NCBI GenBank assembly: GCA_965248435.1
Contig: OZ252100.1
Span: 64,001-128,000, forward strand
Reading direction: 5' to 3'
Length of the DNA stretch: 64,000 nt
DNA from: Candidatus Latescibacterota bacterium
GTDB taxonomy: Bacteria > Latescibacterota > UBA2968 > GCA-2709665
Positions 1-64,000 of this stretch are shown piece after piece. The translations under genes were made by a program, and so were the position numbers. How positions within the stretch are numbered: position 1 is the first letter of the stretch; each line of letters begins with the position of its first letter. The notes beneath the pieces were generated by a model. The model saw only the letters and a list, made by a program, of their open reading frames with translations. It was not told where the DNA came from and made no database searches.

Positions 1-241
1 GATGCTGACAAGACTTTCCAACCGAGTGACCTACCTATACGGTCAGGCCCCGATCAGCCTCACCTTTCCACACGAACCCAGGTGGAGACGAAGACGGGCC
101 TACAAGCGTGCCTGGCACGGGGAAAAACCTGTAACATCGTCGGATGCATCATCCACATCTTAGGCTGAAGAAGAGCGATTTTTGTAGAAAATGACACGGC
201 CAGGCGCCTGATGATGTGCAGCGGGCCTCATGAGCAAGCAC

Positions 242-279
242 GGCCGCCCCGAGCAAGTGCTCCGGGCGGCCTTTTTATT
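242..279 (+). terminator. Intrinsic terminator of an upstream transcript
   Basis: Stem GGCCGCCC-C-GAGCA / TGCTC-C-GGGCGGCC followed by TTTTTATT. Confidence 0.75.
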
Positions 280-454
280 GCCTCTAAGCTGGCGCAAAGT
301 CAGAAATTTAACTGCCAATACGGCCAATGCGAACAATTCGGCGACGGGTATGTGCCATATTGACAATTCGCGCTTTATCTCAGGGGGTGGACTGGAATGG
401 GAAAATATGTATAAGAATTTGTGCGTATTGAAGTTAAAAATATATCCGTTGAAT

Positions 455-469
455 TGGCACAGGCATTGC
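455..469 (+). promoter_or_regulatory. sigma54 (-24/-12) promoter of the hsp20 cluster
   Basis: TGGCACAGGCATTGC matches TGGCACG-N4-TTGC with exact GG/GC spacing; 62 bp before the ATG; AT-rich tract just upstream. Confidence 0.7.
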
Positions 470-530
470 GGTCAGAGTGTGCGTGAGTTAAATGACGACC
501 CATTATCCATATCTAACGGAGGTGAAGAAG

Positions 531-959
531 ATGACACTCGTAAGATGGCAGCCCAGGAGATTGGTCGATTTCAGGAGTGAAATCGACAAGTTCTTTGAGG
601 GGTTTGGGGATGGGGATTCGGTCTGGGGCGCGTGGAGTCCCGCGATGGATGTGTCCGAGACGGAAAACGAGATTCTCGTTCACGCGGACCTGCCCGGTCT
701 GAGCAAGGATCAGATCAAGGTCAGCCTGGAAAACAACGTCCTGACCATCAAAGGAGAGAAGCGGCAGGAGTCCGACAATAAGGACAAGCAGTTCCATAGG
801 AGCGAGAGGTCTTATGGATCCTTCACCCGCTCGTTCAGGCTCCCCTCGGAAGTCGCGGCAGGCAAGATTTCGGCGTCCTACAAGGATGGCGTCCTGGCAC
901 TGACGCTTCCGAAGTCGGAGGCCGCCAAGCCGAAGGAAATCGAGGTGAAGGTGGTCTGA
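531..959 (+). CDS. Hsp20/alpha-crystallin small heat-shock protein
   Basis: ERSYGSFTRSFRLP and YKDGVLALTLPK motifs; start moved to ATG 531, after RBS GGAGGTG. Confidence 0.95.
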   Translation: MTLVRWQPRRLVDFRSEIDKFFEGFGDGDSVWGAWSPAMDVSETENEILVHADLPGLSKDQIKVSLENNVLTIKGEKRQESDNKDKQFHRSERSYGSFTRSFRLPSEVAAGKISASYKDGVLALTLPKSEAAKPKEIEVKVV

Positions 960-1003
960 CGAGGGCCCAGGTCCCTTACCTCACCAAAGCAGTCAACTCT
1001 GGC

Positions 1004-1035
1004 AAGGGGACCGTTCGGGATGAACGGTCCCCTTT
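1004..1035 (+). terminator. Stem-loop/terminator after hsp20
   Basis: 13-bp perfect inverted repeat AAGGGGACCGTTC / GAACGGTCCCCTT with a short T tail. Confidence 0.6.
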
Positions 1036-1093
1036 GAACTGACGAACGGGATCAAAGGTCAGCACAAGCGTTGGCGAAATAAAGGCCGGTCGA

Positions 1094-2068
1094 ATGGATT
1101 TCAAAGACTATTATGAGATGCTAGGGGTCTCAAAAGGGGCGTCGCAAAAGGAGATTCAGAGCGCCTTTCGGAAGCTGGCGCGGACTTGTCACCCGGACAA
1201 GAACAAGGATCCCGCAGCAGAGGAGAAATTCAAGGAGATCAGTGAAGCGAACGAGGTCTTGAGCGATCCGGATAAGCGTGCCAAGTATGACCGCTACGGA
1301 ATGGCCTGGAAGGCCGCTCAAGAGGGTCATGGACAGCCTCCGGGTTTCGAAGGTGTCCGATTCGACTTCGATCCCTCGAACATCGACTTTTCGATGGGTA
1401 GCCGAGGTGAGTTCGGGAGCTTCTTCGATGTTCTGGAACACCTTTTCGGAGGTGCGAGATCGGCTTCCGGCGGGACACCCTTCGGTGGCTTTGGAGGCGT
1501 GCACGGCTCGCGGTCGTCCGGGGGCGCCGATCACGAAGCCCGGCTCAGCTTGACACTGGAAGAGGCCGCTCGAGGCGGAAAACACAGGATTTCGCTGGCG
1601 GACCCGGAAAGTGCCAAATCGAAGATCTACTCGGTTACGTTACCGGCCGGTATCCAGCCCGGAAAACGAATTCGGCTCGCGGGGCAGGGTGGAAAGGGAA
1701 TGGGTGATGGAGCCTCGGGTGATCTGTATCTGATCGTCAATGTCGGGCCCCACGACCGGTTTGAGCTCAAGGGCCGGGATCTCTACACCCTGGTTGCTGT
1801 CACGCCCTGGGAAGCTGCGCTGGGGGGCTCGATCAGGATGAATGCTCTGGATGAAACGATAAAGGTCAGCATCCCGTCCGGATCATCTTCTGGACGCAGG
1901 ATACGGTTAAAGGAGAAGGGATTTCCCGATTCACGCGGCGCTGGCGATCTCTATGCGGAGATTCGGATCGTGGTGCCTGAAAAGGTGTCGAGCAAAGAGC
2001 GGGAACTTTACGAAAAACTCGCGGATGTTTCAGAATTCGAGGCGCACGGACGGGCGAGTGCGAAGTAG
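1094..2068 (+). CDS. cbpA: Class II J-domain co-chaperone (CbpA/DnaJ-like, no Zn finger)
   Basis: N-terminal J domain with HPD motif, G/F-rich linker, DnaJ C-terminal domain, no CxxCxGxG repeats. Confidence 0.88.
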
Positions 2069-2087
2069 ACAACTTGAGGAGATGGAC

Positions 2088-4733
2088 ATGGACCTCAGCA
2101 AACTAACGCAAAAATCTCAGGAGGCGGTCCAGGAGGCGCAGACCGGGGCGGCGGGCTACGGTCACGCCGAGGTAGACGGCGAGCATCTGCTTTTGGCCCT
2201 GTTAGAGCAGCCGGACGGACTCCTACCGAGGATTCTGGCACGAATGGATGTGCCGGTGAAGAAACTCATCAGCGAGGTCGAGCAAACCCTGGTGAAACGC
2301 CCGAAGGTATCAGGCCCCGGCGTTGAGGCCGGAAGGATTTACGTCACGGACCGGTTTCAGCGCCTGTTCGGGAGTGCTGAACAGGAAGCAGGGCGGTTGA
2401 AAGATGAGTACATCTCCGTGGAGCACCTCGCCCTCGCGCTCATCGAAGAAGGAAATAGGTCGGAAGGAGGAAAGATCCTTGAGCAGTTCGACATTTCTCG
2501 GGACAGATTCCTCAGCACGCTAACAGGCATACGCGGCGCTCAGCGCGTCACAAGCGCGACGCCGGAGGGGTCCTACGAAGCCTTGGAGAAGTATGGAGTG
2601 GACCTTGTCGCCCAGGCTCGTCAGGGGAGGCTCGATCCTGTCATCGGGCGGGATTCTGAGATCCGGAGGGTGGTGCGCATCTTATCCAGAAAGACGAAAA
2701 ACAACCCGGTGCTCATCGGCGAACCGGGAGTGGGCAAAACGGCGATCATAGAGGGACTGGCGCAGCGCATCGTTCGAGGGGATGTGCCGGAGTGGCTCAA
2801 AGACCGGTCTTTGTTCTCGCTCGATATGGGCGCTCTCATGGCCGGCGCAAAGTACCGCGGGGAGTTCGAGGAGCGGCTCAAGGCCGTTCTGAACGAGATC
2901 AAGGAGAGTGAGGGCAGGATTCTGCTCTTTATAGACGAAGTTCACAACATCGTGGGTGCTGGACGGACGGAGGGATCGACGGACGCGGGGAATATGCTCA
3001 AGCCCATGCTGTCCCGGGGGGAACTGCACTGTATCGGGGCCACGACACTGGATGAACATCGCAAGTATATCGAGAAAGACGCAGCGTTGGAGCGGCGATT
3101 CCAGCCCGTAGTCGTGGATCAGCCAACGGTGGAGGACACGATCTCCATCCTTCGGGGTCTACGCGAGCGATACGAGGTGCATCACGGTGTTCGCATTCAG
3201 GACAATGCCCTTGTCAACGCAGCGATGCTGTCCAATCGATATATCGCAGACCGGTTTCTGCCCGATAAGGCGATCGACCTGGTGGATGAGGCTTGTGCCA
3301 CGGTTCGTACAGAGATCGACTCGATGCCCGCCGAACTGGATGAAATGACGCGCCGCGTGATGCAGCTCGAGATCGAAGAGGCTGCCTTGAAGAAGGAAAA
3401 GGACAAGGCGAGTCGAGAACGGCTGCACGGGCTAAGAAAAGAGCTGGCCGATTTAAAGACCGACACGGATGCGATGCGGGCCCGGTGGGAGACGGAGAAA
3501 GCGGCGATTCAGGATGTCCGGGGAATTCGGGAGGAGATCGAACAGGTGCGTCGGGCGATTGAAGACGCAGAACAGCAGTATGACCTGAACCGAGCCGCGG
3601 AGCTTAAACACGGCAAGCTGCCAGAACTCGAGCGCCAGCTCAGGGCCTCGGAGGCGGTGCAGTCCGGGGACGGCCGGCTGCTGAGAGAAGAGGTCACGGA
3701 GGATGAAATCGCGGAAATCGTCTCACGATGGTCCGGAATTCCGGTTACGCGGCTCGTTGAAGGAGAGCGGGAGAAGCTGCTCCGGCTGGACGAGATCTTG
3801 CACCAGCGGGTCGTGGGTCAGGACGAGGCGGTGTCGCTCGTCGCGGATGCCGTGATCCGGGCGCGAGCCGGGATCAAGGACCCCCGCAGGCCGATCGGGT
3901 CCTTCATCTTTCTCGGGCCGACCGGTGTAGGGAAGACCGAGCTTGCAAAGACGTTGGCAGAGGCCATGTTCGACAGCGAAGAGAACATGGTACGGATCGA
4001 CATGAGCGAATACATGGAAAAGCACACGGTATCCAGGCTGGTGGGTGCCCCCCCGGGCTATGTGGGCTACGAAGAAGGGGGCCAGTTAACCGAGGCCGTC
4101 CGCCGGAAGCCTTATTCCGTGCTCCTGTTCGACGAGATCGAAAAGGCCCACCACGATGTCTTCAACGTCCTCCTGCAGATCTTGGACGATGGGAGGCTTA
4201 CGGACGCGCAGGGGCGAACGGTCGACTTCAAGAATACAGTAATTATTATGACCTCGAACATCGGGTCCCATTTTCTACTCGAGGGTGTAACTGAGCAGGG
4301 AGAGATCAAGGCGGGTGCCCGGGAGGCGGTCTTGCGCGAGATGCGGCAGCACTTCAGGCCCGAGTTCCTGAATCGCGTAGACGATATTGTTCTGTTTAAG
4401 TCTTTGACACAGAGGGAGATTATCCGAATTGTTGAATTGATGGCTGAGGATCTGAAGTGCCGCTTGAGTGGTCGAAGGATCAGGCTCGAGATCACAAAGC
4501 CTGCCTGTGAGTTCGTTGCGCGCGAAGGGTTCGACCCAATCTACGGAGCACGTCCGCTCAGACGCTTCCTCCAGCGCGAGTTGGAGACGCGGATCGGCCG
4601 CGCCCTGATCGGGGGCGAAATTCTGGACGGCGCTTCGATCACCGTAGTTCTCGATGAGGACGAGCTCGTCGTGAAACACGAGAATCCACCGACTGAAACG
4701 GTTGAAGGAGCACCCGAATTTGTCTACAACTAG
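2088..4733 (+). CDS. clpB: ATP-dependent disaggregase ClpB
   Basis: Two Walker A motifs ([16 protein letters not shown]), long coiled-coil middle domain, Clp N-domain; RBS GAGGAG before ATG 2088. Confidence 0.96.
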
Positions 4734-4758
4734 GGCAGAAGGTACGTGAGATGACATA

Positions 4759-4789
4759 ACCCCTTCCTCGCAGGAGGAAGGGGTCTTTT
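4759..4789 (+). terminator. Intrinsic terminator after clpB
   Basis: ACCCCTTCCTC / GAGGAAGGGGT stem followed by CTTTT. Confidence 0.7.
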
Positions 4790-4908
4790 GCTTTCCCGGT
4801 AATCGGACAGCTGCGCCATCATCGCCTGATTTCCTCAAGAAATTTCTTGTCACTTTTGGTGATAACCTTATCTTCTTTTAGACACTTATAGCCCGAAAGG
4901 GTTCTTTT

Positions 4909-6366
4909 ATGAAGAAGGCTAAAATCGTCTGCACCATCGGACCCTCTTCAAGCTCCAAGGAGATGATTACCCGGTTGATCGAGGCGGGCATGGACGTCGC
5001 CCGTCTCAATTTTTCTCACGGTGATCATTCAGCACAAAAGGCAAATATCCTCGCAGTCAGAGCGGCCTCCGAACAGATGAACCGGCCTGTGGCCATCCTC
5101 CAGGATCTTCAAGGCCCCAGGATCAGGGTCGGCGAAATCCACGAGGGATCCATCGAACTCGTTTCAGGGGAACGGGTTGTTCTCACGACGCGCGAAGTGA
5201 CTGGCACGTCCAAGGAGATACCCACCACCTATCAGATGCTTCCGGAAGATGTGGGGAAAGGGGACAGGATTTTACTCGATGACGGCCAGATCGAGTTAAG
5301 CGTCCTCGATGTGGATGGGCGCGACGTGCAATGCGAAGTGGTGACAGGGGGACATCTGAAGGCTCACAAGGGGATCAACCTTCCCGGGGTCCAGGTGAGT
5401 GCATCGTCATTAACTGTCAAAGATCGGGAAGACTTGGCGTTTGGCATCGATCAGGGCGTCGACTATTTGGCCCTGTCGTTCGTCCGGGGTCCATCCGATG
5501 TTCAGGAAGTGAAGGATCTGTTAAAGGAGCGGGGATCGGACGTCCCGGTGATCGCCAAGCTGGAGCGCCCGGAGGCGGTCGAGAACCTGGATGCCATCCT
5601 GGAGATCTCGGACGGAATCATGGTGGCCAGAGGCGACCTCGGCGTGGAGTTGTCTCCCGAAGAGGTCCCCATCGTCCAGAAACAGATGATTTCGGCGGCC
5701 AACCAGGCGGGGGCGCTTGTCATCACGGCTACCCAAATGCTGGAGTCGATGACCACGAACCCTCGCCCGACGCGGGCAGAGGCCTCCGATGTCGCCAATG
5801 CCGTCTTCGATGGGACCGACGCGGTGATGCTTTCGGGGGAAACCGCGGTCGGGAAGTATCCCGAAGCGTCGGTACGCATGATGGCGCGGATTGTCGAGCG
5901 CACAGAGACCAGTATGCTGGCCGAGGCACCGATACGTCGCCGTGCCGATCAGTCGGATTCCCTCACCTTCCCGGGTGCGATCGGGCACGCCGCTGCAACA
6001 GTGGCCCAGGATATGGGGGCCAAGGCGATCGTCGCCTTCACGCAATCCGGGTCGACCGCAATGTTGATTTCCAAGTGGCGACCCAGGACCCCGATCATCG
6101 CGTTTACGCCGCACGAAGTCATCTTGAGGCGGCTCTGCCTTTGCTGGGGGACCGAGCCGAGGGTGATGGAACTCGTGGAGGATACGGACGAGATGGTTTC
6201 AGAAGTGAGCGAACAACTGCTTAAGGAAGGGAGCGTCGAAGTCGGGGACGTGCTCGTGATCCTTGCCGGGGCCCCTGTGACGGCGCGGGCCGAGACGAAC
6301 CTGCTGAAGCTGCACCGGGTGGGTGAGGGACAATCCGGTCCAGATTTGGAGGATCAGTCAAAGTGA
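4909..6366 (+). CDS. pyk: Pyruvate kinase
   Basis: KIVCTIGP, RLNFSHG, MVARGDLGVE, ATQMLESM and MLSGETA motifs. Confidence 0.97.
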   Translation: MKKAKIVCTIGPSSSSKEMITRLIEAGMDVARLNFSHGDHSAQKANILAVRAASEQMNRPVAILQDLQGPRIRVGEIHEGSIELVSGERVVLTTREVTGTSKEIPTTYQMLPEDVGKGDRILLDDGQIELSVLDVDGRDVQCEVVTGGHLKAHKGINLPGVQVSASSLTVKDREDLAFGIDQGVDYLALSFVRGPSDVQEVKDLLKERGSDVPVIAKLERPEAVENLDAILEISDGIMVARGDLGVELSPEEVPIVQKQMISAANQAGALVITATQMLESMTTNPRPTRAEASDVANAVFDGTDAVMLSGETAVGKYPEASVRMMARIVERTETSMLAEAPIRRRADQSDSLTFPGAIGHAAATVAQDMGAKAIVAFTQSGSTAMLISKWRPRTPIIAFTPHEVILRRLCLCWGTEPRVMELVEDTDEMVSEVSEQLLKEGSVEVGDVLVILAGAPVTARAETNLLKLHRVGEGQSGPDLEDQSK

Positions 6367-7754
6367 CCGACGAACTGGCCCCCGCAGGAGCAGCCGGAGG
6401 GGCAACAGAACATCCGATCGAGGCGCTCGTGGAGGTGTCCACACATCTCCTCGAGATGGAAGACCGGAGGACACTCAAAGGGGTGCTCAACGGACAGAGG
6501 CCCGCCGATCTGGCTGACCTGATGCGGCTCATAGATAACAAGACTAGAGAAAGCCTGTTCAACCTGCTCGATGACCACCTGGCAGCGGAGGTGCTGGCCG
6601 AGTCAGATGCGGCAACCGCCGTCGCGATTGCCGAGGACCTGGGACCCCGGGAGTTGTCGGACCTCGTCGAGGAGATGGCACCCGACGACGCTGCAGACCT
6701 GCTGTCAGAACTGGAGGATGAGGAGGCCGAGAAGGTCCTGGATCTGATGGAGGTTGAAGAGGCGCAGGAAGTCCAGGAACTGATGGCGCACGAAGAGGAT
6801 ACCGGGGGCGGCATCATGACCCCGGAGCTTGTTTTGGCACAAGAAAATACAACGGTATCCGAGGTGATCGAGACACTCCGGCGGGAGGCCGAAGAGACCG
6901 ACATTGCCGAGCTTTATGTCGTCGATGAGAAAGACAGGCTTGTCGGGGAGGTCCCACTTCATCGATTGGTGACAGCCCGGCCTGGGTCGACGATGGCCGA
7001 CCTGATGTTCCGGGATTTGATCACGGTGACACCCGAAACGGATCAGGAGGAGATCGCCAGGCTGTTTACGCGCTACGATCTGCTCGCCCTGCCGGTCGTG
7101 GACGCTGACGGTACCCTGGTCGGGCAGATCACGGTGGACGACGTGCTGGATGTGATCCACGAAGAGGCGACTGAAGATATCTACAAAATGGCGGGGACGA
7201 GCGACCAGGAGATCGTCCATCCCTCGGTCTTTGGCGTTGCCTGGGTCCGACTGCCCTGGCTTATGCTTGCCCTTCTCGGAAGCTTCCTGTCGGGACTCGT
7301 GATCCACGTCTTCGACGTCGCGCTGGAGCGGGTGATTACACTGGCCGCCTTCATTCCGGTGATTATGGCCACCGGGGGCAACAGCGGCCTGCAGGCATCC
7401 ACGGTAACCGTGCGGAATCTGGTCACAGGCCAGGCTTCGACTCGTTCGATATTACGAATGGTCTTGAGAGAAGTCGGTACCGCTGTCGTGATCGGGGCAG
7501 CGTGCGGGATCGCCGCGAGTGCGGTGGCCTGGCTCTGGTTTCAGGAACCCCTGGTAGGTGTGTGCGTGGGCGGGGCCATGTTCCTCGTGATCACCCTGGC
7601 CGTTTTTCTTGGGGTTCTGGCTCCTGTGGTTTTTCAGCGTGTCGGTATCGATCCGGCCATAGCCTCTGCCCCCTTCATCACGACGGCCAATGATATTCTG
7701 GGACTGTTCATCTATCTGGGTCTCGCCACGATCCTGATCGAACGGTTTATGTAG
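6363..7754 (+). CDS. mgtE: Magnesium transporter MgtE
   Basis: Acidic N-domain, CBS pair, GGNSGLQ, and DPAIASAPFITTANDI transmembrane motif. Confidence 0.93.
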   Translation: MTDELAPAGAAGGATEHPIEALVEVSTHLLEMEDRRTLKGVLNGQRPADLADLMRLIDNKTRESLFNLLDDHLAAEVLAESDAATAVAIAEDLGPRELSDLVEEMAPDDAADLLSELEDEEAEKVLDLMEVEEAQEVQELMAHEEDTGGGIMTPELVLAQENTTVSEVIETLRREAEETDIAELYVVDEKDRLVGEVPLHRLVTARPGSTMADLMFRDLITVTPETDQEEIARLFTRYDLLALPVVDADGTLVGQITVDDVLDVIHEEATEDIYKMAGTSDQEIVHPSVFGVAWVRLPWLMLALLGSFLSGLVIHVFDVALERVITLAAFIPVIMATGGNSGLQASTVTVRNLVTGQASTRSILRMVLREVGTAVVIGAACGIAASAVAWLWFQEPLVGVCVGGAMFLVITLAVFLGVLAPVVFQRVGIDPAIASAPFITTANDILGLFIYLGLATILIERFM

Positions 7755-7761
7755 AAAGCCA

Positions 7762-7968
7762 ATGACTCCGATCCTGCGATTCACGATCGCGTTTCTGCTC
7801 CTCGTCCTGCCCATTTCTGTGGGGACGATAGGCTACGCCTGGGTTGAAGGATGGTCGATTTTGGACAGCCTTTACATGACCCTCATAACGATCACGACGG
7901 TGGGCTATGCCCTGGGCGACGAAGCCCAGTTGGATCGGTTAAAGGTGATGGCATCCGCGACTACCTAA
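7762..7968 (+). pseudogene. Internally deleted RCK-type (TrkA/MthK-like) potassium channel
   Basis: TM1 and pore helix (DSLYMTLITITTVGY) joined directly to an RCK_C-like end (ALGDEAQLDRL); only 68 aa. Confidence 0.7.
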
Positions 7969-8102
7969 CACCACCCTGCCTTCCGCGTGCGGCAAGTTTT
8001 TACTACGATTCAAACCACTTCGATTTTCCCTACCGCTCACCTCTCCAATAGCTCCCACAAGATCTTCCCCTGTGACCGAATGACCGAACGGAATACAGAC
8101 CG

Positions 8103-9875
8103 TTGACCTGGCAAAGACTTTTTGTGATTCCATTTCTCGTCTGTTGCCCTTTGGTGGTTTTGGGGCAGGGGGGCGTGCGCCCCGTGATCGAACGATTGGC
8201 AATCCAGGGGAATCGCGCGATCTCAGTGGGCGAACTCAAACGATTGATGAATACCCGTCAGAGTTCCGCGTTCTCCTGGCTGCCAGGAGTGGGGACTCGC
8301 GTGTTCGAATCTCAGGTGTTCCGGGCAGACGTGGCCCGAATTGTCGCCCGTTACAAGGAGATGGGATTTTTCGACGCGGCTGTGGATACGACAATCGACC
8401 GCAGCCGTCCGGGCGCAGTTCGCCTGGGGATCAAAATCGTAGAGGGAGAGGCGGTTCGGGTCTCACGACTCGATCTCGAGGGGTTTGGCGGGGTTCCCGA
8501 CATGGACAGCACCGGCCTGCGGAACATTCTTCTGTCGATTCCCGGCCAGCCGCTTTCCAAGACTGCGCTGGAAAAAGATCAACGGGAGGTTCTACGTCGC
8601 CTGCAAAACAAGGGTTACGCATTTGCCGAGGTGACCGGAGATATTGAAGTGAAGCGTGACAGCAAACGTGCCGTGGTGGCATTTCGAGTCATCCACGGCC
8701 CGGTTTGTCGATTCGGTGACGTTTCCGTAGAGGGCAATCAGAAGGTTTCCGATGGGATCATCCGTCGCGGTCTCACTTTCCAGCGCGGCGAGGTTTATCA
8801 AATGTCGAAAATCCTGGACAGCCAGAGGGAGTTGTATCGAGCCGGCGTGTTTCGCTCCGTGTCGCTCGCGCTTCCTGACAGCCTCGAACAGTCGAGTCCC
8901 GTGCCGATGGTCGTCTCCGTAAGTGAGCGAAGGCCGAGGAGCTTGAAGCTTGGTGCGGGCTACGATACCGAAGAGCAGATCCGTGGGTCGATCACCTGGC
9001 AGCATCGGAACTTTCTTGGGGGTGCCAGGCGGCTTGCCCTGGAATCAGCTGCGTCATCATTGGAAATGAGTGCGACGCTCGGAATCAGGCAGCCCTATGT
9101 TTTCGGCAGCAGGACCTGGCTCAGCCTGTCAGGGTTTATTGAGCAGGACCGACCCGAGGAGATTCGAGTTAAGCGATTTGGCGGCAGCGCTTCGCTGGAA
9201 AGGACATTTCGATCCACGGGCAGGCTGGTCTTCGAGATTCGAACGGAGCTCGTAGATTTCCAAGCAGACAGCACGCGTACGAATTTTATCCTCGCTTATC
9301 AAGAGGACACGCGAGACGATTTTTTCGATCCACAGCGGGGTGCTGTGGCCCTGATTACGCTGGAGGAGTCGGGGCATTTCTTTCAGTCCGAACAGGAATT
9401 GCTCAAACTGACCGGAGAGGGCCGATGGTACAGGCGCATCCGGTCCCGCGGTGTACTGGCTTTCCGGGTTTCAGCCGGATGGATCAGGGAACTTGGCAAG
9501 ACCCGGGAAGTTCCAAACTTTGAGCGATTCTTCTCTGGAGGCGCGAGGAGCGTGAGGGGATGGCGTCTGAATCAGCTGGGCCCCCGAGACGCTGCTGGTG
9601 TCCCCGTTGGAGGATTGAGCCAGCTGGAGGGGGGCATCGAACTGCGATATCGGATCTTTCCTGTCGTGGGTGCCGCCATTTTTCTGGACGGGGGAAACGT
9701 GGGGTCTGGTCGCCTCGATGCGTTCGATCTAACCACCCTGAAATGGTCGGCCGGTTATGGGCTACGGTATCTGAGCCCCATCGGGCCACTTCGCGTGGAC
9801 GTTGCCCACCGGCTTTCAGAGGATTCACTTGAACCGGGGAGAAGAATCTATTTCAGCTTTGGCCAGGCGTTCTGA
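8103..9875 (+). CDS. Omp85/TamA-family outer-membrane protein
   Basis: POTRA repeats, SVRGW motif, SPIGPLRVD, C-terminal FSFGQAF beta-signal; adjacent to a TamB-like gene; start uncertain. Confidence 0.88.
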   Translation: MTWQRLFVIPFLVCCPLVVLGQGGVRPVIERLAIQGNRAISVGELKRLMNTRQSSAFSWLPGVGTRVFESQVFRADVARIVARYKEMGFFDAAVDTTIDRSRPGAVRLGIKIVEGEAVRVSRLDLEGFGGVPDMDSTGLRNILLSIPGQPLSKTALEKDQREVLRRLQNKGYAFAEVTGDIEVKRDSKRAVVAFRVIHGPVCRFGDVSVEGNQKVSDGIIRRGLTFQRGEVYQMSKILDSQRELYRAGVFRSVSLALPDSLEQSSPVPMVVSVSERRPRSLKLGAGYDTEEQIRGSITWQHRNFLGGARRLALESAASSLEMSATLGIRQPYVFGSRTWLSLSGFIEQDRPEEIRVKRFGGSASLERTFRSTGRLVFEIRTELVDFQADSTRTNFILAYQEDTRDDFFDPQRGAVALITLEESGHFFQSEQELLKLTGEGRWYRRIRSRGVLAFRVSAGWIRELGKTREVPNFERFFSGGARSVRGWRLNQLGPRDAAGVPVGGLSQLEGGIELRYRIFPVVGAAIFLDGGNVGSGRLDAFDLTTLKWSAGYGLRYLSPIGPLRVDVAHRLSEDSLEPGRRIYFSFGQAF

Positions 9876-9904
9876 AGATCCAGATAAAGATCGAGGGGCG
9901 AAGT

Positions 9905-12900
9905 GTGAAATTCGTCGGTAAACGTAAGATTAGACAACGCCTTAGAAGGATTCTGGGGCCTGTCACCCTGACGCTGGCGTCTGCGATAGCCCTTGCTGCA
10001 GGGGCGATCTTGATCCTCCAGGCGGGATGGTTGAACAGCCTACTCCTGGCGACCCTCGAGCACCGTCTGTCCTCGGAACTTGGGGGCTCCGTACAGCTTG
10101 GGGAGCTTCGCGGAAAGCCGCTATCTGCGTTCCGGGTGGTCGACGTTCGAATCGTCACCCGAGATGGTGATCGCGTCGAATTGGACACCCTGGAAGTCCG
10201 CCCCCGGCTGCTTCCGCTTTTCCTTGGGAGGTTGGTTTTTGAGCGTGTAGAACTTAGGGCTCCGAAGCTGATCTTGGGGTCGGGTGGGACGGGGAAGCCT
10301 CCCTCAAAGGAAAGCTGGCTTCTGAGATTCGATGCGGTGAGGCACGGCTGGAGCAAGGGCTGGCTGCTCCGGGAGCTTCGGCTGGAAGAGGTTGTGGTCA
10401 CACAAGGCCAAATGATAGAGGAAGTCGGCGGATCTGAGCTGTTGGGTGACCTCAATCTTGTCTTCGGCTTCAACGCGAATCCCGATGGCTACAGGCTCAA
10501 GCTGCATCGCTTCAGATCTGTGGTCTTCGATCCTCCCCTTGTGATTTCGAATCTCGAGGCCGCCGCGACGCTGAAGGATGGGGTGCTACTTGTGGAAGGT
10601 CTGGAGCTGCGCACCCCGCGTTCCCAGCTCTCCCTCTCCGGGTCGCTTACCGATCTTTCCAACCCGAAGATCGACTTGAATGTAAGCTCAGAACACTGTG
10701 CACTACAAGAATTTACAGGGTATACATCCGATGTCGTGCTGGGTGCATTGAAGGCAAGACTGGTCGGGGGCATGGATCGCCTGAGCGTCGACCTTGGCTT
10801 CAGGCAGTCGGAGGCGAAGCTGGCGCTGGAAGGCCACGTTGACCTCACAGGCGAGAAGATTGGCTACGATCTTCAGGTCGAGGCCGACGGCGTAGAGCTG
10901 GATAAGATCTTGCCGGGACTTGGTGGTGGCGCCGTGTTCGACCTGCGGGGAGGGATCAAAGGGAGAGGGATCAGGCCCTGGAACGCCGAAGCGGACGTAG
11001 ATGCAGTTCTGTCCCGCGGCCTTGCGCTAGGCGCAAAGATCGACACACTGCAGGCAAATGCAAAGCTTCGGAACGGGGAAGTCGCGATCGAGTTAAGGGC
11101 GAGGGGTCCTGCGGGCGACGCCGAAGGACGGCTCCGGGTGGACCTGTCGGGCAGGGTACCTTTCTACGACCTGTCCGTAGACTTCAGGCACGTGGATCTT
11201 TCCAGATTCGAAGAGGGTCCAGGGGCTCAGACCGATCTCACGGGTGAGGTCCATCTGGAGCGGGAGGGCCCAGAGGCCTGGAATGGGAATGCCATATTGA
11301 AGTCGTTGAGAGCCGGACCGGTCAGGTGCGAGGAGCTCTTTTTCCAGGGGACGTTCAGAAAAGGAGAAATCAAACTGACCGGCCTGAGTGCCCTCGTCCA
11401 GCCTGGTTCGGGGTCGTTGTCGGCAACCGGACGAATCGATCTGGGGCAGATCTGGAGACCTGAGGCCGGACTTCCATCCTACAATCTGGATTTTCTTATC
11501 GAATCGTTGGACGCAGGTCAGTTGAACGAGGTTCTGGAGCAAGCGGGTCCCGTTTCCTTGGCAGCCAACTTCGAGGGAAAGGGGTTTCATCCAGATTCCA
11601 TTTCGGCGCTCCTTCGCATAGAGACCACTGCCCCGAGGTTTCTGGGGGTGGGGTTGGACACCGGCCACGTTTCGTTAGTGCGGCAGGGTCGCAGCCTGAA
11701 GCTTCGGGATCTGATTTTCAAGAACGACATCTTCAGCCTGAATGGGGGTGGTCAAGCCACGATCGGCGATAGTCTGGCTTTTGAACTCTGGGGCCAGGTC
11801 GATCCTGCGAAGTTGGGTGGCAAACTGGGACTGGAGGTGGGTGGCGGTCCGCTTTCGTTTGAAGCAGAACTCGGTCGAACCTGGGCCGATCCTCTCTTTT
11901 CGGCAAGGCTTTACGGGAATCGTTTGGACACCGAGGGCGTCTCGATGTTCGGTGTATCGCTCGAAACGACGCTGCCTGTGCTCTCGAGCGGTGGGCTTTC
12001 GGTTCGTGTCGATTCACTTGTCTGGGCGAACCGGTCTCTTCGGAAGGTCTTTTTGGATGCCGGACTCGATGGGGATGATGTGGTCTTTTTATTAGGGAAT
12101 TCCACAACAGAAAAAGATCGGATGTCTCTATGGGGGAGGTTGGGGATATCAGACCAGGAGGTTCGTCTCGCGCTGGACTCTCTGTCGGTCGGCGTGGGCG
12201 AGGTCGCTTTTTCAAATGCAGGGCCCTGCCGCCTGAGCTACCGCCCCGAGTCGGGCTTAAGCGTCGAACAGTTCCGCGTGGGGGGGCCGGCCGGGCGTAT
12301 GGAGGCCCGGGATCATACCGATGCGCCGGGTGCCGTGAAGATCATTGTGAGCGACATGGATCTACGTCCGTGGTTTTTGATGTTGGGCTTGGGGGAGGAG
12401 GTGAGCGGGACGCTAGACGGCGAGGTCGTAGTTTCTGGAAACCTCGGCGACCCGCAAGTCGTTTCAGACATTCAATTTCAAGATGTGACAGCCGCGGGCG
12501 TAGGGTTTCGGGAAATTTCGGGGTCTATTGCCTATTGGAGAAGCAGCCTCGACCTTGACCTGGAACTGACCCAGACCTCCGGCGCAAATGCCCGTGTTTT
12601 GGGGACTCTGCCCCTCGATTCCTCTGGCCTGTCCGCCCGGGACGAGGCTCCAGATATGTCGGTGGACCTTTCCATCCAGTCGGAAGGCATAGATTTGGGG
12701 TTCCTTAAGGTCTTGTCCCCTGAGATCGCTGCCTCGAAGGGAGATCTTGCAATCGACGTGAGGGTAACAGGCTCTGCTGCGCAGCCCAAGCCCGACGGTT
12801 GGCTAAGGATAGCCAACGGCCAACTGGGCCTCACATCATTGAATCAGGACTTCCGCGGCCTCGTGGCAGATGTGAGTTTTTTGCCCGACGCGATTGTTGT

Positions 12901-13942
12901 GGAACGCCTTGGCGCAGAGGGAGGTCGATTGGCGGGAAAGGGGAAGATCCACCTCGAAGGCCGGACGGTTGGCACCTTCGACCTCAGTTTCAAGTTCGAA
13001 GACCTGGCGGTCGTGAACCTTCCCGAACTAAGCGCCAACCTCAATGCGGATCTCACGCTTCGGGGAAACCTGGATGGACCGGTCCTGGAGGGGCAAGCGG
13101 AACTGACGCGTGCTGTTATCGAGCTTCTGAGCCTCCTTGAGGGCCCCGAGGCCCAGGAGGAGAGCATCTGGAATACTGTGCCGTTCTTGCGGAGGATGTC
13201 GGGCAAGGTCCGGGCCTCGGCCTCCCGTAACGTCTGGATTCGGGATAGGACCCTAAATGTGGAAATCTCGGGAGATCTGGACGTTGTGAAGGAGCCGGAG
13301 GGTTTTCGGTTTTACGGTGCGCTCGACAGCAGGAGGGGCAACTACGACTTTCAAAACGCGAATTTCAACATCGATGAGGGGCAGATTCAATTTCTGGGAA
13401 AAACGGAGACCAACCCGGAGCTCTCCATTCTTGGATCCAAGCGCGTAAAGCTGATCACGGGTGAATCCGCAATCATCACTGTAATCTTGGGTGGCGCGCT
13501 GCTCCACCCCCAGGTTACCTTTGAGAGCGATCCCATCCTCCCCGAGGAAGACATCCTGTCCTACCTGGTGCTGGGTCTGCCCGCCGACGTTCTCGGTGGA
13601 TCGCAGGGCCAGGGTGGGGGATTGACAGACCAGGCTCCATATCTGGTCCTGGGGATTGCAGCAAACCGCTTGAAACGGACGATAGGGAAACAGCTGAACC
13701 TGGACGTCGTGGAGATTGACGTTGGAGGAACAGCGGCGACACGACTTGTCGTCGGCAAGTACATCGGGCAGAAATTCTTCGTTAGCTATGCACAGGATCT
13801 TCGCTCCCCGATTGGCGGCCAGGAAGTGACGGTGGAGTATGAGCTCATTCCCAAAGTTACGCTCGAGGCCCAGCAAAGGGTTGGAACTGAACAACAATCG
13901 GAGAGGCAATCCATCGGATTCTTCTGGAAGACGGAGTGGTGA
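9905..13942 (+). CDS. TamB/AsmA-family translocation and assembly module protein
   Basis: 1345 aa, N-terminal anchor, beta-rich repeats, DUF490-like C-terminus (ILSYLVLG...GKYIGQKFFVSY). Confidence 0.88.
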   Translation: MKFVGKRKIRQRLRRILGPVTLTLASAIALAAGAILILQAGWLNSLLLATLEHRLSSELGGSVQLGELRGKPLSAFRVVDVRIVTRDGDRVELDTLEVRPRLLPLFLGRLVFERVELRAPKLILGSGGTGKPPSKESWLLRFDAVRHGWSKGWLLRELRLEEVVVTQGQMIEEVGGSELLGDLNLVFGFNANPDGYRLKLHRFRSVVFDPPLVISNLEAAATLKDGVLLVEGLELRTPRSQLSLSGSLTDLSNPKIDLNVSSEHCALQEFTGYTSDVVLGALKARLVGGMDRLSVDLGFRQSEAKLALEGHVDLTGEKIGYDLQVEADGVELDKILPGLGGGAVFDLRGGIKGRGIRPWNAEADVDAVLSRGLALGAKIDTLQANAKLRNGEVAIELRARGPAGDAEGRLRVDLSGRVPFYDLSVDFRHVDLSRFEEGPGAQTDLTGEVHLEREGPEAWNGNAILKSLRAGPVRCEELFFQGTFRKGEIKLTGLSALVQPGSGSLSATGRIDLGQIWRPEAGLPSYNLDFLIESLDAGQLNEVLEQAGPVSLAANFEGKGFHPDSISALLRIETTAPRFLGVGLDTGHVSLVRQGRSLKLRDLIFKNDIFSLNGGGQATIGDSLAFELWGQVDPAKLGGKLGLEVGGGPLSFEAELGRTWADPLFSARLYGNRLDTEGVSMFGVSLETTLPVLSSGGLSVRVDSLVWANRSLRKVFLDAGLDGDDVVFLLGNSTTEKDRMSLWGRLGISDQEVRLALDSLSVGVGEVAFSNAGPCRLSYRPESGLSVEQFRVGGPAGRMEARDHTDAPGAVKIIVSDMDLRPWFLMLGLGEEVSGTLDGEVVVSGNLGDPQVVSDIQFQDVTAAGVGFREISGSIAYWRSSLDLDLELTQTSGANARVLGTLPLDSSGLSARDEAPDMSVDLSIQSEGIDLGFLKVLSPEIAASKGDLAIDVRVTGSAAQPKPDGWLRIANGQLGLTSLNQDFRGLVADVSFLPDAIVVERLGAEGGRLAGKGKIHLEGRTVGTFDLSFKFEDLAVVNLPELSANLNADLTLRGNLDGPVLEGQAELTRAVIELLSLLEGPEAQEESIWNTVPFLRRMSGKVRASASRNVWIRDRTLNVEISGDLDVVKEPEGFRFYGALDSRRGNYDFQNANFNIDEGQIQFLGKTETNPELSILGSKRVKLITGESAIITVILGGALLHPQVTFESDPILPEEDILSYLVLGLPADVLGGSQGQGGGLTDQAPYLVLGIAANRLKRTIGKQLNLDVVEIDVGGTAATRLVVGKYIGQKFFVSYAQDLRSPIGGQEVTVEYELIPKVTLEAQQRVGTEQQSERQSIGFFWKTEW

Positions 13943-14162
13943 GGGTACCCAGTTTGCAAGTCTGGTGTGGGTTTTGCTTCCTTGTAGTCGGAAGCAACGA
14001 ATCTTAAGACTTGACCTGGAGAAAACGACGCGGCACCTTGAACTTGAAGGATTGCTCACGTTCCGCACGTTCCGCAGGTATAATGCCTGCATCAGACTCG
14101 CCCGGATGGTAGGATAAGTCGTTTTACCAGAAGGCACGTCACCCAAGCAAATAGGGGGAAAT

Positions 14163-14846
14163 ATGCACAGGTCACTCTTCCGAACTTTTTCGGCAACGAT
14201 CCTCGTTCTTCTTCTGGCGGGCAGCGGATCTGCAAATAGCTATAAGGTAGACCCTGCCCATTCCTCGGTCGAGTTTTCGATTCGCCATATCGTCAGTCGT
14301 GTTACGGGTTCATTTACAGATTTCTCCGGGTCAATTATGTATGACCCGGAGCAAGTGGAGAAGTCGACTGTTGAGGCGACGATTCAGATTGGCTCGATCG
14401 ACACGCGAAACGAGAAGCGGGACAATCACCTCAGGAGCCCTGACTTTTTCGACGCAAAGAAGTACCCGGAAATGTCATTCAAGAGCACGGGCGTCAAAAA
14501 GCAGGGGGACAAGCTTCTTGCGACCGGCGACCTGACACTTCACGGGGTGACGAAGAGTGTTGTCCTGACCGTAGAAGTGCTCGGTACGGGTGTGCACCCA
14601 ATGTCAAAGGCACCTGTAGCAGGGTTCGTCGGAGAAACGGTGATCAAGCGGTCAGATTACGGTGTCAACAACTGGACTGACGCCACAGGGATGCTGGGTG
14701 ACGAAGTCCGAATTTCCTTGAACATTGAAGCAGCGGGCACGAAAGGGGCCAATCCTTGTAATCCCTGTAACCCGTGCGGAAAGGCCGGTAATCCCTGCAA
14801 TCCGTGCGGAAAGGCCGATAATCCCTGCAATCCGTGTGGAAAGTAA
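14163..14846 (+). CDS. YceI-family secreted protein with a C-terminal NPC-repeat tail
   Basis: Signal peptide; DPAHSSVEF, RDNHLRSPDFF and GDLTLHGVT YceI motifs. Confidence 0.9.
   Translation: MHRSLFRTFSATILVLLLAGSGSANSYKVDPAHSSVEFSIRHIVSRVTGSFTDFSGSIMYDPEQVEKSTVEATIQIGSIDTRNEKRDNHLRSPDFFDAKKYPEMSFKSTGVKKQGDKLLATGDLTLHGVTKSVVLTVEVLGTGVHPMSKAPVAGFVGETVIKRSDYGVNNWTDATGMLGDEVRISLNIEAAGTKGANPCNPCNPCGKAGNPCNPCGKADNPCNPCGK
14751..14843 (+). repeat. Coding tandem repeat, ~30-bp unit, encoding NPCNPCNPCGK-AG-NPCNPCGK-AD-NPCNPCGK
   Basis: Three copies of AATCCCTGYAAYCCGTGYGGAAAG directly before the stop codon. Confidence 0.9.
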
Positions 14847-14904
14847 TCGTGCGATAGACGTCGATCTGTCCACGGCCCAAGTTTGAAAATCGCCCCGTTC
14901 ATAA

Positions 14905-14938
14905 GCGCAGGATTCCTTCGAATCCTGCGCCTTTTTTT
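14905..14938 (+). terminator. Intrinsic terminator after yceI
   Basis: GCGCAGGATTC / GAATCCTGCGC stem followed by a T7 run. Confidence 0.85.
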
Positions 14939-15084
14939 ATGCCCCAAATCAAAAGGTCTGTGGCACCTCACCTCAGAGCGCGGGCCTGACAAACCGATTT
15001 CTTGTTACGCGGCGAGGTTCGAATTCATATCTTACTGAGAAGATCACAGATCTCTCACAATTCTCAGTCACAGGGAGGAACGCC

Positions 15085-15750
15085 ATGAATGCGATCGGGG
15101 AAGCGCTGCTGCAGTCATACCAGACGTTTTTCACACAGCTGTCTGGATTTCTACCCAAGCTGATCGGCTGTGTCCTGATTCTGATCTTCGGGTGGATTAT
15201 CGCCAAGGTCATTCGCACAGTTTCCGTGAGACTACTCGCCGTCGTTCGTTTGGACGTGCTGACGGAGAAAGCCAAAATCGATCGGTTCCTGAGTGAAGGG
15301 GGCGTCAAGCAATCTGCCGTCGAAATCATTGGGACCCTCCTGTATTGGCTAATCATGTTGATCGTGATCGTGGCCGCGTTCAACAGCCTCGGCCTTCAGG
15401 TGGCGTCCGAGTTGTTCAATCAGGTCATTCTGTTCATTCCGAACATCATCGTGTCCATATTCGTGCTCATCCTCGGCCTTTTCCTTGCAAACTTTACAGG
15501 ACAGGTTGTGGTTACCTATGCGAAGAACGTCGGGGTTGACAATGCAGACTTGGTTGGCAAAATCGCGCAATACGCCATCATCATCTTTGTCGTTTCCATC
15601 GCCCTCACGCAGATGAACATTGGCGAAAAAATTCTGGCCAACGCGATTCTTATCCTGTTTGGTGCGGTCTGTTTGGCCCTTGCCCTGGCGTTTGGACTCG
15701 GAGGTCGCGAGTGGGCATCACGTGTGATCAAGAAATTTTGGGGGGAATGA
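15085..15750 (+). CDS. Conserved TM-helix repeat membrane protein (CmpX / MscS N-terminal-like)
   Basis: Two FLPK/FIPN TM-helix repeats, ALAFGLGGR end, no MscS cytoplasmic cage; RBS GGAGG. Confidence 0.75.
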   Translation: MNAIGEALLQSYQTFFTQLSGFLPKLIGCVLILIFGWIIAKVIRTVSVRLLAVVRLDVLTEKAKIDRFLSEGGVKQSAVEIIGTLLYWLIMLIVIVAAFNSLGLQVASELFNQVILFIPNIIVSIFVLILGLFLANFTGQVVVTYAKNVGVDNADLVGKIAQYAIIIFVVSIALTQMNIGEKILANAILILFGAVCLALALAFGLGGREWASRVIKKFWGE

Positions 15751-15781
15751 AAGGAGCTTCCTTCAACAGTGAGGAAGACAG

Positions 15782-16726
15782 ATGTCAGAAAATCGCCTTC
15801 GGAGTGACGGCGACATTCTCCAGGATCGGGTTGCGCGGCTCGAAGTCCTGCTGAAGATCAGCAGGATGATGAACGCGACGTCCGATCAGGAGACCCTGAT
15901 AAGAAACATCGCCGCGGAAGTAAGCAGCTACGTCGGGGCCGACCGATGCTCGATCTTCTTTTACGACCGGGTCTCGGATCAGCTCTATACCCATCTGGCG
16001 ACCGGGCTCTCGGCAGGTCAGCAGATTCGGATTTCCAGCAGTACCGGGATAGCCGGATATGTCTTCCAGGCGGGCAAGGAATTGAATGTGCACGATGTGT
16101 CGAAAGAACCCAGGTTTACGGGAGAGGCGGATCAAAAGACTGGGTATCGCACTCGGAGTTTGTTGACTTTTCCCCTGGCCAATCGGCAAGGCAGGCCCAT
16201 CGGAGTCTTTCAGTTCGTTAACAAACAGGGGAGGCCCGGGTATTTTACCGAGGATGACGAAGCGTTCCAGGCGGAACTCGTGGAACAGATTTCAGATCTT
16301 CTGGAGCTCGTCCTCCGAAAGGACGAACTCGCACAGCGGAATGCCATTCTTGAGGAGCAGATGAAGGAGTTGTCTGCCTTCGAATATTTGATCGGAGACC
16401 GCACTGCTGTCAACCTTCTCTTTCGCGCTAACCGGAAGATTCATTACTGGGGCGGGATGGTTGTCCTCGTCTTCCTGGTCTTGATGGCGGTCACCTCGCT
16501 GGGTATGGTCCATTTCGAACCTATGCGGAAGACCATGCTCGGGCTTCACATCGGAACCGGATTCGGATTGGGCACCCGATATTACGTCTACACCGACGCG
16601 GTTTCCGTCCTGACACTTGCCATCTCTTCTACAGGCCTCCTGCTCTACGTTTACCCACCCCTGAATCGGTGGATGAAGGCCCAAAAGCAGCGCATGATGG
16701 CTAAAAGAGTAAAGACAGATCGGTAG
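15782..16726 (+). CDS. GAF domain fused to a PepSY-associated TM (cytochrome b-like) domain
   Basis: GAF with an NK-x6-F-x3-DE motif; C-terminal TM segments RKIHYWGG...LHIG...STGLLL. Confidence 0.7.
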   Translation: MSENRLRSDGDILQDRVARLEVLLKISRMMNATSDQETLIRNIAAEVSSYVGADRCSIFFYDRVSDQLYTHLATGLSAGQQIRISSSTGIAGYVFQAGKELNVHDVSKEPRFTGEADQKTGYRTRSLLTFPLANRQGRPIGVFQFVNKQGRPGYFTEDDEAFQAELVEQISDLLELVLRKDELAQRNAILEEQMKELSAFEYLIGDRTAVNLLFRANRKIHYWGGMVVLVFLVLMAVTSLGMVHFEPMRKTMLGLHIGTGFGLGTRYYVYTDAVSVLTLAISSTGLLLYVYPPLNRWMKAQKQRMMAKRVKTDR

Positions 16727-16762
16727 CGGGAAGGCGGCATGAATGTCTGAGGCCCGGCGGGC

Positions 16763-16791
16763 TTGACATCGCGACGCGGCGCGCCTATTTT
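16763..16791 (+). promoter_or_regulatory. sigma70-type promoter
   Basis: TTGACA-17 bp-TATTTT upstream of the ORF at 16857. Confidence 0.5.
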
Positions 16792-16856
16792 CCTGCCGGT
16801 CTCAGCGAACGGTTGCAAAGTTCTGCCTGGAAGACATCCAAGAAGAGGGGGAGGGA

Positions 16857-17288
16857 ATGGATCGATCTGTGCGCGGTTTGATTTTGGCCGTTTCGGCTTT
16901 GAGTTTGTTCTCCCTGTTGGCCTGTGATGGAGGAGGGGACGAGGGCCTCCCCACCCGGCGGGCCGAGATGCGTGATATAAAGCTGAGCACAGACCGCATC
17001 GCAGCAGTGCTCAAGAACGATTCTCTGGAGGGGGTCGAGGAGGACGCCAAGAAGATCAGACGCGCGCTGCACGCGGTGACCGAACTTTACCCTCCTGAAT
17101 ACGAAGAAAAGTACCGGGCCTATAGTAAAGAGGCGCAGGACCTGGCCATTGAACTGGCGATCGAGGCGAGGGCAAACGACGTCAAGAAATCAAACTGGAA
17201 GTTCCGGGGGCTGGTTCCGTATTGCGGCAAATGCCACGAGGACTGCGCATTTCTGCTTGCGCCGGCCTTTCCGGAATACGAGCACTAG
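16857..17288 (+). CDS. Cytochrome c'-like (class II) lipoprotein
   Basis: Lipobox LLAC, helical body, single C-terminal CGKCH haem-attachment motif. Confidence 0.65.
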   Translation: MDRSVRGLILAVSALSLFSLLACDGGGDEGLPTRRAEMRDIKLSTDRIAAVLKNDSLEGVEEDAKKIRRALHAVTELYPPEYEEKYRAYSKEAQDLAIELAIEARANDVKKSNWKFRGLVPYCGKCHEDCAFLLAPAFPEYEH

Positions 17289-17312
17289 GTTTCGCTGCAC
17301 GAGAAGTTTTAG

Positions 17313-17349
17313 AAGAAAGGGACGGCCAGCGAAAGGCCGTCCCTTTCTT
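17313..17349. terminator. Bidirectional terminator between convergent genes
   Basis: 15-bp perfect inverted repeat AAGAAAGGGACGGCC / GGCCGTCCCTTTCTT. Confidence 0.8.
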
Positions 17350-17387
17350 GTTACGGATTCTATTCGCGAGTGGTCCTGAGGCGTGCT

Positions 17388-18143
17388 TCACCGCAGCAGG
17401 TTCTGGAGCGCCTGGAAGTGTTCAGGAGGGCAGATCAGGGTAGGTTCAGCGACGCGCCGGCCGTCATAGATCTCCGCAAACTCGACCGCCTCCCCGGAAA
17501 GGAAGCGGAAGGGAATCCCCAAGACGTGAAGCATGGCCGCACACGCCGTGTAATCCCAGATGTGCGCCTGGCCGAGCGCCCCCACCGCGGATCCCCGAAT
17601 AACATAGCAGAGATGTGCAGCTGTTGATCCAAGACTGTGAAGTTTTCCAGAGAAATCGATCCTTTGATCGCCCAGTACTGATTCACTGACGAGCAGGAGC
17701 GCGTTTGTCTCGATCGGAGGATCCGGAGGGGGTAGGGGAACACCATTCAGGAACGTCTTTATCCCATCTGTGTGGTAGAGATCATCCAGCACAGGGAGGA
17801 AAAAAGCGCCAATGACCGGAACACCTTCCTCGAGCATCCCGACCGACACACCCCAGACTGGAAGCCCGTGATTGAAACAACGCGTCCCATCTATAGGATC
17901 GATGGCCCATATACGCCCGGATCGGGGGTGTGGATCGTCGCCTTCTTCGCCGAGGATCGAGTCGTCCGAATATTTCGAGTTGATCTCACTGCGCAAATAG
18001 CATTCTACGGCCAGATCGGCTTCTGTGACCCACGAATCGTCGGCCTTGGTGGATCCCCGGGTCTTGCCGAAGTAGGAAAGCGCGAGTTCGCCACCCTTCC
18101 GAGTTATCCTGAGCAGCCACTCAACATCGATTTCTGGGGACAA
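17388..18143 (-). CDS. Inositol monophosphatase family protein
   Basis: VTEAD, ILGEE, WAIDPIDGT and IWD motifs; start moved to TTG 18143 after AGGAG. Confidence 0.88.
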   Translation of the reverse strand: MSPEIDVEWLLRITRKGGELALSYFGKTRGSTKADDSWVTEADLAVECYLRSEINSKYSDDSILGEEGDDPHPRSGRIWAIDPIDGTRCFNHGLPVWGVSVGMLEEGVPVIGAFFLPVLDDLYHTDGIKTFLNGVPLPPPDPPIETNALLLVSESVLGDQRIDFSGKLHSLGSTAAHLCYVIRGSAVGALGQAHIWDYTACAAMLHVLGIPFRFLSGEAVEFAEIYDGRRVAEPTLICPPEHFQALQNLLR

Positions 18144-18172
18144 GGATCCGCTCTCCTGCAAAGCGAGCAACG

Positions 18173-18785
18173 TCAGGCATCGGCAAACTTCCAAACCTGG
18201 AGTGCAGTGCGTCCAAAGATCCAGGACCGTTCATCTTCGCTCAGGGCAGAGAAGTAGCTCTGAGGAAACGTGAGGGAATTGTCATAGCCTTCTCGTGTGC
18301 TGACTGGCGGATAATCGCTGCCCCACATGATTCGTTTGGGGCCAAAGGCCTCCAGGGCCATGTCGGCCAGCGGGGGGACATATGTGAAGGGGTGCGGCAG
18401 TTCGCAGATCTCTCCGAAGCCTGGTAGCTTGATCGTGAGATTCGGATAGCTCGCGAGTTGGGTAATGGCCGAGTTCTGAGGCCGTACGCCACTGGGCCAG
18501 GGGATCGGCGCCTCTGGCCTTCAGGGGCAGACGTATACCCGGGATCCCGCTCTCACTCCATTTCCTCATCATTTTTCCGTCGTCATCATTTGCTACGATC
18601 ATTGCGGCAGAGAACCGACCGGGGTGGTTGGACATGGCCTCGAGCAGATAGGTATTGTCCGTATTTCCCATGTACTGGATCAACACGGCCTTGGACACGC
18701 CCGATCGCTGCATGTGGAACAGGAGAGACTCGACCGGTTCGTACTTGGACAGGCCGATGTGGCAGTGGGTGTCTACAATCGTCAT
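18173..18785 (-). pseudogene. Amidohydrolase_2-family gene, frameshifted and internally deleted near 18468
   Basis: N-terminal DTHCH in one frame; PNLTIKLPG and FGPKRIMWGSDYP in another; about 200 codons in total. Confidence 0.8.
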
Positions 18786-19498
18786 ATCGGAAGGCTTTCC
18801 TGGAAGCCCTGCGCGGGCCCCTCGACTGACTTGAGCGGTTCGATGTTTCCTGCCGTGTCGTGCTTGAAGTCGTTGACCTGCCGGGAGACTGGATGGGTTC
18901 TCAGCTTCTCGGATGGATAGGGTTTGAGCAGACCGCGCAGTCCCTCCGGCCGGTAATAATCCGGATCAAGCCACTGCTCGTAGGAATCTGCTTCGAGGAT
19001 CGCCGGCATCCGGTTGTGGATCTCCTTGAGCAGATCGTTTGGCTCCGTCGTGATGATGACACAGGAATGGAGGATGTTCCCGTCGCCTGTACGGTACGAT
19101 TCCCAGAGACCGGCGAAGGCGAACGGCTTTCCGGACTTCAGCCGGATGTAGATCGGGGTCTTTGGGTTTCCCCCCGACTCTTTTCTCCACTCGTAAAAGC
19201 CGTCCCCCAGGATCAAACAGCGTCGTTTTTCGAATCCCATTTGAAAAGAAGGCTTCTGTTCGAGCGTCTCAGCTCGCGCGTTGATCAGACGGTTGCCTAT
19301 TTTCGGATCCTTGGCCCACGAGGGCACCAGCCCCCACCTGAAGGACCGGGCCGATCGTTCGCCGTCGTTGGGCAGGACCAGGACATCTTGCCCGGGGGCG
19401 ATATTGTAACGCGGTGCGAAGGGGATAGGGAATTCAAAGTTGCCGAACACCAGTTTGAGTCCGTCCGGACCCATTATCAGTGTGAACCGTCCGCACAT
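18782..19498 (-). CDS. SOS response-associated peptidase (SRAP, YedK/HMCES-like abasic-site protein)
   Basis: MCGRF start (catalytic Cys2) at 19498 with AGGAG; RYNIAP, INARAET, GFYEW and HNRMP motifs. Confidence 0.93.
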   Translation of the reverse strand: MCGRFTLIMGPDGLKLVFGNFEFPIPFAPRYNIAPGQDVLVLPNDGERSARSFRWGLVPSWAKDPKIGNRLINARAETLEQKPSFQMGFEKRRCLILGDGFYEWRKESGGNPKTPIYIRLKSGKPFAFAGLWESYRTGDGNILHSCVIITTEPNDLLKEIHNRMPAILEADSYEQWLDPDYYRPEGLRGLLKPYPSEKLRTHPVSRQVNDFKHDTAGNIEPLKSVEGPAQGFQESLPI

Positions 19499-19524
19499 TT
19501 CATTGCTCCTTGGGTCAACTCTCT

Positions 19525-20382
19525 TCAAAGGCCGATGCGCGAGAGAAATTCCTCCATCCCAGTGATGCCCAGGTTGACCCTGAAGAGCCCGCCGCCATTC
19601 TCCTCCCTACCACCTCCCGCGCTGGTAATATAAATGTCTGTGCGATCTGCACCGCCAAAGGTCAAGCTGGTGACGAGTTTCGTCGAAACAGAGATCCGTC
19701 GCTCTTCTCTGCCGTCCGAGGTGTAACGAACAATACAGCCACCCCCGTGATACGCAGACCAGACGTAGCCCTCTGAATCGACCGTGAGTCCGTCTGGAAC
19801 GCCATCGTCCGGATTTGTTTCGAGGAAAACCGTCTGGTTGGTCAGATGGCCGGTCTCAATCTCGTAGTCAAAACTGTAAATCTTTCGCGATGTTGAATCC
19901 GTGTAGTAGAAGGTCTTTCGATCTAGGGTAAATCCCATACCGTTGGAAAGCCCGACGTCGTCCAGGATGAGGTCGAGGGTGCCATCCGTGTCGAGCCGGT
20001 AAAGCCGGGCCAGACCCCCCTCCGGAGGGATCGTTCCGCAGAAGACCCGACCTTTCGGATCGGCAATAACGTCATTGAACCGGGTCTCCCGATCTTCTGG
20101 ATATCCTTCGAACACCGTGCTGAGCGTCCCGTCCTTCCAGGTCCGAATGGCCCCTTTTCCCATAAAGAAAAGCAGCGAACCGTCGGCCTGGATCGTAAAG
20201 CCACCCACGACATCCCCATCGTAGAATTGTTCATAATTCTGGGTGGCCGGGTCGTACCGGAACAATCTCCCTTGCGGAATGTCTGTCCAGTAAATCCGGT
20301 TCTCCTCAGGATGCCACAGCGGGCCCTCGCCAATTTCGCATTGGGCATCAACGATCAGTTCGGGTTTTGTAGTCTGCTCCAT
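19525..20382 (-). CDS. SMP-30/gluconolactonase/LRE family protein
   Basis: GEGPLW, RFND, SNGMGF and PDGLTVDSEG motifs; start MEQTTK. Confidence 0.92.
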   Translation of the reverse strand: MEQTTKPELIVDAQCEIGEGPLWHPEENRIYWTDIPQGRLFRYDPATQNYEQFYDGDVVGGFTIQADGSLLFFMGKGAIRTWKDGTLSTVFEGYPEDRETRFNDVIADPKGRVFCGTIPPEGGLARLYRLDTDGTLDLILDDVGLSNGMGFTLDRKTFYYTDSTSRKIYSFDYEIETGHLTNQTVFLETNPDDGVPDGLTVDSEGYVWSAYHGGGCIVRYTSDGREERRISVSTKLVTSLTFGGADRTDIYITSAGGGREENGGGLFRVNLGITGMEEFLSRIGL

Positions 20383-20613
20383 ACTCAGCCGCCCTCTCTT
20401 GTGGGCCACAATCAACTGAGGAAAAATCCCTTTAGGATGGATCACTATCTATACCTCAAGCCTTGAATTGTCAAGGCAATTGTGAATTTTTGGAGAATTA
20501 TCGATTGCCTTCTGCCTTGCTCTTTCCTATGATTTCAAACGCTTATCGGGGAAGGCAAAAAAAGCCCGGATGCCGAGTTGGCACAGCGTGTAATCCAAAC
20601 AAAGGAGATCTCT

Positions 20614-20907
20614 ATGGCGCAAACCGTGGACGATCTTTCAATCAACTACGAGGAAGATGGGGTTCTACTTTGCAAACAGCTGGACCGTTTCGTGCTCTCT
20701 AAGGGCGCGTGGGCCACACTCATGTACCTTTACCAGGATCTGGATCGGAAAACGGGCGATTACGGGCCGAAAAAGGTAGCCATCCGACGCTATCAGAAGC
20801 GAGATGGTGAGTATGTGTATAGAAGCAAGTTCAACATCTCGAGTATGGATCAGGCGAGGAAGATCATCGAGGCCCTGCAAAACTGGAGTAAAGCAGAAGA
20901 ATCATAG
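20614..20907 (+). CDS. Small hypothetical protein (97 aa)
   Basis: Strong RBS AAGGAG before ATG 20614; beta-rich with a C-terminal helix; function unknown. Confidence 0.75.
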   Translation: MAQTVDDLSINYEEDGVLLCKQLDRFVLSKGAWATLMYLYQDLDRKTGDYGPKKVAIRRYQKRDGEYVYRSKFNISSMDQARKIIEALQNWSKAEES

Positions 20908-20936
20908 AAGGGACAGATTGGCGGGGGAGCGACGCG

Positions 20937-23636
20937 TTACATCGAGACACCGAGGAGGCCACGGGCGAACTGGAAGTCTGTGTTGCCTTGAAGACGGGTC
21001 TTAGGGGTGTAGCGGCGAGAGGCAACCTCAACGATCAGTTTGAGCATTTCCTCCGAATTTTTCCGGGTGTCTTCGCCCAGGAAGAGATCGATATCCTCTC
21101 CGTAGTTCGACTTCAAAGCATCGCCTTCCGAAATCAAAATCGTTGGAATCATCGGGTGACCCTGCATCGGATGTCCATCTATGTATCCCAGTAAGACTTC
21201 GACGCCTGTTGCTCCGATGCCGGTGAGGTTCTCAACCCACTGCTCGGTCGGGCTCTCCATAACGTAAAATCCGGATTCCCTCGTGGGCTGTCCGTAGGCC
21301 AGAGTCGGAGTCGTCTGACTCGATAGGAGCGTGTCCTCGACGAACCCGGGAGCTGATAGGAGGCTCCCCCTCTCCGGGACAACGACGGTTGCCCCCGCGC
21401 TGACGAGGGTTCGGATCAATTCGCCCAGACTCCGTGCTGCGGCTTCGGATAGGAGACCTGCCCCAACCACGCCGACACGCAGGGCATCGAGTTTTTCCTC
21501 TTCACATTCCGCGCCGCGACAATCAGCAATCTTTTCTGAAAACCAGCGTTCCACTTTCTCCAGTACGCTTTCTATCCCTCCGTCGAGTTGCACGCTCGCC
21601 CACCCGAATCTACCCGGGTCGATCCCTCTCTCGTTCATCTCGTGTCTGAAGTAGTCATTGTGGGTCATCTCGCATCCGTGCTCGAGGAGCAGTCCGAATT
21701 CCACGAAGGGATGAGTGAGGTGGCCGAGCATGGCCTCTGTATAGTGACGAAACGCGGACTCCCCGGATACCCCGCACCCTTCGCTATGGGGCAATGCGAC
21801 GAACCGGGAAATCCCTGTTTCGCCCCCCAGACGCTTGGCGTTGAAACGCTCCGCCGCCATCTGTGCGATTTGACTCGAACAGAGGCTGGACGGCAGAATC
21901 AGCCCCACACGGTCAGTCGTGGTGCCCCGATCCGTCCGGATGGCCTGGAATCTGAACTTCGATTCGAGGCGTTCCGTTCTTATCGGAGTGGGCTTTCCAT
22001 CTGGCGGCGGAATCGCGCGCAACTCGGCGACATTCCCAGCGTCGTTCTGACTCCAGTCCCTCCAGATCGAGACCTGGCTATGCCCGGCGATCTCCCCCTT
22101 GCTGAGTTCGCCTGAGGCGACGTTGATCGTCTGGTTCAGCATCTCCTCGCCGAGCTGATCCATGGGACGGCCCTCCAGATATGCCCCGGCATTCACATCC
22201 ATCTCTTCGGGCAGGAGGTTGTATCGGCGGGTCGTCGTCACGACCTTCAGGGTCGGGACGAACGGGAAATTCGTAATCGCCCCATTGCCAGTCACGAAGA
22301 AAATCAGGTTGCAGCCTGCGGCAACCTGTCCGGCGACGCTTTCCAGGTCGTTTCCTGGACTATCCATGAAATAGAATCCGGGCGTCAGCATCCGCTCACC
22401 ATATCGGATCACGCGATCCACACGAACGTCAGGGTGGCGCTTCATCCCAGCCCCGATGGATTTGAGCACGATGTTGTAGAGTCCTCTGAGCCGGTTGCCC
22501 CCCGAGGGGTTCCCCTCTGCCGTCGTCCCGTGCCACTCGGCAAGCGCCCTGTAGCGCTCGATGGTAGCCAGGAATCGCTTTGCCGTATCCTTGTCTCTGA
22601 CGTTTCGGAGGATGTATGATTCCGCACCGATCAGCTCCTGGGTCTCGGCCAGATTTGCGGCGCCCCCGAATCGGATGATCTCCCGGGCGACCCAGGCAGC
22701 GAGCGGATTCCCCGAAACGCCCGAAAAGGCATCGGAGCCCCCGCACTGAAGGGCGACCTTGAGGTCCCCCGCGGATTTCTCTGTCCGGGGGGTCTGGTTC
22801 ACGGCCTCCAGCCAGCCTTTGACGATCTTCTCGCCCTCTCTAAGGCCGTCCTGGAAGGCGCCGGTCAGGGTCAGGAACCGGTGCGGCACCTCAGCGAAGG
22901 GATAGTTCTCGGAAGCCATGTAATCTTGAAGCATTTGATTCGTGACCGGTTCGGTGCCGTAGTCAACGGCCAGGACCGCGCCCACGTTGGGATGAACGAA
23001 AATCCCGGCCAGGGTCCGTAGCAGCAGATCCAGGTTATTCGGGCGGTCCTTGCTGCCCCCTTCGGTGTGGGCTACAGGGACGATGGCATCTACGTTTTCG
23101 TAGGACGAGGTGTAAGGCTTAAGATTCGACGATAGATGTCTCGCGTAACTTGCTGTTCGGGAGGTCGTTCCAAGAATCACAATACAGTTTCGAGTACCCA
23201 CGCCGCGTGAAGCACCTCGAGGGTATCCTAGGAAGGACCGCGTTGCCTCGTGTGGCGCGACTTGTGTCCCGGGCCGAAACGGGGTTTCTGTGAGGGTGTA
23301 GGGCACGACGCGGTCTTCAAAATTTGCCTCGGAGGGGAGCCTGGCGTCCACCTTTCTGAGTCGCATCGTCTCGAGGATCAGCTTGTTGCATACGTATTCC
23401 CCCGGAAGGATCTCGCGCGTGGCCAGACCAAAAGGCATGCCCCACGAAAGCAGGGGTTCGCCTGGGGCGATGCGGCGAATGGCGAATCTGTGCCCCTCCA
23501 AAATCGTGAAGTCGACGGACAATCGTTGGTCGTTGAATTCGACTCGGGTGCCTGGTTCTAGGATACGGGTGGCAATGGCCACGTTATCCTTGGACCCTGG
23601 CAGATGCCCGATCTGGTCGAATTTGACGTCATTCAT
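20937..23636 (-). CDS. UxaA/GarD-family sugar-acid dehydratase with a duplicated catalytic region
   Basis: SAF domain (DNVAIA), GTRN, LQCGGSD and GNPSGGN motifs, then a second copy with HSEGCG and GCE. Confidence 0.85.
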   Translation of the reverse strand: MNDVKFDQIGHLPGSKDNVAIATRILEPGTRVEFNDQRLSVDFTILEGHRFAIRRIAPGEPLLSWGMPFGLATREILPGEYVCNKLILETMRLRKVDARLPSEANFEDRVVPYTLTETPFRPGTQVAPHEATRSFLGYPRGASRGVGTRNCIVILGTTSRTASYARHLSSNLKPYTSSYENVDAIVPVAHTEGGSKDRPNNLDLLLRTLAGIFVHPNVGAVLAVDYGTEPVTNQMLQDYMASENYPFAEVPHRFLTLTGAFQDGLREGEKIVKGWLEAVNQTPRTEKSAGDLKVALQCGGSDAFSGVSGNPLAAWVAREIIRFGGAANLAETQELIGAESYILRNVRDKDTAKRFLATIERYRALAEWHGTTAEGNPSGGNRLRGLYNIVLKSIGAGMKRHPDVRVDRVIRYGERMLTPGFYFMDSPGNDLESVAGQVAAGCNLIFFVTGNGAITNFPFVPTLKVVTTTRRYNLLPEEMDVNAGAYLEGRPMDQLGEEMLNQTINVASGELSKGEIAGHSQVSIWRDWSQNDAGNVAELRAIPPPDGKPTPIRTERLESKFRFQAIRTDRGTTTDRVGLILPSSLCSSQIAQMAAERFNAKRLGGETGISRFVALPHSEGCGVSGESAFRHYTEAMLGHLTHPFVEFGLLLEHGCEMTHNDYFRHEMNERGIDPGRFGWASVQLDGGIESVLEKVERWFSEKIADCRGAECEEEKLDALRVGVVGAGLLSEAAARSLGELIRTLVSAGATVVVPERGSLLSAPGFVEDTLLSSQTTPTLAYGQPTRESGFYVMESPTEQWVENLTGIGATGVEVLLGYIDGHPMQGHPMIPTILISEGDALKSNYGEDIDLFLGEDTRKNSEEMLKLIVEVASRRYTPKTRLQGNTDFQFARGLLGVSM

Positions 23637-23723
23637 CCTGCGAATCTCCCTGCTAGTGGCCCGAGCTGCTGGGACGTATACAAAAAATCAGGCCCAAAGT
23701 CAAGGAACTGAGCGAAAATTCCC

Positions 23724-23752
23724 TTGCTGGTTAGGACGGATTGGATTATACT
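23724..23752 (+). promoter_or_regulatory. sigma70-type promoter of the dtxR1-feoAB operon
   Basis: TTGCTG-17 bp-TATACT. Confidence 0.6.
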
Positions 23753-23761
23753 ACTAACAGA

Positions 23762-23779
23762 TGTTTTATTAATAAAACA
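23762..23779. promoter_or_regulatory. Perfect 18-bp palindromic operator
   Basis: TGTTTTATTAATAAAACA just downstream of the -10 box in a GC-rich genome. Confidence 0.75.
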
Positions 23780-23812
23780 CACCGCATGCTTCCCAAACCG
23801 CGGGGATGGGCC

Positions 23813-24343
23813 ATGACTACTTCAGATGTGTGGAAGGCTTTCGAGGAGAACGAGATAACCCATAGCGTGGCGCATCACCTTGCTGCCATTAGAGATCTGT
23901 CTCAGCAGCACGGATATGCGAGGGTCTCAGACGTCGCCAGGTATCTCGACATTACCCGGGGGAGTGCCTCCCTTACGCTCAAGGCACTGAAGCAGAGAAA
24001 CTATGTGCTGGAGGACCTAAACAAGCACCTGAGGCTTTCGGAAGACGGACAGCGCGTGGTCGACGTGGTGATGGCCTCACGGGCCATCGTCCGAAAGTTC
24101 TTGCGAGATGTCTTGCACGTTGAAGAGAAACAGGCCGAGATCGATGCCTGTAAGGTCGAGCATCTCCTGAGCGTGGAGACAGGAGAAAAGCTGCTGCATT
24201 TCGTCAGGTTTCTGATGTCCGAGGCACCGATCCCTGAGCGCTTCCTGGAGGCCTTTTGGGGCGAGAAGGAAATCTGCCACGACATAGAAGATTGTCCCAT
24301 CTGCGAAGAAGAATGCCTTCTCCACCTGCACGTGGAATCTTAA
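23813..24343 (+). CDS. DtxR/IdeR-family regulator with a C-terminal 4-Cys tail
   Basis: wHTH (ARVSDVARYLDITRGSAS), DACKVEH motif, tail CHDIEDCPICEEEC; no FeoA/SH3 domain. Confidence 0.88.
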   Translation: MTTSDVWKAFEENEITHSVAHHLAAIRDLSQQHGYARVSDVARYLDITRGSASLTLKALKQRNYVLEDLNKHLRLSEDGQRVVDVVMASRAIVRKFLRDVLHVEEKQAEIDACKVEHLLSVETGEKLLHFVRFLMSEAPIPERFLEAFWGEKEICHDIEDCPICEEECLLHLHVES

Positions 24344-24382
24344 AGGCGTTGGGAAGGAATTGGTTTCAGAGGGGATCTTGCA

Positions 24383-24697
24383 ATGCGATATTCACTGATG
24401 GCGTCCACTCCCCGGAGGCTTCAGAAGTCCGCGGGCCAACCCGAGGACAGAACGCCTCCGGAAACGGTGGCGGAAGGCCCGCTGACGACCTGGCCAAAGG
24501 GGAATGAAGGCCGGGTGGTTGAGGTCGGAGGTCTTTCCCGACTTGCAGCCCGACTGCGAGAGCTCGGGGTCGTGCCGGGTGCCAGAATTCGGCTTTTGAG
24601 GACCGGTTGCCCGACGGTTATTCAGGTAGAAGAAGGTCGCTATTGCCTGAGAAAGAAGGATGCAAGCTTGATCAAGGTCAGGCCTAGGAGCTCATGA
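24383..24697 (+). CDS. feoA: Ferrous iron transport protein A
   Basis: RLRELGVVPG...LRKKDA FeoA pattern; overlaps the feoB start; own start uncertain. Confidence 0.82.
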   Translation: MRYSLMASTPRRLQKSAGQPEDRTPPETVAEGPLTTWPKGNEGRVVEVGGLSRLAARLRELGVVPGARIRLLRTGCPTVIQVEEGRYCLRKKDASLIKVRPRSS

Positions 24698-26931
24698 GCA
24701 ACCCGAACAGTGTGGAAGTAAAGCACCCGCGGAATGAACGAATCAGGACCATTGCCCTGATCGGAAACCCCAATACGGGTAAGACGACCCTCTTCAATGC
24801 CCTCACCGGGCTCTCCCAGAGGGTCGGGAACTACCCGGGGGTTACGGTCGAACGTCGTGCGGGGCCGCTCAAGCTTAATGGGGAAACGGTCGAGCTGCTG
24901 GACCTGCCGGGCACTTACAGCCTCGCGGCAAATTCGCCGGACGAAATGATTGTCGCTGACGTCCTTCTGGGTCATCAGGCGGGTGAATCAGATGTGGACG
25001 CCGTCGTGGTCATCGTGGATGCCGCAAACCTGAGGCGGAATCTCTACCTGGTCTCTCAGGTGATGGAGTTCGGAATCCGTACAGTCATTGCCCTGAATAT
25101 GGTCGACCTCGCCGAGTCCGCCGGAATTCGTGTTGATCCAGAGCGCCTGTCCGAGCGGATCGGGATCCCGGTGGTTCCCATCTGTGCGAACAAGAAGCGG
25201 GGACTCGATGACTTGCGACACGGCCTTTCCAAGACCCTTTCGGGCCAAATAGATCGTTCCGGATCTGACCTGTCTCGATTCCTGGGTCCGCTGGGCGAGC
25301 AGGTCAAGGCGTTGAGGGAGGAGGTCAACCGGTCAAAGAATGGGCAGGCCGGAAATGTGTCGGAGGTCGAGTTGTATCGCGCCGTCGTGGACGAAGGCGG
25401 CTACGCGGAGAAGCGCATCGTCGACACGCTCGGGCCCGAAGTTGCGCGAAAAGTGACCGGAATCCGGTCGAAGCTGCAGGCGGACCGACCCCTGTCAACC
25501 CTCGAAACGGAATCCCGCTATGCCTGGATCGACCGGACCATCTCGGACGCGCTCTCCCGGCCTCCGATGCTTCAGACAAGCCTGTCAGACCGGATCGATC
25601 GATTCCTGACGCACCGCATCTTCGGAACGATTGCGTTTGCCGTTATCATGGGGATCGTTTTTCAGTCCATCTACGCGTGGGCCCTTCCTTTGATGGACGG
25701 AATCGAGACACTGTTTTCAGAGTTGGGCCAAGCTGCGGCCTCGTTCCTTCCCGAAGGGGCGATCCAATCCCTGGTCGTAGATGGGGTGATCGCTGGCGTG
25801 GGGAGTGTGGTCGTGTTCCTCCCGCAAATCGCGATCCTCTTTTTCTTTCTTGCGCTACTGGAAGGATGCGGATACATGTCTCGTGCGGCTCTGCTTATGG
25901 ACCGCATGTTCAGGTGGTGTGGACTGTCCGGTAAATCGTTCGTCCCGATGATCTCCAGCTTTGCGTGTGCCATTCCCGGGATTATGGCCACACGGACGAT
26001 AGACGACCGCCGAAGCCGGCTGCTGACGATCCTGGTCGCGCCTCTGATGAGCTGTTCGGCCCGACTTCCGGTCTACACGCTTTTGATCGCGGCGTTTATC
26101 CCCCGCGAAAGCATTCTCGGTGGCTGGATCGGCATCCAAGGACTTACGTTGTTTGCGATGTATTGCGTCGGTATCGGAGTGGCCATTCCTGTGGCCTGGA
26201 TCTTGAAGAAGAGCCTGTTGGCCGGAGAATCATTACCCTTTGTCATGGAACTCCCGTCATACAAATGGCCCGATTCGAGGACGACCTACCTGCGAGTTTA
26301 CCTGAAAGTCAAAGCATTCGTCACCCGCGCTGGCACGATCATCCTCTCGGCGGCAGTCGTGATGTGGGCGTTGGCCTACTTTCCCCGTTCGGATCGAATC
26401 GAGGAGACGTTTCGAGCGGCACAAGAAACGGTCAGGCTCAACCAGGTGGGGGAAGTCCAGGCGAGCGCGCTTGCAGCACTAGAGGCTCAGATGAGCGCGG
26501 AGTTCCTTGAGCAGAGCCTGCTTGGCCGTGCCGGTCGCTTTGTAGAACCGGCCGTGCGGCCGTTGGGGTGGGACTGGCGAATCGGTATGGCTGCAATCGC
26601 CTCCTTCCCCGCTCGTGAAATCGTCGTTGCCTCCCTGGGGACGATCTTCAGCGTGGGCAGCGACGTGGACGAGACGTCGCAGACGCTGCGGGATGTGATG
26701 CGGCAGGCCGTAAGGGCCGATGGGACCCCACTGTTCACGATTCCGGTCGCCCTCTCGATTATGGTCTTTTTCGCCCTGTGCGCACAATGCGCGGCCACCC
26801 TGGCGGTGATGCAGCGTGAGACCGGGTCCTGGCGGTGGCCGATCTTTGCGTTCACCTACATGACGGGTCTGGCCTACCTGGGGGCATTCGTCACCTACCA
26901 GGCAACCACGGCCCTGGGGTGGGGAGGCTAG
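24694..26931 (+). CDS. feoB: Ferrous iron transport protein B (full length)
   Basis: GNPNTGKT, NYPGVT, DLPG and NMVD G-motifs; gate domains (FACAIP, MSCSARLP, MELP). Confidence 0.95.
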   Translation: MSNPNSVEVKHPRNERIRTIALIGNPNTGKTTLFNALTGLSQRVGNYPGVTVERRAGPLKLNGETVELLDLPGTYSLAANSPDEMIVADVLLGHQAGESDVDAVVVIVDAANLRRNLYLVSQVMEFGIRTVIALNMVDLAESAGIRVDPERLSERIGIPVVPICANKKRGLDDLRHGLSKTLSGQIDRSGSDLSRFLGPLGEQVKALREEVNRSKNGQAGNVSEVELYRAVVDEGGYAEKRIVDTLGPEVARKVTGIRSKLQADRPLSTLETESRYAWIDRTISDALSRPPMLQTSLSDRIDRFLTHRIFGTIAFAVIMGIVFQSIYAWALPLMDGIETLFSELGQAAASFLPEGAIQSLVVDGVIAGVGSVVVFLPQIAILFFFLALLEGCGYMSRAALLMDRMFRWCGLSGKSFVPMISSFACAIPGIMATRTIDDRRSRLLTILVAPLMSCSARLPVYTLLIAAFIPRESILGGWIGIQGLTLFAMYCVGIGVAIPVAWILKKSLLAGESLPFVMELPSYKWPDSRTTYLRVYLKVKAFVTRAGTIILSAAVVMWALAYFPRSDRIEETFRAAQETVRLNQVGEVQASALAALEAQMSAEFLEQSLLGRAGRFVEPAVRPLGWDWRIGMAAIASFPAREIVVASLGTIFSVGSDVDETSQTLRDVMRQAVRADGTPLFTIPVALSIMVFFALCAQCAATLAVMQRETGSWRWPIFAFTYMTGLAYLGAFVTYQATTALGWGG

Positions 26932-26932
26932 G

Positions 26933-27109
26933 ATGGTGATGGACTGGCAGTCGATCCTGGTTATCGTCATCGCAGCGGCGTGCGCATTCTGGCTGGTCAG
27001 ACAGTTCCTTCGGCCCTTCCTTGTGACTGAACAGGATGCAGGATGCGGCGGGGCTGCGCCGTCGTCCAGGCCAGGGCAGCTCCTTGAAGTGTTGCCTCCG
27101 GATGAGTAG
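26933..27109 (+). CDS. Small FeoB-associated membrane peptide (58 aa; not in the ORF track)
   Basis: MVMDWQSILVIVIAAACAFWLVRQFLRPF...GCGG...; RBS GGAGG; starts 2 bp after the feoB stop and is followed by a terminator. Confidence 0.7.
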   Translation: MVMDWQSILVIVIAAACAFWLVRQFLRPFLVTEQDAGCGGAAPSSRPGQLLEVLPPDE

Positions 27110-27152
27110 CTAGAACGCTGCAGGACAAAGTGTTCTATCTTTCACGTTAAGT

Positions 27153-27188
27153 GGGCGATCCCTCTGTTGCGGGGCGATCGCCCTTTTT
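27153..27188 (+). terminator. Intrinsic terminator of the first feo operon
   Basis: GGGCGATC...GATCGCCC followed by TTTTT. Confidence 0.75.
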
Positions 27189-27236
27189 GTTTTTGTGTTT
27201 TCTTTAAGAAGGGTTGCATTTTTGAAGAAAACAGAC

Positions 27237-27279
27237 TTGACATTTCTCTCTCTAAAACATATTTTTAGCTATTCCTAAA
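27237..27279 (+). promoter_or_regulatory. sigma70 promoter with an overlapping DtxR/MntR-type box
   Basis: TTGACA-17-TATTTT; TTTAG-CTATTC-CTAAA at 27264-27279. Confidence 0.8.
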
Positions 27280-27337
27280 CTTTTTTTCGTTAATGCCTCA
27301 GATTTCGGACTACGTCTGATCAGCCCAAGGGGAGGTC

Positions 27338-28564
27338 ATGAAAACACATTCCTTGCACACAGGAGGAGGACCGGTCAGAGTGGTGATCCTCTTGCTCTGC
27401 GCGGTTTGCTTAACGACCTGCGGCAAGCTGCTGACGAGCGCGCCCGAGGAGGGGGAGACCCTCGACGGCACTCTGGACATTTCGCCAGCCCTCAATTCCT
27501 CGTTCGCAAGAGGGGATGAGCAGTTTGAGCGGGTCTTCACGATCGCGGACGGCCTGGGTCCGATCTTCAATCAGCCCAGTTGCGAAACCTGCCATCCAGG
27601 CGATGGTCGAGGAACCCCATTCACCACGTTAACGCGCTTCAGTGTTGCGGGTGACCTGGTCCCCAAGCTAGGAGGGGGTCAGCTCCAGGACAAGGCCATC
27701 CCTGGTGTGTCGCCAGAGGTCCTTCCGCCCGGTGCCGAGACTTCTGTAAGGATGCCTCCTCCCGTCTTCGGAATGGGGCTGGTCGAAGGCATCCCGGTCG
27801 AGACCCTGGTTGCACTGTCAGATCCGGATGATGCGGACGGAGATGGGATCTCTGGCCAGATCAACTGGGTGCAGGCGGCCGATTTTGTGCCCCCAGAGGT
27901 TGTCGGGTCCGGACCTGGCCTAGCCGTGGGCCGGTTCGGTCGGAAGGCCAATGTCTCCTCGCTTCTTGAGCAGGTGGTGAACGCATACCGTGAGGATATG
28001 GGCATAACAACCGACTTTGCGCCAGACGAGGTCTTACACCCTCAGGCCGGGGATATGACGATTGGTGACAACGTCCCTGACCCTGAGGTGCCGGCTTCAG
28101 AGGTCAATGATGTGATCATGTACGTACGTCTGCTCTCGCCACCCAATCGGGGCGAAATCACGGATGCGGTCCGCCGGGGGGAGGCCCATTTTACGGAAAT
28201 CGGGTGTGCCAGTTGTCACATTCCCACACTAAAGACTGGACCCAATCCGATCCCTGCTCTGGACCGGGTCGATGCCAACCTCTACTCTGACCTACTCCTG
28301 CACGACATGGGCTCGGAGCTGGCCGATGGTCGTTCGGATGGGACGGCTAACGGGTTCGAGTGGAAGACCCCGCCGCTGATGGGGCTGCGCCTGGCTGCGG
28401 ACGCACTTGGGGGAACAGCCTTCTTGCTCCACGACGGCCGGACTTCTGACCTTGCGGACGCGATTCAACTGCACGGGGGAGAAGCGGAGGCGTCTCGCAA
28501 CCGGTTTCTGAGTCTTTCTGAAGAGCAACGTCAGGACCTGATCGCATTCCTGATGTCCCTGTAG
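27338..28564 (+). CDS. Di-haem oxidoreductase (DHOR family), probable lipoprotein
   Basis: GLGPIFN, CETCH, CASCH, GRFGRKA, YSDLLLHDMG, LLHDGR and HGGEA motifs; hydrophobic signal ending in Cys. Confidence 0.9.
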   Translation: MKTHSLHTGGGPVRVVILLLCAVCLTTCGKLLTSAPEEGETLDGTLDISPALNSSFARGDEQFERVFTIADGLGPIFNQPSCETCHPGDGRGTPFTTLTRFSVAGDLVPKLGGGQLQDKAIPGVSPEVLPPGAETSVRMPPPVFGMGLVEGIPVETLVALSDPDDADGDGISGQINWVQAADFVPPEVVGSGPGLAVGRFGRKANVSSLLEQVVNAYREDMGITTDFAPDEVLHPQAGDMTIGDNVPDPEVPASEVNDVIMYVRLLSPPNRGEITDAVRRGEAHFTEIGCASCHIPTLKTGPNPIPALDRVDANLYSDLLLHDMGSELADGRSDGTANGFEWKTPPLMGLRLAADALGGTAFLLHDGRTSDLADAIQLHGGEAEASRNRFLSLSEEQRQDLIAFLMSL

Positions 28565-28571
28565 CCACGAA

Positions 28572-29000
28572 ATGGGCGCAAGGAAGATCTCCCGACGTCG
28601 TTTTTTGTCCACTTCCGGATGCCTGACGGTGGGCTTACCGCTTTGGTCGTGTGCGACCGTTTCGATCTACCGTACGACCGTCGTAGGGGACCGCATTTCT
28701 CTTGATCGTTCGCGCTTTCCCGAGCTGAGCTCACCGGGTGGAGGGATTATGCTGCAGGCCAGGGAACTGGAGGACCCGCTCCTTCTGGTCAACGATGGCG
28801 GGAGACTTCAGGCCTACTCAGCCGTCTGTACGCACCTCAGGTGCAACGTGCGGCCGTCGGGCGGGTTCCTTGTCTGCCCGTGTCACGGCTCGACATATAA
28901 TCTAGGGGGAGGCGTCACGCGGGGTCCGGCAGCGAGGGCGCTCCCAAAGTTCGAGACGCAGACCATCGGAGACCGAGTAGAGATTGTCATTCCTCGATAG
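28572..29000 (+). CDS. Tat-exported Rieske [2Fe-2S] protein
   Basis: SRRRFL twin-arginine motif; CTHLRC and CPCHGS boxes. Confidence 0.92.
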   Translation: MGARKISRRRFLSTSGCLTVGLPLWSCATVSIYRTTVVGDRISLDRSRFPELSSPGGGIMLQARELEDPLLLVNDGGRLQAYSAVCTHLRCNVRPSGGFLVCPCHGSTYNLGGGVTRGPAARALPKFETQTIGDRVEIVIPR

Positions 29001-29009
29001 GAGAGAAGG

Positions 29010-30182
29010 ATGTACCGATTCGTTTTGGTCTTGTTTTTAGCGGGTCTATTTGCGGGGAATGTCCGCGCAGAGGATGAACCCGAAGAGACGCCGAGGCCCT
29101 TCGTGAAGGGTGGGGCGTACGACAAGCCGCATCTTTTCAAGCATTCAACCGGTAAGGCTTCGTTCGGCGGTTATGCCGAGGCCCACTTTCGTTATGAACA
29201 GGAAGAAGGGGTCACGGAAGAGCTCACCTTTGTTCCGATGCGGTTCAATCTGTTCTTTCATTCTGCTGTCTCTGAGCGGTTCAGGATGGCTGCCGAACTC
29301 GAGTTTGAAGAGGGGACAGAAGAGATCCTCCTGGAGCTCGCGATTCTGGACTTCGAGCTTCACTCATCGCTGTCGCTCCGCGCAGGCATGATCCTGACTC
29401 CGCTCGGCAAGTTCAACCTCGCCCACGACAGTCCGGCCAACAAGGTGACCGACCGACCCCTGGTCAGTACTCAGATTATCCCGACCGCGCTCTCTGAACC
29501 CGGAATGGGAGTCTTCGGCGCCTTCTACCCGTCTCCCCAATCGCGGGTTACCTACGAGCTCTACGCCGTGAACGGCCTTACCGCAGGATTGATCGAGGAG
29601 AGTGACGCGGGCACGCGCATTGCCAAGGGGCGGGGTAACATAGAAGACAACAACAACCGCCCCGCCTTCGCTGGGAGAATCGGGATCAGTCTCGTTCCAG
29701 AGGCAGAGGTGGGCTTCTCTTGGCACACGGGCCAATACAATGAATCAAAAGCGGAAGATCTGGTAGTGGACGATGCACGACAGTTGAGGATCCTGGCAGT
29801 GGACGCAGAATACCGCCGGGGACTCTACGAGTTCGTCGGTGAGTATGCCCGGGCCAGTATCGATCTTCCTCCGAGCCTGGGGGGGTCGATCTTTGCAGAA
29901 AAGCAGCAGGGCTTTTACGTTCAGGTAAGCGCCGAGTTCCTGCGGAATGTGATCCCGACCGTACCCGGGTCTTTCTTCCAGGGTGTCGTGAGATACGATC
30001 GCATCGATTTTGATACCGATCTGGAAGGAGATGACCAGACCCGCCTGACGCTGGGTCTCAACTTCCGTCCTACCGAAGATTCCGTTTTCAAGCTGAACTA
30101 TCTCTACAACCGTCACGATGACAGGAACAACGTCCGGGCCCTTGGCGCAGGCATCCTGTTCAGTGTTGCGACCTATTTTTGA
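29010..30182 (+). CDS. Outer-membrane beta-barrel/porin
   Basis: Sec signal, amphipathic strands, TDRP motif, C-terminal SVATYF; RBS GGAG. Confidence 0.75.
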   Translation: MYRFVLVLFLAGLFAGNVRAEDEPEETPRPFVKGGAYDKPHLFKHSTGKASFGGYAEAHFRYEQEEGVTEELTFVPMRFNLFFHSAVSERFRMAAELEFEEGTEEILLELAILDFELHSSLSLRAGMILTPLGKFNLAHDSPANKVTDRPLVSTQIIPTALSEPGMGVFGAFYPSPQSRVTYELYAVNGLTAGLIEESDAGTRIAKGRGNIEDNNNRPAFAGRIGISLVPEAEVGFSWHTGQYNESKAEDLVVDDARQLRILAVDAEYRRGLYEFVGEYARASIDLPPSLGGSIFAEKQQGFYVQVSAEFLRNVIPTVPGSFFQGVVRYDRIDFDTDLEGDDQTRLTLGLNFRPTEDSVFKLNYLYNRHDDRNNVRALGAGILFSVATYF

Positions 30183-30204
30183 GCTGAAGTAAATCCTGGC
30201 AGCA

Positions 30205-30236
30205 AAAAGGCCCCTGAGAATCCTCAGGGGCCTTTT
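30205..30236. terminator. Bidirectional terminator
   Basis: AAAAGGCCCCTGAG / CTCAGGGGCCTTTT between convergent genes. Confidence 0.88.
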
Positions 30237-30257
30237 CATTCCCTCAAATCCTGGCGT

Positions 30258-32633
30258 CTAGTTCTGGGCAGCGCGCACTTTCGCCAGACGCAGGGCGTTT
30301 CCCGTCACGCCGAGTGACGTGCCCATGTCACCCAGAAGGATGGCGGTGACGAGTGACACCAGACCCGGAAACACGCCGACCGCCAAGACGAACTTGATCA
30401 GGATGGAAGACCAGACATTCTGACGGATGACCCTGCGGGAGATACGCGAAAGACGGAGGAGGTATGGCAGTTTGGTGAGGTCATCGGCCATCAGGGCAAC
30501 GTCCGCGTTTTCGAGTGCCGCGTCGGTTCCCGCAGCACCCATCGCGATGCCGACCGACGCTGCAGCAAGCGCTGGTGCGTCGTTGATTCCGTCACCAATC
30601 ATGGCCACGCGGCCGTAGGTCTGCTCCAGTTCTCTTACGGCTTCGACCTTCTGCTCTGGAAGCAACCCGGCCCGAAACTCGTCCACCTCCAGCTCACGAG
30701 CGATCGTCCGCGCCGTCAGAGCATTATCTCCGGTCAGCATGACGATTCGCTCAACACCGAGCCGATGCATTGCCTGAATCGACTCGCGTGCATCCTTTCG
30801 CACCGTGTCGACGACGGCGAGACCCCCAATGAGCTCTGATTCATTTCCGATCAGGACGACCGTTTTCCCTTCTTGATAAAACCTTTCGAGCTTGCTGGGA
30901 ACCCTTCCCGGGAACAGCTCGGGTTTTCCGACTGTGAGGACCCCGCCGTTGATGCGTGCCCGCGCTCCCCGGCCCGTGATGGACTCGAAATCGGACACTT
31001 CGGGAAACTCGACGCCTTCGGCTCGTTTCACGATGGCGCGGGCAATCGGGTGCTGCGAGCGCTGCTCCAGGGCGCCTGCAAGACGCAAGACCTCCGACTC
31101 GGGCAGGCCGTTCAATGAAAAGATCTCACTGACTTCGAGTTTTCCGTGCGTCAGCGTCCCTGTTTTGTCGAATGCGACCACACGCACTTCGGCAAGTGCT
31201 TCCAGGTGATTGCCCCCCTTGATCAATACGCCGTTTCTGGCCGCGCTGGTAATGCCGCTTATCACCGCAACCGGCGTGGAAATTACCAATGCGCAGGGAC
31301 ACGCGATGACCAACAGCGTCAACCCCCGAAGGAACCAGGTGTCGAATTCAGCTCCCAGGATCAGGGGCGGGATGAGGATGACGCCTACGGCGAGCAGCGT
31401 TACCACAGGCGTATAGATGCGCGAGAGTTTCCTCACGAACTGCTCACTGGACGAGCGGTTCTCCTCGGCCTCTTCGACCATCCGGATGATGCGGCTCAAG
31501 GTGCTTTCAGAGGCTGTACGCGTCGCCAGAAGCGCCAGAAACCCTTCGCAATTGATCGTTCCCGCAAAGACCTCGTCGCCCATATTCTTGGTGATCGGCA
31601 TGGACTCCCCTGTAATGGGGGATTGGTCCACGGCCGAGGTGCCCCCGACGACCGTGCCATCGATCGGTATTTTTTCTCCCGGACGCACGAAGACTCTTTC
31701 GTTGTGTTCCAATTCCGCGACCGGCACAACACACTCCTGTCCGTTGCGCACCACCGCAGCGGTGTCGGGCGCCAGGTCCATTAGAGAGGTTATGGAATTT
31801 CGCGCTCGGTCGATGGAATAGCCCTCCAGCAACTCGGCGGTGGAGAACAGGAAGGCAATCGCCGCGGCTTCGGTGTACTCCCCCAGGCAAGCCGCGCCGA
31901 AGATGGCCGCGGTCATCAGGAAGTGCATGTCGAGCGAAAGGGTGCGGAGCGCACGAATGCCTGCGGGGAAGAAATTGAGACCGCCCAGAAGGGCCGACAT
32001 CAGAAAGAGCAGATCTTGCCACAGGCCAATCGGGACCAGCCGAGCCTCCGGTGCAATAAATTTGAGGGTCAGAGCCGTGAAGAAAAGGGTGCCTGAAAGC
32101 ACGGTAAGCACCTTTTTCCGGTCTTTCCAGAAGGAGATTCCGGTCCGTCTTTCCGTCTTTACGTCGTAGCCAGAGCGACGAACGGCGGAGGTGATTCGCA
32201 TTTCATCGGTGGCTGAAGGGTCGTAGATGACGGTCGCTCTGTGGTTCATCGAGCTCGTCGAACACTTAACTATGCCATCCAGATTCTGGATCGCCCGCTG
32301 CACCTCGTTCGCCTTGTCGGGACTGTCCATGTCTGGAACGGCTAATACGAGAGACTGACCCTCGGGTCCGACGGTGTATCCGATCTCTTCAATCGCCTCC
32401 TTGATGTCCTGTTGAGCGGGGGCGTCCGCCCGGTGTATTATGGACACCGATCTCGTCATCAGGTTCGCACGCACCTCGTGGACGCCATCCAACCGTTGGA
32501 GATGCCCCTCAACTTTCTCTACACAGTCCGGGCAGTCCATTCCTTGAATCTTGAAACGGGTGGTTGTACCTTGATCGTCCATGGGCATCAGGTGTTCGCC
32601 GGTGAAGGGGAAGGCGTAATCCTCAGCCTTCAT
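30258..32633 (-). CDS. Zn/Cd/Pb-type P1B ATPase (CadA/ZntA-like)
   Basis: GMDCPDC HMA domain, TGES, CPC, DKTGTLT, GDGINDAP; TM Lys (IKF) and Asp (DMG) of the P1B-2 class. Confidence 0.93.
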   Translation of the reverse strand: MKAEDYAFPFTGEHLMPMDDQGTTTRFKIQGMDCPDCVEKVEGHLQRLDGVHEVRANLMTRSVSIIHRADAPAQQDIKEAIEEIGYTVGPEGQSLVLAVPDMDSPDKANEVQRAIQNLDGIVKCSTSSMNHRATVIYDPSATDEMRITSAVRRSGYDVKTERRTGISFWKDRKKVLTVLSGTLFFTALTLKFIAPEARLVPIGLWQDLLFLMSALLGGLNFFPAGIRALRTLSLDMHFLMTAAIFGAACLGEYTEAAAIAFLFSTAELLEGYSIDRARNSITSLMDLAPDTAAVVRNGQECVVPVAELEHNERVFVRPGEKIPIDGTVVGGTSAVDQSPITGESMPITKNMGDEVFAGTINCEGFLALLATRTASESTLSRIIRMVEEAEENRSSSEQFVRKLSRIYTPVVTLLAVGVILIPPLILGAEFDTWFLRGLTLLVIACPCALVISTPVAVISGITSAARNGVLIKGGNHLEALAEVRVVAFDKTGTLTHGKLEVSEIFSLNGLPESEVLRLAGALEQRSQHPIARAIVKRAEGVEFPEVSDFESITGRGARARINGGVLTVGKPELFPGRVPSKLERFYQEGKTVVLIGNESELIGGLAVVDTVRKDARESIQAMHRLGVERIVMLTGDNALTARTIARELEVDEFRAGLLPEQKVEAVRELEQTYGRVAMIGDGINDAPALAAASVGIAMGAAGTDAALENADVALMADDLTKLPYLLRLSRISRRVIRQNVWSSILIKFVLAVGVFPGLVSLVTAILLGDMGTSLGVTGNALRLAKVRAAQN

Positions 32634-33001
32634 TCCAGTGCGTGTTCAAGGCCTGCTTCAAAAAGCAGCTGTACGTGTCGATCATCCAGGGAGTAGTAGG
32701 CCAGTTTTCCCTCTCTGCGATATTTCACCAGGCGCATCTGCCTTAGCGTTCTGAGCTGATGGCTGACCGCAGAATCGGTCGTGCCCAGAAGGGCTGCCAG
32801 GTCACAAACGCAGAGTTCGTGTTTGGACAGGGCGTTGATGATCTTCAGTCGACCCGGGTTACTCAGGACCTTGAAGGTCTCGGCGAGATGGTTGAGCGTG
32901 TCGTCAGCCGGAAGCGCGCTGGCGGCCATCCGCACCTTTTCCCTGTCGACGACGTGGTCCTCACACAGATCCGGCGTCAAGGATTCCGTGATCTTTTCCA
33001 T
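32630..33001 (-). CDS. ArsR/SmtB/CadC-family metalloregulator
   Basis: ELCVCDL, SAVSHQLR and SLDDRHV...EH motifs; start moved to ATG 33001 because the TTG at 33037 lies in the operator region. Confidence 0.92.
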   Translation of the reverse strand: MEKITESLTPDLCEDHVVDREKVRMAASALPADDTLNHLAETFKVLSNPGRLKIINALSKHELCVCDLAALLGTTDSAVSHQLRTLRQMRLVKYRREGKLAYYSLDDRHVQLLFEAGLEHALE

Positions 33002-33028
33002 AAGGCCCTCTGGGGATACGCTTGATCC

Positions 33029-33075
33029 TATGTTCAATCGTTACATATGATAAGGGATATCGGGTGTGTTGTCAA
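33029..33075 (-). promoter_or_regulatory. sigma70 promoter and probable ArsR/SmtB operator
   Basis: Minus strand TTGACA-17-TATCAT; imperfect inverted repeat TATGT-N9-ACATA at 33029-33047. Confidence 0.6.
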
Positions 33076-33117
33076 GCGGAGGCTTGCCGAGGCCTGATTG
33101 AATTTGTGAAATCAAAC

Positions 33118-33160
33118 TTGACTTTCACCCAACGGCTGACTATTTTTAGTTAAGCCTAAA
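33118..33160 (+). promoter_or_regulatory. sigma70 promoter with an overlapping DtxR/MntR-type box
   Basis: TTGACT-17-TATTTT; TTTAG-TTAAGC-CTAAA at 33145-33160, same offset as the site at 27237. Confidence 0.8.
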
Positions 33161-33183
33161 TTGATTCTTCATTCATTCAAAAA

Positions 33184-34224
33184 ATGGTGACTGTGAATAT
33201 GGGTGAACACGGGACACTCCTGATTACGGTCTTGCTGATGACGGCCGTTGGCCTGATTTTCTGGCCGCAGCGGGGTTATTTCTGGCGCTTGCAGCGCGTT
33301 GGCCGGACGGTCGAGCGCATCCTGATTGAAGATGCGCTCAAGCATTTTTACAATTTCGAATATCGCAGACAAGTCGTTACGGTGGAGTCTCTCGCGGGGT
33401 CATTGGAGATTTCTCGCAACCGGGCGGTCGAGCTGCTTGTCCGGACCCAGACCCTCGGGTTGGTTCAGTCCGATGAGGGTAGACCGCGCTTGACCCCGGA
33501 AGGCCGCAACTATGCTCTTCGGGTTATTCGAGTGCATCGACTCTGGGAACACCATCTGGCCGAGGAAACCGGAACGGCCGCCTCTGAGTGGCACAGTTCT
33601 GCCGAGTATCGGGAGCACGACATCACGGAGAGCGAAGCAGACCACCTGGCCGAACAGATGGGAGACCCCGCGTTCGATCCTCACGGCGATCCCATTCCAA
33701 CGGCCACGGGTGATATTGCGCCACGCCGCGGGCAACCGCTCAACGCGCTCACTGTCGGTGAGCTGGCGACCATCGTTCATATCGAGGACGAACCCGAGAC
33801 CATCTATGCTCAGCTCGTTGCAGATGGAATCCATTTAGGTATACGGGTGGAGGTCTCGGAAATCTCACCCGAGCGTATCCGACTCTGGGCAGATGGGGAG
33901 GAGTGCGTATTGGCGCCTGTCGTGGCTGCAAACGTCTTTGTTGACCCCCTCCCCAGGGATCAGGAAATGGAGGGTCCGTTTGAAACGCTGACCTCTCTTT
34001 CGGCTGGAGAAAGGGGCAAGGTGCTCCTCATATCCAGAGCGTGCCGGGGCCTCGAGCGTCGGCGTCTGATGGATCTCGGCATTTTGCCTGGCACGGTGAT
34101 TGAATCGGAAATGATGAGTCCCAGTGGAGACCCTACTGCCTATCGCGTGCGTGGCGCCTTGATCGCACTGCGCAAGGAACAGGCCAGTCAGATTCGCATT
34201 GAAAAACTCGTGGAGGTAACCTGA
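33184..34224 (+). CDS. Membrane-anchored DtxR/MntR-like protein with two FeoA domains
   Basis: N-terminal hydrophobic helix, [25 protein letters not shown]3 domain and a terminal FeoA ([11 protein letters not shown]...GDP...ALRK). Confidence 0.85.
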
Positions 34225-35057
34225 TGGCTGAAGATGTATCTCCAAGCGCTTGTGAGGCCTGCCCGTCTCATCATGCGGGCAACCTGATCAAACTTGGCGT
34301 CGACATGGAGAACTGGGATTACGTTGTCGCTCTGGCCGGGAACCCGAACACCGGTAAGAGCACGGTCTTCAACAATCTGACAGGACTCCGACAACACACG
34401 GGAAACTGGCCGGGTAAGACCGTGGCCCGGGCCGAGGGAGGATTCGAGTCCGGGGGAAAACGGTATAAACTGGTCGACCTGCCGGGCACTTATTCTTTGC
34501 TTTCAACGAGCTACGACGAAGAAGTTGCACGCGATTTCATTCTGTTCGGGCGCCCCGACGTCACCGTTGTTGTGGTGGACGCCACGCGCCTGGAACGCAA
34601 CCTCAACCTGGTGCTGCAGGTGTTGGAAATTACGGACCGGGCCGTGGTTTGCCTCAATCTTATAGATGAAGCCAAACGGCACGGCCTCACGCTGGATGAC
34701 CGCCGCCTGGCACGGGATCTGGGGGTGCCGGTTGTTCCCACCGCTGCGCGTCAGGGAGAGGGCATTCCGCTGTTGATCAAAACCCTCAGCGAGGTCGCTG
34801 CCGGGCAGACAGTCTGCAGGCCCCATCGGATTCAGAGCGAAACGCCCGCACTCAAGCGTGCGATCAACACGCTTGTCCAAAAGATTGAATCTCAGTTCTC
34901 CGGACTGCCGAATACGCGGTGGGTGGCCTTGCGGTTGCTGGAGGGAGATCGGCGTATTATCGACGCCGTCCAATCGGGGGAGTTGGGTGATCTCAGTGTG
35001 CCGAGCCTGTCAGATGTCGGCGATGAACTGCAAGAGAGGTTGGAGGTGGTCTCATGA
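34224..35057 (+). CDS. Split FeoB, N-terminal GTPase subunit
   Basis: [22 protein letters not shown]; N-terminal CEACPSHH. Confidence 0.9.
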
Positions 35058-36481
35058 ACACGAAAAGCACTCCCGAAGACCTGCTTCCCGTTGCGGCCGC
35101 GTTGCGCTGGGAAGTCGGTGGAAACTTTCACGATTCTCTCATGGAAGCCATCTATACAGACGCCGCTCGGATTGCGGACCGGTCCGTGACCCGAAGTGAC
35201 ACGCAGCCGCGCTTCGACCTGGATCGCACGATCGACCGGTTGGTGACCAGCCGCTGGCTGGGGTTTCCCATCATGCTGCTGATGCTTGCAGTGGTATTCT
35301 GGGTGACGATCGAGGGTGCGAATGTGCCTTCTGCCATGCTGGCGACCTTGTTGATCGATACATTCCATCCCGTTTTGAAGCAAGCTTCCGCCGCCATGGG
35401 GGTCCCGTGGTGGCTTGATGGGGTGGTCCTCGACGGAATGTACCTCGCCATGGCGTGGGTGATCGCCGTGATGCTGCCGCCGATGGCAATCTTCTTTCCG
35501 TTGTTTACGCTGCTGGAGGATTTCGGATACCTTCCCAGGGTGGCCTTCAACCTGGACAATCTCTTCAAGAAAGCGGGTGCGCACGGCAAGCAGGCCTTGA
35601 CGATGAGTATGGGATTCGGGTGTAACGCGGCGGCCATTGTCGCCACGCGCGTGATCGACAGCCCAAGGGAGCGCCTGATTGCCATCATCACGAACAATTT
35701 CGCGCTTTGCAACGGACGCTGGCCGACACAGATCCTCATCGCGACGATCTTTATCGGCGGGTTGGCCCCCGCCCATCTTGCCGGATTGGTGTCCGCAGGG
35801 GCGGTGGTGTCCGTAGCGGTCCTGGGCATTGTGCTTTCGTTTGTCGTTTCCTGGGGGCTTTCAAACACGGTCCTGAAAGGGGAGGCCTCGGCATTCAGCC
35901 TGGAGCTTCCTCCCTATCGCCCTCCCCGAATCCTTCAAACGCTTTACACTTCTATGATCGATCGTACCCTTATTGTGCTCTGGCGCGCTGTCTATTTCGC
36001 AATTCCTGCCGGGTTTGTTATCTGGACGGTTTCCAACGTTCATATCGGCGGGAACAGCCTGGCTGTGATCTTCATGGATTGGAGCAACCCGTTCGGTCTT
36101 TTGATCGGGTTGAATGGTGTGATTTTGCTGGCCTATATCGTTGCAATTCCGGCCAATGAAATCGTCATTCCGACGATTCTCATGCTCACGGTCTTGAGTG
36201 CAGGGCTGGGCGGTGTTGGGGGAGGCGCGGGTGTCATGTTCGAGCTTGATTCCGAGACGGCAACCGCGGCCATCTTTCACGCAGGGGGATGGAGCTTGCT
36301 GACCGCCGTCAATCTGATGTTGTTCAGTCTGGTTCACAATCCCTGCTCGACAACCCTTTACACTATCTACAAGGAAACCGGAAGCGCCAAGTGGACGACG
36401 GTGTCTGCGCTTCTCCCGATTGGGATGGGATTCGTCCTCTGCTTCCTGGTTGCGGAGGTCTGGGGACTTTTCTCGGGATAG
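35054..36481 (+). CDS. Split FeoB, membrane (gate) subunit
   Basis: [26 protein letters not shown] and PCSTT motifs; ATGA overlap with its own RBS GGAGGT. Confidence 0.9.
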
Positions 36482-36515
36482 ATATCCGGACTCAAAACCC
36501 TTCGGAGTCGAGACC

Positions 36516-37193
36516 ATGCTGAGCCAGGCCGCGCAAGATTACTTGAAGGAAATCTACAAGATCCAGAAGGCGAGCGATCCCAACGTCTCGGTTAATACCT
36601 CTGCGATTGCAGAGAAGATGGATGTTGCGGCGGCCTCCGTGACGAACATGGTCAAGAAGCTGGCAGCGTTGAAGCTGGTTCGCCATACCCCCTACCAGGG
36701 CGTCGAACTAACGTCAGCGGGTGTGCAGATCGCCCTGGAGATTCTCAGACATCACCGCCTGTTAGAGCTCTATCTGGCGAAGACGCTTGGGTATGGATGG
36801 GATCGGGTGGATGCCGAGGCGGATAAACTGGAACACGTGATCTCCGAGGAGTTCGAAGATCGAATCGATGAAGCACTGGGCCATCCGACGACGGATCCCC
36901 ACGGGTCGCCCATACCCACCAAAGAGGGGAGTATCCCAGAAGAGAATGTATTCCCGCTCTCAGGCGTCAAGATGGACCAGCGTGCCGTTATCCGGCAGGT
37001 GAGTGATCAGAGTCCCGAAATGCTACGTTACATGGAATCCCTGGGGCTAACGCCTGAAGTCAGGGTGGAGGTCCTGGAGCAGGCCCCCTTTGGCGGACCG
37101 CTGCTCGTGAGGGTAAACGGCGGCGAGAAGCATTCCCTCGGGCTGGAAGTGGCACGGCACATCTACGTCTCCCTTGAATCCACCGGATCCTAA
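36516..37193 (+). CDS. MntR/SirR-type DtxR-family repressor with an SH3/FeoA domain
   Basis: QDYLKEIY, RHHRLLELYL, EADKLEH, DPHGSPIP; ATG 36516 after GGAG. Confidence 0.92.
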   Translation: MLSQAAQDYLKEIYKIQKASDPNVSVNTSAIAEKMDVAAASVTNMVKKLAALKLVRHTPYQGVELTSAGVQIALEILRHHRLLELYLAKTLGYGWDRVDAEADKLEHVISEEFEDRIDEALGHPTTDPHGSPIPTKEGSIPEENVFPLSGVKMDQRAVIRQVSDQSPEMLRYMESLGLTPEVRVEVLEQAPFGGPLLVRVNGGEKHSLGLEVARHIYVSLESTGS

Positions 37194-37199
37194 TACCGT

Positions 37200-38852
37200 T
37201 TGCGCGTCAGAGTGATCAACCTTCTCATTCCTCCGGTTTTTATCGCAATCCTGCTGGTTCCGGTCAATGTGACGGGTCAGCAGGCGCCCCGCCCGGACCG
37301 CGTTCACCTCCCGCTTTCTCCAGTCGAAGAACACGAAATCTATTGCCGAGCGTGTGCCCTGTTCGACCGGGACGCGCTTTTGCCGGGTAGCCCTTATCTC
37401 CTGGACCGAGCGATCTGCGGGACCCCTGCGGTCATGAGTTTGGCTTTGAACTGGCCCAGGCTGAGCAAGGCCACGCGAGAGGCCTTCGCCTACTTGTTCC
37501 AGAGGCCAAGCCGCCAGCGGACGGTTACCAGCCCCGGCGGGAAGTTCAAGATTCATTTCGATGAGAACGGTAGCAACGCGGTCAGTCTGATCGATCAGAA
37601 TTCGAACGGTGTGTCAGACTATGTGGATGAAGTTGCCAGGACCTTCGACGCTGCGTGGGATTTGCAGATCGGCGAATTGGGGTATGATCCGCCCCTTTCG
37701 GATGGGGACGAATTCTTCGATGTTTACATCAAGAATCTGGCTCCCCAGTTCGTATATGGATTTACCTGGCCTGAGTCTTTTGGCGGATCGGTTACGCCCA
37801 GCTATATGGAGATCGACAACGACTATGGTGAAAGTATCTACGCGTCCAGGGGGCTCAATGGGCTGCACGTAACCGCCGCGCACGAATTCTTCCACGCGAT
37901 TCAATTTGCTTATTATGCAGACCTGAGATCTGCGGGGTGGTGGCACGAATCGACAGCGACGTGGATTGAAGAAGTCGCCTATACCGATGTCAACGATTAC
38001 TATCAGTACATTCCGTTTTTCTTCGATTCTCCCACGGCACCTCTCGATCGTAACAATCAGTTCAGCAACTTTCCTGTGTTCGGCACTGCCGTATACCCGC
38101 TTCACCTGGATCGAGTTTACGGGAAGGCCTCCATACGGAGAACCTGGGAGGTTTTGAGATCTCGAGATCGGTCGCCCTATCCTGAAAGCTTGGGAGACCT
38201 TGACGCGGGAATGCCTCTGGGCGGTTTCAAGGATGTGCTTCCCCGGTTTGCTGTGTGGAATTATTTCATCGGGAGCAGGAGTCGTTCCGGGTACTATCCC
38301 GAAGCCAGCTTCTATCCCGCAGTTGCGACAAAGACTGTGCTTCCAGCGTTGGGCCTTCCTGTGTCCGGGACAAGCGAGGTGGATCACCTGGCGATGGATT
38401 ACATTCAGGTGCCCATCACGACGCGTTCTGGAGGCCTGCGAGCCTCCTTCGTCCTTGACGCAGATGCGACCTGGACACTTCTCGTGCTGTTGATCAGCGA
38501 TACCGGCCACGAGATCCTTCGGCCCCGGGTTACCACGAAAATAGAAATACCGCAGATCGACCGGCTCAATGAGATCGTGTTCATCCCGATCGTGACGTCA
38601 CTCCAAGGAAGCAGGTTTGACGCCGACTATACGATCTCTCTGGATCCCGGGATTGCGATTGCTTCGGACTTCGTGGGTGACTTCGACCAGAACGGACAGG
38701 TCTGGTTTCCAGACTTTCTTACGTTTGCCACCTCCTTCGAAAAAGATGCAGAGGACCCGGGCTACGATGAAACGACTGATTTGGACGGAAACGGGAAGAC
38801 AGAATTTCTTGATTTCTTGATCTTCGTCCGGCACTTCGGTGAGCCATCGTGA
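37200..38852 (+). CDS. Secreted zinc metallopeptidase-like protein with a C-terminal EF-hand/dockerin-like domain
   Basis: Signal peptide, TAAHEFFHAIQ...WWHESTA, and a DFDQNG / DLDGNG Ca-binding pair. Confidence 0.8.
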   Translation: MRVRVINLLIPPVFIAILLVPVNVTGQQAPRPDRVHLPLSPVEEHEIYCRACALFDRDALLPGSPYLLDRAICGTPAVMSLALNWPRLSKATREAFAYLFQRPSRQRTVTSPGGKFKIHFDENGSNAVSLIDQNSNGVSDYVDEVARTFDAAWDLQIGELGYDPPLSDGDEFFDVYIKNLAPQFVYGFTWPESFGGSVTPSYMEIDNDYGESIYASRGLNGLHVTAAHEFFHAIQFAYYADLRSAGWWHESTATWIEEVAYTDVNDYYQYIPFFFDSPTAPLDRNNQFSNFPVFGTAVYPLHLDRVYGKASIRRTWEVLRSRDRSPYPESLGDLDAGMPLGGFKDVLPRFAVWNYFIGSRSRSGYYPEASFYPAVATKTVLPALGLPVSGTSEVDHLAMDYIQVPITTRSGGLRASFVLDADATWTLLVLLISDTGHEILRPRVTTKIEIPQIDRLNEIVFIPIVTSLQGSRFDADYTISLDPGIAIASDFVGDFDQNGQVWFPDFLTFATSFEKDAEDPGYDETTDLDGNGKTEFLDFLIFVRHFGEPS

Positions 38853-38902
38853 AGCCCTGATAAAAAGCGCTGACCAACTTAACCACAGGTACGAGGAGCC
38901 TC

Positions 38903-39673
38903 GTGATCGCACTCCGGACGCCGCGGGAGATTGATAAGATCCGACAAAGCTGTCGAGTGGTCGGGCTCGCGCATCGGGCCATTCAGAGACTCATCGAGCC
39001 CGGAATCGCGACGGAGGAATTGGACCGAGTTGCGGAAGAGATTGTCCAGGATCAGGGTGCAAGGCCGGCATTCAAGGGCTACCACGGATACCCTGCCACG
39101 ACTTGCATTTCCATAAATGAACAGGTCGTACACGGGATCCCGGGAGACAGGAAGCTTCAGGAAGGCGACATCGTCAGCGTTGACATCGGCGCGAAGTTTC
39201 ACGGCTACTATGGAGACCAGGCCTTCACATTCGCGGTGGGAGAGATTTCACGAGAACTCAAGAGCCTGATGAAGGTCACTCGAGAGGCCCTGCAGAAGGG
39301 CATCGAGGCGGCTCGAGGGGGCGGTCGGCTGGCCGAGATTTGCGGCGCTGTGCAAAATTGGGTAGAATCTAACGGATTCTCGATCGTCAGGCAGTTTGTC
39401 GGGCACGGAATCGGTCGTGAGCTTCACGAAGACCCGGCCGTTCCAAACTACCTCCCGGTTGAGCGAAACCCGAGGTTGAGGAAGGGGATGGTTCTGGCGA
39501 TCGAGCCGATGGTGAACCTTGGTGGGCCTGATGTTGTGGTAGCGGATGACGGATGGACGGCCTCTGCATCGGACAGACTGCCTTCTGCGCACTTTGAACA
39601 CGTCGTTGCGATCACCGACGACAGCTGTCAGATCTTGACGATGTCTGAAGAAGAGGTGGCGGCGATTCGGTAG
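38903..39673 (+). CDS. map: Type I methionine aminopeptidase
   Basis: VVHGIP, GHGIG, HEDP, AIEPM and SAHFEH motifs. Confidence 0.96.
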   Translation: MIALRTPREIDKIRQSCRVVGLAHRAIQRLIEPGIATEELDRVAEEIVQDQGARPAFKGYHGYPATTCISINEQVVHGIPGDRKLQEGDIVSVDIGAKFHGYYGDQAFTFAVGEISRELKSLMKVTREALQKGIEAARGGGRLAEICGAVQNWVESNGFSIVRQFVGHGIGRELHEDPAVPNYLPVERNPRLRKGMVLAIEPMVNLGGPDVVVADDGWTASASDRLPSAHFEHVVAITDDSCQILTMSEEEVAAIR

Positions 39674-39793
39674 GGGTGTCCAGCCCCGACGCAGGAAGCA
39701 AAACTCGGTTTTTGAAGCGGCTGAGGCTTGACTTTTAGAGGTTTCAGCCTTCTTTTTGGGGAGTATCGACTGTTTATCCTAAAAGGCGAACAG

Positions 39794-40360
39794 GTGAGTT
39801 ATCCTAAACAGGCTCGACGGTGGCCAGCTTGCTGGGCAAGGCTCTTCATCCCTTTGACGATTGCGCTTTACGGCTGCAGTCAGCATTATGAGGAGGGGGC
39901 ACATCCGCCCCCACATCCTCCGCCATCCGCGCGCCTTCCGGCAGGACACCCGCCACTGAATGCACCAAAAGAAGCTCCCAGAAGCGGGTCACAGTCTGAA
40001 CCGGGTGCGGTTACCGGAACGATTCGGGTTACAGCGGAAGTGCAGGAACGGGTTCGGAAGGACGCCTATCTCTTTATCTTTGCTCGCGAGCGGCCCGAAG
40101 GTGGGCCCCCTCCCTATGCCGTCAAGCGAATACGCGTGCCCAGCTTTCCTTTTCGCTATTCACTCGGACAGTCAGACGTCTTGCCCATGGTGGGAGAAGG
40201 GATCGTTTTTGGCGATATCCCTGAGATGTATCTCATCGCAAAGATAGACAGAGATGGTCGAGCCGGCTCGGAACCAGGTGATATGGAAGGAAGGTGTCGA
40301 GATAATCCGGTCTCTGCAGGGCAAGGGAGTAAGGACATACTGATCGATCGTGTCTTTTGA
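39794..40360 (+). CDS. Lipoprotein resembling the CcmI/CycH C-terminal domain
   Basis: Lipobox LYGC, LPAGHPP motif, LFIFAR...GPPP...AKIDRDG...GDMEG; start uncertain. Confidence 0.6.
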   Translation: MSYPKQARRWPACWARLFIPLTIALYGCSQHYEEGAHPPPHPPPSARLPAGHPPLNAPKEAPRSGSQSEPGAVTGTIRVTAEVQERVRKDAYLFIFARERPEGGPPPYAVKRIRVPSFPFRYSLGQSDVLPMVGEGIVFGDIPEMYLIAKIDRDGRAGSEPGDMEGRCRDNPVSAGQGSKDILIDRVF

Positions 40361-40387
40361 CGGGGACTTGCGTGGCACAGGAAATTT

Positions 40388-40415
40388 GGAACCTTATGGC
40401 GTTGGATGACGTCGA
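40388..40415 (+). promoter_or_regulatory. Candidate ECF-sigma promoter
   Basis: GGAAC-N17-CGTC. Confidence 0.5.
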
Positions 40416-40469
40416 TGTAGAGGAGTTGGGGCCGATGCGGGCAGTTCGAAACGTCCTGGAGGTAACCGG

Positions 40470-41645
40470 GTGAGGATTGCAAGCGCTACAGTTGCCGGAC
40501 TTCTTGTCTTTATCGTTGCAGGAGTCGGATGCGGGGATAGGCGGTCGAATCCCGTGGGCGCGGATCTCTTGAATCGTGAACCGGGCGGTCTTGCTGTGGA
40601 TACCGTTTCCCTATCCGGCATAAACAGGTTCGAGGGGCTGACGAATTTCGTCTTCGGACACACGATAGACCTCAGGGTAGGAAGGATGAACGGCATCCTG
40701 TTCAGGGCGCTGCTTCGCTTCGAGATCTCCCCCGATGAATTGTTGCAGAAGGCTGGAGCGGATTCTCTTGGGGCTTTGACGGTCGACGCCCTGGAGGTCA
40801 CGCTCAACAGGCATACGGCTTCATTCCAAAAAGGTCTTGCTGCGATTCAGGTCAGCCGCCCGGACGTGTTGTGGGATGAATTCACCCAGTTCGTGGACTC
40901 GGCCCAGGCCGTTGAAGTCAGCCTGCCCTCAACTCTGATTCCAGGAGCCATCGTGACGTTGGAAGGGAACACTGTCAACATCGAGCTGCCAGATTCCGTG
41001 TTCTATAATGCAGTCGTTGAAGACGGCGGTACGATCCCGATCGAGCTTCTTCTGGGACCCGCTGAGGCCGGTGACTTCCTGGCAGTGCTGGCATCCCGCG
41101 ACAGCGCCGGAGCGGCCCCGGAGTTGAAGATGGCGTATTCGGCGGAGGGCACCGGCCAGTTCGAGCATACGGTCGTTCCGACGCGGGACACCTACTGGGC
41201 CGCTCGGGACGATGTCGGTGGGCCGGGTGAGGATCTGCTGCTTGTCCAGTCGGGGATTCGATACAGTCTATTCCTGGGGTTCGACACAACAGGTGTGGAC
41301 ATACCGGTCGGATCGACGATCAACTCCGTAGAACTCCATCTTGACACCGACGATCGTTCCTTCGTTGAAATCGTCTCCTTTCCGCTGGAGGTGGTGCGAA
41401 TCGATGCCGAGAGCGGGGACAGGCTGGTCAGCGACAACCGCTTCACTAACATCCTCGAAATTGGTCGGGGAATGTCCGACACCATCCTGGCGCTGGATCC
41501 TGTCCTGCTCCAGGGTTGGCCCTCTGAAGCATTTCTGAACAACGGGATCTCACTGAGGGCAGTCAACAACCTGCACGTGGCCTGGCTCGTAGCAGGCACG
41601 CCCTGGTTGAAGGTATCCTACACCGAACCTCCGGAGATCGACTGA
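40470..41645 (+). CDS. Uncharacterised acidic lipoprotein
   Basis: Lipobox GVGC, beta-rich, internal duplication ending PELKMAY / PWLKVSY; RBS GGAGG. Confidence 0.7.
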   Translation: MRIASATVAGLLVFIVAGVGCGDRRSNPVGADLLNREPGGLAVDTVSLSGINRFEGLTNFVFGHTIDLRVGRMNGILFRALLRFEISPDELLQKAGADSLGALTVDALEVTLNRHTASFQKGLAAIQVSRPDVLWDEFTQFVDSAQAVEVSLPSTLIPGAIVTLEGNTVNIELPDSVFYNAVVEDGGTIPIELLLGPAEAGDFLAVLASRDSAGAAPELKMAYSAEGTGQFEHTVVPTRDTYWAARDDVGGPGEDLLLVQSGIRYSLFLGFDTTGVDIPVGSTINSVELHLDTDDRSFVEIVSFPLEVVRIDAESGDRLVSDNRFTNILEIGRGMSDTILALDPVLLQGWPSEAFLNNGISLRAVNNLHVAWLVAGTPWLKVSYTEPPEID

Positions 41646-41663
41646 GGAGGCTGAAACAAGACC

Positions 41664-42917
41664 ATGGGTATAGGGAATAGGTTCAACCTTTGCGCTTACG
41701 GCATCTTGCCGTGGGTCGCTCTCCTGATCTCGACGACGGAGGCGGAGACCTCCAGTATTTTTTCCTTCAATGGATTGGGGGATGCGGTGCGTCGAGTCGA
41801 TGTGAGGTCCAGAGGGATGGGAGGTGCCGGGCGGGCGCTAACAGACGGTCAAAGTTTCAACTCTGCGAATCCTGCACTGCTTGCTGCCGCTCGTCGCGCA
41901 GCCTTTTCCGGTCGCTTTTTCATGCAGCGCCGAAGTCTGAAAGATGCAGAGGGTAGGTCACACGTGGTTTCCGACGGCGACATTGGTGGGTTTCAGGTGA
42001 CCCTTCCAATTCGGAACGGATCTGTACTGGGATTGGGCTGGGAACCCATCACTGATGTTGACTTCGGCTTGAGCGTAGATTCTCTGAGCACGGGTCCGCT
42101 TCCATATCGGCTCACGGTCGATGCATCGGGCGGGATCCAGGCGCTGTCGTTGGGGCTCGGTCAACGTGTGGGACCGAGAGTTTTTTTTGGGGTCAGGGCG
42201 GACGCCGTTGTACTGGGGACGATCAACGAAACCTGGATCAAAGATTTCGATGATGCCTCAATCTCCTTTTCCAAGGATCGGATCGTTCGAACCCACAAGG
42301 GTCTTCTGTGGGCGTTCGGACTGGCTTGGGCGCCGGCCCGGAAGTGGGCCGTTGGCGTGGCCTTTCAACCGGCAGGGCACATCGAACAGACTCGGTCATT
42401 GAGAAATGTCTTCAGCGACGATCGAGGGGATGTCTACGTCGACGATAAGGAAAATCGCTTTATCGGTGTAGGCCTCTTTGATGTAGAGGACACATCGGAA
42501 ACAGACCTGGACATGCCGGCTATCCTGGGCGGAGGTATTTCCTACTCATCGGGATATAAATGGCTGGTGGCAGTTGACGCCGAGAAGGGTTACTGGTCTG
42601 ATACCGGGAACGACCGTCGAGATACATTCGAGCTTTCCGCCGGTGTGCTCTACCGAACCGGGGCAAGAGACCCATTGGTGAGTGGCACGAGACTGGAGTT
42701 GATGGGCGGGTTTCACCGAAGGTCACTCTATTTCAAGACCGAGGGGCCGTCCATTTCGGAGATCGGCGCAAGCTTGGGGGTGGGCGTTCCCCTCAAGAAT
42801 CGAGGCGGGATGTTCCGTTACGTCATCGAGTTCGGGAAGCGCGGGAATGAACGCGAACACGGTGCGTCGGAGCGATTCATTGCGCAAACCTTCTCATTTT
42901 CCGGATGGCTGAGGTGA
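41664..42917 (+). CDS. Outer-membrane beta-barrel (FadL/PorV-like)
   Basis: Signal peptide, RSRGMGG...NPA plug motif, amphipathic strands. Confidence 0.7.
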   Translation: MGIGNRFNLCAYGILPWVALLISTTEAETSSIFSFNGLGDAVRRVDVRSRGMGGAGRALTDGQSFNSANPALLAAARRAAFSGRFFMQRRSLKDAEGRSHVVSDGDIGGFQVTLPIRNGSVLGLGWEPITDVDFGLSVDSLSTGPLPYRLTVDASGGIQALSLGLGQRVGPRVFFGVRADAVVLGTINETWIKDFDDASISFSKDRIVRTHKGLLWAFGLAWAPARKWAVGVAFQPAGHIEQTRSLRNVFSDDRGDVYVDDKENRFIGVGLFDVEDTSETDLDMPAILGGGISYSSGYKWLVAVDAEKGYWSDTGNDRRDTFELSAGVLYRTGARDPLVSGTRLELMGGFHRRSLYFKTEGPSISEIGASLGVGVPLKNRGGMFRYVIEFGKRGNEREHGASERFIAQTFSFSGWLR

Positions 42918-42971
42918 ATCCCTGAGGCTAGGCAGAGTCGGCTCAATCCGCGTCTGAATGACGTGTCTATT

Positions 42972-44198
42972 TCAACCCAAAGCCTCCCGAGGATGCGGTT
43001 TGTCATCTTCGGGAGGTCTTTGTATGGGGCCGATCAGACCACCTCCGCCCAGAATCCGGAACGGCAATGTACACAGGGAAATGCCTGCTCCGCAAACAAG
43101 GACGAACGCGATCTCAAAGGATTGAGCCGGCACGGGGAGTATACCGATGGGAAGCAACGGAATAAAGAGGCCGGCAGACAAAATACCCTGGGGAAGGACC
43201 GTGTGATAGGCCCCCGGAGGGCCTGCCGAAAGGCGGCTTGAAAGGAAGAGGCCGGCGGATTTTCCAAGGCCGACGCATAAGGCAAAGGCAAGGAGAATGG
43301 TGAAAGGTCTCCCGGCAAGCGAGCCCAGATCTGAGGGGATCAGATTAACTGCAAACTCTGCTATGATGAATGGCACAAGCAATTGCGAAAGTCGTCCGAG
43401 GATACGGCTCGCATCAGGGTGTTCACGACGAAGTGAAAGCAGCAGTCCGGAAACTGAGGAGAGCAGCAGGGCTGAAATGCCATAGCGCTTGGAGGCCAGA
43501 AAGACGATCAAGGTTACGGTTCCAAAGAGAAAGAACCTTCCCCAGTCTGTACGGATTCTTCGGAGACAGCGGTTTACAACCTCAACCCCGACGAGCCAGC
43601 TTCCGATCTCAAGAAACAGCTCCAAAGATATCGTATGCACTCGTGTCGACTGTAGGCTCAGCACGATTCCCAAGAACAGCAACCCCAAACCACTCGTGAG
43701 CAGGGAGAAAGACAAGGCCTCAACTTGCTTTGAGAGGGACCTGAGCATAAGAATCGGGGCACCCACAGATGCCAACAGCCCCAATCGAAGTGCATCTTCA
43801 GGCGCAAATCCAAATCCGAAGACGAAAACGAAAAATGAAACGAGAGTCGCTCCCATCACCGTTATGATCGAGGGAACGAGATAGCGGCGATCCGAAATCA
43901 GGGATGGTGTGACAGAGGCCCCCAGGTAGAGTCCGACCCAGACCAGCGCGATTTCCGACAGGATGTGGACAGATTCGATTGCAGTCTCAGAGAACAGACC
44001 CGTTGGTCCCATCAGCAGTCCCGCAAGCAATGCTCCAATGAAGGCGGGGAAGCCACTTCGTTCTGCAAAATCTGCCAAGATCACCGGAAGGATGGCCAGG
44101 ATGCCCACGAAGGAGGCGGGTTCCAAAATAGGAAGCGGCCCCTGTTGGATAAGCCAAACGAGAATGCAGAGGAAAAAGCAAGTAAATATATTGCGCAA
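42972..44198 (-). CDS. Divergent cation:proton antiporter (CPA2-like) membrane protein
   Basis: About 12 TM segments, ALLAGLLMGP, GLGKSAG, LPQG. Confidence 0.65.
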   Translation of the reverse strand: MRNIFTCFFLCILVWLIQQGPLPILEPASFVGILAILPVILADFAERSGFPAFIGALLAGLLMGPTGLFSETAIESVHILSEIALVWVGLYLGASVTPSLISDRRYLVPSIITVMGATLVSFFVFVFGFGFAPEDALRLGLLASVGAPILMLRSLSKQVEALSFSLLTSGLGLLFLGIVLSLQSTRVHTISLELFLEIGSWLVGVEVVNRCLRRIRTDWGRFFLFGTVTLIVFLASKRYGISALLLSSVSGLLLSLRREHPDASRILGRLSQLLVPFIIAEFAVNLIPSDLGSLAGRPFTILLAFALCVGLGKSAGLFLSSRLSAGPPGAYHTVLPQGILSAGLFIPLLPIGILPVPAQSFEIAFVLVCGAGISLCTLPFRILGGGGLIGPIQRPPEDDKPHPREALG

Positions 44199-44209
44199 GG
44201 TTCGTTCGC

Positions 44210-45430
44210 CTATGAGGATGAACGATGATTTCGGGAGGCCTGAAAGTTTCCCCTGGTCACAAAGACGGGCAGTGCCTGGGTCAGAAAAATGGTGATGAGG
44301 GCCCCCGAAATCAGGGCATGGTTCGTGAAGTCAATCCCGACATAGAGGCCCTGGATCAAAACAGCCGCCGAAAGGGCCCCAAGAGGGCGCCACGCCATCG
44401 CGGTGAGGTCTGTCCACGGCCGGTTCATAGGAGAGATGTATCTGCCCATCAGGAGGCAAAGCGTTTTGATTGATCCTCTAAGCATGAAAAACAGGATTGC
44501 GAAAATCACGGTCTCCTGGAACGGAAAGGTCGGACTCACTACGTGTTGAGCGAGCAGGCTGCCAAGGAGACCGAAAAAGATCGGTTCCACCGCTGCGCCG
44601 ACGGATTCAGAGAGTTCCAGAATGTTTCGCCTTTGAACGCTCGTGTTGATCAACCATGCTCCACCCACGAACCCGATGACCAGGCCCGGTATCTGGAGCT
44701 GAAGCGAGGGCCCTCCCACCACAGCTATCACACCTAGACACAGGTACGCGCATTTCAGGGCCTCTTTGTGAACGTGAAAGACGAAATCGAGTACGATGCC
44801 TAGCAGAAAACCCAGGACCACAAGGAGTGTGAAAATACTCGTGTAACCGATAAAGGAAATCGGGCCCAGTTGTATAACCGCTTCTTCGCCTATGAATGGA
44901 AATATGAAAGCGAAGAGGATCAGGCACGCGGGATTGACGAGGCGTGCGTGCCCCGCAAACGCCTTCCTCCCCCGATAGAAAACCAGCTCAGGGATCCTGA
45001 GACTCGTGGCAAAAGTGCCGAGAACCAAAGCGACCATCTGGATGTTCCCGCCCAATCCAAGATGGGAAATAAGCAGAGGTTCCGCAGCCAAAACCGAAAT
45101 CGCCACGATAAGCAAAGATGCAAGCGTTTGAACGAACTGTGATATCGTGTCGCTGCCGGGATATCTTCGGATTCTTCGGATCTCAAAATCTAAACCGGTT
45201 TGAAACCCAAACCAGACCAAACCCACCCCGACAAGCGTGTATCGCAATCCTTCAATTAATGCAGAAAGGTGTTCGTCGCTCTGGAGTGAAACGCTCAGAA
45301 ACAGGCCGAACAGAAAATAGTGAAACCGTCCATCTCTAAGACTGTCTAAGAACACTGGAAGATTCGCGCGCTTATAAACTTTCATTCCAACCGAGAAGGT
45401 CAGGAATGTGAGAAAGAGTGCGAGCGACAT
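44210..45430 (-). CDS. Divergent cation:proton antiporter (CPA2-like) membrane protein
   Basis: About 12 TM segments, GFQTGLDFE, EPIFF; RBS GAGGTG. Confidence 0.65.
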   Translation of the reverse strand: MSLALFLTFLTFSVGMKVYKRANLPVFLDSLRDGRFHYFLFGLFLSVSLQSDEHLSALIEGLRYTLVGVGLVWFGFQTGLDFEIRRIRRYPGSDTISQFVQTLASLLIVAISVLAAEPLLISHLGLGGNIQMVALVLGTFATSLRIPELVFYRGRKAFAGHARLVNPACLILFAFIFPFIGEEAVIQLGPISFIGYTSIFTLLVVLGFLLGIVLDFVFHVHKEALKCAYLCLGVIAVVGGPSLQLQIPGLVIGFVGGAWLINTSVQRRNILELSESVGAAVEPIFFGLLGSLLAQHVVSPTFPFQETVIFAILFFMLRGSIKTLCLLMGRYISPMNRPWTDLTAMAWRPLGALSAAVLIQGLYVGIDFTNHALISGALITIFLTQALPVFVTRGNFQASRNHRSSS

Positions 45431-45525
45431 CGTTCCACCTCAGTCGATTGCAAAAGGAGGTGGGTGTGTCCCGCCTCCTTGTTGGTTCGTAAGCCGAATG
45501 ACCAGCGCGTGATTTGATACAAGCC
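45431..45525 (-). promoter_or_regulatory. Structured 5' leader with an internal terminator (riboswitch/attenuator candidate)
   Basis: Lies between a promoter and the start codon; hairpin AAGGAGGCGGG / CCCACCTCCTT plus TT at 45452-45480. Confidence 0.5.
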
Positions 45526-45530
45526 GGGTG

Positions 45531-45559
45531 AGTATACTTTTTTGAGAACTGTAAGTCAA
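45531..45559 (-). promoter_or_regulatory. sigma70 promoter of the antiporter pair
   Basis: Minus strand TTGACT-17-TATACT. Confidence 0.75.
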
Positions 45560-45659
45560 GCACAAGTCGTTTGCGGGGAGTGGGTTTGCTTGACAGGCGA
45601 TGAGTTTTGGCATATATTCAATTCTCCGAAAAAACGCTGTAAACAAAAGGTTTATCGCG

Positions 45660-45833
45660 ATGGAAAAGCGAGAGTTCATCGGAGTTCTGTTTCAGTGCTG
45701 CAACGTCTACAGCAGAGCCTACGTTAACAAAGAGACATCTGCATATGTGGCGAGATGTCCGAGATGTTCTCACCCGATCCAGATTACCATTTCTCCTAAG
45801 GGGTCTTCTAGTCGGTTTTTTTCGGCTGGCTAG
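45660..45833 (+). CDS. Small Cys-rich Zn-ribbon-like protein (57 aa)
   Basis: FIGVLFQCCNVYSR...CPRC...SRFF. Confidence 0.65.
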   Translation: MEKREFIGVLFQCCNVYSRAYVNKETSAYVARCPRCSHPIQITISPKGSSSRFFSAG

Positions 45834-45850
45834 TTCTCGGGAGTCGATTA

Positions 45851-46276
45851 ATGGAGCAACGTCAGAAGGATGTCCTCGAGCTAAGCATCAAGAGCTCCTA
45901 CAACGACCTCGAAAAGGTGGCCAATCTCATCCAAAGAGCAGCGAGAGATGCTCATATTTCCGAAGATACCGAAGAGGATCTCACGATCTCTGTTTTGGAG
46001 GCCGTCAACAATGCGATCCAGCACGGAAATCGGGAAGACAAGAGCAAGCAAGTACATATTCGGGTCGAAACGACATCGGGGGAGATTACCGTGTCGATTC
46101 AGGATGAAGGGGAAGGATTTGATCTGAAATCCGTTCCTGATCCCAGAAGTGGAGAGAATCTACTTAACACATCCGGGCGGGGTATCCTGATAATGAAGGA
46201 ATTTATGGACCAGGTAACATTCTGTGTTGAGAAGAAGGGAACATTGGTGGAAATGACCAAACGGTTTGCGGCATAA
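45851..46276 (+). CDS. RsbW-like anti-sigma factor / Ser kinase (HATPase_c)
   Basis: EAVNNAIQHGN, DEGEGF, SGRGILIM. Confidence 0.88.
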   Translation: MEQRQKDVLELSIKSSYNDLEKVANLIQRAARDAHISEDTEEDLTISVLEAVNNAIQHGNREDKSKQVHIRVETTSGEITVSIQDEGEGFDLKSVPDPRSGENLLNTSGRGILIMKEFMDQVTFCVEKKGTLVEMTKRFAA

Positions 46277-46291
46277 CAATTAGGGAGACAG

Positions 46292-46603
46292 ATGCAAGTT
46301 TCCATCGCGGGGCACCAGTTTGAGCTGTCGGATCGATTGAAAGTCTACATCGAAGAAGAGCTGACAAAGCTCGAGCGATTCTACACACCGCTTCTGGATT
46401 GTCAAGTTACGCTGAGCCAGGAGGGTAGAACGCGAAGGGCCAACGTCGTTGTTCATGTCCACGCACAGGTTCTGAAGGCTTCGCACGAAGCAGACAAAGT
46501 TTACGTTGCGGTGGATGGCGCTATGGACAAGATGGGCAATCAGCTAAAGAGGCTCCGCGACAAACGCCGGCACCATCGCGGTGGGCCTGAAAAAAGTTCA
46601 TAA
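46292..46603 (+). CDS. hpf: Ribosome hibernation factor (short HPF/RaiA)
   Basis: S30AE pattern: MQVSIAGHQFELSDRLKVYIEE...YVAVDGAMDKM..QLKR. Confidence 0.88.
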   Translation: MQVSIAGHQFELSDRLKVYIEEELTKLERFYTPLLDCQVTLSQEGRTRRANVVVHVHAQVLKASHEADKVYVAVDGAMDKMGNQLKRLRDKRRHHRGGPEKSS

Positions 46604-46630
46604 AGAAAATTTGCACTGGAGATTCTAGGT

Positions 46631-47560
46631 TTGCGGTCTATTTGTGTGGGAGAAGTCCTCGAGCGGTACGGTGAAAGGCTTGCGTTGCGAGCCGTATCTG
46701 GTTTGAAGGGACTTAAAAACAATCTGACGTCGAGTGATCTGCATCGGCCAGGTCTGGTCCTATCAGGGTTTGTCGGCCTTTTTACGTTTGACCAGGTCCA
46801 ACTACTCGGCAATACCGAGATGCTTTATCTTGTTGGACTTTCCCCGGACAAGCAAAGATTGGTCCTCGAAACGGTCTACCAGTTTGACATCCCGTGCATT
46901 ATCGTTACCGATGACAATGAAGTTCCTCAGTTGATGAAGGAGTTTTCCGATTCACGCGACATCCCACTCTTAGTGACATCCTTCTCCACAACCAAGTTTT
47001 CGCATTTGTTATCCTATTTCCTGGATGACGTGTTCGCCCCAGAAACCAGTATACACGGGACTCTTGTCGATGTTTATGGCATAGGGCTCCTTTTTGTGGG
47101 ACGCAGCGGAATCGGCAAAAGCGAAATTGCGTTGGATCTGGTCGAACGGGGTCATACACTCGTAGCGGATGATGTTGTAATCGTTTCAAGAAAGCTGCAA
47201 GGGGTCCTCGCGGGGACGAGCGACGATGCGCTTCGGGATCATATGGAGATTCGTGGACTGGGTATTTTGAACGTCCAGCACATGTTCGGAGTGAATGCTG
47301 CACGAATCCAAAAGCGAATAGAGGTTGTCGTCCAACTCGTTGAATGGGAAGACTCTGGCTCCTACGATCGAGTGGGACTTGAAGAGGATTGGGTATCGAT
47401 CCTGGATGTTGAAATTTCCAGGGTCACGGTCCCGATCTATCCAGGAAAGAATATCACGGTGATCGCCGAGGCGATCGCGTTAAATTATCAGTTGAAACTT
47501 CAGGGTTGCCAAACCGCTAAGGAGTTTAACAGGAAGCTTCTCAGAAGGATGCGAAAGTAA
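46631..47560 (+). CDS. hprK: HPr kinase/phosphorylase
   Basis: HGTLVDVYG, GRSGIGKSE, LVADD, MEIRGLGI. Confidence 0.95.
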   Translation: MRSICVGEVLERYGERLALRAVSGLKGLKNNLTSSDLHRPGLVLSGFVGLFTFDQVQLLGNTEMLYLVGLSPDKQRLVLETVYQFDIPCIIVTDDNEVPQLMKEFSDSRDIPLLVTSFSTTKFSHLLSYFLDDVFAPETSIHGTLVDVYGIGLLFVGRSGIGKSEIALDLVERGHTLVADDVVIVSRKLQGVLAGTSDDALRDHMEIRGLGILNVQHMFGVNAARIQKRIEVVVQLVEWEDSGSYDRVGLEEDWVSILDVEISRVTVPIYPGKNITVIAEAIALNYQLKLQGCQTAKEFNRKLLRRMRK

Positions 47561-47602
47561 GTGGACTCGGGGAAGGCAATTCGAACAGATTTGGAGTGAG
47601 CC

Positions 47603-48526
47603 ATGCGTTTGAGATACATGCATCTCTATTTCGGAATACTGCTCGTGCTTGTTGGCTGCCAGGGCCGGATGGCGACTCAGCAGCAGGAGGCAGCGCGGCA
47701 GGTTTTAGCCGCACGGGATTTTGAGGAGGACTTTGCGGATCTTCCGAGGGCAATCGAGCGTTACGCCGAGATCGCACAAAAGTATCCAGATGTTGATGGG
47801 GGAATCCGTGCATTGGATCGGCATCGAAAGCTAAAAAATGTGCTTCAAATCTTAACCGAGATAGACTCGAAGTCAAAAGACGATCAGTTTGTCGCCTATG
47901 CGAGAATTTGCACCCTCGTTCCGGACTATGGTCCGGCGCTTAGAAAGCTGGGCACGTTGAACTTCAATAAGACGTATATCCACTCTCGAGCAGCTGCGAA
48001 ATTGAAACACGAAGCAACCGCCGAAGAGGTGCTCAGAGTGTGGAGCCAACAGGACAGCCTTTGGTCGGGATATGAGTTTCGTGCGACGGCCTTGGACCGC
48101 GAGTGGAGGGATAGACTTTGCAGTCAGGCTCTGGAAGTCGCTCGTATGCTTGAAGCGTTCAGGCGATATGACGAAGCCCTCGAGATTGTCGACCGCGGCT
48201 TGGACTATGCGGTCAACGAAGATGTCAAAGCGCACGCGAAGGTCTTCGCTGCGTTTTACACGTTTCGCAAGGCACGTTTTAATGAGTCGATCGTATTGGC
48301 TGAAGAGGGCCTGAGCTATGAATTTCTGTCGAAAGAGGACAAATCTCGGGCCTACCATACAATCGGACTGTGCTATACCTATATTCACGAGGACACCGGC
48401 CAGTTGTCTGACCTGGACGCGGGCATCAAGGCCTTGAATGAAGCCGTGATCATCGATCCATCGAATGCAGAGGCCAAGCGCATGCTTAAGGCCCTTCGAA
48501 TTCAGCGGGAACGGCTCTACCTTTAG
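47603..48526 (+). CDS. TPR-like lipoprotein
   Basis: Lipobox LVGC, helical TPR-type repeats ending DPSNAEA. Confidence 0.7.
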   Translation: MRLRYMHLYFGILLVLVGCQGRMATQQQEAARQVLAARDFEEDFADLPRAIERYAEIAQKYPDVDGGIRALDRHRKLKNVLQILTEIDSKSKDDQFVAYARICTLVPDYGPALRKLGTLNFNKTYIHSRAAAKLKHEATAEEVLRVWSQQDSLWSGYEFRATALDREWRDRLCSQALEVARMLEAFRRYDEALEIVDRGLDYAVNEDVKAHAKVFAAFYTFRKARFNESIVLAEEGLSYEFLSKEDKSRAYHTIGLCYTYIHEDTGQLSDLDAGIKALNEAVIIDPSNAEAKRMLKALRIQRERLYL

Positions 48527-48531
48527 GGCAA

Positions 48532-49080
48532 ATGACTACCATGTCCCAGGCAGAGGTCCCCAACGTCCTTGTTATCGACGACGACTACCTTTTCCTGGAA
48601 ATCGTAGAGTTTCACCTCACTCGTGCCGGTAATCACGTCGAAGTCACCGCAGATCCAAGAGAGGGGCTGAATCGTGCGATTGAATCCAGGTTCGACCTCA
48701 TCCTGCTCGACATCATGATGCCGGGCATGAATGGGGATGAACTGCTCAGTCTTATCAAGCCTCTTAATCTTCAGCATCGAGTCGTGGTGGTAAGTGCGTT
48801 GAGCACAGATGCGAGCAGAGCACGAACAAGGGATCTTGGCGCCGCGGCCTATATACAGAAACCGGTTGATCCGGACGGGCTCTGCCGCGTCGTAGATCAG
48901 TTGACCCGAACGAGGGCCACCGGTTCGAATTCAAAGACGGAACGCCCTTCCGGCCGGATCCTGGATGGTTTGACGATGTGGGTTTTCGAAAATCAAGAGA
49001 TTACCTCTGCCATGCGCTATGCCGCGGTTTTGATAGCCGGCGGACTGCTTGGAGTCTTGACTTGGGTGATCCTGGCCTGA
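48532..49080 (+). CDS. Receiver-domain protein with a C-terminal TM helix
   Basis: VIDDD, LLDIMMP, SA, KP; hydrophobic C-terminal tail. Confidence 0.85.
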   Translation: MTTMSQAEVPNVLVIDDDYLFLEIVEFHLTRAGNHVEVTADPREGLNRAIESRFDLILLDIMMPGMNGDELLSLIKPLNLQHRVVVVSALSTDASRARTRDLGAAAYIQKPVDPDGLCRVVDQLTRTRATGSNSKTERPSGRILDGLTMWVFENQEITSAMRYAAVLIAGGLLGVLTWVILA

Positions 49081-49110
49081 GGGTGTCAGCTCGTGGCCGT
49101 TGGGCGTGGG

Positions 49111-49143
49111 ACAGGGCCGGATGGCTTGGACATCCGGCCCTGT
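49111..49143 (+). terminator. Strong hairpin, probable terminator before lysC
   Basis: 13-bp perfect inverted repeat ACAGGGCCGGATG / CATCCGGCCCTGT; weak T tail. Confidence 0.5.
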
Positions 49144-49163
49144 GATTTTCTGTGGGATTTTGA

Positions 49164-50471
49164 ATGAGATCGATCGTCTGCAAATTTGGCGGCACTTCGT
49201 TGGCCGATTCGGAGCAAATCAGGAAAGTGAAGGAGATTGTCGAATCTGACAGCCGTCGAAGATTCCTCGTGCCCTCCGCGCCCGGCAAGCGCAGCTTGGA
49301 GGACACGAAGGTTACGGATCTACTCTACCGCTGCCACGAGCTTGTCGGGCAAAAGCTCGATGTTTCTGAACTCATTGGACAAATCGGGGCGCGCTACCAA
49401 AGGATCGTGGAGGATCTGGAACTGGGTTTGGATATCGATGGTTTGCTGGCTCAGCTCCGTGATGAGATCCAGGAGGGTGCGAGTCGGGACTACGTCTCCT
49501 CGAGGGGTGAATATCTTTGTGGCCATATCCTGGCTGAGCTCCTAGACGCAGTCTTTGTAGATCCGGCAGAGGCAGTACGATTCAAGCCCGACGGAAACCT
49601 GGACCCGATCAGCTACGACCTTTTGAACGCGAGACTCCAAGGGGAGGGGACTTACATCATTCCGGGGTTCTACGGCTCAGATTCAGAGGGTGACATCAAG
49701 ACCTTTTCGAGAGGAGGGTCGGACATAACGGGGGCCGTCGTTGCGCGCGCGGTCGACGCCGAGATCTACGAGAATTGGACAGACGTATCCGGGTTCCTAA
49801 CCGCCGACCCACGGGTTGTGCCCGACGCGAAGACGGTTCGCGAGATCACATACAGGGAGATCCGGGAACTTTCTTACATGGGGGCAACCGTCATCCACGA
49901 TGAAGCGATGTTTCCAGTCCGCGAGGCCGAAATCCCGATTCATGTTCGAAATACGAACAAACCGGAGGATCCCGGCACGCGCATTTTGCCAAGGCGTGAG
50001 CTGACGAATGATCTTGCAGTGGGAATTGCGGGACGCCCGAACTTTACGATGCTTTTCATCGAAAAGGCCTTCATGAACCAGGAAAAAGGATTTGGCATGA
50101 GGCTTCTCGAAGTCGTGGCGTCTCACAACATAAGCTACGATCACACGCCCTCGGGCATCGATACGATGTCGATCATCATACGGGATGAAGAGCTTGATGG
50201 GAAGGGGGAGGCGCTTCTGGAGGATATTCGCCGCGTCACAAAACCGGACAGAATAGAATTAATCACGGGCCTGGCCCTCATTGCCACAGTGGGAGAGGGT
50301 TTGTCTCATCGCGTGGGCGTCGCGGCGAAACTCTTCGGCGCGCTCGCAGACGAAGGCATCAACGTCCGCATCATCGATCAGGGAGCGTCCGAGATCAACA
50401 TTATTGTCGGTGTGGAAGAATTAGACTACATAAATGCCGTTCGCGCGATTCACACCGCTTTCGTGGGATAG
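49164..50471 (+). CDS. lysC: Aspartate kinase
   Basis: KFGGTS, RGGSD, WTDVSG..ADPR, two ACT domains. Confidence 0.93.
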   Translation: MRSIVCKFGGTSLADSEQIRKVKEIVESDSRRRFLVPSAPGKRSLEDTKVTDLLYRCHELVGQKLDVSELIGQIGARYQRIVEDLELGLDIDGLLAQLRDEIQEGASRDYVSSRGEYLCGHILAELLDAVFVDPAEAVRFKPDGNLDPISYDLLNARLQGEGTYIIPGFYGSDSEGDIKTFSRGGSDITGAVVARAVDAEIYENWTDVSGFLTADPRVVPDAKTVREITYREIRELSYMGATVIHDEAMFPVREAEIPIHVRNTNKPEDPGTRILPRRELTNDLAVGIAGRPNFTMLFIEKAFMNQEKGFGMRLLEVVASHNISYDHTPSGIDTMSIIIRDEELDGKGEALLEDIRRVTKPDRIELITGLALIATVGEGLSHRVGVAAKLFGALADEGINVRIIDQGASEINIIVGVEELDYINAVRAIHTAFVG

Positions 50472-50475
50472 TCCT

Positions 50476-51324
50476 ATGTCAAAAAAACACAAGAAAAAGA
50501 GCGAAAAAAGTTCACTAGAGGAAGCCAACAAGGGCGAGGCGCGGAAACCGAATGTTTCAGATAAGGTCTACGAGCGCGAGATGGCCAAACTTACTGTAGA
50601 GCTTGTCAAACTCCAGGAGTGGATCAAGCACGAAGATTTGAAGGTCGTGGTGGTTTTTGAAGGACGGGACACGGCGGGGAAAGGGGGGACGATCAAGCGG
50701 ATCACGGAGAGCCTGAATCCCAGGGTCTGCAGAACGGTGGCTTTAGGCGTCCCGACTGAGAAAGAGAAGACCTGGTGGTATTTTCAGCGCTACGTCGCGC
50801 ATCTTCCGGCGGCGGGTGAAATGGTCCTGTTCGACCGAAGCTGGTACAACCGGGCGCTCGTCGAGCAAGTGATGGGGTTCTGCACGGAGGAGGAATACCG
50901 GGAATTTTTGAGATCCTGTCCGGAATTCGAACGGATGCTGATTCGGTCGGGTATCATTCTGATCAAATATTGGCTGTCGGTGAGCGATGAGGAACAGGTC
51001 AGGCGCTTCAAGCGGCGGATCCACGACCCGACGAGGCGATGGAAGCTCTCGCCGATGGATCTGGAATCCTATAGCAGGTGGGTGGACTATTCCAAGGCCA
51101 AAGACGAGATGTTTGCCTACACGGACATCAAACAGGCACCCTGGTACGACGTCGAGGCCGACTGTAAGAAACGGGCTCGGTTGAATTGCATCAGTCACCT
51201 GCTGCGTCAGATCCCATATGAGGACCTGACGCAGGAACCGATCAAACTACCTCCCCGTCAGGTGAAAGGCGGGTATGAACGCCCGCCGAAATCTGACCAG
51301 ACATTTGTACCCGAGGTCTACTGA
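50476..51324 (+). CDS. ppk2: Polyphosphate kinase 2
   Basis: FEGRDTAGKGG, YFQRY, FDRSWYNR, WKLSPMD; start MSKK. Confidence 0.95.
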   Translation: MSKKHKKKSEKSSLEEANKGEARKPNVSDKVYEREMAKLTVELVKLQEWIKHEDLKVVVVFEGRDTAGKGGTIKRITESLNPRVCRTVALGVPTEKEKTWWYFQRYVAHLPAAGEMVLFDRSWYNRALVEQVMGFCTEEEYREFLRSCPEFERMLIRSGIILIKYWLSVSDEEQVRRFKRRIHDPTRRWKLSPMDLESYSRWVDYSKAKDEMFAYTDIKQAPWYDVEADCKKRARLNCISHLLRQIPYEDLTQEPIKLPPRQVKGGYERPPKSDQTFVPEVY

Positions 51325-51989
51325 TGATGAGATCGACCTATCCCGACCTGGATGCGTACCGCATGGAAGTATTCGCGAGGGAGGATGACCTCCTCAAGGG
51401 CATCATGCCCGCTGCCGTTGAAGCAGGGCTTCCTGGAATCTCTGTCAGCCCCGATTCAGGGAAAATGCTCTATTTTCTAGCGAAGACGATTGGTGCCAGG
51501 CAGATTCTGGAATTCGGAACGCTTGCCGGGTATTCCGGGATCTGGTTGGCCCGTGCCCTGCCGCCCGACGGCAGACTCGTGACTCTGGAGATCGATGCTG
51601 ACCACGCGGCGCAGGCAAGGCGCAATTTCGAGGCGGCAGGCTTGAGTGACCGGATAGACCTTCTCGAAGGTGACGGGTTGCGACTCCTGCCGACGCTCGA
51701 CCAGCACGGACCTTTCGATCTGGTGTTCATCGACGCAAACAAGGAAGCCTATCCAAGCTATCTGGACTTTGCGCTGGAACACACGAGGCCGGGTGGACTC
51801 ATCATAGCCGACAACGCCAACGGCCACGGTCATGTCCACGAGCGGCTCGAGGAGGGGGACCGGAGAGAAGGAATACAGGTCTACAATCAGCGCGTGGCAG
51901 ATCATCCCGGATTGATCTCTACGATCATCCCGGTAGGGGGCTGGCTGGCTGTTTCACTGGTTCTGGATGGAGAGGGAGTGAGCCCATGA
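51324..51989 (+). CDS. SAM-dependent O-methyltransferase
   Basis: LEFGTLAGYS, FDLVFIDANK, IIADN. Confidence 0.9.
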   Translation: MMRSTYPDLDAYRMEVFAREDDLLKGIMPAAVEAGLPGISVSPDSGKMLYFLAKTIGARQILEFGTLAGYSGIWLARALPPDGRLVTLEIDADHAAQARRNFEAAGLSDRIDLLEGDGLRLLPTLDQHGPFDLVFIDANKEAYPSYLDFALEHTRPGGLIIADNANGHGHVHERLEEGDRREGIQVYNQRVADHPGLISTIIPVGGWLAVSLVLDGEGVSP

Positions 51990-52951
51990 AAATCCTGCTG
52001 ACCCAGAACATGAACGAGACTCTTTCAGCAGAAACCGAAAGTCATTTAGACCGAATACGGTCTGCTTCGAGCGACGTGGAGGTCTTCTTCCCTGATTCCC
52101 AGGAGGAGGTGCTGAAGCTGATGCCACAGATCGACGTTATTTTCGGGGGGATCAATCGTGAAATGTTTCGGCGGGCCGAGCGACTTAAATTGGTGCAGAC
52201 GATGGCTGCCGGAGTGGACAGCATGCTTTTCCCGGAGTTCGTGGAGAGTGAAATCGTGCTCGCGAGCGGCAAGGGGACGGTGGGGGTACACCTCGCAGAG
52301 CAGGCGATGGCTCTGCTACTTGCTCTGACCCGAGGTGTAGCAACAGCGGTAAGAACGAAAGACTGGGACCAGCGCATGCCCATTCGGAAGGCGTCCTGGG
52401 AGCTTGTGGACAGGACGATGGGCATCGTCGGCCTCGGCGGCACCGGGAGAGAGTTGGCCGTTCGTGCAAGCGGGTTCGGGATGCGGCTCCTGGCGGTAGA
52501 TCCTGAGGAAGTGGAGGTTCCGGCGTGTGTCCAGGAATTCTGGGGCATGGACAAGCTCTACGACCTCCTCACGCAATCCGACGTCGTGGCGATCTGCGCA
52601 CCGCTGACTCCCGACACCCGCGGCATGTTCGATCGAGCGGCCTTTGAGAAGATGCAGGCGCATGCCCTCCTCATCAACGTTACGCGGGGCCAGATCGTGG
52701 AAGAAGAGGCCCTTGTGAATGCCCTGAATGAAGGATGGATCGGAGGCGCCGGGTTAGACTGCACGCCGCAAGAGCCTCTGCCCGACGGACATCCGCTCTG
52801 GGAGATGGAGAACGTCGTCATTACGCCTCATACCGCCGGGGGGTCGCCGAATCGGGGGGAAAGGATCCTTGATGTGTTCTGTGAGAATTTGAGACGACTG
52901 ATAGCGGGAGAGCCCCTTATGGGTCAAATCGACAAAAAGAAGGGGTACTGA
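51986..52951 (+). CDS. D-2-hydroxyacid dehydrogenase
   Basis: GLGGTG, INVTRG, GAGLD..EPL, TPH. Confidence 0.92.
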   Translation: MKILLTQNMNETLSAETESHLDRIRSASSDVEVFFPDSQEEVLKLMPQIDVIFGGINREMFRRAERLKLVQTMAAGVDSMLFPEFVESEIVLASGKGTVGVHLAEQAMALLLALTRGVATAVRTKDWDQRMPIRKASWELVDRTMGIVGLGGTGRELAVRASGFGMRLLAVDPEEVEVPACVQEFWGMDKLYDLLTQSDVVAICAPLTPDTRGMFDRAAFEKMQAHALLINVTRGQIVEEEALVNALNEGWIGGAGLDCTPQEPLPDGHPLWEMENVVITPHTAGGSPNRGERILDVFCENLRRLIAGEPLMGQIDKKKGY

Positions 52952-52966
52952 AAGGCGTCGACTATT

Positions 52967-54040
52967 ATGCGCGTGCTGTTCTTCTGGGAAGAGGTCGGGG
53001 GCTTGACGCTCGAGCATAGATGCAACCCCTATGCAGGCCTGCTCGCTAGCGCATTGGAAGAGTTCGATGTCCACCTCGATTTGGGCAAGTACGACTTCGG
53101 TCGAGATTGGCTGGAGGCAGAACGGTCCGACCACGAAGTGCTTCATCTCAACTGGCTTCACGGGTTCTACCGAACCGAGGACTTCGAATCGACTGTCGCA
53201 CGTCTTACGCGATTCACCGAAAACCTGAATTTTGCTCTGAGCCTGGGCTACCGGGTTGTCTGGACGATGCATAACCTGTATCCCCACGAACAACCCTTCC
53301 CGCACGTCGACAGACTGGGAAGGATCGTGGTTTGCGGTGCCGCCGATCACGTGATCGCGCACTGCGAGTTTGCGGCCGAACTGGCCAGAAAACGGTTCCA
53401 TCGGAGGGATCGGCTCCACGTGATCCCACACGGCAACTTCATAGATGTCTTCCCTAACGAAATTTCAAAATCAGAAGCCAGGGAGCAACTTGAAATTCCC
53501 GAGGACGCGTTCGTCTACTTATTCTTCGGGAATGCGAGAGTCTACAAGGGGATCGAATATCTGATCCAGGCATTCTGCAGGGCGGCAGATCAGGACGCCC
53601 TGCTTGCCCTGATGATGAGGGAAGCAACGATCGATCCCGAATACGCAGAAAAGCTCAGGTCCTTGACCGACGGCGACAGCCGCGTGCAGGTGTTTACCTC
53701 TTCATTCTTCGAGAACGATGAATTTCAAACCTACCTCAACGCGGCTGACGTGGCCGTTTTTCCGTTCGTCGAGGTCCTGACCTCCGGATCGGCAATCACA
53801 GCGCTTTCGTTCGGGAAGCCTGTCATTTTGCCGAAGCTTGGCTGTCTCCCTGAATTGATCGATGAGACGATGGGCATTCTCTACGATCCAAACGAGGAGG
53901 ACGGTCTGGAGCGCGCCTTGGGGACGATCAGGGAGCGAGATCTGAAACCGGCCGGTCAGGCAGCGCTGGAAAGGGCCAGGGATCTGGACTGGCACAAAAT
54001 TGCTGGGAGGGTGGCCGAGGTCTACAGAAATGAAAGTTAG
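52967..54040 (+). CDS. GT4-family glycosyltransferase
   Basis: WTMHN, IPHG, FFGNARVYKG, ALSFGKPVI. Confidence 0.88.
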   Translation: MRVLFFWEEVGGLTLEHRCNPYAGLLASALEEFDVHLDLGKYDFGRDWLEAERSDHEVLHLNWLHGFYRTEDFESTVARLTRFTENLNFALSLGYRVVWTMHNLYPHEQPFPHVDRLGRIVVCGAADHVIAHCEFAAELARKRFHRRDRLHVIPHGNFIDVFPNEISKSEAREQLEIPEDAFVYLFFGNARVYKGIEYLIQAFCRAADQDALLALMMREATIDPEYAEKLRSLTDGDSRVQVFTSSFFENDEFQTYLNAADVAVFPFVEVLTSGSAITALSFGKPVILPKLGCLPELIDETMGILYDPNEEDGLERALGTIRERDLKPAGQAALERARDLDWHKIAGRVAEVYRNES

Positions 54041-54092
54041 CACAGGAAGCCATCCAACTTAGACAACGTATTCATCCGGTAGAGGGCGGGAA

Positions 54093-54671
54093 ATGGCTGA
54101 TACACCCAAGCAGTTTGCTGAAAGTTACATCACGACCAACCTGCGCGTCCTGTCCGGTCTGGACCCGTCAAAGGTCGCGGAAGTCATCGAAGCGGTCCGA
54201 ATTGCGGGCGAAACGGGCAAGTGCGTCTATGCGATCGGGAACGGGGGAAGCGCAAGCACCGCTTCCCATTTCGTGAACGATCTGGGGAAGGGCGCATCCC
54301 TTGGAAGGGAGAAGCGCTTCAAGGTGATCTCTCTCACTGACAACGTAGAGTGGATGACCGCGCTGAGTAACGACCTCTCCTACGAAGATGTGTTCGTGGA
54401 GCAGTTGCGGAACTTTGCAGAACCCGGGGATGTTCTGATTGCGATCAGCGGAAGTGGAAATTCCGAGAACGTGCTGAGGGCGGTACGCTACGCAAATGAA
54501 ACGGGATGTCGGACGATCGGGTTTACCGGGTTTGATGGGGGAAAGCTGGCAGGCCTCGTTGAATTGCCGATCGTGGTCGATTCAGATCACATGGGCCGCA
54601 TCGAAGACATGCACATGATCTTGCAGCACATGATCTGCTATTACTTCATGGAGGCGGATGGAGGTTCGTGA
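54093..54671 (+). CDS. SIS-domain GmhA-like phosphoheptose isomerase
   Basis: GNGGSASTASH, ISGSGNS, GFDGG, EDMH. Confidence 0.88.
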   Translation: MADTPKQFAESYITTNLRVLSGLDPSKVAEVIEAVRIAGETGKCVYAIGNGGSASTASHFVNDLGKGASLGREKRFKVISLTDNVEWMTALSNDLSYEDVFVEQLRNFAEPGDVLIAISGSGNSENVLRAVRYANETGCRTIGFTGFDGGKLAGLVELPIVVDSDHMGRIEDMHMILQHMICYYFMEADGGS

Positions 54672-55744
54672 TCCTTCGTGAGGCCAGTCTACTGTTTTTG
54701 TGGGCCCTGTTTGGATACGATCTCGATTTCGGGTATCTGGCTCAGCTGATTCGAGGACAGGCCCACTTGCTTTGGAATCGAGAGCCGATCGAGACGGTAC
54801 TACGTCGGGAGGGCGTCGATGCTGCCGTCAGGAAGCAGCTCGAGTTTGTTCAGGATGTCCTTGCCTTCGGAAGGGCGAAAATAGGGCTGCACTCATCAGA
54901 CAACTATACGACCTATTGTGAGATCGGGTCAGGCCCGGTCTGCTGGGCTCTTGTCGCCTGCCCGAAAGATCGGCTGGATCCTCTGAAATGGAGTTATCCC
55001 ATCGTCGGCGTCGCACCTTACAGGGGCTACTTTGATCTTCAGCTTGCCGAGCAAGATCAGGAGAAACTGGAGTCGGAGGGATACGACACATACCTGAGGC
55101 CCGTGAGCGCTTACAGTACTCTGGGTTGGTTCTCTGATCCCATCTTGAGTTCGATGCTGCGTTTTCAGGATGCGGATCTCGCGAGCCTGCTGATTCACGA
55201 GCTGACGCACGCAACGATCTGGATTCTGTCCGATGCAGGCTTTAACGAAAGCCTGGCAACCTTTGTCGGAGAAACCGGAAGCCTCTATTTCCTGGAGTCC
55301 AAGCATGGACACGACTCTCCAGAAGTCCAGGAAGTTATCGCCCGCCGCGCAGACCGGCGGGCGTTCCTTGTTTTTATGGCCGGGCTGGTCAAGGAACTGC
55401 AGTCGCTCTACGACTCCGATCGTGGATATGAGGAAAAACTAAGGGAACGTGAGAAGATCTTTGCCGAAGCCAGATCAAGCTTCTTCGAATTGCCCATGCG
55501 GACCGATTCATACACTGGCTTTCCTCGATGGGAGATGAACAACGCCCGGTTGGCTTCCTTTAGAACCTACACGGAAAGGCTAGATCTGTTCGAAGAGGTC
55601 TACCTGGCGGCGGGAAACGACCTCAAAGCAGCGGTGAAGGTCTTTGCGGGCTGCAGGGATCTGGAAGATCCAAGGGGTTATCTGGAAGCGTGGATTCGCA
55701 ACCATTCACGTCGAAGCGGAGTCACGGTTCGTGGCACAGGATGA
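54668..55744 (+). CDS. Putative zinc aminopeptidase (DUF2265-like)
   Basis: YRGYF, AYSTLGWFSDP, IHELTH, FNESLA, NNA. Confidence 0.85.
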   Translation: MILREASLLFLWALFGYDLDFGYLAQLIRGQAHLLWNREPIETVLRREGVDAAVRKQLEFVQDVLAFGRAKIGLHSSDNYTTYCEIGSGPVCWALVACPKDRLDPLKWSYPIVGVAPYRGYFDLQLAEQDQEKLESEGYDTYLRPVSAYSTLGWFSDPILSSMLRFQDADLASLLIHELTHATIWILSDAGFNESLATFVGETGSLYFLESKHGHDSPEVQEVIARRADRRAFLVFMAGLVKELQSLYDSDRGYEEKLREREKIFAEARSSFFELPMRTDSYTGFPRWEMNNARLASFRTYTERLDLFEEVYLAAGNDLKAAVKVFAGCRDLEDPRGYLEAWIRNHSRRSGVTVRGTG

Positions 55745-56054
55745 CAAAGAAGCCCTGCTTCGAGAGATTTACGCGGTCGTGGCCACCATTCCTGAGGGAA
55801 CTGTGGCGACATACGGACAGGTTGCGGAACAGGTGGGCGTAGGGCCAAGACACGTGGGACAGGCTCTGGCTGCACTTCCTTCCGGGTCAGACTGTCCGTG
55901 GCACCGCGTCATCAATACCCACGGACGCGTCTCGGTTCGACCGAATGTGCAAGAGGCTGAAGAGGTCCAAAGGATGCGACTCGAAGGGGAGGGTGTCCAA
56001 TTCAACGACGGGAAGGTGGACCTAAGTATCTTTCGTTGGCATCCACAGGTTTGA
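55731..56054 (+). CDS. Alkyltransferase-like protein (ATL/YbaZ)
   Basis: IPEG..TYGQVA, PWHRV (Trp in place of the MGMT Cys); GTG start after GGAG. Confidence 0.88.
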   Translation: MAQDDKEALLREIYAVVATIPEGTVATYGQVAEQVGVGPRHVGQALAALPSGSDCPWHRVINTHGRVSVRPNVQEAEEVQRMRLEGEGVQFNDGKVDLSIFRWHPQV

Positions 56055-56118
56055 ACCAATTCGATGCACGTCAGGGCTTCATGGAAGGCCGTAAGACCAT
56101 TGGGCAGAGGAATTTCTG

Positions 56119-56147
56119 TTGACAAAGGCATGCTATTTGCATATCAT
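56119..56147 (+). promoter_or_regulatory. sigma70 promoter of the HU-bS22-tRNA unit
   Basis: TTGACA-17-TATCAT. Confidence 0.7.
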
Positions 56148-56242
56148 CTTTCGTCTAGGCTGTGGGTAAGTCCCTGTAGACCGTGATGCTTAAGGTTCCT
56201 TGATTTGCCTTTTCTACATTTGATCGCGTGAAAGGATAAGAT

Positions 56243-56533
56243 GTGACCAAGGCCGACATCGTGAACCAGATCGCAGAGTCCACGGGACTGACGAAGACCG
56301 ACACGGCAGCGGTCGTGGAACAATTTCTCAGATCCGTAATATCCGCTCTGCAGCAGGGGGATCATATCGAGATCAGGGGCTTTGGCACGTTTAAAGTTGT
56401 GACTCGGGCTTCGAGGACTGGGCGAAATCCGAAGACGGGCGATGTCGTAAAGATTCCAGAAAGGCCGGTTCCGGTTTTCAAGCCGTCTCGCGAGCTTCGG
56501 TCTGGGGTCGATGATCGTCTCAAGGGACGTTAG
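56243..56533 (+). CDS. HU/IHF-family DNA-binding protein
   Basis: MTKADIV, IRGFGTF, RTGRNPKTG, PVFKPS. Confidence 0.95.
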   Translation: MTKADIVNQIAESTGLTKTDTAAVVEQFLRSVISALQQGDHIEIRGFGTFKVVTRASRTGRNPKTGDVVKIPERPVPVFKPSRELRSGVDDRLKGR

Positions 56534-56571
56534 AGCTGCGAACGTAACAACGCAGACAGGAGGGAGAACAA

Positions 56572-56664
56572 GTGCCCTGCGGTAGAAAGCGAAAACGACA
56601 CAAGATTGCCACGCACAAAAGAAAGAAGCGTCGCAGGAGAGATAGACACAAGAAGAGGGGCTGA
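56572..56664 (+). CDS. 30S ribosomal protein bS22 (AURKAIP1/COX24/mS38 family), 30 aa; not in the ORF track
   Basis: MPCGRKRKRHKIATHKRKKRRRRDRHKKRG; GTG start after AGGAGGGAG. Confidence 0.88.
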   Translation: MPCGRKRKRHKIATHKRKKRRRRDRHKKRG

Positions 56665-56684
56665 TAGGGCTTCTTGAACCCGCC

Positions 56685-56762
56685 GGGGCATTAGCTCAGT
56701 CTGGATAGAGCGCTGGTCTCCGGAACCAGAGGTCACAGGTTCGAATCCTGTATGTCCCACCA
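56685..56762 (+). tRNA. tRNA-Arg(CCG)
   Basis: Acceptor GGGGCAT/ATGTCCC, anticodon stem CTGGT/ACCAG with loop CTCCGGA, GGTTCGAATCC T-arm, encoded CCA. Confidence 0.97.
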
Positions 56763-56770
56763 GTCGATAT

Positions 56771-56808
56771 GGGGTTACGGCTAAATCTTGCCGTAACCCC
56801 TTTTTTTT
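56771..56808 (+). terminator. Intrinsic terminator after the tRNA
   Basis: GGGGTTACGGC / GCCGTAACCCC followed by T8. Confidence 0.92.
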
Positions 56809-57101
56809 CGGTCAAATCGGGGACCACGCAGGGGCCAGAGTGACGTGCGGATCTTTTGTAGAGGGTTCAGATTGGGTCTCCGGGCGTCGATAATTGATAT
56901 TGACCCACACGATTGAGCCTCGAATGCTTGAGCTTTGCACTGGGTTGGGACTGGATGCAAGTTAACATATTGAAAAAACGACATATGCATCGATAGTTCA
57001 GATTCATATTGAAGCCCTTCCCAGACCTGTCACGATGACAGGAGTGTAGGGGATAAATCCCGCCAAAAAGGCCAGTAGTTTCGACGGGGAGTCCGAACTG
57101 T

Positions 57102-57129
57102 GGAACTTTATCGTTCACGAACCGTCTAA
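57102..57129 (+). promoter_or_regulatory. RpoE/AlgU-like ECF promoter of the sigma-factor gene
   Basis: GGAACT-N16-GTCTAA, 49 bp before the ATG. Confidence 0.6.
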
Positions 57130-57177
57130 TTTGTGTCGCCCCTTGAGCCGGACAAACAGATGGAGTGACCGCGTACT

Positions 57178-58047
57178 ATGGATCCATACGAACCCATGCG
57201 AAAATCGTATGCCCACGATGCATCCGTTCAGAGATACCTGAAGGAGCTTCGTAAGTATCCGCCTCTGCCGCGCCACGAAGAACAGGAGACACTTCGTCGG
57301 GCCCGAAAAGGCGATCAGCAAGCCGTCGAGCACCTGATCACGTCCAACCTCAGGTTCGTTGTTCGTGTGGCCCTGGAGTATCAGGGAAGGGGTGTTCCGT
57401 TATCGGACCTCATCGCTGAAGGTAACGTCGGATTGATGGAGGCCCTGAAGCGCTTCGACGAAGGTCGCGGCTTCAAATTCATCAGTTATGCCGTCTGGTG
57501 GATCCGGCAGGCCATCCTGAACGCCCTGAAACGCACCCCCACTGTAGCTGTGCCTGCGAATCGCCAGGAGGATTTGGACCGCATGGCGAGGCGGTGGGGA
57601 CAGATGACTCAGGAGCTGGGCCGGATTCCAACGCTGGATGAGGTCGCGAGTGACATGAAGATCAGCACGAAGCGAGCCGAACGTGCCCTAGGATGCGTCC
57701 GATCCGACCTCTCCCTCGAGGCGCCCATGGATGCTTCAGGAGAGCAGTCGCTGCTCCAGATCTTGCAGACGGAGGATCCAGAACCGGACGAACTGGTGTT
57801 GGAACGGGATTGTGTCGAGCTCATCTCCGAGTCTATGATCTCCTGCCTGGATGGGCGTGAAGCGGGTGTGATTCGGGACTATTTCGGTCTTGATGGCGAG
57901 GAAAGACAAACGCTCGGAGAGATCGGGGTCGGCTTGGGTGTTACAAGAGAGCGCGTGCGACAGATTCGAAATCGTGCGCTCAACAAGCTTCGTCGGTTCT
58001 TCAAGCAGCGTGTTTCAGCTGAAGAATCTTGGAAAGACCTAGTATAG
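57178..58047 (+). CDS. sigma70-family factor (short RpoD/SigA-like, no region 1.1)
   Basis: SNLRFVV, DLIAEGNVGL, FKFISYAVWWIRQAI, TRERVRQI. Confidence 0.93.
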   Translation: MDPYEPMRKSYAHDASVQRYLKELRKYPPLPRHEEQETLRRARKGDQQAVEHLITSNLRFVVRVALEYQGRGVPLSDLIAEGNVGLMEALKRFDEGRGFKFISYAVWWIRQAILNALKRTPTVAVPANRQEDLDRMARRWGQMTQELGRIPTLDEVASDMKISTKRAERALGCVRSDLSLEAPMDASGEQSLLQILQTEDPEPDELVLERDCVELISESMISCLDGREAGVIRDYFGLDGEERQTLGEIGVGLGVTRERVRQIRNRALNKLRRFFKQRVSAEESWKDLV

Positions 58048-58068
58048 AGCGCAGATCAGTGGGATTGT

Positions 58069-58102
58069 GGCGGGTAGGGCCCAGGTGCCTTATCCGCCCT
58101 TT
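58069..58102 (+). terminator. Probable terminator after the sigma-factor gene
   Basis: GGCGGGTAGGGC / GCCTTATCCGCC followed by CTTT. Confidence 0.55.
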
Positions 58103-58212
58103 CTGTAGTACCCAATGCCAGTTGAGAAAACAGAAATTCATTGATTTACCTCTTGTTATTTCTTAAATTGCGGCTGTCTGTGCGCTGAATTCAGGGCCAC
58201 ATTCTCGAAGGA

Positions 58213-59121
58213 GTGGAATTGGAAACGGTAACATCTCCGCCGGAGTTTAAGCACACCGAGAGGATCGCGGTGAGAACGTGGGACCCACCCAAATCGAAAT
58301 CGTTTGGGACGGTCCTCTCCGGGCTCTGGAAACGGTTGGTCGACCACCATTGCACCGATGTGGCGGGAGAAGCGGCTTTTGATTTTGCTTTTTCTATTTT
58401 TCCCGCAGCCCTGTTTGCTGCCACACTAGCCGGACTGCTCGGGATTACTCCGGAATTCGTTTCGAACTCACTCGACGTAATGGGCATTTTCCTCCACGAT
58501 ACCATTCGAAACATGGTGGAAGACAACGTGCGGTCGCTCGTCGAGAGCAGCTCACAGCAGGTTCTGACGATAGGACTTCTGGGTGCCGTCTGGGCGTCGT
58601 CAAGCGCGATCTCCGCCACGCAAAAGGCGATGAATCGGGCTTACGGGATCAAGGAGACGCGTTCATTCCTCTACAGAAGAACACAATCCCTGGGCTTGAT
58701 GCTGGGCGTGGGTTTGGCCATGGTGATAGCCTTTAACCTCCTTGTCATGGGGACCTGGATTGAAACCGAACTCCTGGTGAGGCTAAGACTCCAGGACGTA
58801 CTTCCCTCGCTGATTTCGTATACAAAGTGGCCCCTCGGTTTTCTGAGCGCGATTATGATGGCCGGACTGATCTACCGCATGGCTCCGAACTGCCGTCCCA
58901 GGCTCAAAGAAGTCCTTCCAGGAGCCGTGTTCTTTTCAATCTTGTGGTTTTTTCTTTCGAAGGCGTTCGGAAGCTATGTGTCCAACTTTGGCTACTATAA
59001 CAAGGTTACGGGCGTTCTGGGCGTTTTCATCGTTTTGCTGCTTTGGATCTATCTCACTGCCCTGATCCTGCTCATCGGAGGTGAGTTGAATGCCGAATTG
59101 AGCCATAAAGAGGGCCAGTGA
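58213..59121 (+). CDS. YihY/BrkB-family membrane protein
   Basis: SIFP, AMNRAY, PGA, LLWIY...GGELNA. Confidence 0.9.
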   Translation: MELETVTSPPEFKHTERIAVRTWDPPKSKSFGTVLSGLWKRLVDHHCTDVAGEAAFDFAFSIFPAALFAATLAGLLGITPEFVSNSLDVMGIFLHDTIRNMVEDNVRSLVESSSQQVLTIGLLGAVWASSSAISATQKAMNRAYGIKETRSFLYRRTQSLGLMLGVGLAMVIAFNLLVMGTWIETELLVRLRLQDVLPSLISYTKWPLGFLSAIMMAGLIYRMAPNCRPRLKEVLPGAVFFSILWFFLSKAFGSYVSNFGYYNKVTGVLGVFIVLLLWIYLTALILLIGGELNAELSHKEGQ

Positions 59122-59272
59122 GCAAGACGAACTCCCATTTTCTAAAAGCTCGTGAACCTGACGCTTCTAACCCACCTCATCCCGGCCTCCAGTCGGGATT
59201 TCATTTTTTTTGTGGGCATGATGCGTCGATCAAAGCCTGCACCCATTCCTATCCTCCACCCCGCGTGAGATC

Positions 59273-60046
59273 ATGACCGGATTGTTTCATTTTCTCGGCT
59301 ATCGATTGTTCCGGTTCTTCGGCCAGATCTACCAGATGTATCGGTATTTCCTGAGATGTTTGAAGGTACTTCGCCATGTCTATTTCTACCGGCGGCAGGT
59401 CGTAGACCAATGCTACACGATCGGCGTAGGCTCTCTGTCTCTCGTCTGCCTGGTTTCAGCCTTCAGCGGGATGGCTGTGTCGATTCAAATGGCATACCAG
59501 ATGGAAGCGTATGTGCCGGATTACATGGTTGGGAGCATTGTGGTTCGTTCGGTCGTGCTTGAACTCGCTCCTGTACTTATGGGCCTCGTGCTTGCGGGTC
59601 GAGTGGGCGCTGGTATTGCGTCTGAGATAGGTACCATGAAGGTCTCAGAACAGGTGGACGCCCTGACCTCTCTCGCCGTAGATCCCGTTGGGTATTTGAT
59701 GATGCCCAGGCTGCTTGCGGGACTGGTGATGATTCCCGTTCTTGTAGTTTTTTCCAGCTTTGTGGCGATCTGCGCCGGGTTCATCATGGCGATTGTGAAG
59801 ATGGATATCAGCATCTTCAATTTCATAAAGGGCATGAAACTCGATTTCCAGGCATATGATGTTGTTGTCGGATTGGTGAAGGCGACCGTTTTTGGGGGAC
59901 TGATCGCCTTCGTAGGCTGCTTCGTGGGTCTTGAGACGGAAGGCGGCGCCCAGGGCGTGGGGCGGGCCGCGACGACGGCCGTGGTGATTTCTTCTGCGCT
60001 CATTCTGATATTGGACTATTTTTTGACCCATGCGTTACTCTACTAA
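59273..60046 (+). CDS. mlaE: MlaE-family ABC permease
   Basis: ELAPVL..AGRVGAGIASEIGTMKVSEQVDAL, GGAQGVGRA. Confidence 0.93.
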   Translation: MTGLFHFLGYRLFRFFGQIYQMYRYFLRCLKVLRHVYFYRRQVVDQCYTIGVGSLSLVCLVSAFSGMAVSIQMAYQMEAYVPDYMVGSIVVRSVVLELAPVLMGLVLAGRVGAGIASEIGTMKVSEQVDALTSLAVDPVGYLMMPRLLAGLVMIPVLVVFSSFVAICAGFIMAIVKMDISIFNFIKGMKLDFQAYDVVVGLVKATVFGGLIAFVGCFVGLETEGGAQGVGRAATTAVVISSALILILDYFLTHALLY

Positions 60047-60070
60047 CCGCCTTGGAACGGTTCCGGGGGC

Positions 60071-60817
60071 GTGATGACTAAAAACGGTGCAGCAATCGTA
60101 TTCGAAAATGTCTACAAGGAATTCGACAACAAAGAGGTTCTGAGAGGCTTGGATCTAAAGGTTGGATGGGGGGGTGTGACGACGATATTGGGTCCAAGCG
60201 GCTGCGGAAAGAGCGTAACGCTCAAGCACGTCATCGGGATTCTCAAGGCCGAAAGGGGGCGTGTGGAGGTTGCGGGCTACGACATGAACGTGATCAAAGA
60301 GAACGAACTGATGGATCTTCGCAAGCGCATCGGCGTGCTCTTTCAGTCATCGGCGCTTTTCGATTCCATGACCGTCAAGGAGAATATCGCTTTCGGGCTC
60401 AGGATGCACAGAAAGATGGACGAAAGGGAGATATCGGAGCGGGTCCAGATCTGCCTGAACGAGGTCGGATTGGAGGGTGCCGAGGAGATGATGCCGGTGG
60501 ACCTGTCGGGGGGAATGCGAAAGCGCGCTGCCCTGGCCCGGGCAATTGCCCTTTCCCCTGATTTCGTTCTTTACGATGAGCCCACGACCGGTCTGGATCC
60601 AAGGACGGCTAACGTCGTGGCCGAATTGATCGTTAAACTTCAAAGTGATCTGGACATTACCTCCGTGGTCGTGACCCACGACCTCGAAGTCGCAAAGAGA
60701 ATCTCCGACGACATCGCACTGCTTTATGAAGGCCGGATTGCCGCACAGGGGCCGCCCGAGGAACTGGAAAGAGGAGAAAATGAAGTCTATAAGCTCTTCG
60801 TGTCTGGCCAATTATAG
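60071..60817 (+). CDS. mlaF: MlaF-family ABC ATPase
   Basis: GPSGCGKS, LFQSSALFDSM, LSGGMRKR, LYDEPTTGLDP. Confidence 0.92.
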   Translation: MMTKNGAAIVFENVYKEFDNKEVLRGLDLKVGWGGVTTILGPSGCGKSVTLKHVIGILKAERGRVEVAGYDMNVIKENELMDLRKRIGVLFQSSALFDSMTVKENIAFGLRMHRKMDEREISERVQICLNEVGLEGAEEMMPVDLSGGMRKRAALARAIALSPDFVLYDEPTTGLDPRTANVVAELIVKLQSDLDITSVVVTHDLEVAKRISDDIALLYEGRIAAQGPPEELERGENEVYKLFVSGQL

Positions 60818-60838
60818 CAATTGTAGAAGAGGGGGAAC

Positions 60839-61753
60839 ATGGACAGGCGTGAACGTGAAGTCATCCTCGGAGCGATCGTTTTCGTCGCGATCGTGATCGT
60901 GGTGGTGGGGTCGATGTGGCTGTCTGAGCGATTTGCGGGAGCAGCAGGAGGATACCGCCTCGTTGCCACATTCGACTCCGTGTTAGGACTCCATCGGGGT
61001 GCTGAGGTAACCATTCGGGGCGTCAACGTGGGCAAGGTCCTAGAGATCGGCATAGATGGGGGCCGGCCGCAAGTTGTGATCGGCTTCTATAGTATAAGGA
61101 GCTTGCCGAAAGATTCGAAAGTGCTGATGAAGGGGGAGGGCGTGCTTGGAGAACAAAGTATCGAAGTCCAGGCCGGGAGCAGCAGCGAGGTTTTCGCTGA
61201 CGGAGATCGTGTAAGAGGTGCTGCCACAAAGGGGCTGGAGGATATCACGATCCAGGCTGCAGCTATGGCAGATGACCTGAAGCGTGCTGTGGATAAGGTC
61301 GTCAATGAAAAGAATCTCTCTCACATTGAGAATGTTCTGAGTCAAATGGATAGCGCGGCTCTGAGTCTTAAAACGACGCTCGAGGAAAATCGAGAGAGCA
61401 TTTCCCGGGCGATCGATAGCATGGCCCTGGCTTCGGGTCAGGCAAGAGGGATTCTGTCTGACAATCGGGAGGGGATGCAGCAATCGGTTGAAAATCTGCG
61501 TAAGGCCACCGAGAAACTTGCCGTGATGTCTGAAAATCTTCAGGGCGCCTCTGAATCCATGGGAGAGATGTTTGACAATCTGAATGTGGTCACGAAGAAA
61601 CTTCGTGATGGAAAAGGCACTCTGGGGCGACTTCTCCAAGAGGACAGCGTGTATGAAGAGTTGGAGGGAACGTTAGTCTCTGTAGACAGCCTCATCGAGA
61701 ATATAAAGAGGGATCCATCCAAGTACCTTAACTTCCAGTTCAGCATCTTCTGA
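60839..61753 (+). CDS. mlaD: MlaD/MCE-domain protein with a helical extension
   Basis: N-terminal TM helix, GL..GAEV..RGV.VG.V, G.LGE, coiled coil, GTLGRLL. Confidence 0.9.
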   Translation: MDRREREVILGAIVFVAIVIVVVGSMWLSERFAGAAGGYRLVATFDSVLGLHRGAEVTIRGVNVGKVLEIGIDGGRPQVVIGFYSIRSLPKDSKVLMKGEGVLGEQSIEVQAGSSSEVFADGDRVRGAATKGLEDITIQAAAMADDLKRAVDKVVNEKNLSHIENVLSQMDSAALSLKTTLEENRESISRAIDSMALASGQARGILSDNREGMQQSVENLRKATEKLAVMSENLQGASESMGEMFDNLNVVTKKLRDGKGTLGRLLQEDSVYEELEGTLVSVDSLIENIKRDPSKYLNFQFSIF

Positions 61754-61767
61754 GCTCAGGACCTTCC

Positions 61768-62664
61768 ATGAAAATGACAAAGAGCATTTTCCCTATTCTG
61801 ATTTCCTTTGCGTGGGCTTATTCCGCCCAGGCCGGGGACCTGGGCTGGCACAAGTGGACGCAGGATGAAACGATTCAATTCGGCGGATTCGTCTACGAGA
61901 TGAACGCCATCAAAGTCATCGATTCCGGCGATGGGGCTGACAGGCGCGTCGTTTACGGGGACCGATTCGGGAGCATCCGCGTGCTTCGCCTCAAAGATGA
62001 GCGCCTCAACGAAGAATGGGTCAGTGATCCGCTCAGATCGGCTATCATGCAAATTTTCGTGGAAGACATCGATGGAGATGGAAAGCTAGAGATCGTGGCC
62101 TATACAGAGGTTGGAGACATTGCGATATACAAAGCCGATGACTACAAAGTCGTATGGAGTCTCGAACAGGACGAATATGAGAGCATCTCCGCCATGCTGG
62201 TCGAGAATGTTGATGATGATCCACAGTTGGAGCTCGTTTTCTCGGCTGGCAAGCTTGCTGACGCAGAAAATTTCCGACCCGGTCCATCCGGGAATCAGGA
62301 GGAATTGGACCGCGAGCGCGAGATCGCGATCGCGCGACTGTTCATTTTTGATTGCCTGAATCTATTCGTCGAATGGGAGAGTGAGCTAGGTCTGTTTGCT
62401 GAGAGGATGGTCGTGGGGGACCTCGACGCAGACGGAAATCTCGAAGTCGCGCTGAACACTGGTTTCGTAGTGGATCTTAACTACCGCACCGTAGAGTGGA
62501 TCTATCCTGAAGGGTTTGGTCTGGAGATCGGCTATGCGGATGTGGATGCAGACGGTATTCCAGAGTTGATTGGTGAATTCCAGAGTCCCACACCCCCAAG
62601 ACGCTTCCTCAGATTCTTTGACGTGGACCTGCAGGCTGAGAATTTTCTTTTCTCGAGAAGATAG
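61768..62664 (+). CDS. Secreted acidic protein with FG-GAP/VCBS-like Ca-binding repeats
   Basis: Signal peptide; DIDGDGKLEI, DLDADGNLEV, DVDADGIPEL. Confidence 0.7.
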   Translation: MKMTKSIFPILISFAWAYSAQAGDLGWHKWTQDETIQFGGFVYEMNAIKVIDSGDGADRRVVYGDRFGSIRVLRLKDERLNEEWVSDPLRSAIMQIFVEDIDGDGKLEIVAYTEVGDIAIYKADDYKVVWSLEQDEYESISAMLVENVDDDPQLELVFSAGKLADAENFRPGPSGNQEELDREREIAIARLFIFDCLNLFVEWESELGLFAERMVVGDLDADGNLEVALNTGFVVDLNYRTVEWIYPEGFGLEIGYADVDADGIPELIGEFQSPTPPRRFLRFFDVDLQAENFLFSRR

Positions 62665-62670
62665 ACGCCC

Positions 62671-63906
62671 ATGGAACCTCCTCTTGGAGGAAATGGACCC
62701 ATAACTGAAGTGCAGGGTACGGATCGCTTCTTTTTCAGAGTGATCATCCTCGCCTTCATGGCCGTCTTTCTCTATATCCTGAAGGACGAACTGTCACCCT
62801 TGCTGATTGGGGTGACTCTGCTTTTCCTGCTCTTCCTCACGCGCAGGGGCGTAAATTTTGAGCAGGGCGTGGGAATCGTCGTCGGCCTGTTGTTTACCGC
62901 GTGGTTTCTATCCGAAGTTTCTGGGCTGCTCTGGCCTTTTATCATCTCATTTGTGATTGCCTACTTGCTTGCGCCTCTCGTTCACCTGATGGAGAGGCGG
63001 ATCTCTCGGACATTGTCACTCTGTCTCATCGTATTGCTTGTTCTTGGTGGGTTATCTGGTATTGGGGTCATCATTGTCCCGAGGGTAAGTGAAGAGGTTC
63101 GTGAGTTGGTCAACGATTTGCCGGCTTATGGAAGAGCGCTCGGTCGTCTTTATGATAGAGTCGTGTTGCTGATCCAGAACTACGGATTGGGTTTGTCTGT
63201 AGGAGAAATCCAACAATGGTTCATCGAGAAACTACCCGAAGTGGGCAAACTCTTTGCTGATAAGACGACCGAGGCGCTCCGGGGTCTAACATCGGGCATC
63301 GCTGCGCTGCTGAACCTGCTTATGATACCCTTTGTGACCTTTTATGTTTTGAAGGATTATGAAAAGATCAAGGCCGCCTTAAGGGGTGTGCTGCCGAGGC
63401 AGCATTCCGGACAGATCGTTACGGTGATCAACGGTGTGGATGCTGTCCTCGGACAGTATGTGCGAGGACAGATACTCGTCTGTAGTTTTATCGCACTATT
63501 GACGTGTACTGGTCTGGCCGTCTCTGGTATTCGGTATGCGGTGATACTTGGGCTCATGGCGGGCGTGATGAATTTGGTGCCCTACGTCGGGTTGGCCGTT
63601 TCGTTGGGCGTAGCCTCGGTGGTTGCCATGCTGGGTCATGATCCACTCACGGACCTCTTAAAGGTTGTCGCGGTCTTTGTCGTGGTTCAGAGCATTGAGG
63701 GGAATTTTTTGTCACCCAGAGTAGTTGGGAGGCGAGTGGGCTTGCATCCGGCGTGGGTCATGTTCGCGCTCGTCGTCTCGGCCCACTTCTGGGGCTTCAT
63801 CGGCATGTTGATCGCAATCCCCGTCGCGGCTGTCATTAATATCCTCGTAAGCGTGGCGGCAGGTTTTTACTACAGCTCAAAATATTATGGGAGTGCGGCA
63901 GACTGA
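62671..63906 (+). CDS. AI-2E family transporter
   Basis: AYLLAP, YVRGQ, NLVPYVG, QSIEGNFLSPRVVG, GLHP, AIP. Confidence 0.92.
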   Translation: MEPPLGGNGPITEVQGTDRFFFRVIILAFMAVFLYILKDELSPLLIGVTLLFLLFLTRRGVNFEQGVGIVVGLLFTAWFLSEVSGLLWPFIISFVIAYLLAPLVHLMERRISRTLSLCLIVLLVLGGLSGIGVIIVPRVSEEVRELVNDLPAYGRALGRLYDRVVLLIQNYGLGLSVGEIQQWFIEKLPEVGKLFADKTTEALRGLTSGIAALLNLLMIPFVTFYVLKDYEKIKAALRGVLPRQHSGQIVTVINGVDAVLGQYVRGQILVCSFIALLTCTGLAVSGIRYAVILGLMAGVMNLVPYVGLAVSLGVASVVAMLGHDPLTDLLKVVAVFVVVQSIEGNFLSPRVVGRRVGLHPAWVMFALVVSAHFWGFIGMLIAIPVAAVINILVSVAAGFYYSSKYYGSAAD

Positions 63907-63968
63907 CCGGCATGCGTGTAACCTTTTGACAATGAATAGATAACACGTTCGAAACATGGATTGTCTAT

Positions 63969-63997
63969 TTGACATTCTTTGGCCATAGGCCTATAAT
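63969..63997 (+). promoter_or_regulatory. Perfect consensus sigma70 promoter for a transcript beyond the window
   Basis: TTGACA-17-TATAAT. Confidence 0.85.
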
Positions 63998-64000
63998 TAG

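Follow-up and report, generated by a model that had tools for sequence, protein, structure and literature searches.

A di-haem, Rieske and porin gene trio with a DtxR-type operator is probably an envelope module for manganese or iron acquisition

The operon at positions 27237-30236 of a 64,000-nucleotide stretch of bacterial DNA, here called the window, encodes a di-haem lipoprotein of the DHOR family, a Rieske lipoprotein and an outer-membrane barrel. As this trio recurs across several phyla and carries an operator common to manganese and iron importers, it is probably a module of the cell envelope that acquires manganese or iron. Operon structure, export and cofactor motifs, porin fold, synteny and the restriction of the operator box to these operons were established computationally. 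Our literature search found no published description of a haem-Rieske-porin operon, and none of a haem/Rieske/porin unit as a member of a Mn-sensing DtxR regulon.

The region forms one transcription unit, as the first-pass annotation of this DNA had proposed, with a promoter, three closely packed genes and a terminator on either side. The genes for DHOR (27338-28564, 408 aa), the Rieske protein (28572-29000, 142 aa) and the porin (29010-30182, 390 aa) all lie on the plus strand, separated by 7 nt and 9 nt, respectively. A sigma-70-like promoter on the same strand (27237-27265, TTGACA-17-TATTTT) agrees with the consensus at 10 of 12 positions, and the arrangement TTGAC..N17..TAT(A)TTTTTAG is also found 5' of DHOR in related loci. 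Upstream, a plus-strand intrinsic terminator (27153..27195) closes the preceding mntR-feoA-feoB-small ORF operon; its GC-rich hairpin (about 27153-27184), followed by a U run, has a minimum free energy of -22.6 kcal/mol (z -3.8). At the other end, a bidirectional intrinsic terminator (30205..30234) with a 14-bp stem between A and U runs (-27.3 kcal/mol, z -5.1) separates the porin gene from a convergent ZntA-like gene. For each hairpin, 0 of 200 shuffles were equally stable; a consensus terminator scan picked up the one at 27153 and missed that at 30205-30234.

Pfam and NCBIfam annotation of the flanks bore out the placement of the trio between two Feo systems. The upstream Feo operon (23741..27109, plus strand) comprises a DtxR-family regulator, 'MntR1', FeoA, FeoB and a 58-aa Cys-rich ORF. 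Downstream of the trio, a ZntA-like ATPase and an ArsR are encoded on the opposite strand, and beyond them, again on the plus strand, lies the second Feo operon (33184..37193), the putatively co-regulated importer, whose Pfam and NCBIfam matches identify a DtxR with twin FeoA domains (33184-34224), a FeoB split into a GTPase part (34224-35057) and a membrane part (35054-36481), and, as last gene, a manganese-type DtxR regulator, 'MntR3' (about 36516-37193). The unit had also been described as free of imelysin and cytochrome b, and this was upheld: a profile search of the 97.5%-complete genome for imelysin (PF09375) found none, and the Pfam matches of 16 neighbourhood proteins include no cytochrome b family, Ftr1/EfeU or DUF1513 beta-propeller. 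Within the trio unit itself there is no cytochrome b, quinol-binding partner, quinol oxidoreductase or terminal oxidase.

Pfam matches, motifs and the porin fold likewise agree with the products named earlier, a two-CxxCH DHOR lipoprotein, a Tat-exported Rieske protein and an outer-membrane barrel. DHOR matches PF06537 with an E-value of 1.5e-65 (222 bits; cut-off 22), strongly over profile positions 214-499 and weakly over 41-83, and represents a short (about 400 aa), collinear subfamily of DHOR/DUF1111. Its haem motifs, C82xxC85H86 and C290xxC293H294, are invariant across 146 aligned family members, and 17 orthologues all keep its lipobox Cys28. Comparing the DHOR family profile with PDB sequences returned the di-haem cytochrome c peroxidases 3o5c (4.8e-6) and 1iqc (8e-4), hydrazine synthase gamma (5c2v_C, 1.5e-5) and MauG (0.11). 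Alignment to these is collinear and takes in both haem motifs as well as the C-terminal HDG motif. This profile similarity indicates a remote relationship of DHOR to di-haem cytochrome c peroxidases and MauG. No metal reductase is among its detectable relatives of known function, which are limited to peroxidases, MauG and hydrazine synthase gamma. The predicted DHOR model (pLDDT 48) was too poor for use.

The second protein matches Rieske family PF00355 (E 2.8e-12) and carries an RRRF Tat motif. Across 25 sequences the RR-x-F motif is nearly invariant, and the lipobox Cys27, the cluster ligands C86/H88/C102/H105 and the disulfide cysteines C91/C104 are fully so. Ser107 is invariant as well, and position 109 is Tyr in the window protein and Phe in most orthologues. 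The window protein thus has the ligands and disulfide pair of the bc1/b6f type, yet no cytochrome b is encoded alongside. Its best PDB sequence matches are two 110-aa Rieske proteins, 8hn2_A and 5cxm_A, the latter being Synechocystis PetC3, whose function is described as unknown (PMC10172866).

The third protein scores 21.2 bits against Pfam Porin_O_P (cut-off 20.9) and contains no CxxCH motif. Its AF2 model has 16 strands (pLDDT 71, pTM 0.74), and the top Foldseek matches are OprP (2o4v_A) and OprO (4rjw), with E-values of about 3e-13 and a TM-score of 0.61. At least 90% conservation was found at 131 barrel positions, 25 of them D/E and 11 K/R; loop L3 is highly conserved, and the lumen faces, predicted from strand periodicity rather than coordinates, present 11 acidic residues, 7 basic residues and 2 His. 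As the conserved residues are mainly acidic, the barrel appears suited to cations. A paralogous barrel, 42% identical, sits with a flavin/PepSY module in relatives: in the eight contexts examined an FMN_bind protein comes next in all eight, followed by a PepSY_TM/BNR protein in five, with ApbE present in one and FeoB or FeoAB adjoining in four. This flavin/PepSY and Feo context fits the idea of metal entry through a pore and conversion of that metal by a periplasmic redox protein for uptake by a divalent importer.

Gene order was compared across several sets of loci. In a set of 61 genomes, all 17 loci with an orthologue-level Rieske hit conform to the trio, two of them with limits, since one contig begins at the Rieske gene (L015) and one locus has an extra gene between Rieske and barrel (L014). 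The trio was found in 11/15 loci of the genome-contig set and in 22/27 loci of two further groups at phylum or class level. Among the metagenome loci, 39 have enough downstream DNA to be informative; 29 of these read DHOR-Rieske-barrel and nine DHOR-barrel, so that DHOR and barrel occur together in 38/39 and a Rieske gene in 30/39. Judged from gene order, the trio is conserved as a unit in at least three phylum- or class-level groups, and the absence of the Rieske gene from 9/39 informative loci points to DHOR plus barrel as the conserved core. Mean column identity is 65% for DHOR and 68% for the barrel. The first-pass annotation had assigned the redox step to a Rieske/di-haem pair, a pairing that is not constant.

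Linkage to metal import recurs in these neighbourhoods. Four loci (L031, L093, L113, L116) encode MntR3, the twin-FeoA DtxR, the split FeoB, DHOR, Rieske and barrel, all in one direction; a fifth (L090) has the same run from MntR3 to DHOR, where the locus ends, and three more (L082, L120, L127) show related importer-trio gene orders. A further locus (L050) reads DHOR-Rieske-barrel-ZnuA-MntR3. Of the 16 long-flank loci, however, eight have no nearby metal gene, the neighbours there being unrelated housekeeping genes. The trio-Feo linkage is frequent, not obligatory: a hand tally over 168 genomes from this phylum placed the twin-FeoA DtxR in 25/50 trio genomes compared to 27/118 non-trio genomes. 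The Feo linkage noted in the first-pass annotation thus recurs elsewhere as adjacency or fusion, without being universal. MntR3 is found in 75/118 non-trio genomes, and with so wide a distribution its co-occurrence with the trio discriminates little.

The DtxR-type box reported over the trio -10 proved real. The palindromic operator TTTAG-N6-CTAAA (TTTAGCTATTCCTAAA, 27264-27279) overlaps the trio -10, and a second copy (TTTAGTTAAGCCTAAA, 33145-33160) covers the -10 of a promoter-like site 5' of the second Feo operon (33118..33160, plus strand, TTGACT-17-TATTTT). A search of the window allowing one mismatch gave these two matches only, both exact, and at least two matches arose in 10 of 100 shuffles; the search found no TTTAG box in the upstream Feo operon, the region of which holds a different perfect palindrome (23762-23779). 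The 5.67 Mb genome contains three exact copies, the two in the window at the trio and second Feo promoters included. The box is conserved in most related genome loci and degenerate in a same-genus relative, and it is kept 5' of the orthologous twin-FeoA DtxR gene in L023, L034, G001, G038 and G060. Five complete relatives have 11 exact boxes, three at trio promoters, three at Feo2 promoters and one heading a ZnuA-family operon; in G040, the box-bearing ZnuA-family operon lies about 4.4 kb upstream of MntR3 on the same strand. Of 73 metagenome loci, 34 have the core TTAG-N6-CTAA 5' of DHOR, with 0.006 expected per search window, and the strict box was not found there in the other 39. Elsewhere in the metagenome loci the core occurs at 13 sites in 698,889 nt, ten of which lie within 75 nt 5' of an MntR3 or twin-FeoA DtxR gene. 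In the genomes of relatives and in 80 metagenome loci, boxes thus fall almost exclusively at this operon and at operons with a manganese-type DtxR, which also encode the twin-FeoA DtxR and split FeoB, or a ZnuA/TroA-type binding protein. The proposed survey of DHOR neighbourhoods came out in favour of a trio kept together and linked to metal uptake and to the box in other lineages.

MntR3 has Asp at both positions occupied by Met and Cys in DtxR/IdeR, the two residue positions that tell Mn-type from DtxR/IdeR-type regulators. Its best PDB matches are 5zr4, 8pvt, SloR and ScaR, of which 8pvt is the D. radiodurans Mn sensor DR2539 (bioRxiv 10.1101/2024.02.12.579695). The twin-FeoA DtxR architecture has been described for P. 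gingivalis PgMntR, in a study that names feoB2 (PG1043) as a manganese transport gene (PMC4805248). Among the regulators, a manganese-type DtxR homologue shows the most consistent tie to the box, which favours manganese over iron, and the association of the box with MntR3-encoding operons makes MntR3 the candidate repressor acting at it.

A fuller reading, to which we give about an even chance, is a starvation-induced module that lets metal in through its pore and changes the redox state of that metal, probably reducing it, to suit divalent importers. When metal is plentiful, a manganese-type DtxR repressor, for which MntR3 is the candidate, would sit on TTTAG-N6-CTAAA over the -10 and keep the trio off, likewise repressing its own importer operon; under metal starvation both would be made. 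The acidic OprP-fold porin would pass a metal species through the outer membrane, and DHOR would alter its oxidation state in the periplasm, most likely by reducing Mn(III/IV) or Fe(III); the divalent product could then enter through FeoB-type, ZnuA/TroA-type or other importers. Where present, the Tat-exported, PetC3-like Rieske protein might carry electrons between the respiratory chain and DHOR; PetC3-type Rieske proteins have a lowered midpoint potential of about +135 mV. The action of DHOR on a metal, its contact with the Rieske protein, the preference for manganese and the redox direction are steps that we infer. The annotation had the porin admitting metal and the Rieske/di-haem pair setting its oxidation state: the operator, the importer linkage and the parallel of the paralogous barrel speak for this, and the inconstant Rieske gene speaks against it. 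A more specific version, which we hold to be rather doubtful, is a dedicated reductive manganese pathway, in which the porin would admit ligand-bound Mn(III) or oxide-derived Mn, the short DHOR would reduce it to Mn(II) with quinol electrons delivered by the PetC3-like Rieske, and uptake would be of the FeoB2/TroA type under the same Mn-sensing repressor. If true, it would give the short DHOR subfamily its first function and PetC3-type Rieske proteins their first partner, and would place the trio beside its FMN_bind/PepSY sibling in a newly defined family of 'porin plus periplasmic reductase' modules.

Because DHOR is remotely akin to di-haem cytochrome c peroxidases, with a collinear profile match that includes the haem motifs, a peroxidase role is a live rival, albeit one that we think unlikely. 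The trio would then protect the periplasm against oxidative stress, with DHOR reducing H2O2 or another small oxidant at one haem and the Rieske lipoprotein donating electrons via the other haem, and induction in manganese starvation would offset lost Mn-dependent antioxidant capacity. Di-haem cytochrome c peroxidases have a small redox-donor protein encoded beside the enzyme, a pattern that the trio suits, but the would-be Rieske donor is missing from nine of the 39 informative loci. A secreted Fe/Mn superoxide dismutase gene directly 5' of the trio in L028 and L029, and one exact box between two ferritin-like genes in G040, also fit an antioxidant role, whereas several lineages transcribe or regulate the operon together with metal importers. 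Furthermore, H2O2 needs no dedicated pore, and the barrel is the most constant partner (38/39) and as conserved as DHOR; the setting of its paralogue, with FMN_bind (8/8), PepSY_TM (5/8) and Feo (4/8), is not peroxidase-like either.

The same peroxidase homology might instead serve oxidative uptake resembling EfeUOB or imelysin-DUF1111 systems, DHOR oxidising pore-admitted Fe(II) or Mn(II) and giving up the electrons to H2O2 or the Rieske protein. A permease and a binding protein, with genes at another site, would then receive the oxidised ion. In discussions of iron-uptake operons, DUF1111 appears as an EfeB-like peroxidase (PMC3143127; bioRxiv 10.1101/072470), and the high-potential, disulfide-bearing Rieske type would suit an electron acceptor. 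We nevertheless consider such a route distinctly improbable, as imelysin/EfeO was not found in the genome, Ftr1/EfeU is absent from the Pfam matches of the 16 neighbourhood proteins, and the trio is linked to importers of the kinds that handle divalent ions, namely FeoB and ZnuA-family members. A role mainly in energy metabolism rather than nutrition, in a chain that serves respiration or moves electrons out of the cell, as in Fe(II) oxidation or the respiration of metal oxides, appears highly improbable. The bc-complex type of the Rieske protein, a single-haem cytochrome/porin-like barrel fusion inserted between the Rieske and barrel genes in G054, and a multi-haem cytochrome with a PepSY_TM protein upstream in L081 are in line with it. 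The trio, however, is small, single-copy and under a metal-repressor-type operator common to importers, and its unit lacks cytochrome b, quinol oxidoreductase and terminal oxidase. MtrB-type barrels are large enough to sheathe a cytochrome; a 16-strand porin cannot do so for a 40-kDa one.

The preferred reading, a metal-acquisition module, has partial counterparts in several known systems. Imelysin - DUF1111/DHOR - imelysin - DUF1513 operons of the IrpA/IcmP type, proposed to take up iron (PMC3143127; bioRxiv 10.1101/072470), have in common with the trio a PF06537 haem protein, an envelope location and, as presented in those sources, metal uptake implied by regulation and context. The trio differs in its lack of imelysin, its Rieske lipoprotein and OprP-fold porin partners, its shorter DHOR subfamily and its DtxR-type box. 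The imelysin paper speaks of an EfeB-like or DUF1111 protein (PMC3143127). With EfeUOB/FepABC the trio shares the concept of a periplasmic haem enzyme that shifts the oxidation state of a metal for uptake, but EfeO and EfeU are missing and the importers linked to the trio take divalent ions. EfeB itself is a DyP-type peroxidase with a fold unlike that of DHOR. Like the window Rieske, Synechocystis PetC3 is small, carries a Tat signal and a lipid-anchor Cys, and is not encoded with cytochrome b. The sequence similarity is remote (E 1e-11). Both the Ser and the Tyr of CPCHGSxY are retained in the window protein, and the hydrogen bonds that they make are reported to be lacking in PetC3 (PMC10172866).

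Unlike MtrAB/Cyc2 porin-cytochrome conduits, the trio barrel has 16 strands, no CxxCH and no haem fusion, a cytochrome-porin fusion being seen only as the extra gene in G054. The Pseudomonas phosphate and pyrophosphate porins OprP and OprO are its best structural match (TM 0.61), although identity is 11-12% and the acidic trio barrel contrasts with the arginine ladder that the title of 2o4v mentions, so that its ion selectivity is probably the opposite of theirs. Finally, the trio shares with Mn-sensing DtxR regulons (PgMntR-FeoB2, TroR, DR2539, SloR/ScaR), which contain FeoB2-type or TroABCD/MntABC importers, a palindromic operator over the promoter, and the regulators encoded here resemble Mn sensors.

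The open reading frames of the DHOR/DUF1111 di-haem lipoprotein (27338-28564), the Rieske lipoprotein (28572-29000) and the barrel (29010-30182) are co-directional on the plus strand and separated by gaps of only 7 and 9 nt. They are preceded by a sigma-70-like site (TTGACA, 17 nt, TATTTT) at 27237-27265. A hairpin with a U run at about 27153-27184 (z -3.8) ends the upstream Feo operon, and a second one at 30205-30234 (z -5.1) is common to the trio and a convergent ZntA-like gene. Possessing its own promoter-like site and stable hairpins on both sides, the trio is therefore an autonomous unit, as the first-pass annotation had claimed, and its location between two Feo systems was confirmed as well. 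On the 5′ side lie the DtxR-family gene MntR1, feoA, feoB and a 58-aa Cys-rich ORF, and on the 3′ side, on the other strand, a ZntA-like P-type ATPase and an ArsR-family regulator. Beyond these follows the second Feo system (Feo2), in which a DtxR-like protein carries a pair of FeoA domains (twin-FeoA DtxR) and FeoB is split into GTPase (FeoB-N) and membrane (FeoB-C) parts; after it come MntR3, a DtxR-family protein with a FeoA/SH3 domain, and an HExxH protein. The 58-aa ORF (26933-27109) starts directly after feoB, has a hydrophobic N-terminus and matched no Pfam or NCBIfam family; it is kept 3′ of feoB in four compared loci (L023, L037, L079 and L080). The HExxH protein (37200-38852) is a putative metalloprotease of the MXAN_6640 family and occupies the same position 3′ of MntR3 in L030, L033, L034 and L080.

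The first protein of the trio (408 aa) matches the Pfam DHOR family with an E-value of 1.5e-65, a family that counts 6133 representatives at E-values up to 0.001. Its signal peptide ends in a lipobox cysteine that is invariant in 17 orthologues, and both CxxCH motifs are invariant across 146 family members. DHOR is encoded by a single gene in the window's own genome, and no imelysin was found anywhere in that genome, extending the earlier observation that the unit itself contains none. Searched as a single sequence, DHOR had no match among PDB sequences, and an AF2 model built from 17 sequences reached a pLDDT of 48. The second protein is a 142-aa Rieske protein whose Tat motif, RR-x-F, is nearly invariant across 25 sequences and in which the lipobox Cys27, the two cysteines of the disulfide and all four cluster ligands do not vary. 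The protein database lists it as an 83-aa form (P0005) that starts at an internal Met and leaves out the ORF segment 28572-28748; because the N-terminus with its Tat motif and lipobox is conserved, we favour the 142-aa form. Its closest solved structures are two 110-residue Rieske proteins, one of them 5CXM, which is Synechocystis PetC3 (PMC10172866), described as a periplasmic, lipid-anchored Rieske protein with an Em of +135 mV and a function given as not known (PMC10172866; PMC12341915).

The third protein (390 aa) scores slightly over the cut-off of Pfam Porin_O_P, and its predicted structure is a barrel of 16 strands (pLDDT 71, pTM 0.74), both in agreement with its earlier description as an outer-membrane barrel. 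As a single sequence it gave chance matches only against PDB sequences; the best PDB fold matches of the model are OprP and OprO (TM 0.61). OprP and OprO are anion channels, whereas the conserved positions of the barrel are mainly acidic, with 25 D/E and 11 K/R among the 131 positions conserved to at least 90%, residue orientation being estimated from strand periodicity only. The long loop that follows strand 5 is almost invariant.

The 61 genomes compared (60 relatives and the own genome) contain 17 loci at which Rieske is matched at orthologue level, and every one of them fits the trio, including one contig that begins at the Rieske gene (L015) and one locus with an extra gene between Rieske and barrel (L014). 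An orthologue-level barrel is present in about 50 of the 168 genomes of the phylum, and the best 30 barrel loci of the phylum comprise 24 with the order DHOR-Rieske-barrel, 2 with DHOR-barrel-Rieske, 1 without Rieske and 3 cut by the locus or contig edge. Barrels were also found in 4/12 genomes of the phylum of genome G171 and 25/251 genomes of the class of genome G169, and the trio is conserved together in these two groups too, in 22 of 27 loci, even at barrel identities of only 30-36%. The genome_contigs set gave 15 loci, under the labels Latescibacterota, Gemmatimonad-, Ignavibacteriales and others, and the trio occurs in 11 of them. Among the 39 metagenome loci with at least 1900 nt downstream, 29 carry DHOR-Rieske-barrel, 9 DHOR-barrel only and 1 DHOR-Rieske without a barrel match. 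The core is therefore DHOR plus barrel rather than the Rieske/di-haem pair of the first-pass annotation, with Rieske as a frequent accessory that is missing from the nine DHOR-barrel loci.

The trio is present in Latescibacterota, an Ignavibacteria-like class and one more small phylum, and Gemmatimonadota and Marinimicrobia also appear among the NCBI labels of related proteins and loci. One genome (L025; G168 = G101) is labelled 'uncultured Gemmatimonadaceae' and yet groups within the phylum-level group of the window genome, a mismatch that makes the organism labels of these MAGs unreliable for judging phyletic spread. At L030 (9932-11122), in one relative, DHOR is broken into two ORFs and succeeded by a ZnuA-family gene and MntR3; Rieske and barrel genes are both absent, and this may be a decayed copy. 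In a relative (G054:C35; L077:4821-5981, minus strand) the Rieske and barrel genes are separated by an additional ORF of 387 aa, whose product has a signal peptide and a single CxxCH close to its N-terminus; the rest is porin-like and ends in Phe. This ORF matched no Pfam family, its atlas neighbours are unnamed clusters, the nearest named ones containing 'Porin_O_P', and it resembles Cyc2-type fused cytochrome-porins.

A palindrome, TTTAG-N6-CTAAA (hereafter the box), covers the -10 of the trio at 27264-27279, where a DtxR-type box had been annotated, and a second copy covers the -10 of the second Feo operon at 33145-33160. The own genome (5.67 Mb) contains only three exact copies; the third (C1:610072) lies in GC-rich sequence, adjoins a stretch resembling a hairpin and was regarded as a chance occurrence. 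The core, TTAG-N6-CTAA, is under-represented in this genome, with 8 copies against about 48 expected from base composition. In most related genome loci the DHOR orthologues are preceded by the same layout, with TTGAC separated by about 17 nt from TAT(A)TTTTTAG-N6-CTAAAAA. The exact box is found at 11 sites in five complete relatives: the trio has it upstream at 3 of these and the twin-FeoA/FeoB operon at another 3, 1 precedes a ZnuA-family gene that lies about 4.4 kb 5′ of MntR3 on the same strand, 1 falls between two ferritin-like genes, and 3 are intragenic and were taken as chance. Counted per genome, these relatives (G001, G004, G038, G040 and G060) have 1-5 exact boxes versus 3-13 for the reversed control. 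At the ferritin site (L198; G040:C1:4567304-4570319) the genes are divergent and one starts 11 nt away; both are possible additional members of the regulon, unless the box is there by chance.

Of 80 metagenome loci, 73 have enough upstream DNA; 34 of these have the core no more than 300 nt before DHOR, and the other 39 lack it there. The remaining 698,889 nt of these loci contain just 13 core copies, 10 of which sit no more than 75 nt before an MntR3 or twin-FeoA DtxR gene, and the box is also kept before Feo2 orthologues in L023 and L034. This distribution over trio, Feo2 and MntR3-linked promoters defines a small regulon.

At some loci MntR3 heads the fused operon and the box precedes it; such a position before the first gene looks like autoregulation, and we infer that MntR3 is the best candidate regulator of the box. 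MntR1 (23741-24343) is an unlikely one, as its own promoter carries a different palindrome and no TTAG box. Its metal site differs too, with His, Cys, Glu and His aligning at the primary positions, no ancillary site (Arg/Arg/Glu stand where DtxR/IdeR carry the ligands) and no SH3/FeoA domain; MntR1 does not fit the pattern of either classic MntR or DtxR. Just 5′ of its likely start is a perfect 18-bp palindrome, TGTTTTATTAATAAAACA (23762-23779), part of which recurs before MntR1 orthologues in L026 and L034, making it a candidate for a separate operator of the first Feo operon. MntR3 has Asp at both positions where DtxR/IdeR have Met and Cys, a substitution that tells manganese sensors from iron sensors. 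Its best solved relatives are, in order, 5zr4, 8pvt, which is the D. radiodurans manganese sensor DR2539 (bioRxiv 10.1101/2024.02.12.579695), and then SloR and ScaR. The twin-FeoA DtxR shares with P. gingivalis PgMntR an architecture that is reported as unusual, in a study that names feoB2 (PG1043) as the manganese transport gene (PMC4805248). The relatives of MntR3, its Asp positions and the PgMntR-like architecture therefore favour manganese as the more probable metal of the box regulon, with iron the less likely alternative.

Linkage to metal importers is seen in L031, L093, L113 and L116, where MntR3, twin-FeoA DtxR, FeoB-N, FeoB-C, DHOR, Rieske and barrel run in one direction; L090 holds the same series through DHOR, where the locus stops, and related orders occur in L082, L120, L127, L166-L168 and L175. 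L050 has the order DHOR-Rieske-barrel-ZnuA-MntR3, and the arrangement of the window recurs in L034, L079 and L080. Elsewhere, a secreted Fe/Mn SOD gene lies directly 5′ of the trio (L028, L029), FecCD lies 5′ (L024) or about 2.8 kb 5′ (L097), and L083 has VIT1, a multicopper oxidase and a ZIP transporter on its 5′ side. At 8 of the 16 metagenome loci with long flanks there is no metal gene nearby, and a Pfam scan of 112 flanking ORFs at unlinked loci returned mostly unrelated genes. The link to metal uptake proposed in the first-pass annotation is thus common but optional. By hand tally within the phylum, MntR3 is present in 46/50 trio genomes versus 75/118 others, the four trio genomes without it being 75-86% complete, and the twin-FeoA DtxR in 25/50 versus 27/118, on which count we rejected an obligate dependence on the second Feo system.

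From the computed evidence, namely the operon, the export and cofactor motifs, the modelled porin fold, synteny, and the operator with its regulon, we infer the steps of a possible mechanism. MntR3 with its metal would repress the trio operon; on starvation, the pore would admit a metal species, which DHOR would convert, reduction of Mn(III/IV) or Fe(III) being the probable chemistry. DHOR would be connected to the respiratory chain through the Rieske lipoprotein, and Feo-, TroA- or other divalent importers would then bring in the product. In general, haem c and Rieske centres have the reducing power needed for Mn(III/IV) species. That DHOR instead acts as a peroxidase is a live alternative, since the profile of 146 members matches di-haem cytochrome c peroxidases and hydrazine synthase gamma, and MauG more weakly. 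The matched segments are collinear and cover both haem motifs and a C-terminal HDG motif, and the Pfam label, 'putative peroxidase', agrees with these matches.

The strongest comparative argument for metal conversion comes from a barrel paralogue, 42% identical over its full length and present in many relatives, though the own genome lacks the paralogous barrel/FMN_bind unit. In all eight contexts examined (L068 and L070-L076, from relatives G024, G038, G060, G057, G070, G069, G108 and G027) this barrel heads the unit and an FMN_bind protein follows, with a PepSY_TM/BNR protein after it in five (L068, L070, L073, L074, L076) and ApbE once (L070). FeoB or FeoAB adjoins in four (L070, L071, L072, L075), and L074 encodes an Rrf2 regulator together with a fragment of FTR1. 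FMN_bind, PepSY_TM and ApbE proteins are components of extracytoplasmic flavin-based and ferric-reducing systems. Barrels of the same family are thus paired with two distinct periplasmic redox modules, both frequently next to Feo, which argues that metal is prepared for divalent import and favours reduction as the chemistry.

If reductive uptake is true, these uncultured sediment and seawater bacteria would draw their Mn or Fe from oxidised pools with no need of siderophores, by a modular design that combines a porin, a periplasmic redox protein and a divalent importer. DHOR/DUF1111 is a large family tied to iron uptake by context only and without demonstrated chemistry, and PetC3-type Rieske lipoproteins likewise have no known function. 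For both orphan redox families the trio operon offers a defined, testable setting with one conserved operator, one candidate regulator, a dedicated pore and linked importers. We found no description of a DHOR-Rieske-porin unit in the literature searched, and the passages on DUF1111 in PMC3143127 and bioRxiv 10.1101/072470 give no demonstrated function. Those same sources place DUF1111 beside imelysins in proposed iron-uptake operons, and the DHOR-Rieske-porin unit can be read as a variation on such DHOR-based metal-uptake clusters.
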